The translations under genes and the position numbers were made by a program. This document shows, piece by piece, positions 1-64,000 of a stretch of DNA of 64,000 nt (positions within the stretch are counted from its first letter, which is position 1; each line of letters opens with the position of its first letter). Below the pieces are notes generated by a model. That model was not told where the DNA came from. It did no database searches and saw nothing but the letters and a program-made list of their open reading frames with translations. The stretch is from Escherichia coli (lineage in GTDB: Bacteria > Pseudomonadota > Gammaproteobacteria > Enterobacterales > Enterobacteriaceae), in assembly GCF_003334305.1 (NCBI RefSeq), contig NZ_QOWS01000003.1; one strand, written 5' to 3'.

Positions 1-73
1 ATGTGTACAATTGAGACGTATCGTGCGCAATTTTTTCAGAATCGAAAGGTTCAAAGTACAAATAAGCATATAA

Positions 74-394
<321 letters not shown>

Positions 395-469
395 GGTTTC
401 GGGCTGTTTTTTTACACGGGGAGCCAGCGATCCTGCGTTCCCCGCTGATCTATTTAGAGGGTTATACGC

Positions 470-1750
470 TTGTTTGACCGTTATGATGCTGGTGAGCAGG
501 CGGTACTGGTACACATCTATTTTACGCAAGACAAAGATATGGAAGACCTCCAGGAGTTTGAATCTCTGGTCTCTTCCGCCGGTGTCGAAGCATTGCAGGT
601 GATTACCGGTAGCCGTAAAGCGCCGCACCCAAAGTATTTTGTAGGTGAAGGTAAAGCAGTTGAAATTGCGGAAGCTGTCAAAGCGACGGGTGCTTCGGTC
701 GTTCTTTTTGACCATGCCCTGAGCCCGGCGCAAGAGCGTAACCTGGAGCGTTTGTGCGAGTGTCGTGTTATCGACCGCACCGGCCTTATTTTAGATATTT
801 TCGCCCAACGTGCGCGTACCCATGAGGGTAAGTTGCAGGTTGAGCTGGCGCAGCTGCGCCATCTGGCTACGCGCCTGGTGCGTGGCTGGACCCACCTTGA
901 AAGACAGAAAGGCGGGATAGGTTTGCGTGGTCCGGGTGAAACCCAGCTCGAAACCGACCGTCGTTTGTTGCGTAATCGCATCGTGCAGATACAGTCGCGC
1001 CTGGAAAGAGTTGAAAAGCAGCGTGAGCAGGGGCGGCAATCGCGTATCAAAGCCGACGTTCCTACTGTTTCGCTGGTGGGATATACCAACGCCGGTAAAT
1101 CTACCCTTTTCAATCGCATCACCGAAGCGCGGGTCTACGCGGCAGACCAGTTGTTTGCCACCCTCGACCCGACGTTGCGGCGTATTGACGTTGCAGATGT
1201 CGGTGAAACCGTGTTGGCAGATACCGTAGGGTTTATTCGCCACCTGCCGCACGATCTGGTGGCGGCATTTAAAGCCACGTTACAAGAGACGCGGCAAGCC
1301 ACATTACTGCTGCACGTCATTGATGCGGCGGATGTGCGTGTACAAGAAAACATCGAAGCGGTGAATACGGTTCTTGAAGAGATCGACGCTCACGAGATCC
1401 CAACCCTGCTGGTGATGAACAAGATCGATATGCTGGAAGATTTCGAACCGCGTATTGATCGGGACGAAGAGAACAAACCGATCCGTGTCTGGCTTTCCGC
1501 ACAGACCGGAGCGGGGATACCACAGCTTTTTCAGGCTTTGACGGAGCGGCTTTCCGGCGAGGTGGCGCAGCATACATTGCGTCTGCCACCGCAGGAAGGG
1601 CGTCTGAGAAGTCGTTTTTATCAGCTTCAGGCAATAGAAAAAGAGTGGATGGAGGAGGACGGCAGCGTAAGTCTGCAAGTTCGTATGCCGATCGTTGACT
1701 GGCGTCGCCTCTGTAAACAAGAACCGGCGTTGATCGATTACCTGATCTAA
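470..1750 (+). CDS. hflX: GTPase HflX
   Basis: 426-aa ORF with TTG start; G-domain motifs ([18 protein letters not shown]); immediately downstream of hfq as in the hfq-hflXKC operon. Confidence 0.95.
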
Positions 1751-1835
1751 CGGCGTAGCGTCTGAAGCGTGGAGTCATATCCTCTGGCGTCGAAAGACAA
1801 CAGGGATCACCGCATAACAAATATGGAGCACAAAC

Positions 1836-3095
1836 ATGGCGTGGAATCAGCCCGGTAATAACGGACAAGACCGCGACCCGTGGGGAAGCAGCAAACCTGG
1901 CGGCAACTCTGAGGGAAATGGAAACAAAGGCGGTCGCGATCAAGGGCCACCTGATTTAGATGATATCTTCCGCAAACTGAGCAAAAAGCTCGGTGGTCTG
2001 GGCGGCGGTAAAGGCACCGGATCTGGCGGTGGCAGTTCATCGCAAGGCCCGCGCCCGCAGCTTGGCGGTCGTGTCGTTACCATCGCAGCGGCAGCGATTG
2101 TCATTATCTGGGCGGCCAGTGGTTTCTATACCATTAAAGAAGCCGAACGCGGCGTGGTAACACGCTTTGGTAAATTCAGCCATCTGGTTGAGCCGGGTCT
2201 GAACTGGAAACCGACGTTTATCGACGAAGTCAAACCGGTGAACGTGGAAGCCGTGCGTGAACTGGCCGCTTCTGGTGTGATGCTGACGTCGGACGAGAAC
2301 GTAGTGCGCGTTGAGATGAACGTGCAGTACCGCGTCACCAATCCGGAAAAATATCTGTATAGCGTGACCAGCCCGGATGACAGCCTGCGTCAGGCTACCG
2401 ACAGCGCCCTGCGTGGAGTTATCGGTAAATACACCATGGACCGCATTCTGACGGAAGGTCGTACCGTGATTCGTAGCGATACTCAGCGCGAACTGGAAGA
2501 GACGATTCGTCCGTATGACATGGGTATCACGCTGCTGGACGTCAACTTCCAGGCTGCTCGTCCGCCGGAAGAAGTAAAAGCGGCGTTTGACGATGCGATT
2601 GCCGCGCGTGAAAACGAACAGCAATACATTCGTGAAGCAGAAGCGTATACCAACGAAGTTCAGCCGCGTGCGAACGGTCAGGCGCAACGTATCCTCGAAG
2701 AGGCGCGTGCGTACAAGGCCCAGACCATCCTGGAAGCTCAGGGTGAAGTGGCGCGCTTTGCTAAACTTCTGCCGGAATATAAAGCCGCGCCGGAAATTAC
2801 TCGCGAGCGTCTGTATATCGAGACGATGGAAAAAGTGTTGGGCAACACCCGCAAAGTGCTGGTTAACGACAAAGGTGGCAACCTGATGGTTCTGCCGTTA
2901 GACCAGATGCTGAAAGGTGGTAACGCCCCTGCGGCGAAGAGCGATAACGGTGCCAGCAATCTGCTGCGTCTGCCGCCAGCCTCTTCCTCCACAACCAGTG
3001 GAGCAAGCAACACGTCGTCCACCAGTCAGGGCGATATTATGGACCAACGCCGCGCCAACGCGCAGCGTAACGACTACCAGCGTCAGGGGGAATAA
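1836..3095 (+). CDS. hflK: FtsH protease modulator HflK (SPFH/band-7 family)
   Basis: 419-aa ORF; Gly-rich N-terminus, single TM segment, SPFH domain; conserved position. Confidence 0.95.
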   Translation: MAWNQPGNNGQDRDPWGSSKPGGNSEGNGNKGGRDQGPPDLDDIFRKLSKKLGGLGGGKGTGSGGGSSSQGPRPQLGGRVVTIAAAAIVIIWAASGFYTIKEAERGVVTRFGKFSHLVEPGLNWKPTFIDEVKPVNVEAVRELAASGVMLTSDENVVRVEMNVQYRVTNPEKYLYSVTSPDDSLRQATDSALRGVIGKYTMDRILTEGRTVIRSDTQRELEETIRPYDMGITLLDVNFQAARPPEEVKAAFDDAIAARENEQQYIREAEAYTNEVQPRANGQAQRILEEARAYKAQTILEAQGEVARFAKLLPEYKAAPEITRERLYIETMEKVLGNTRKVLVNDKGGNLMVLPLDQMLKGGNAPAAKSDNGASNLLRLPPASSSTTSGASNTSSTSQGDIMDQRRANAQRNDYQRQGE

Positions 3096-3097
3096 CG

Positions 3098-4102
3098 ATG
3101 CGTAAGTCAGTTATCGCGATTATCATCATCGTGCTGGTAGTGCTTTACATGTCTGTCTTTGTCGTCAAAGAAGGTGAGCGCGGTATTACGCTGCGTTTTG
3201 GTAAGGTACTGCGTGACGATGACAACAAACCTCTGGTTTATGAGCCGGGTCTGCATTTCAAGATACCGTTCATTGAAACGGTGAAAATGCTCGACGCACG
3301 TATTCAGACCATGGACAACCAGGCCGACCGCTTTGTGACCAAAGAGAAGAAAGACCTGATCGTCGATTCTTACATCAAATGGCGCATCAGCGATTTCAGC
3401 CGTTACTACCTGGCAACGGGTGGTGGCGACATTTCGCAAGCGGAAGTGCTGTTGAAACGTAAGTTCTCTGACCGTCTGCGTTCTGAAATTGGTCGCCTGG
3501 ACGTGAAAGATATCGTCACTGATTCCCGTGGTCGTCTGACCCTCGAAGTACGTGACGCGCTGAACTCCGGTTCTGCGGGTACAGAAGATGAAGTTACTAC
3601 CCCGGCAGCAGATAACGCCATTGCCGAAGCGGCAGAGCGCGTAACGGCTGAGACGAAGGGCAAAGTTCCGGTCATCAACCCGAACAGTATGGCGGCGCTG
3701 GGTATTGAAGTTGTCGATGTGCGTATCAAGCAGATCAACCTGCCGACCGAAGTGTCTGAAGCGATCTACAACCGTATGCGCGCCGAGCGTGAAGCGGTAG
3801 CGCGTCGTCACCGTTCACAAGGTCAGGAAGAAGCGGAAAAACTGCGCGCGACTGCCGACTATGAAGTGACCAGAACGCTGGCAGAAGCTGAGCGTCAGGG
3901 CCGCATCATGCGTGGTGAAGGCGATGCCGAAGCAGCCAAACTGTTTGCTGATGCATTCAGTAAAGATCCGGACTTCTACGCATTCATCCGTAGCCTGCGT
4001 GCTTATGAGAACAGCTTCTCTGGCAATCAGGACGTGATGGTCATGAGCCCGGATAGCGATTTCTTCCGCTACATGAAGACGCCGACTTCCGCAACGCGTT
4101 AA
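3098..4102 (+). CDS. hflC: FtsH protease modulator HflC (SPFH family)
   Basis: 334-aa ORF; N-terminal TM segment plus SPFH domain; 2-nt spacer after hflK. Confidence 0.95.
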   Translation: MRKSVIAIIIIVLVVLYMSVFVVKEGERGITLRFGKVLRDDDNKPLVYEPGLHFKIPFIETVKMLDARIQTMDNQADRFVTKEKKDLIVDSYIKWRISDFSRYYLATGGGDISQAEVLLKRKFSDRLRSEIGRLDVKDIVTDSRGRLTLEVRDALNSGSAGTEDEVTTPAADNAIAEAAERVTAETKGKVPVINPNSMAALGIEVVDVRIKQINLPTEVSEAIYNRMRAEREAVARRHRSQGQEEAEKLRATADYEVTRTLAEAERQGRIMRGEGDAEAAKLFADAFSKDPDFYAFIRSLRAYENSFSGNQDVMVMSPDSDFFRYMKTPTSATR

Positions 4103-4131
4103 TATAACGACTGCGGTACAGGTCAATAAAG

Positions 4132-4168
4132 CCACCGCATCCTCAGGGATGTCGGTGGTTTTCTTTTT
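4132..4168 (+). terminator. Rho-independent terminator after hflC
   Basis: GC stem ccaccgcatcc...ggatgtcggtgg followed by ttttcttttt. Confidence 0.6.
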
Positions 4169-4183
4169 CTATAAGGATAATGA

Positions 4184-4381
4184 ATGAATTCGACAATCTG
4201 GCTGGCGCTTGCCCTGGTTTTGGTACTGGAAGGTTTAGGGCCGATGCTTTACCCGAAGGCATGGAAGAAGATGATCTCTGCGATGACCAATTTGCCCGAT
4301 AATATTTTACGTCGTTTTGGCGGTGGACTTGTGGTTGCGGGCGTTGTGGTCTACTACATGTTGAGGAAAACGATTGGCTGA
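4184..4381 (+). CDS. yjeT: small inner-membrane protein YjeT (DUF2065)
   Basis: 65-aa hydrophobic ORF with RBS aaggataa; conserved position between hflC and purA. Confidence 0.85.
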   Translation: MNSTIWLALALVLVLEGLGPMLYPKAWKKMISAMTNLPDNILRRFGGGLVVAGVVVYYMLRKTIG

Positions 4382-4462
4382 ACAAAAAACAGACTGATCG
4401 AGGTCATTTTTGAGTGCAAAAAGTGCTGTAACTCTGAAAAAGCGATGGTAGAATCCATTTTT

Positions 4463-4478
4463 AAGCAAACGGTGATTT
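4463..4478 (+). promoter_or_regulatory. candidate PurR operator in purA leader
   Basis: aagcaaacggtgattt resembles the PurR box core gcaaacg; an extended -10-like tggtagaat lies just upstream (4445-4453). Confidence 0.4.
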
Positions 4479-4481
4479 TGA

Positions 4482-5783
<1,302 letters not shown>

Positions 5784-5987
5784 TTCTGGTACGCCTGGCA
5801 GATATTTTGCCTGCCGGGCTAACAGTGTGATACATTGCTGTGTCGGTTAAGCCATTACGCTATCCGACACAGTGTTAAATCCTCGCTTTTTTCCTTCCCC
5901 GAACTGAAATAAATTAGCGACACAGCTTGTGGCTGGTTTATCATCAATATAAATGTATTTTTTCCCGATTTCCCTTTTGAGGTTGAT

Positions 5988-6413
5988 GTGCAGTTAACGA
6001 GTTTCACTGATTACGGATTACGTGCGCTGATCTACATGGCGTCATTGCCAGAAGGGCGGATGACCAGTATTTCTGAAGTGACTGACGTCTACGGCGTCTC
6101 CCGTAATCATATGGTCAAAATAATCAATCAACTTAGTCGTGCCGGCTACGTGACTGCTGTTCGTGGAAAAAATGGCGGCATTCGCCTGGGTAAATCGGCG
6201 AGTGCGATACGTATTGGTGATGTGGTGCGCGAGCTGGAGCCCTTATCGCTGGTGAATTGCAGCAGTGAGTTTTGCCACATTACACCTGCCTGTCGGTTGA
6301 AACAGGCGCTTTCTAAGGCCGTGCAAAGTTTTCTTACGGAACTGGATAACTACACGCTTGCCGATTTGGTTGAAGAGAATCAACCGCTTTATAAATTATT
6401 GCTGGTGGAGTGA
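5988..6413 (+). CDS. nsrR: nitric-oxide-sensing repressor NsrR (Rrf2 family)
   Basis: 141-aa ORF with GTG start; Rrf2 HTH and three C-terminal Cys; directly upstream of rnr. Confidence 0.93.
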
Positions 6414-6451
6414 CGAAAATCTTCATCAGAGATGACAACGGAGGAACCGAG

Positions 6452-8893
6452 ATGTCACAAGATCCTTTCCAGGAACGCGAAGCTGAAAAATACGCGAATC
6501 CCATCCCTAGTCGGGAATTTATCCTCGAACATTTAACCAAACGTGAAAAACCGGCCAGCCGTGATGAGCTGGCGGTAGAACTGCACATTGAAGGCGAAGA
6601 GCAGCTTGAAGGCCTGCGTCGCCGCCTGCGCGCGATGGAGCGCGATGGTCAACTGGTCTTCACTCGTCGTCAGTGCTATGCGCTGCCGGAACGCCTCGAC
6701 CTGGTGAAAGGTACCGTTATTGGCCACCGTGATGGCTACGGCTTTCTGCGGGTTGAAGGGCGTAAAGATGATTTGTATCTCTCCAGCGAGCAGATGAAAA
6801 CCTGCATTCATGGCGATCAGGTGCTGGCGCAGCCGCTGGGCGCTGACCGTAAAGGTCGTCGTGAAGCGCGTATTGTCCGCGTACTGGTGCCAAAAACCAG
6901 CCAGATTGTTGGTCGCTACTTTACTGAAGCGGGCGTCGGCTTTGTGGTTCCTGACGATAGCCGTCTGAGCTTCGATATCTTAATCCCGCCCGATCAGATC
7001 ATGGGCGCGCGGATGGGCTTTGTGGTCGTAGTCGAACTGACTCAGCGTCCGACTCGCCGCACCAAAGCGGTGGGTAAAATCGTCGAAGTGCTGGGCGACA
7101 ATATGGGCACCGGCATGGCGGTTGATATCGCTCTGCGTACCCATGAAATTCCGTACATCTGGCCGCAGGCTGTTGAGCAACAGGTTGCCGGGCTGAAAGA
7201 AGAAGTGCCGGAAGAAGCAAAAGCGGGCCGTGTTGATCTGCGCGATTTACCGCTGGTCACCATTGATGGCGAAGACGCCCGTGACTTTGACGATGCAGTT
7301 TACTGCGAGAAAAAACGCGGCGGCGGCTGGCGTTTATGGGTCGCGATTGCCGACGTCAGCTACTATGTGCGTCCGCCAACGCCGCTGGACAGAGAAGCGC
7401 GTAACCGTGGCACGTCGGTGTACTTCCCTTCGCAGGTTATCCCGATGCTGCCGGAAGTGCTCTCTAACGGCCTGTGTTCGCTCAACCCGCAGGTAGACCG
7501 CCTGTGTATGGTGTGCGAGATGACGGTTTCGTCGAAAGGCCGCCTGACGGGCTACAAATTCTACGAAGCGGTGATGAGCTCTCACGCGCGTCTGACCTAC
7601 ACCAAAGTCTGGCATATTCTGCAGGGCGATCAGGATCTGCGCGAGCAGTACGCCCCGCTGGTTAAGCATCTCGAAGAGTTGCATAACCTCTATAAAGTGC
7701 TGGATAAAGCCCGTGAAGAACGCGGTGGGATCTCATTTGAGAGCGAAGAAGCGAAGTTCATTTTCAACGCTGAACGCCGTATTGAACGTATCGAACAGAC
7801 CCAGCGTAACGACGCGCACAAATTAATTGAAGAGTGCATGATTCTGGCGAATATCTCGGCGGCGCGTTTCGTTGAGAAAGCGAAAGAACCGGCACTGTTC
7901 CGTATTCACGACAAGCCGAGCACCGAAGCGATTACCTCTTTCCGTTCAGTGCTGGCGGAGCTGGGGCTGGAGCTGCCGGGTGGTAACAAGCCGGAACCGC
8001 GTGACTACGCGGAACTGCTGGAGTCGGTTGCCGACCGTCCTGATGCAGAAATGCTGCAAACCATGCTGCTACGCTCGATGAAACAGGCGATTTACGATCC
8101 AGAAAACCGTGGTCACTTCGGTCTGGCATTGCAGTCCTATGCGCACTTTACTTCGCCGATTCGTCGTTATCCTGACCTGACGCTGCACCGCGCCATTAAA
8201 TATCTGCTGGCGAAAGAGCAGGGGCATCAGGGCAACACCACTGAAACCGGCGGCTACCATTATTCGATGGAAGAGATGTTGCAACTGGGTCAGCACTGTT
8301 CGATGGCGGAACGTTGTGCCGACGAAGCAACGCGCGATGTCGCTGACTGGCTGAAGTGTGACTTCATGCTCGACCAGGTAGGTAACGTCTTTAAAGGCGT
8401 AATTTCCAGCGTCACTGGCTTTGGCTTCTTCGTCCGTCTGGACGACTTGTTCATTGATGGTCTGGTCCATGTCTCTTCGCTGGACAATGACTACTATCGC
8501 TTTGACCAGGTAGGGCAACGCCTGATGGGGGAATCCAGCGGCCAGACTTATCGCCTGGGCGATCGCGTGGAAGTTCGCGTCGAAGCGGTTAATATGGACG
8601 AGCGCAAAATCGACTTTAGTCTGATCTCCAGTGAACGCGCACCGCGCAACGTCGGTAAAACGGCGCGCGAGAAAGCGAAAAAAGGCGATGCAGGCAAAAA
8701 AGGCGGCAAGCGTCGTCAGGTCGGTAAAAAGGTAAACTTTGAGCCAGACAGCGCCTTCCGCGGTGAGAAAAAAACGAAGCCGAAAGCGGCGAAGAAAGAC
8801 GCGAGAAAAGCGAAAAAGCCATCGGCGAAAACGCAGAAAATAGCCGCAGCGACCAAAGCGAAGCGTGCGGCGAAGAAAAAAGTGGCAGAGTGA
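6452..8893 (+). CDS. rnr: ribonuclease R
   Basis: ORF track gives 6410-8893; start chosen at ATG 6452, preceded by ggagg, giving 813 aa; RNB domain, S1 domain and Lys-rich C-terminal tail. Confidence 0.93.
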
Positions 8894-8950
8894 TCAATAC
8901 CCTCTTTAAAAGAAGAGGGTTAGATTGCTGACAAAATGCGCTTTGTTCAT

Positions 8951-9047
8951 GCCGGATGCGGCGTGAACGCCTTATCCGGCCTACATAATCACGCAAATTC
9001 AATATATTGCAGAGATCATGTAGGCCGGATAAACGTAGTGCATCAGG
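8951..9047. repeat. REP (repetitive extragenic palindromic) element pair
   Basis: gccggatgcggcgtgaacgccttatccggcctaca and inverted copy tgtaggccggataaacg... Confidence 0.6.
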
Positions 9048-9072
9048 CAAAACGTAAACAACGAGTACATTA

Positions 9073-9804
9073 ATGAGCGAAATGATTTACGGCATCCACG
9101 CAGTGCAGGCCCTGCTGGAGCGCGCCCCTGAACGTTTTCAGGAAGTCTTTATTTTAAAAGGCCGTGAAGATAAACGTCTGTTACCGCTGATTCACGCCCT
9201 TGAGTCTCAGGGCGTGGTTATCCAGTTGGCAAACCGCCAATATCTCGACGAGAAAAGCGACGGTGCCGTGCATCAGGGCATTATCGCCCGCGTGAAGCCA
9301 GGACGTCAGTATCAGGAAAATGATCTGCCGGATCTGATCGCTTCGCTCGATCAACCGTTCCTGCTAATCCTCGACGGTGTAACCGATCCGCACAACCTCG
9401 GCGCGTGCCTGCGTAGCGCGGACGCTGCTGGCGTTCACGCGGTGATTGTGCCGAAAGATCGCTCCGCACAGCTCAACGCTACGGCGAAAAAAGTAGCCTG
9501 CGGCGCGGCAGAAAGCGTTCCACTGATTCGGGTGACTAACCTTGCGCGCACCATGCGTATGTTGCAGGAAGAGAATATCTGGATCGTCGGTACGGCAGGC
9601 GAGGCGGATCATACACTCTATCAGAGCAAAATGACCGGACGCCTGGCGCTGGTGATGGGCGCGGAAGGTGAAGGTATGCGTCGCCTGACCCGTGAACATT
9701 GCGATGAGTTGATCAGCATCCCAATGGCAGGAAGTGTTTCTTCCCTGAACGTTTCGGTTGCAACCGGAATTTGCTTATTTGAAGCGGTTCGTCAGCGCAG
9801 CTAG
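9073..9804 (+). CDS. rlmB: 23S rRNA (guanosine-2'-O)-methyltransferase RlmB (SpoU/TrmH family)
   Basis: 243-aa ORF; SpoU methylase motifs; conserved position after rnr. Confidence 0.93.
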
Positions 9805-9824
9805 TTCGTCTGAATTATGAAAAG

Positions 9825-9851
9825 CCATCCAGATTTGGATGGTTTTTTTTT
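9825..9851 (+). terminator. Rho-independent terminator after rlmB
   Basis: ccatccagatttggatgg hairpin followed by ttttttttt. Confidence 0.65.
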
Positions 9852-9930
9852 GTCTATAGCTGGTAAGATAATTACGTACTGCAAATATTCATTTTATTAA
9901 TATTTAAACTAAATCTATATGGAATAATAT

Positions 9931-10332
9931 ATGACATGGAATCCGTTGGCGCTGGCGACGGCGCTGCAAACTGTACCTGAACAAAATATTGATGTGACAA
10001 ATAGCGAGAGCGCATTAATTATTAAAATGAATGATTATGGCGATTTGCAAATCAATATTCTTTTTACTTCCCGCCAAATGATTATCGAAACCTTTATTTG
10101 TCCGGTAAGTAGTATCAGCAATCCAGATGAATTTAATACCTTCTTATTAAGAAATCAGAAGATGATGCCGTTGTCATCGGTAGGAATCTCCAGCGTGCAA
10201 CAGGAAGAGTATTACATTGTTTTCGGGGCGTTATCGCTTAAATCTTCTCTTGAAGATATCCTGCTTGAGATAACCTCGCTGGTAGATAACGCATTGGATC
10301 TGGCTGAAATTACAGAAGAATATTCACACTAA
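9931..10332 (+). CDS. yjfI: DUF2170 protein YjfI
   Basis: 133-aa ORF; first gene of the yjfIJKLMC cluster. Confidence 0.85.
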   Translation: MTWNPLALATALQTVPEQNIDVTNSESALIIKMNDYGDLQINILFTSRQMIIETFICPVSSISNPDEFNTFLLRNQKMMPLSSVGISSVQQEEYYIVFGALSLKSSLEDILLEITSLVDNALDLAEITEEYSH

Positions 10333-10350
10333 TTACAAGGACGGGTATTT

Positions 10351-11037
10351 ATGGGAATTTTAAAAAGTTTATTTACGCTGGGGAAATCGTTTATCTCCCA
10401 GGCGGAAGAATCCATTGAAGAAACCCAGGGCGTGCGCATGCTGGAACAGCATATTCGTGACGCTAAAGCTGAACTCGATAAAGCCGGAAAATCTCGCGTT
10501 GATCTGCTGGCGCGGGTGAAATTAAGTCACGATAAGCTGAAAGATTTACGTGAGCGCAAAGCCAGTCTGGAAGCCCGTGCGCTGGAAGCGTTAAGCAAGA
10601 ACGTTAATCCGTCGTTGATTAACGAAGTTGCTGAAGAAATCGCGCGCCTTGAGAATCTCATTACCGCTGAAGAGCAAGTGTTGTCGAATCTGGAAGTCTC
10701 CCGTGATGGCGTGGAAAAAGCAGTTACAGCGACAGCGCAGCGTATCGCTCAGTTTGAGCAGCAAATGGAAGTCGTTAAAGCCACTGAAGCCATGCAGCGT
10801 GCACAACAGGCTGTAACAACCTCTACCGTTGGCGCATCTTCCAGCGTTTCGACAGCGGCAGAATCCTTAAAACGCCTGCAAACGCGTCAGGCCGAACGTC
10901 AGGCTCGCCTGGATGCTGCTGCACAGTTGGAAAAAGTCGCAGACGGTCGCGATCTTGATGAAAAGCTGGCGGAAGCCGGAATTGGCGGTAGCAATAAAAG
11001 TAGCGCCCAGGATGTATTAGCAAGACTGCAACGCTAA
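10351..11037 (+). CDS. yjfJ: PspA/IM30-family coiled-coil protein YjfJ
   Basis: 228-aa ORF; long coiled-coil composition typical of PspA/IM30. Confidence 0.85.
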   Translation: MGILKSLFTLGKSFISQAEESIEETQGVRMLEQHIRDAKAELDKAGKSRVDLLARVKLSHDKLKDLRERKASLEARALEALSKNVNPSLINEVAEEIARLENLITAEEQVLSNLEVSRDGVEKAVTATAQRIAQFEQQMEVVKATEAMQRAQQAVTTSTVGASSSVSTAAESLKRLQTRQAERQARLDAAAQLEKVADGRDLDEKLAEAGIGGSNKSSAQDVLARLQR

Positions 11038-11056
11038 CAGGGCGAGTAATTTTTTT

Positions 11057-11090
11057 GCCAGCCTCGCTAAAAGGCTGGCAACTATTTTAA
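11057..11090 (+). terminator. candidate hairpin/attenuating terminator after yjfJ
   Basis: gccagcc tcgctaaaa ggctggc hairpin with a weak T-run. Confidence 0.4.
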
Positions 11091-11099
11091 GGATAAAAT

Positions 11100-11759
11100 A
11101 TGTCTGGTTTTTTCCAGCGTCTGTTTGGCAAGGATAATAAGCCTGCTATCGCTCGCGGTCCGCTGGGACTTCATCTCAATAGTGGCTTTACGCTCGACAC
11201 GTTAGCGTTTCGTTTGCTGGAAGATGAATTGCTGATTGCGCTGCCGGGTGAGGAATTTACGGTAGCCGCTGTCAGCCACATCGATCTGGGCGGCGGTAGT
11301 CAGATTTTCCGCTACTACACTTCAGGCGATGAATTTCTGCAAATCAATACCACCGGCGGCGAAGATATTGATGACATTGATGATATCAAGCTCTTTGTCT
11401 ATGAAGAGAGCTACGGTATCAGTAAAGAGAGTCACTGGCGCGAGGCGATCAACGCCAAAGTGATGGGGGCAATGATCTTAAACTGGCAGGAAAAACGCTG
11501 GCAGCGATTTTTTAACAGCGAAGAACCGGGAAATATCGAACCCGTCTACATGCTGGAAAAAGTAGAAAATCAAAACCATGCCAAATGGGAGGTCCATAAT
11601 TTTACCATGGGCTACCAACGCCAAGTAACCGAAGATACTTACGAATATTTGCTGTTAAATGGTGAGGAATCTTTTAACGATCTCGGCGAGCCAGAGTGGT
11701 TATTTTCGCGCGCGTTGGGTGTCGATATCCCGCTGACATCACTTCATATTATTGGTTAA
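11100..11759 (+). CDS. yjfK: DUF2491 protein YjfK
   Basis: 219-aa ORF. Confidence 0.85.
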   Translation: MSGFFQRLFGKDNKPAIARGPLGLHLNSGFTLDTLAFRLLEDELLIALPGEEFTVAAVSHIDLGGGSQIFRYYTSGDEFLQINTTGGEDIDDIDDIKLFVYEESYGISKESHWREAINAKVMGAMILNWQEKRWQRFFNSEEPGNIEPVYMLEKVENQNHAKWEVHNFTMGYQRQVTEDTYEYLLLNGEESFNDLGEPEWLFSRALGVDIPLTSLHIIG

Positions 11760-11776
11760 TTACAAGGACGTTTACA

Positions 11777-12175
11777 ATGCATATACTGGATTCACTTCTT
11801 GCCTTTAGTGCCTATTTTTTTATTGGCGTGGCTATGGTGATTATTTTTCTGTTTATCTACTCCAAAATTACACCGCACAACGAATGGCAATTAATCAAAA
11901 ACAATAATACCGCGGCGTCACTGGCATTCAGCGGTACATTGTTGGGTTACGTGATCCCCTTATCCAGTGCGGCAATCAATGCGGTGAGTATTCCAGACTA
12001 TTTCGCCTGGGGCGGGATTGCACTGGTGATTCAGTTACTCGTTTTTGCTGGTGTCAGACTTTATATGCCCGCATTAAGCGAAAAAATTATTAATCACAAT
12101 ACCGCAGCAGGAATGTTTATGGGAACCGCCGCACTGGCTGGTGGTATTTTTAACGCAGCTTGTATGACATGGTAA
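11777..12175 (+). CDS. yjfL: DUF350 inner-membrane protein YjfL
   Basis: ATG at 11777 gives 132 aa (MHILDSLL...), hydrophobic; the longer ORF from 11696 overlaps yjfK. Confidence 0.8.
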   Translation: MHILDSLLAFSAYFFIGVAMVIIFLFIYSKITPHNEWQLIKNNNTAASLAFSGTLLGYVIPLSSAAINAVSIPDYFAWGGIALVIQLLVFAGVRLYMPALSEKIINHNTAAGMFMGTAALAGGIFNAACMTW

Positions 12176-12184
12176 TGGACGATC

Positions 12185-12823
12185 ATGGCCAGAAAACGCA
12201 AATCAAGAAATAACAGTAAAATTGGTCACGGAGCGATCAGTCGCATTGGAAGACCGCATAATCCTTTTGAGCCGCGCCGCAATCGCTACGCACAAAAATA
12301 CTTAACGTTGGTGCTAATGGGCGGTGCCGTTTTTTTAATAGTCAAAGGATGGAGTGAAAGTGGCGATGTCGATAACGACGGCGACGGAACGTTTTATTCG
12401 ACAGTGCAGGATTGTATTGATGACGGTAATAATGCCGACATTTGCGCGCGTGGCTGGAACAACGCCAAAGCGGCATTTTATGCCGATGTTCCGAAGAATA
12501 TGACTCAGCAGAATTGTCAGTCTAAGTACGAAAATTGCTACTACGACAATGTTGAACAGAGTTGGATCCCGGTCGTTTCTGGATTTTTGTTAAGCCGAGT
12601 TATTCGTAAAGATCGCGATGAGCCGTTCGTCTATAACAGCGGCGGATCCTCATTTGCTTCCCGCCCCGTCTGGCGCAACACTTCCGGTGATTACTCCTGG
12701 CGCTCCGGTTCTGGCAAAAAAGAGTCTTACTCTTCAGGCGGCTTTACCACCAAAAAAGCGTCAACCGTTTCGCGCGGCGGCTATGGTCGTTCTTCCAGCG
12801 CCCGTGGGCATTGGGGAGGCTAA
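12185..12823 (+). CDS. yjfM: DUF1190 protein YjfM
   Basis: 212-aa ORF, Gly/Ser-rich C-terminal half. Confidence 0.8.
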   Translation: MARKRKSRNNSKIGHGAISRIGRPHNPFEPRRNRYAQKYLTLVLMGGAVFLIVKGWSESGDVDNDGDGTFYSTVQDCIDDGNNADICARGWNNAKAAFYADVPKNMTQQNCQSKYENCYYDNVEQSWIPVVSGFLLSRVIRKDRDEPFVYNSGGSSFASRPVWRNTSGDYSWRSGSGKKESYSSGGFTTKKASTVSRGGYGRSSSARGHWGG

Positions 12824-12825
12824 TC

Positions 12826-46787: not shown

Positions 46788-47111
46788 GGTGTTTCCTTCT
46801 TATGATATGCAGGTGATCCGACCACTTGGGTCTGAGTTTTAATCATATGTGCTATTTATCGAATTTCCCGCAAGTGTGATGCCAGTTTGCGGTCAAGCGC
46901 ACAAATCATATGAAAAATGAATGCTTATACTGAAGACCGCGCTTCGGTAAAAAGATAATTCTGAATAATTGTAACCTTTAGGTAAAAAAAGTTATACGCG
47001 GTGGAAACATTGCCCGGATAGTCTATAGTCACTAAGCATTAAAATTTGCGCCTCATAATAGTTGGGCCGATTGTGGCACCGCACAGGCGTAATACTCAGC
47101 AGGAGATAACA

Positions 47112-47318
47112 ATGAAAATTTTCCAACGGTACAACCCACTTCAGGTGGCGAAGTACGTAAAGATCCTGTTCCGTGGACGGTTATACATCAAGGACGTTGG
47201 CGCTTTTGAATTTGATAAGGGTAAGATTCTTATCCCAAAAGTGAAGGATAAGCTGCATTTGTCAGTGATGTCCGAAGTTAACCGTCAGGTTATGCGTCTG
47301 CAAACAGAGATGGCTTAA
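47112..47318 (+). CDS. ytfK: DUF1107 small protein YtfK
   Basis: ATG at 47112 after aggagataac RBS; 68 aa. Confidence 0.85.
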
Positions 47319-47379
47319 CCAAAGTGCTATGCAGTAATAAGACGGCTCCTGATTCAGGAGCCGTTGATGTTTCTGGGGG

Positions 47380-48723
47380 TTACGCGACGCTTTCTTCTTT
47401 ATCTTTAGCGTCAGGCAGTTTTGGCGAAAGGGCGGTGGCCTTGCTGTCGATCCGGGTCACCAGCAGCTGGTCGATGCGGTAGTTATCGATATCCACCACT
47501 TCAAATTTGTAGCCGGCGAATTTCACCGAATCGGTGCGTTTCGGGATCTTACGCAGCATAAACATCATAAAGCCGCCGATGGTTTCGTAGTTGCCCGACT
47601 GCGGGAATTCGTCAATATCCAGCACGCGCATGACGTCGTCAATTGGGGTGCCGCCGTCAATCAGCCATGAGTTCTCATCACGGGCGACAATCTGCTCTTC
47701 CAGCCCCTGACCGACCAGATCGCCCATCAGCGTGGTCATCACGTCGTTGAGGGTGATGATCCCCACCACCAGCGCGTACTCGTTCATGATCACCGCGAAG
47801 TCTTCACCTGCGGTTTTAAAACTTTCCAACGCCTCTGAAAGGGTTAACGTATCCGGCACAATCAGCGTGTTGCGAATTTGTACGCCGCTGTTCAGTGCCA
47901 GGCTTTGGTTAGCCAGCACGCGGTTCAGCAGGTCTTTAGAATCGACATATCCGATGATGTGGTCAATATCTTCATTACAGACGAGAAACTTAGAGTGCGG
48001 ATGTTCCGCCACCTTATTCTTCAGGCTTTGCTCATCTTCGTGGAGATCAAACCAAATCACGTTTTCACGCGGTGTCATTGAAGACGGAACGGTACGGGAT
48101 TCCAGCTCAAAGACGTTTTCAATCAGCTCGTGTTCCTGTTTACGTAACACGCCCGCCAGCGCACCGGCTTCCACTACCGCGTAGATGTCATCAGAAGTGA
48201 TGTCATCTTTACGTACCATTGGCAGTTTGAAAATACGGAAGATCATGTTCGCCAGGCCGTTGAAGAACCACACCAGCGGGGTGCATACGTACAGGCAGAA
48301 GCGCATCGGGTTGATGATACGCAAAGCTACCGCTTCTGGCGCAATCATACCGATGCGTTTCGGGGTTAAATCCGCAAACAGGATAAACATGCCAGTCACT
48401 AACGAGAAAGAGAGAATAAAGCTCAGTTGCTCAGAGAGTTCTGCCGACATATAGCGGGAGAACAGGCTGTGAAAAGCTGGAGAAAATGCCGCATCACCGA
48501 CGATACCGCCGAGAATCGCCACTGCGTTCAGACCGATTTGGACCACGGTAAAGAACATGCCGGGATTTTCCTGCATATTCAGAACGCGTTGGGCATTTAT
48601 ATTGCCTTCATCAGCCAGCAGTTTAAGTTTGATTTTGCGTGAGGCGGCAAGTGAGATCTCAGACATCGAGAAGAACGCACTTACAGCGATCAAGCAGAGT
48701 ATGACTAAAATACTGTTTAACAT
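47380..48723 (-). CDS. ytfL: inner-membrane protein YtfL (DUF21-CBS-CorC family)
   Basis: 447-aa ORF with N-terminal membrane domain and CBS pair. Confidence 0.9.
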   Translation of the reverse strand: MLNSILVILCLIAVSAFFSMSEISLAASRKIKLKLLADEGNINAQRVLNMQENPGMFFTVVQIGLNAVAILGGIVGDAAFSPAFHSLFSRYMSAELSEQLSFILSFSLVTGMFILFADLTPKRIGMIAPEAVALRIINPMRFCLYVCTPLVWFFNGLANMIFRIFKLPMVRKDDITSDDIYAVVEAGALAGVLRKQEHELIENVFELESRTVPSSMTPRENVIWFDLHEDEQSLKNKVAEHPHSKFLVCNEDIDHIIGYVDSKDLLNRVLANQSLALNSGVQIRNTLIVPDTLTLSEALESFKTAGEDFAVIMNEYALVVGIITLNDVMTTLMGDLVGQGLEEQIVARDENSWLIDGGTPIDDVMRVLDIDEFPQSGNYETIGGFMMFMLRKIPKRTDSVKFAGYKFEVVDIDNYRIDQLLVTRIDSKATALSPKLPDAKDKEESVA

Positions 48724-48898
48724 ATCTTATCCGACCTTTCAGGCCAGATCCTCGGAAGGGGAAGTTGATTAATTTGTGTGAAATACACATTGAAAGCCGA
48801 TTCGAAGAAAGTGAACCGGCATTTTCAGTGGCTAGTATAGCGTAAGGTACTGTAAAGTCGCCAGAGGGTTAAAATTCAGACTGCTGATAAATGCAATA

Positions 48899-48998
48899 CT
48901 GCCTGATGCGCTATGCCGATCAGGCCTACGCAGTCCCTGCAATATATTGAATTTGGACGATTTTGTAGGCCTGGTAAGGCATTCACGCCGCATCTGGC
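48899..48998. repeat. REP element pair
   Basis: gcctgatgcgctatgccgatcaggcctacg ... tgtaggcctggtaaggcattcacgccgcatc. Confidence 0.5.
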
Positions 48999-49045
48999 AT
49001 AAACAAAACGCACTTTATCAACAATCTACATTTGTACCCGTAACG

Positions 49046-49675
49046 CTATGCTTCCGGTGGCAGACAGACGCCAATTCCACAGTAACCATACGGGTTTTTA
49101 TGCAGATATTGCTGGTGGTCATCTTCGGCATAATAAAACGGTGTGGCGTTAGCGATTTCCGTGGTGATGTGACGATCGTCATCGGCGGCAAGCATCGCCG
49201 CCTGAAAACGTTCCAGACTGGCGCGAGCTGCGGCATCCTGTTCTGGGGTCAGCGGATAAATCGCTGAACGATACTGCGTGCCGTGGTCATTGCCCTGACG
49301 CATTCCCTGGGCGGGATCGTGATTCTCCCAAAATACCTGTAGCAACTGCTCATAGCTGATGACGGAAGGATCGTAAACAATGCGTACCGCTTCGGCATGA
49401 CCCGTATCACCGGAGCACACTTCCCGATAAGTCGGATTTGGCGTATAGCCTCCGGTATAGCCTGCGGCGGTGCTGTAAACGCCGGGTAACTGCCAGAACA
49501 GACGCTCCACACCCCAGAAACAACCCATCGCAAAAATGGCAATCTCCATTCCGTCAGGTACATTGGTCATTGAGTGACCGTTGACCGCATGCAGCGTGGC
49601 TACGGGCATCGGGGTGTTACGTCCAGGCAGGGCATCGGCGGGGGAAACCAGATGCTTTTTATCAAATAAACTCAT
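49046..49675 (-). CDS. msrA: peptide methionine-S-sulfoxide reductase
   Basis: start taken at [14 protein letters not shown] active-site motif. Confidence 0.93.
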
Positions 49676-49838
49676 GGTGTCGCTCTCCCGAAAATCGGTC
49701 ATTGGGGTTAAGGTTGTAACAAGAGGCGTATTTGCACACAATAACCACCGTGAATAGGTCTAAAGTAAAACATAAGAAATATTTGGGGTTTAGTCTGCTT
49801 TTTAATCCATATTACTGGATTTTTGTTAAGCCGTTTAA

Positions 49839-55390
<5,552 letters not shown>

Positions 55391-55392
55391 CA

Positions 55393-55734
55393 ATGCGAAT
55401 ATTTGTCTACGGCAGTTTACGCCACAAACAAGGCAACAGTCACTGGATGACCAATGCCCAGTTACTGGGCGATTTCAGTATCGATAACTACCAGTTGTAT
55501 AGCCTGGGCCACTATCCAGGCGCAGTTCCGGGGAACGGAACAGTACACGGTGAAGTTTATCGTATTGACAACGCCACGCTGGCCGAACTTGATGCCTTGC
55601 GCACCAGGGGCGGTGAATACGCGCGCCAGTTGATTCAGACGCCGTACGGGAGTGCATGGATGTACGTTTATCAACGACCCGTCGATGGATTAAAGCTAAT
55701 TGAAAGCGGCGACTGGTTAGACAGGGATAAGTAA
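55393..55734 (+). CDS. ytfP: gamma-glutamylcyclotransferase-fold protein YtfP
   Basis: 113-aa ORF beginning YGSLR. Confidence 0.88.
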   Translation: MRIFVYGSLRHKQGNSHWMTNAQLLGDFSIDNYQLYSLGHYPGAVPGNGTVHGEVYRIDNATLAELDALRTRGGEYARQLIQTPYGSAWMYVYQRPVDGLKLIESGDWLDRDK

Positions 55735-55745
55735 TAATAAAAGCA

Positions 55746-55770
55746 CGCCACCTTCGGGTGGCGTTGTTTT
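55746..55770 (+). terminator. Rho-independent terminator after ytfP
   Basis: cgccacc ttcg ggtggcg hairpin followed by ttgtttt. Confidence 0.6.
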
Positions 55771-56113
55771 ATGCGATGTATCTCGCGATTTTTTTTTGTA
55801 ACTTTTCCATCTTTTGCTTTTCTCTCCGAGCCGCTTTCCATATCTGCAATCGCATAAAAAACTCTGCTGGCGTTCACAAATGTGCAGGGGTAAAACGGGG
55901 GCACGCTTTGAACGGTGAGTATGAGTGAGGTCGGCTAACTTCCAGCAAGTGGCTATGAACAGCAAAATGGTGGTCGGGTTTGCTTGTTCTTACCGTTCAA
56001 GCCTTGCAACCGCTGAGAATAATGATGGTGGAATAGAGAGTTTATTTATCGCGGGCATAAAAAAACCCTTACTAACCGAAGCCCGGCGTTCAGGGTTATT
56101 GCGCTAGAAGAAC

Positions 56114-56644
56114 TTATTTATTCTTTGCGCGCTCGAAGGAAGCAACGATTTCAGCTTTAGCGGCTTCTGCGTTTTCCCAACCTTCAACTTTCACCCACTT
56201 GCCTTTTTCGAGGTCTTTGTAGTGCTCGAAGAAGTGAGCGATCTGCGCTTTCAGCAGCTCTGGCAGATCGTTAACGTCTTTAATGTGATCGTATTCTTTG
56301 CTCAGCTTTGTGTGCGGAACAGCAATCAGTTTCGCATCTTCACCGGCTTCGTCGGTCATTTTCAGAACGCCAACCGGACGGCAACGGATCACAGAACCCG
56401 GCTGCAGCGGGTACGGAGTCGGGACCAGTACGTCAACCGGGTCACCGTCCAGAGACAGGGTGTGGTTGATGTAACCGTAGTTGCACGGATAGAACATCGC
56501 GGTGGACATGAAGCGGTCAACGAACAGTGCGCCGCTCTCTTTGTCGATTTCGTATTTGATCGGATCTGCGTTAGCCGGGATCTCAATAACAACGTAGATG
56601 TCTTCCGGCAGATCTTTACCCGCAGGGACGTTGAGTAAGCTCAT
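56114..56644 (-). CDS. ppa: inorganic pyrophosphatase
   Basis: 176-aa ORF. Confidence 0.97.
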
Positions 56645-56953
56645 GTCTGTTTCCTTTAAAAATATGTGGCAAACAAGTGCCGAGTATTATAGCCAACTCG
56701 CGCCGAATGTCTTTGCTTGTTTTCGTCTTCATTTTCCTTTTTCGCCAGTTTTAAGACGGTATACAGAGCAGGAAAATCCATAACCGTAGCCGCATTTTTC
56801 ATAGTGAGATGAAAGCGATTACAAACTTGTGATTAACGTTTTATTTACTTTTTTGAAGTGTGATGTAACGCAATCCGTTACATAACGAATTGTCTATAGT
56901 TTTTTCGCGAACATCTTTTCACCAATAATAATTACCCCGACGAGGACAACCCT

Positions 56954-57910
56954 ATGTGGAAACGCTTACTTGTAGTCTCTGCAGTCTCGGCAGCCATGTC
57001 GTCTATGGCGTTGGCCGCTCCATTAACCGTAGGATTTTCGCAGGTCGGATCGGAATCCGGCTGGCGCGCTGCAGAAACCAATGTAGCGAAAAGTGAGGCC
57101 GAAAAACGCGGAATTACGTTGAAAATTGCTGATGGTCAGCAAAAGCAGGAAAACCAGATTAAAGCGGTACGTTCCTTCGTTGCACAAGGGGTGGATGCGA
57201 TCTTTATCGCTCCGGTGGTCGCGACAGGTTGGGAACCGGTATTAAAAGAGGCGAAAGATGCCGAAATCCCGGTCTTCTTGCTCGACCGTTCCATCGATGT
57301 GAAAGACAAATCTCTCTATATGACCACCGTTACTGCCGACAACATCCTCGAAGGTAAGTTGATCGGTGACTGGCTGGTAAAAGAAGTGAATGGCAAACCA
57401 TGCAACGTGGTGGAGCTGCAGGGCACCGTTGGGGCCAGCGTCGCCATTGACCGTAAGAAAGGCTTTGCCGAAGCCATTAAGAATGCGCCAAATATCAAAA
57501 TCATCCGCTCGCAGTCAGGTGACTTCACCCGCAGTAAAGGCAAAGAAGTTATGGAGAGCTTTATCAAAGCGGAAAACAACGGCAAAAACATCTGCATGGT
57601 TTACGCCCATAACGATGACATGGTGATTGGCGCAATTCAGGCAATTAAAGAAGCGGGCCTGAAACCGGGCAAAGATATCCTCACGGGTTCCATTGACGGT
57701 GTACCCGATATCTACAAAGCGATGATTGATGGCGAAGCGAACGCCAGTGTTGAACTGACGCCGAATATGGCAGGTCCCGCCTTCGACGCGCTGGAGAAAT
57801 ACAAAAAAGACGGCACCATGCCTGAAAAGCTGACGCTGACCAAATCCACCCTTTATCTGCCTGATACCGCAAAAGAAGAGTTAGAGAAGAAGAAAAATAT
57901 GGGGTATTGA
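56954..57910 (+). CDS. ytfQ: galactofuranose ABC-transporter periplasmic binding protein
   Basis: 318-aa ORF with signal peptide and sugar-binding-protein fold. Confidence 0.93.
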   Translation: MWKRLLVVSAVSAAMSSMALAAPLTVGFSQVGSESGWRAAETNVAKSEAEKRGITLKIADGQQKQENQIKAVRSFVAQGVDAIFIAPVVATGWEPVLKEAKDAEIPVFLLDRSIDVKDKSLYMTTVTADNILEGKLIGDWLVKEVNGKPCNVVELQGTVGASVAIDRKKGFAEAIKNAPNIKIIRSQSGDFTRSKGKEVMESFIKAENNGKNICMVYAHNDDMVIGAIQAIKEAGLKPGKDILTGSIDGVPDIYKAMIDGEANASVELTPNMAGPAFDALEKYKKDGTMPEKLTLTKSTLYLPDTAKEELEKKKNMGY

Positions 57911-57919
57911 GGGTTGCTA

Positions 57920-58075
57920 TGCCTGATGCCGATTCGTAGGCCGGATAAGGCGCTCGCGCCGCATCCGGCGGTGGTGCGCTGAAGCCTGATGCGACGCTTA
58001 CCGCGTCTTATCATGCCTACGAGTTCGGTGCTCTGTGTAGGCCGGATAAGGCGTTCACGCCGCATCCGGCAGTGG
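57920..58075. repeat. BIME (cluster of REP elements)
   Basis: three or more copies/inversions of gccggataaggcg(c/t)t(c)(g/a)cgccgcatccggc between ytfQ and ytfR. Confidence 0.6.
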
Positions 58076-58107
58076 TGCAACACCGGACTTAACACCGTGC
58101 ACAATCT

Positions 58108-58149
58108 GTCCCCTCGCCCCTTCGGGGAGAGGGTTAGGGTGAGGGGGAC
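58108..58149. repeat. GC-rich nested palindromic element
   Basis: gtcccctcgccccttcggggagagggttagggtgagggggac; ends are inverted repeats and the centre is ccc-ttcg-ggg. Confidence 0.4.
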
Positions 58150-58219
58150 AAACGGCGCAGCTCTTAACATCAGGCACGATCTATTCCCAGACTTTTAGAG
58201 CGTGGCTAAGGGGGAAACC

Positions 58220-59722
58220 ATGACGACCGACCAACACCAGGAAATCCTCCGCACCGAAGGATTAAGTAAATTTTTCCCCGGCGTCAAAGCGTTAGACAAC
58301 GTTGATTTCAGCCTGCGCCGTGGCGAAATCATGGCGCTGCTCGGTGAAAACGGGGCGGGAAAATCGACGCTAATCAAAGCATTAACCGGTGTATACCACG
58401 CCGATCGCGGCACCATCTGGCTGGAAGGCCAGGCTATCTCACCGAAAAATACCGCCCATGCACAACAACTCGGCATCGGAACCGTTTATCAGGAAGTCAA
58501 CCTGCTACCCAATATGTCGGTCGCTGATAATCTATTCATAGGTCGCGAACCCAAACGTTTCGGCTTTCTACGCCGCAAAGAGATGGAAAAGCGTGCCACC
58601 GAACTGATGACATCTTACGGTTTCTCCCTCGACGTGCGTGAACCGCTTAACCGTTTTTCGGTGGCGATGCAGCAAATCGTCGCCATTTGCCGGGCTATCG
58701 ATCTCTCCGCCAAAGTGCTGATCCTCGATGAACCCACCGCCAGCCTCGACACCCAGGAAGTGGAGCTATTATTTGTCCTGATGCGTCAGTTGCGCGATCG
58801 CGGCGTCAGCCTGATCTTTGTCACTCACTTTCTCGATCAGGTCTATCAGGTCAGCGATCGGATCACTGTCTTACGCAACGGCAGTTTCGTAGGCTGTCGG
58901 GAAACGCGCGAGCTACCGCAGATCGAACTGGTAAAAATGATGCTGGGGCGCGAGCTGGATACCCACGCGCTACAGCGTGCCGGGCGAACATTGTTGAGCG
59001 ACAAACCCGTTGCCGCGTTCAAAAATTACGGCAAAAAAGGAACGATAGCACCGTTTGATCTCGAAGTTCGCCCCGGCGAGATCGTCGGTCTGGCTGGCTT
59101 GCTGGGATCCGGACGTACCGAAACCGCCGAAGTGATCTTCGGTATCAAACCTGCTGACAGCGGCACGGCGTTGATCAAAGGCAAACAGCAAAACCTGCGA
59201 TCGCCACATCAGGCTTCGGTACTGGGTATCGGCTTCTGCCCGGAAGACAGGAAAACCGATGGCATCATCGCCGCCGCCTCGGTACGGGAAAATATCATCC
59301 TCGCTCTCCAGGCCCAGCGCGGCTGGCTACGACCCATTTCCCGCAAAGAGCAGCAAGAGATTGCCGAACGCTTTATCCGCCAGCTTGGCATTCGCACACC
59401 TTCAACTGAACAACCGATTGAATTTCTCTCTGGCGGCAATCAGCAAAAAGTGTTGCTTTCACGTTGGCTACTGACCCGACCGCAATTTCTGATCCTCGAT
59501 GAGCCAACCCGCGGCATTGATGTTGGTGCCCACGCCGAGATCATCCGCCTGATTGAAACGCTATGCGCCGATGGTCTGGCGCTGCTGGTGATCTCCTCCG
59601 AACTGGAAGAGCTGGTGGGCTATGCCGATCGGGTGATCATCATGCGCGATCGCAAACAGGTGGCGGAGATCCCGCTGGCAGAGCTTTCCGTTCCGGCGAT
59701 CATGAACGCCATTGCGGCGTAA
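58220..59722 (+). CDS. ytfR: galactofuranose ABC-transporter ATP-binding protein (duplicated ABC domains)
   Basis: ATG at 58220 gives 500 aa; two Walker A motifs (GENGAGKST, GLLGSGRTE). Confidence 0.93.
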   Translation: MTTDQHQEILRTEGLSKFFPGVKALDNVDFSLRRGEIMALLGENGAGKSTLIKALTGVYHADRGTIWLEGQAISPKNTAHAQQLGIGTVYQEVNLLPNMSVADNLFIGREPKRFGFLRRKEMEKRATELMTSYGFSLDVREPLNRFSVAMQQIVAICRAIDLSAKVLILDEPTASLDTQEVELLFVLMRQLRDRGVSLIFVTHFLDQVYQVSDRITVLRNGSFVGCRETRELPQIELVKMMLGRELDTHALQRAGRTLLSDKPVAAFKNYGKKGTIAPFDLEVRPGEIVGLAGLLGSGRTETAEVIFGIKPADSGTALIKGKQQNLRSPHQASVLGIGFCPEDRKTDGIIAAASVRENIILALQAQRGWLRPISRKEQQEIAERFIRQLGIRTPSTEQPIEFLSGGNQQKVLLSRWLLTRPQFLILDEPTRGIDVGAHAEIIRLIETLCADGLALLVISSELEELVGYADRVIIMRDRKQVAEIPLAELSVPAIMNAIAA

Positions 59723-59732
59723 GGAGAATAGT

Positions 59733-60758
59733 GTGATGCCTCAATCTCTCCCGGACACTACGCCGCCGAAAAGGCGCTTTCGCTGGCCAACGGGAATGCC
59801 GCAGCTGGCGGCGCTATTGCTGGTGCTGCTGGTCGATAGCCTGGTAGCCCCGCATTTCTGGCAGGTGGTGCTTCAGGATGGGCGTTTGTTCGGTAGCCCT
59901 ATCGACATTCTTAACCGTGCAGCTCCCGTTGCGTTACTGGCGATTGGTATGACGCTGGTGATCGCCACCGGTGGGATTGATCTCTCCGTAGGGGCGGTGA
60001 TGGCTATCGCCGGAGCCACAACGGCTGCGATGACGGTCGCGGGATTCAGCCTGCCGATTGTTTTGTTAAGCGCCCTGGGCACCGGCATCCTGGCGGGATT
60101 GTGGAACGGCATACTGGTAGCGATCCTCAAAATTCAGCCGTTTGTCGCCACCCTGATCCTGATGGTCGCCGGGCGCGGCGTGGCGCAACTGATCACCGCC
60201 GGGCAGATCGTCACGTTTAACTCGCCGGATCTCTCATGGTTTGGCAGCGGATCGCTGTTGTTCCTGCCAACGCCGGTCATTATCGCGGTGCTGACGCTTC
60301 TCCTGTTCTGGCTGTTGACCCGCAAAACGGCGCTGGGGATGTTTATCGAAGCCGTTGGTATCAACATTCGGGCGGCAAAAAATGCCGGGGTAAACACGCG
60401 GATCATCGTCATGCTCACCTACGTGTTGAGCGGGCTGTGTGCGGCGATTGCGGGCATTATCGTGGCGGCGGATATTCGCGGTGCCGATGCCAATAACGCC
60501 GGGTTATGGCTGGAGCTGGACGCCATTCTTGCGGTGGTGATTGGCGGCGGATCGCTGATGGGCGGGCGCTTTAACCTGCTGCTCTCAGTCGTGGGGGCGC
60601 TGATTATTCAGGGGATGAACACCGGAATTTTACTTTCTGGCTTTCCGCCGGAGATGAACCAGGTCGTAAAAGCGGTGGTGGTGCTTTGTGTGCTGATTGT
60701 TCAGTCGCAACGCTTTATCAGTCTGATTAAAGGAGTACGTAGCCATGATAAAACGTAA
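59733..60758 (+). CDS. ytfT: ABC-transporter permease YtfT
   Basis: GTG at 59733 gives 341 aa; polytopic. Confidence 0.88.
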   Translation: MMPQSLPDTTPPKRRFRWPTGMPQLAALLLVLLVDSLVAPHFWQVVLQDGRLFGSPIDILNRAAPVALLAIGMTLVIATGGIDLSVGAVMAIAGATTAAMTVAGFSLPIVLLSALGTGILAGLWNGILVAILKIQPFVATLILMVAGRGVAQLITAGQIVTFNSPDLSWFGSGSLLFLPTPVIIAVLTLLLFWLLTRKTALGMFIEAVGINIRAAKNAGVNTRIIVMLTYVLSGLCAAIAGIIVAADIRGADANNAGLWLELDAILAVVIGGGSLMGGRFNLLLSVVGALIIQGMNTGILLSGFPPEMNQVVKAVVVLCVLIVQSQRFISLIKGVRSHDKT

Positions 60759-61740
60759 CTTGCCGCTGATGATCACCATCGGCGTCTTTGTGCTGGGCTA
60801 TCTCTACTGCCTGACCCAGTTTCCCGGTTTTGCTTCCACAAGAGTGATCTGCAATATCCTGACCGATAACGCCTTTCTTGGGATAATCGCCGTTGGCATG
60901 ACCTTTGTGATCCTCTCTGGCGGTATCGATCTCTCCGTCGGTTCGGTGATCGCCTTTACTGGCGTGTTTCTGGCAAAAGTGATTGGCGATTTCGGCCTCT
61001 CGCCGCTGCTGGCGTTTCCGCTAGTGCTGGTGATGGGCTGTGCCTTTGGCGCATTTATGGGGCTTTTGATCGACGCCCTGAAGATCCCGGCATTTATCAT
61101 TACCCTGGCAGGAATGTTCTTTTTGCGCGGCGTCAGCTATCTCGTTTCAGAAGAGTCGATCCCGATAAACCATCCCATTTATGACACGCTCTCAAGCCTT
61201 GCGTGGAAAATCCCTGGCGGCGGTCGCTTAAGTGCGATGGGACTGCTGATGCTGGCGGTGGTGGTTATCGGCATATTCCTCGCGCATCGTACCCGTTTTG
61301 GTAATCAGGTATACGCCATTGGCGGCAACGCAACGTCGGCAAACCTGATGGGGATTTCTACCCGCAGCACCACTATTCGCATTTATATGCTCTCCACCGG
61401 ACTGGCAACGCTGGCGGGGATTGTCTTCTCGATTTATACCCAGGCCGGATATGCGCTGGCGGGCGTAGGTGTGGAACTGGATGCTATCGCCTCAGTGGTA
61501 ATTGGCGGTACGCTTTTGAGCGGTGGCGTTGGAACGGTATTAGGGACGCTTTTTGGCGTGGCGATTCAGGGGCTAATTCAGACTTATATCAACTTTGACG
61601 GTACGCTGAGTTCCTGGTGGACGAAAATCGCCATCGGCATTTTGCTGTTCATTTTTATTGCCTTACAGCGTGGATTAACGGTGCTGTGGGAGAATCGTCA
61701 GAGTTCGCCAGTGACAAGAGTCAACATTGCGCAGCGATAA
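60745..61740 (+). CDS. yjfF: ABC-transporter permease YjfF
   Basis: 331-aa polytopic ORF overlapping the ytfT 3' end. Confidence 0.9.
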   Translation: MIKRNLPLMITIGVFVLGYLYCLTQFPGFASTRVICNILTDNAFLGIIAVGMTFVILSGGIDLSVGSVIAFTGVFLAKVIGDFGLSPLLAFPLVLVMGCAFGAFMGLLIDALKIPAFIITLAGMFFLRGVSYLVSEESIPINHPIYDTLSSLAWKIPGGGRLSAMGLLMLAVVVIGIFLAHRTRFGNQVYAIGGNATSANLMGISTRSTTIRIYMLSTGLATLAGIVFSIYTQAGYALAGVGVELDAIASVVIGGTLLSGGVGTVLGTLFGVAIQGLIQTYINFDGTLSSWWTKIAIGILLFIFIALQRGLTVLWENRQSSPVTRVNIAQR

Positions 61741-61772
61741 AAACGCCTCTCCGTGTGGAGAGGCGCAGGAGA

Positions 61773-62771
61773 TTACGCGTCCGGGAACTCACGGATAAAG
61801 CGTTCGACATCTTCAACCATATGGTCGTTGCCGACAAAGAATGAACGGCGCTGGTGCAGGGTTTCCGGGATGATATCCAGAATACGCTCTTTGCCATCGC
61901 TCGCTTTACCGCCCGCTTGTTCCGCCAGGAATGCCATCGGGTTGCACTCATACAGTAAACGCAGTTTACCGTCCGGGTGGCTGGCGGTGCTTGGGTAGAG
62001 ATAAATACCGCCTTTCAGCAGGTTACGGTGGAAATCCGCAACCAGTGAACCGATATAACGTGAGGTATACGGGCGGTTGGTGGATTTATCTTCTTCCTGG
62101 CAGAATTTAATGTACTTCTTCACCCCGTTCGGAAACTTAATGTAGTTTCCTTCGTTGATGGAGTAGGTTTTGCCTTTCTCCGGGAAGCGCATCCGTTCCT
62201 GGCACAGGCAGAAAACGCCCAGCGAAGGATCGTAAGTAAAGGCGTGAACACCGCATCCGGTGGTGTAAACCAGCATAGTAGAGGAGCCGTATACCACGTA
62301 ACCTGCCGCAACCTGTTTGTTACCAGGCTGGAGGAAATCTTCTTCCGTTACCGGCGTGCCAACAGGCGTAACGCGGCGGTAGATGGAGAAAATGGTACCG
62401 ACAGAGACGTTAACATCGATGTTGGACGAGCCATCCAGGGGGTCCATCAGCACCACGTATTTTGCGTGTTCACAGCCTTCAAAGACGACAATCTCATCTT
62501 CTTCTTCAGAGGCAATGCCCGCAACGATATCGCGTGCTTTCAGTGCGGCTTTCAGTTTTTCATTAGCGAACAAGTCGAGTTTCTGCTGAACCTCGCCCTG
62601 CACGTTCTCAGCACCGCTGGCACCCAAGATATCAACCAGTCCTGCTTTGTTGATATCGCGATGGATAATCTTGGCGCCCAGTTTTATTGCCGACAGCAAA
62701 GCAGTGAGCTCACCGGTAGCATGAGAAAACTCGTGCTGCTTTTCGACAATAAATTCACCTAACGTTTTCAT
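61773..62771 (-). CDS. fbp: fructose-1,6-bisphosphatase class 1
   Basis: start at [12 protein letters not shown] (332 aa); ORF track extends to 62954. Confidence 0.95.
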
Positions 62772-62946
62772 AAAACTTTCCCTGCAATGTTTATGGAGTA
62801 AAGCGACCGCAACAATCTTAACAAATAATCTCAATGTTGCGCTCAGGTGAATCGCGCCAGCAAATTGCGGATTATCCTGAAATGCGTTTCTCACTTGCCC
62901 GACATATGCGTAAAATGAGCGGCAGATTAAAAAAGGATAGTGACGT

Positions 62947-64000: not shown

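Follow-up and report, generated by a model that had tools for sequence, protein, structure and literature searches.

The ytfP-ppa gap and its K-12 counterpart

The DNA analysed here, a stretch of 64 kb (the window), is from Escherichia coli, and 24 kb of it around the site of interest are 100% identical to several complete E. coli genomes, including H15, A7, 41 and WL164. At this site tamB and ytfP are followed by a gap of 379 bp (55735-56113), by ppa on the opposite strand and by ytfQ (Table 1). In K-12-type genomes chpS and chpB lie in this gap, which there measures 886 bp, 211 bp of it being the spacer between ytfP and chpS. The original prediction, made from the window alone, held that an interval of about 340 bp starting at 55771 lacked the chpS-chpB toxin-antitoxin pair of K-12 and contained nothing but terminator hairpins. 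Its K-12 map was right, as the K-12-type locus shows both genes between ytfP and ppa, and the lack of a plausible chpSB ORF pair is borne out by the ORF list and by tblastn of the 64 kb, which gave no full-length match. The interval was taken too short, as its start sits 36 nt inside the gap. The view of the gap as empty apart from terminators was wrong: about 119 bp of chpSB leader, a 125-bp remnant of chpB and the last chpB codon with its stop also lie there. The prediction had further named chpSB-like coding sequence in the interval as a finding that would contradict it; aligning the gap with K-12 does, formally, recover such sequence, but as a dead fragment and not as a gene.

Table 1 Features of the ytfP-ppa region in the window, followed by the two genes of a K-12-type locus (L001, in its own coordinates)
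Feature	Position	Strand	Basis and remarks
tamB	51611-55390	+	Upstream of ytfP
ytfP	55393-55734	+	ORF; gamma-glutamylcyclotransferase family protein, 113 aa; annotated in genomes 100% identical here; upstream flank
ytfP intrinsic terminator	55745-55771	+	8-bp GC-rich stem, 4-nt loop, T-run; terminator scan
Weak second hairpin and T9 run	55772-55797	+	Scan and fold; part of the spacer common to K-12
Retained chpSB leader	55779-55897 (~119 bp)	+	K-12 alignment; ends at ...GGGGTAAAACG
Left deletion junction, GGGGCACGC	55898-55906	+	Alignments; breakpoint somewhere inside
chpB pseudogene remnant, codons 7-48 of a MazF/PemK-family toxin	55907-56031 (125 bp)	+	blastn, tblastn, alignment
Right deletion junction, one TGGTGG copy left	56026-56031	+	K-12 alignment
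Last chpB codon GAA and stop (TAG here, TAA in K-12)	56031-56036	+	Alignment
chpB-ppa spacer with ppa terminator-like hairpin	56037-56113 (hairpin 56057-56100)	-	Fold, inverted repeat I9
ppa	56114-56644	-	ORF and annotation; inorganic diphosphatase, 176 aa; downstream flank
ytfQ	56954-57910	+	Beyond ppa
chpS (L001)	1054-1305		Between ytfP and ppa
chpB (L001)	1299-1649		Between ytfP and ppa

The ytfP side of the gap is shared with K-12. Positions 55735-55897 are homologous to the first ~163 bp of the K-12 ytfP-chpS spacer and are 85-94% identical to chpSB-positive Escherichia loci. This part includes the ytfP terminator hairpin (stem 55745-55764 plus T-run; dG -24.5 kcal/mol, z -4.22), which is kept in essentially all of the 80 Enterobacteriaceae loci fetched, and the weaker second hairpin, whose K-12 equivalent lies at 880-895 of L001. 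At the end of the leader, some 9 nt (55898-55906) align with nothing reliably. A microhomology at this junction (GGGGTAAA or TTTG) was considered but is not establishable, since these positions align unreliably. The left deletion, of about 310 bp, took the operator palindrome described below, all of chpS and chpB codons 1-6.

Beyond this junction lies a fragment that is 72.4% identical to K-12 chpB over 127 nt (blastn E 4.6e-15), collinear with chpB and placed between homologous flanks; its score was reached by none of 1,000 dinucleotide-preserving shuffles. The fragment carries in-frame TGA (55916-55918) and TAA (55936-55938) codons and three 1-nt indels. In K-12 chpB, the 6-bp direct repeat TGGTGG occurs at codons 47-49 and again at codons 113-115, and the right deletion runs between these copies, removing exactly 198 bp in frame and with them chpB codons 49-114. 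The chpB-ppa spacer that follows is 86-94% identical to that of chpSB-positive Escherichia and is conserved in Citrobacter amalonaticus, Raoultella, C. sedlakii and Salmonella diarizonae. It contains a terminator-like hairpin of ppa, with stem arms at 56064-56069 and 56092-56097 and a U-run encoded at 56057-56063. The ytfP and ppa transcripts would each end at their own terminator, on either side of the remnant. Altogether, debris of chpSB accounts for about 250 of the 379 bp, and the PGAP annotation places no feature within it. We refer to this arrangement as the scar.

None of this amounts to an intact module. ORFs that overlap the gap do not exceed 82 aa, and none of them resembles ChpS or ChpB; intact chpS and chpB ORFs are absent from 55735-56113, as is an intact ORF for a MazF/PemK-family toxin of ~116 aa. 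tblastn searches of all 64 kb with ChpS, ChpB, MazE and MazF returned zero full-length matches, the sole relevant one pairing ChpB residues 15-42 with 55930-56013 (14/28 identities, with an internal stop). For an AbrB/MazE-type antitoxin, tblastn with ChpS and MazE gave no match in the gap, and the best ChpS match anywhere in the 64 kb was a chance match inside tamB (E 0.035). Also missing from the window is an esiB insertion after ytfP, given the lack of an overlapping ORF above 82 aa and the collinearity with esiB-free genomes.

In the alignment with K-12, the entire chpS coding sequence is missing from the window. Deleted as well is a palindrome, AGTTATAC-TTT-GTATAACT, that lies just 5' of the chpS Shine-Dalgarno sequence in K-12 and that, by its position, may be an autoregulatory chpS operator. 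A promoter scan of 55600-56300 found no promoter-like site; because the same scan also missed the chpS promoter of the K-12 locus, this says little about promoter loss. With the antitoxin gene, the putative operator and the toxin start gone, the toxin core deleted and the rest decayed, the gap cannot give rise to either ChpS or ChpB.

Occupied, scarred and empty sites

To place the window among its relatives, we searched 5,426 complete E. coli genomes. The chpS coding sequence was present in 3,098 (57%), and the 3' part of chpB that is deleted in the window was present in the same number. The scar junction of the window (a 201-bp segment, required at >=80% coverage) was found in 2,322 genomes (43%), about 2,047 of which matched at >=99% identity. 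One query that combined the scar segment with chpS matched 5,420 of the 5,426 genomes; as 5,420 is the sum of 3,098 and 2,322, no genome carries both scar and chpS, and the equal counts for chpS and the 3' part of chpB leave no half-deleted intermediates in evidence. At the sensitivity of megablast, no K-12-like chpS was found elsewhere in the ~2,322 scar genomes. This population-wide exclusivity of scar and chpSB suggests that the strain studied here is without chpSB anywhere in its genome. The absence of chpSB is thus ordinary, the scar being one of two major E. coli alleles (43% versus 57%).

A third gene, esiB, which measures 1.47 kb and encodes an SLR-repeat protein of ExPEC that binds secretory IgA, was found in 188 of the 5,426 genomes (3.5%). 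In the two esiB loci examined (strains A37 and E400634), esiB lies directly after ytfP and upstream of the scar, with the ytfP terminator repeated between esiB and the scar. CFT073, Nissle 1917 and ATCC 25922 likewise have the scar downstream of esiB. Rare variants of the locus were also seen, with IS1 inserted in the scar or with a bgl-type island next to ppa. The gap of E. coli HH45, which matches at 82% and is annotated with a partial PemK/MazF pseudogene, was considered as a less-decayed intermediate and set aside. Its scar-type junctions enclose a 90-nt patch identical to K-12 and ~130 nt of C/G-rich junk, and the locus is probably either an assembly artefact or a rare recombinant.

Beyond E. 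coli, 80 ytfP loci were fetched from other species. chpSB occupies the same site in four of the six non-coli Escherichia genomes examined, in Lelliottia, Enterobacter asburiae and RIT691, and in two Pseudocitrobacter and one Kluyvera. At the occupied sites of other species chpS starts 213-218 nt after ytfP, and the proteins of the other genera are 63-78% identical to those of K-12. Empty sites (for example in Citrobacter, Klebsiella, Enterobacter and S. diarizonae) measure 99-170 bp and consist of just two terminators. Sequence resembling 55779-55897 was confined to taxa in which chpSB is present or has left a remnant (Lelliottia, E. asburiae, C. sedlakii and Kluyvera); the empty sites lack it, which indicates that the leader travels with the module.

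Decay is not confined to Escherichia. In C. sedlakii (locus L031), the same site holds a retained leader fused to a decayed chpB fragment, as in Escherichia, but the fragment comprises chpB codons ~64-115 in place of the codons 7-48 retained in Escherichia. The different breakpoints point to independent loss events. In Enterobacter cloacae, a fragment of chpS adjoins ppa. As read from these loci, decay at the ytfP-ppa site has occurred more than once.

Origin and decay of the chpB fragment

We consider it very probable that the gap is a scar allele of chpSB, that is, a non-functional relic produced by two deletions and subsequent neutral decay. The pattern of substitutions is that of sequence released from coding. 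The 29 substitutions that separate the remnant from K-12 chpB are distributed 9:9:11 over codon positions 1, 2 and 3, whereas most of the differences between K-12 chpB and its functional counterparts in other genera lie at third positions (5:4:21, 4:4:22, 9:2:24 and 4:4:24). The even spread in the remnant indicates divergence without coding constraint. The source was a gene of the Escherichia type: local alignment scores of the remnant were 78-84 with Escherichia chpB, and an origin from the chpB of another genus was rejected, as Lelliottia, Enterobacter, Kluyvera, Pseudocitrobacter and RIT691 gave scores of 24 or less. The remnant also has residue states specific to Escherichia (PASG.EQQ and VQA), unlike other genera. 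Being closest to Escherichia chpB, it therefore decayed in place.

The order of events can be proposed from the nature of the lesions. An event that inactivated the toxin, either the in-frame 198-bp deletion or a nonsense mutation, probably came first; with the toxin inactive the antitoxin would have become dispensable, and the second deletion would have been tolerated. An allele with only one of the two deletions was found in none of the 5,426 genomes, so this order is one that we infer.

Several comparisons bear on the rate and age of the decay. Within E. coli (the window against strain A37), the scar has diverged by 5.6%, close to the synonymous divergence of its flanks (dS 0.03-0.06), so that its pace of change is about that of neutral sequence at this locus. 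The scar of Escherichia albertii is 12.8% different, with dS of 0.20 for ytfP and ppa and of 0.535 for tamB. The scar is ~27% different from every extant Escherichia chpB, and these chpB alleles differ from one another by 1.6-4.7% over the codons kept in the scar. As the differences are independent of codon position, they correspond to ~0.25-0.3 neutral substitutions per site on the branch leading to the scar, comparable to or above one branch of the split between E. coli and E. albertii. By this estimate, which is based on ~110 aligned nt and on uneven local dS, the loss of chpSB may be roughly as old as the genus Escherichia.

The deletion junctions and lesions are common to the window-type, B2-type and esiB-linked scars and to those of the E. 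albertii type strain and another non-coli Escherichia, and their identity in all scars examined points to one origin. Between the two alleles, identity is 85-94% in the leader and in the spacer next to ppa, versus 72% for the remnant. The simplest explanation would be that the flanks are kept alike by recombination reaching as far as each indel and that the remnant, trapped between two indels, could not be converted without a switch of allele. In one non-coli Escherichia (tamB dS 0.458 from the window), the scar is only 4% different and the leader 18% different, which shows mosaic exchange between species. After their separation, both alleles would have been shuffled among lineages through homologous recombination in the conserved flanks.

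In a selective reading, the chpSB-intact and scar alleles form a very old trans-species polymorphism, held at intermediate frequency by balancing selection and not by drift combined with recombination between species. We regard this as unlikely. If it were true, the locus would be a natural experiment on the purpose of a chromosomal MazF-family module, with a possible trade-off between a benefit of ChpB in phage defence or stress and its cost.

A function for the leader and remnant as RNA, co-opted as a small RNA, as a 3'-UTR stabiliser or as an additional ytfP terminator, is less probable still; it would account for the survival of precisely this piece. On the plus strand, 55898-56040 folds with a dG of -47.9 kcal/mol (z -2.34; 3 of 200 shuffles fold as well), and the minus strand is unstructured (z -0.72). 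The region forms a hairpin of ~90 nt, which the intact chpB of K-12 (z -2.46) and the B2-type scars (z -2.41) have as well. The 13-bp stem at its base is conserved and shows one compensatory change, from G-U to U-A, and the left edge of the remnant coincides with the base of the stem. The occurrence in intact chpB argues that the hairpin was inherited and is not new. Moreover, two neighbouring pairs of the stem are disrupted in the E. albertii scar, whose fold is no more stable than that of shuffled sequence (z 0.03), covariation is seen in only 1 of 28 pairs across seven scar and five chpB sequences, and within E. coli the divergence of the scar is close to that of synonymous sites in its flanks. 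The gap has no promoter-like site by a scan that is blind to the K-12 chpS promoter too, and the K-12 operator/-10 region is deleted. No Rfam family matches the gap; at a permissive threshold, the only match in 55300-57000 was to the S15 leader, within ppa; at 16.8 bits it fell short of the gathering score of 39.5 and was discarded. We therefore lean towards the hairpin of the remnant being an inherited structure, as its presence in intact chpB would suggest.

Two small ORFs in the gap, at 55925-56107 (60 aa) and 55758-55928 (56 aa), were examined as genes and rejected, as they are not conserved among scar alleles; the longer one is frameshifted in B2-type scars and has lost its start in E. 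albertii. The chpB fragment is thus predicted to be expressed neither as protein nor as functional RNA.

A still weaker case can be made for an ancestral empty site into which the K-12 lineage gained chpSB by insertion, with the resemblance to chpB being fortuitous, a reading implicit in the original prediction. The gap does lack an ORF pair, and chpSB-free ytfP-ppa gaps are found in many Enterobacteriaceae. Those empty sites of 99-170 bp, however, are without both the chpSB-specific leader and the terminal chpB codon that the gap retains, and chance would have to account for a remnant that is collinear with chpB at the E value and shuffle result given above, that has Escherichia-specific residue states and whose alignment is not a low-complexity artefact. 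These observations refute this reading. An assembly or sequencing artefact in the window, such as a collapsed or mis-joined region, can be dismissed with near certainty: nothing specific speaks for it, apart from the corrupted-looking gap of one public genome, HH45, and the junction segment occurs in 2,322 independent complete genomes and several genomes are 100% identical over the 24 kb around the site. A relic of chpSB in neutral decay remains by far the best account of the gap.

Implications and comparison with known systems

For the strain itself, the consequence is modest. K-12 has two mRNA interferases of the MazF family, and this strain, like ~43% of sequenced E. coli, is without one of them, which is ordinary and of low importance. 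The scar allows the loss to be dated roughly, to a depth near that of the genus. The recurrence of independent decay in another genus adds weight to the idea that chromosomal toxin-antitoxin modules can be dispensed with and decay (PMC7167474). In addition, two clean alleles with no intermediates among 5,426 genomes offer a handy natural contrast for any fitness effect of ChpSB. A practical caution concerns the unannotated chpB fragment in strains scored as chpSB-negative, which could mislead PCR or k-mer typing and pan-genome association that uses chpB or chpS (PMC6096937, PMC5422975). Pan-genome studies have treated these two genes as accessory (PMC6096937, PMC5422975).

The chpS-chpB pair of K-12 (also chpBI-chpBK) is a type II toxin-antitoxin system of the MazEF/PemIK family, and its toxin, ChpB, acts as an mRNA interferase (Masuda et al. 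1993 and Zhang et al. 2005, both cited in PMC7167474 and PMC6096937). The window shares with it the chromosomal site and, at 85-94% identity to chpSB-positive Escherichia, the leader and the chpB-ppa spacer. Unlike K-12 chpSB, the gap lacks an antitoxin gene, the operator palindrome and the start codon of the toxin, and it is accordingly a relic of this family and not a member of it.

Variation at the locus has been reported before. According to Pastorello et al. (2013, mBio), it holds esiB, chpBS or neither in 15%, 53% and 32%, respectively, of 47 genomes (PMC3735183), and the window falls in their class that lacks both, as that class is presented there (PMC3735183). The frequencies found here, 57% for chpSB, 3.5% for esiB and ~39% for neither, resemble the published values of 53%, 15% and 32% in the figures that the paper gives for the locus (PMC3735183). 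The absence of chpBS at this site has thus been known in substance since 2013 (PMC3735183). In the passages of that paper on the locus, the text treats the presence and absence of genes and leaves a chpB remnant unmentioned (PMC3735183), whereas we find that the class with neither gene and the two esiB loci examined carry one and the same chpB scar. The literature searched gave no description of a chpB remnant or pseudogene between ytfP and ppa, and an earlier mention is possible. What is added here is the anatomy of the scar, its exclusivity with chpSB, its occurrence in E. albertii and the independent scar in Citrobacter.

That chromosomal toxin-antitoxin modules decay in E. coli is itself recognised, and ccdO157 serves as the model case (PMC7167474, which cites Mine et al. 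2009, Genetics, and Fiedoruk et al. 2015). As described there, ccdO157 resembles chpSB in that it occupies a fixed intergenic site and is intact in some strains and disrupted by deletions and nonsense mutations in others (PMC7167474), and its decay has been interpreted as the loss of a dispensable, selfish module (PMC7167474). The two differ in family and place, ccdO157 belonging to the CcdB family at another locus and chpSB to MazF/PemK. They differ also in the form that decay has taken: unlike ccdO157, chpSB presents two sharp alleles with no intermediates in 5,426 genomes, and its dead allele is shared with E. albertii.

A predicted hairpin in chpB and chpSB remnants outside E. coli

The 5′ third of the Escherichia chpB mRNA is predicted to fold into a long hairpin (ΔG of −53 kcal/mol and z of −2.46 for a 143-nt segment), the base of which is a perfect-looking 13-bp stem formed by TTTGAACGGGGAG and CTCTCCGTTCAAG. 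When the chpB homologue of Enterobacter asburiae was folded likewise, the hairpin of Escherichia chpB did not form. Independent remnants of chpSB were found at the same ytfP-ppa site in Citrobacter sedlakii, in which the leader is joined to decayed chpB codons, and in Enterobacter cloacae, in which a chpS fragment adjoins ppa behind an insertion of ~1.9 kb.

Coordinates of the features described, in the window or in the record named.
Feature	Record	Position	Strand	Description and basis
chpB hairpin	L001 (K-12-type locus)	1317-1428		chpB codons 7-43; predicted fold
Counterpart of chpB hairpin	window	55907-56015		predicted fold
C. sedlakii remnant	L031	3340-3686		decayed chpB fragment, codons ~64-115
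E. cloacae remnant	L037	about 5052-5168		chpS fragment
HH45 ytfP-ppa gap	L089 (NZ_CP116411.1)	1207-1718
N50 PTS IIABC and GH1 genes	L008	1-2506
aidB	window	14073-15699	+	isovaleryl-CoA dehydrogenase/adaptive-response protein; comparison with H15
YagU-family gene	window	24280-24831	+	flanked by ulaF and yjfY; annotation from H15
Block of ~10 kb	window	27059-36830		between rplI and a LysM-domain gene (ytfB side); annotation from H15
TRAP large permease	window	28083-29384

Variants of the ytfP-ppa locus among E. coli genomes

The chpB scar, that is, what is left of chpB in the decayed chpSB allele, is intact downstream of esiB in two esiB-carrying E. coli loci (L004 and L007). In both, each side of esiB carries one copy of the ytfP terminator hairpin, and the two copies (ACGCCACCTTCGGGTGGCGT and ATGCCACCTGCGGGTGGCGT) have diverged. 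Pastorello et al. 2013 (PMC3735183) noted 'short direct repeats with partial inverted symmetry', to which these two terminator copies probably correspond.

A gap of 512 bp in E. coli HH45 is the only one of its type among 5,426 complete E. coli genomes. Both its left and right junctions are of the scar type, but the remnant's inner ~90 nt match K-12 chpB exactly, with ~130 nt of C/G-rich sequence that resembles a corrupted 3′ half of chpS lying upstream of this patch. The gap, in which PGAP annotates a partial PemK/MazF pseudogene, is a rare gene-conversion recombinant or else an artefact of assembly or polishing.

About six of the 5,426 genomes carry neither chpS nor the scar. These include E. 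coli N50, an isolate from CSF, in which genes for a beta-glucoside PTS IIABC protein and a GH1 glycosidase adjoin ppa and occupy the position expected for ytfP and the scar. Among the 3,099 chpS matches in this collection, 3 were on plasmid-labelled records, and one genome had two copies.

Other differences in the window

Relative to the near-identical strain H15, aidB contains an extra G (GAGG to GAGGG) at about position 14456, causing a frameshift at about codon 128 that breaks the gene into two open reading frames (14055-14714 and 14380-15699). This single-nucleotide insertion reflects either a real pseudogene in the window strain or a homopolymer sequencing error.

The ~10-kb block between rplI and the LysM-domain gene is presumably absent from that position in K-12. 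It encodes a three-gene TRAP transporter, a TetR regulator, a 693-amino-acid FAD-dependent oxidoreductase, a 513-amino-acid CoA transferase, an enoyl-CoA hydratase, a sugar-phosphate isomerase/epimerase and a 3-ketoacyl reductase. The large permease of the TRAP transporter is intact in the window, whereas its counterpart in H15 is interrupted by IS3.

Follow-up and report, generated by a model that had tools for sequence, protein, structure and literature searches.

BIME-2-type and BoxC repeats in the spacer between ytfQ and ytfR of Escherichia coli

The ytfQ-ytfR spacer and its REP copies

In the window analysed here, a stretch of 64,000 nucleotides of Escherichia coli DNA, the gene for the periplasmic binding protein of a galactofuranose ABC transporter, ytfQ, is followed by ytfR, which encodes an ABC transporter ATPase, and the spacer that separates the two lies inside the ytfQRT-yjfF operon transcript. 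The segment from 57800 to 58300 matches many complete E. coli genomes at 100% identity, and the flanking genes are annotated as ytfQ and ytfR in these genomes. In K-12, both genes are co-regulated by cAMP-CRP. Since ytfQ ends at 57910 (its stop codon is the TGA at 57908-57910) and ytfR begins with the ATG at 58220, as judged from the alignment with K-12, the PGAP annotation of an identical allele and tblastn, the spacer covers positions 57911-58219. It is thus 309 bp long and not 290 bp, as an earlier note on this DNA had stated; the end point used there, 58201, is the base preceding an upstream in-frame GTG.

REP/BIME and BoxC elements are textbook repeats of E. coli, and the spacer is almost certainly a mosaic of these two enterobacterial families: a BIME-2-type series (y, inverted z2, y) is followed by an intact BoxC and by a decayed BoxC that supplies, with its last G block, the ribosome-binding site of ytfR, all of them within the ytfQRT-yjfF transcript (Table 1). 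Both kinds of repeat are already known, and the spacer is in this respect an ordinary feature. The anatomy proposed from the letters alone, a BIME and then a GC-rich nested palindrome within the operon, is borne out by the repeat analysis and by folding.

Table 1. Genes and repeat elements at the ytfQ-ytfR junction (positions in the window)
Feature	Position	Strand	Basis and remarks
ytfQ, galactofuranose ABC transporter periplasmic binding protein	56954-57910	+	ORF list; 100% match to annotated E. coli ytfQ
Putative z2-type REP head remnant, 14 nt, TGCCTGATGCCGAT	57920-57933	+	Direct repeats with the z2 head at 57984
First y-type REP (GTAG...GCATCCGGC)	57936-57969	+	Repeat finder, folding; predicted RNA hairpin, -21.1 kcal/mol
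Head-to-head linker between y and z2, 14 nt	57970-57983	+	Sequence
Inverted z2-type REP (GCCTGATGCGACGC...GCCTAC)	57984-58020	+	Repeat finder, folding; predicted hairpin, -14.7 kcal/mol
Second y-type REP, absent from K-12	58037-58070	+	Repeats, folding; predicted hairpin, -20.9 kcal/mol
Intact BoxC unit: conserved left flank CTTAACACCGTGCACAATCTG and GC core	58088-58149	+	Exact pattern match, family alignment
Decayed second BoxC unit	58163-58215	+	Direct repeats; alignment with the ATG-proximal BoxC of other genera
ytfR Shine-Dalgarno region, AAGGGGGAA	58207-58215	+	Position relative to the ATG at 58220; cross-genus alignment
ytfR, ABC transporter ATPase	58220-59722	+	100% identity to annotated E. 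coli genomes

The three REP copies alternate in orientation, as the earlier note had recognised. They do not, however, make up almost the entire spacer: REP material accounts for about 150 bp, roughly half of it, and the remainder is derived from BoxC. BIME-2 elements are defined as y and z2 copies with a short linker, arranged in tandem units whose copy number varies by strain (PMC3333891). All of these properties are found here: the y-type REP with its 5' GTAG imperfect palindrome is present in two copies, an inverse z2 that matches the z2 units of REP325 follows the first of them after a short linker, and the number of tandem units is variable among strains. The linker between the z2 and the second y copy measures 16 nt. 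According to the folding predictions, the first y and the z2 copy can moreover pair with each other, which gives a long hairpin of 90 nt and -50 kcal/mol. The y-REP 17-mer GTAGGCCGGATAAGGCG, which is exact in both y copies of the spacer, has seven matches in the 64-kb window as compared to 0.19 expected; further y-type REP matches are located at 8968-8984 (minus strand) as well as at 15757-15773, 43282-43298 and 48965-48981 (all on the plus strand). The 14-nt z2-like head at 57920-57933, which we infer to be the remnant of another z2-type REP, is present in all Escherichia alleles.

A scan of the spacer (57911-58219) detected no promoter-like site on the plus strand. An intrinsic (Rho-independent) terminator was rejected as well, there being no terminator-like site on the plus strand and G- or C-rich sequence after the hairpins. 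Two open reading frames cross the repeats, one at 57853-58170 on the minus strand and one at 57989-58198 on the plus strand; because no record annotates a gene there, we regard them as spurious. Our search of the literature for ytfQ in connection with REPs or 3' ends retrieved nothing specific.

The intact BoxC unit and its decayed neighbour

The GC-rich 42-mer quoted in the earlier note occurs exactly and only once in the window, at 58108-58149, and was not matched in any of 100 shuffled sequences. As described there, it is a nested palindrome: two G-rich blocks are each complementary to the same C-rich arm, CCCCTCGCCCC. It was also called unusual, and in this point the earlier note has to be corrected, since the element is a copy of the known BoxC/PIT/TM_ECO repeat, with a single loop base changed relative to K-12 copies. 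In fact, the literature has named this element four times (Bergler 1992, Hoyne 2000, Holder 2015, Kaplan 2016). Holder et al. 2015 (PMC4666352), who note that the motif was introduced as BoxC and later described as the PIT element, list 23 "TM_ECO" copies in MG1655, and published surveys of K-12 give 22-33 BoxC copies of about 56 bp. None of the 23 MG1655 copies is situated between ytfQ and ytfR (PMC4666352); the copy of the window is missing from that set because K-12 lacks BoxC at this junction.

The assignment to the BoxC family relies on several features. The core of about 36 nt has the three-block order of C-rich arm, G block and G block with the TTA second loop of type A; its 36-mer, CCCTCGCCCCTTCGGGGAGAGGGTTAGGGTGAGGGG at 58111-58146, corresponds to the Holder type "A mm" and is one loop base away from K-12 copy no. 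7, CCCTCGCCCCTTTGGGG... (Table 1 of PMC4666352). The 56-bp BoxC unit found in other genomes, which has a conserved flank and is dispersed in tens of intergenic copies, corresponds to positions 58091-58146 and is 96% identical over 56 nt to the phnK-phnL copy. An alignment of five BoxC copies revealed an invariant core and the conserved left flank. The copy studied here thus shares with the family the core, the flank, the intergenic location, the multi-copy nature and a strain-polymorphic locus. It differs in its partner: it stands in tandem with a decayed copy, whereas five K-12 sites consist of an inverted A+B pair.

The genome-wide count for which the earlier note had called could be obtained with a 115-nt query containing the element (window positions 58086-58200) that was compared to the complete E. 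coli genomes: a genome has matches in a median of 16 places and a maximum of 27. About 76,000 matches were found with this query, 31 of them on plasmids; one example, NZ_CP074792.1:1629-1664, covers the 36-nt core. Holder et al. (PMC4666352) report no association of TM_ECO with plasmids. In the ypfG-tkt spacer (L003:301-387; E. coli AR_0015 and many other strains), a segment is 79% identical to window positions 58106-58190. As this similarity includes the core and what follows on its right side (CATCAGGCAC...TCCCAG), the arrangement of an intact BoxC with a decayed next unit recurs there. Other E. coli BoxC copies (L002, L004, L005) carry GGGAGAGGGAGAAAAC to the left of the conserved flank. 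GGGAGAGGGAGAAAAC resembles a leftover G block from an inverted partner, and the basic BoxC unit may for this reason be an inverted pair of about 125 bp that is often half-deleted in E. coli.

Folding of the spacer RNA, which had likewise been proposed as a check, predicts stable hairpins for the REPs and for BoxC, the latter with -24.8 kcal/mol. The G-rich strand of BoxC is the conserved G-quadruplex motif HPG1 of Kaplan et al. 2016 (PMC5100583): it has four tracts of at least three G residues with loops of 1-7 nt, and in the window it is identical to GGGAGAGGGTTAGGGTGAGGG. When G-quadruplexes were allowed, ViennaRNA returned the same BoxC hairpin of -24.8 kcal/mol; its energy model, to which this result is confined, does not favour an RNA G-quadruplex over the hairpin.

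Downstream of the intact unit, a second version of its left flank (58088-58113), 77% identical, lies at 58163-58188, and GGGTGAGGGGGA at 58137-58148 is echoed by GGCTAAGGGGGA at 58204-58215, immediately 5' of the ytfR start codon. This second unit was identified by an alignment of positions 58157-58222 with the BoxC next to the ATG in Enterobacter, Leclercia, Pseudocitrobacter and Kluyvera. It has kept the left flank as CTTAACATCAGGCACGATCTATT, its core has suffered an 8-nt deletion and substitutions, and the third G block survives as GGCTAAGGGGGA. The Shine-Dalgarno region of ytfR is derived from the third G block of a BoxC, and the blocks of this unit can also be aligned with the 3' end of the spacer in K-12. 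The intact BoxC of the long allele is 73 nt away from the ytfR ATG. We also considered that the C-rich arm of the intact BoxC masks the ribosome-binding site of ytfR in an allele-specific manner, and rejected this idea: the site is predicted to be unpaired with a probability of 0.23 in the long, 0.33 in the mid and 0.31 in the K-12 allele, which is no clear difference.

Alleles in Escherichia and the same junction in other Enterobacteriaceae

The spacer of the window is one of at least four E. coli alleles and is carried by a minority of the genomes. Direct counts found the BoxC module at this locus in 878-916 of 5,426 complete E. coli genomes (about 17%). For the typing of alleles, we searched with the flanking coding sequence and sampled the rows evenly down the ranking, so that the following shares are estimates from the sampled rows: (i) the long allele of the window (309 bp; y, z2, y and BoxC units), about 12%; (ii) the mid allele of EC28 (212 bp; one y and BoxC units), about 5%; (iii) the short allele of K-12, CFT073, O157 and ST131 (139 bp; y and z2), about 73%; and (iv) a divergent short allele of strain 2779 (132 bp; y and z2), about 8%. 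In K-12, the spacer holds the first y and the z2 copy and is devoid of the third REP and of an intact BoxC. The BoxC module and the third REP are dispensable, as about 83% of the E. coli genomes live without them.

The BIME-2 copy number varies from one unit in K-12 through one and a half in the window to at least three in E. whittamii. In the latter species (L070), at least three perfect tandem y-z2 units are located 3' of ytfQ, the sequence ending inside the array. BoxC units were also found in the scan of species representatives in Escherichia sp. E1V33 (304 bp) and in "E. coli" E69 (212 bp), and since these two carry them as well, the BoxC module probably predates the diversification of E. 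coli and was lost in the K-12 type. This view of the ancestral state is drawn from E. sp. E1V33, E. coli E69 and E. whittamii, the ytfQ C-terminus pattern having recovered none of E. albertii, E. fergusonii and Salmonella; recombination is a possible alternative source of the allele pattern.

With a pattern for the C-terminus of YtfQ, we retrieved 98 loci from species-representative genomes, 95 of which have a measurable spacer. The repeat family at the junction differs by lineage: a full three-block BoxC is present in 33 of the 95 spacers, 14 contain only the CCCTCTCCC/GGGAGAGGG hairpin, 25 have only REPs, and the 23 with other content mostly turned out, upon inspection, to harbour degenerate BoxC-like hairpins or other long palindromic repeats. 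An AT-richer long palindromic repeat of about 100 nt takes the place of REP and BoxC in L031, L067 and L101. Despite this turnover, the spacers are strongly structured in comparison to dinucleotide shuffles, with a median folding z of -4.2 and 82% of the 95 species below -2.

Among the 33 spacers with BoxC, 20 have an inverted pair (L013, L022-L024, L037, L038, L047, L083, L088, L090, L093, L094 and L098 are examples), 11 have BoxC in plus orientation only (three of these also with REPs), and two in minus orientation only. The stem blocks are essentially invariant across species, and so is largely the position: the third block of plus-orientation BoxC ends 6-10 nt 5' of the ytfR ATG in 24 of 31 species, and minus-orientation BoxC starts 2-13 nt past the ytfQ stop codon in 20 of 22 cases. 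The inverted pair fills the spacer in most of the 20 species that have it. For three of them, folding predicted one hairpin over nearly the whole spacer, the Shine-Dalgarno sequence included, with an outer stem CCCTCACCC:GGGTGAGGG in Enterobacter cloacae and Leclercia; the Shine-Dalgarno sequence has a predicted unpaired probability of 0.11-0.20 in two of the three and of 0.39 in Leclercia. We found no description of this fixed position of BoxC across genera in the literature that we examined. Larger arrays occur as well: in Pseudenterobacter timonensis (L041), a BoxC linker-plus-hairpin unit is tandemly amplified at least three times in a 313-bp spacer, and the 685-bp spacer of the MAG UBA5654 (L039) has four BoxC matches on each strand.

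A possible role in differential expression of the operon

REPs downstream of the gene for a binding protein are the classic arrangement for unequal expression of the genes of one operon, and we consider it reasonably probable that the ytfQ-ytfR spacer, as a mosaic of known repeats, forms hairpins that raise the expression of ytfQ over that of the downstream genes. As the spacer is devoid of a promoter, ytfR, ytfT and yjfF would rely on the promoter of ytfQ and on read-through of the spacer. Once transcribed, the REPs and BoxC would form stable hairpins without U tails, and these may act in two ways: they would impede 3'-to-5' exonucleases and thus protect the ytfQ segment, and they would cause a partial, probably Rho-assisted, loss of transcription into ytfR. 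Together, protection and loss of transcription would yield more message for the binding protein than for the ATPase and the permease. Taken by itself, this mechanism is an argument by analogy which we favour to a slight degree. The REPs would be the main carriers of the effect, and the share of BoxC may be nil.

The closest analogue is the BIME-2 array between yjdM and yjdN of E. coli K-12, the REP325/naRNA4 locus. Both loci have y and z2 types with a short head-to-head linker (12 nt in REP325, 14 nt between ytfQ and ytfR), both have the same orientation to the operon transcript, and both are placed between two co-transcribed genes. In contrast, REP325 consists of six y-z2 units as compared to one and a half at ytfQ-ytfR, where BoxC elements follow; moreover, a function has been measured for REP325 only, to which the ytfQ-ytfR spacer is likened by sequence. 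In a 2026 preprint, Northern blots identified REP325 as a stabiliser of the upstream mRNA and a partly Rho-dependent terminator; upon deletion of REP325, the yjdM/yjdN ratio changed from 35 to 1. According to the same preprint, 146 tandem gene pairs separated by REPs have, genome-wide, a higher upstream/downstream expression ratio than controls. The effects of REPs depend on the context, and terminal REPs do not uniformly lengthen half-lives (literature including the 2026 preprint).

The ytfQ-ytfR junction also resembles, by analogy, malE-malF and hisJ-hisQ, in which REPs lie directly 3' of the gene for a periplasmic binding protein in an ABC operon. The upstream segments of these operons were reportedly found to be stabilised by REPs by Newbury, Stern and Higgins in 1987-88. 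The idea of the earlier note that the structures act as mRNA stabilisers or decay barriers is plausible for the REPs by analogy with REP325. To our knowledge, no function of BoxC has become accepted in 30 years. As a stabiliser or decay barrier, BoxC has no support past its predicted RNA hairpin of -24.8 kcal/mol, because the published tests of PIT elements were null: as summarised in PMC4666352, they have neither promoter nor terminator activity, no effect on RNA polymerase and no effect in vivo. Three further points speak against the proposed mechanism: the constant occupancy of the junction by structured repeats could reflect a site that is permissive for selfish repeats, the BoxC module and the third REP are dispensable to most E. 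coli genomes, and the long and the K-12 alleles differ little in the modelled accessibility of the ytfR ribosome-binding site.

The first of these points leads to the alternative that has to be taken most seriously, although we deem it unlikely: the REPs and BoxC may be neutral selfish DNA that accumulates, expands, contracts and decays in a tolerant spacer without any selected effect on ytfQRT-yjfF, the alleles being the outcome of drift or recombination. In agreement with such a process, E. coli has four alleles of the spacer, one BoxC has decayed and a REP remnant persists, and the BIME-2 copy number ranges from one to at least three units across Escherichia. Moreover, TM_ECO loci differ between strains by rearrangement to a far greater extent than control intergenic sites (PMC4666352), and no functional correlation was found among the neighbours of TM_ECO in published work. 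However, the junction is strongly structured in 82% of the 95 species despite the turnover of repeat families, and REP325, which has the same architecture, has a measured effect. In addition, the distance between BoxC and the ATG is fixed in 24 of 31 species, so at least the part that binds the ribosome is constrained.

The fixed position of BoxC, from the ytfQ stop codon to the ribosome-binding site of ytfR in many genera, suggests another possibility, a hairpin for translational coupling. On this view, BoxC would long have belonged to the operon in the Enterobacteriaceae as a cis-element of fixed position, and the E. coli allele would be a decaying form of it whose 5' half has given way to REPs. 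The inverted pair that fills the spacer in Enterobacter, Leclercia, Pseudocitrobacter, Phytobacter, Silvania and others would hide its last G block, the Shine-Dalgarno sequence of ytfR, in a spacer hairpin of about 120-140 nt; this hairpin would be opened at its base by a ribosome that reaches the end of ytfQ, and the translation of YtfR would in this way be coupled to that of YtfQ and set below its level. We hold this to be rather doubtful, somewhat more so than neutrality.

It is also conceivable, but improbable in our view, that the repeats act on the DNA: BIME-2 would, by analogy, be a site for the binding and cleavage by DNA gyrase, and BoxC would form an intrastrand triplex or a G-quadruplex that stalls polymerases and promotes local rearrangement. 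The cleavage of BIME-2 by gyrase is cited in PMC3333891, and according to published work, TM_ECO (the family consensus, not the copy of the window) adopts a stable triplex structure in vitro and has been linked to genomic instability. The identity of the G-rich strand with HPG1 and the fact that ytfQ-ytfR is polymorphic exactly at the BoxC module are in agreement with this idea; the in vivo studies of PIT elements, which by the summary in PMC4666352 observed no effect, and the RNA hairpin that ViennaRNA prefers even if G-quadruplexes are allowed are not. Such roles are compatible with effects at the level of the RNA and do not exclude them.

Finally, it is very improbable that processing of the REP pair releases a noncoding RNA of the nucleoid like naRNA4 (originally proposed in PMC4550694) that would act with HU on chromosome organisation: Rfam RF02564 does match 57939-58017 on the plus strand over model positions 1-77 with 67.3 bits against a gathering score of 59.5 (E = 1e-9), the only naRNA4 match above this score in the 64 kb, but the model was built on the y-z2 unit of REP325 and is in effect a y-z2 REP pair, so the match indicates REP-pair sequence rather than naRNA function, and the idea is further weakened by the 2026 preprint, in which REP325/naRNA4 caused no measurable nucleoid compaction and REP-REP contacts were not detected; the biological role of naRNA4 is disputed. 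An Rfam search of 56500-59000 by E-value gave only naRNA4 matches on the REPs and none on BoxC. Other matches in the window that reach the gathering level are the ES239 sRNA, the RpsF leader, STnc450 and ES036 (CssrF), with sites at 45311-45433 (plus), 25426-25510 (plus), 48785-48842 (minus) and 48922-48964 (minus); ES036 (CssrF) adjoins the REP-like match at 48965-48981.

For the preferred explanation, a protection of the ytfQ message by REP hairpins together with partial loss of transcription into ytfR, E. coli itself provides the material: the natural allelic series of 139, 132, 212 and 309 bp could be used to test the effect of REP number and of BoxC on the ytfQ:ytfR ratio. For annotation, the naRNA4 match at ytfQ-ytfR should be read as a y-z2 REP pair and not as a distinct sRNA gene. 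In the family as a whole, the fixed place of BoxC over the ribosome-binding site of ytfR in many genera offers a testable idea, at the level of the RNA, for what BoxC may do.
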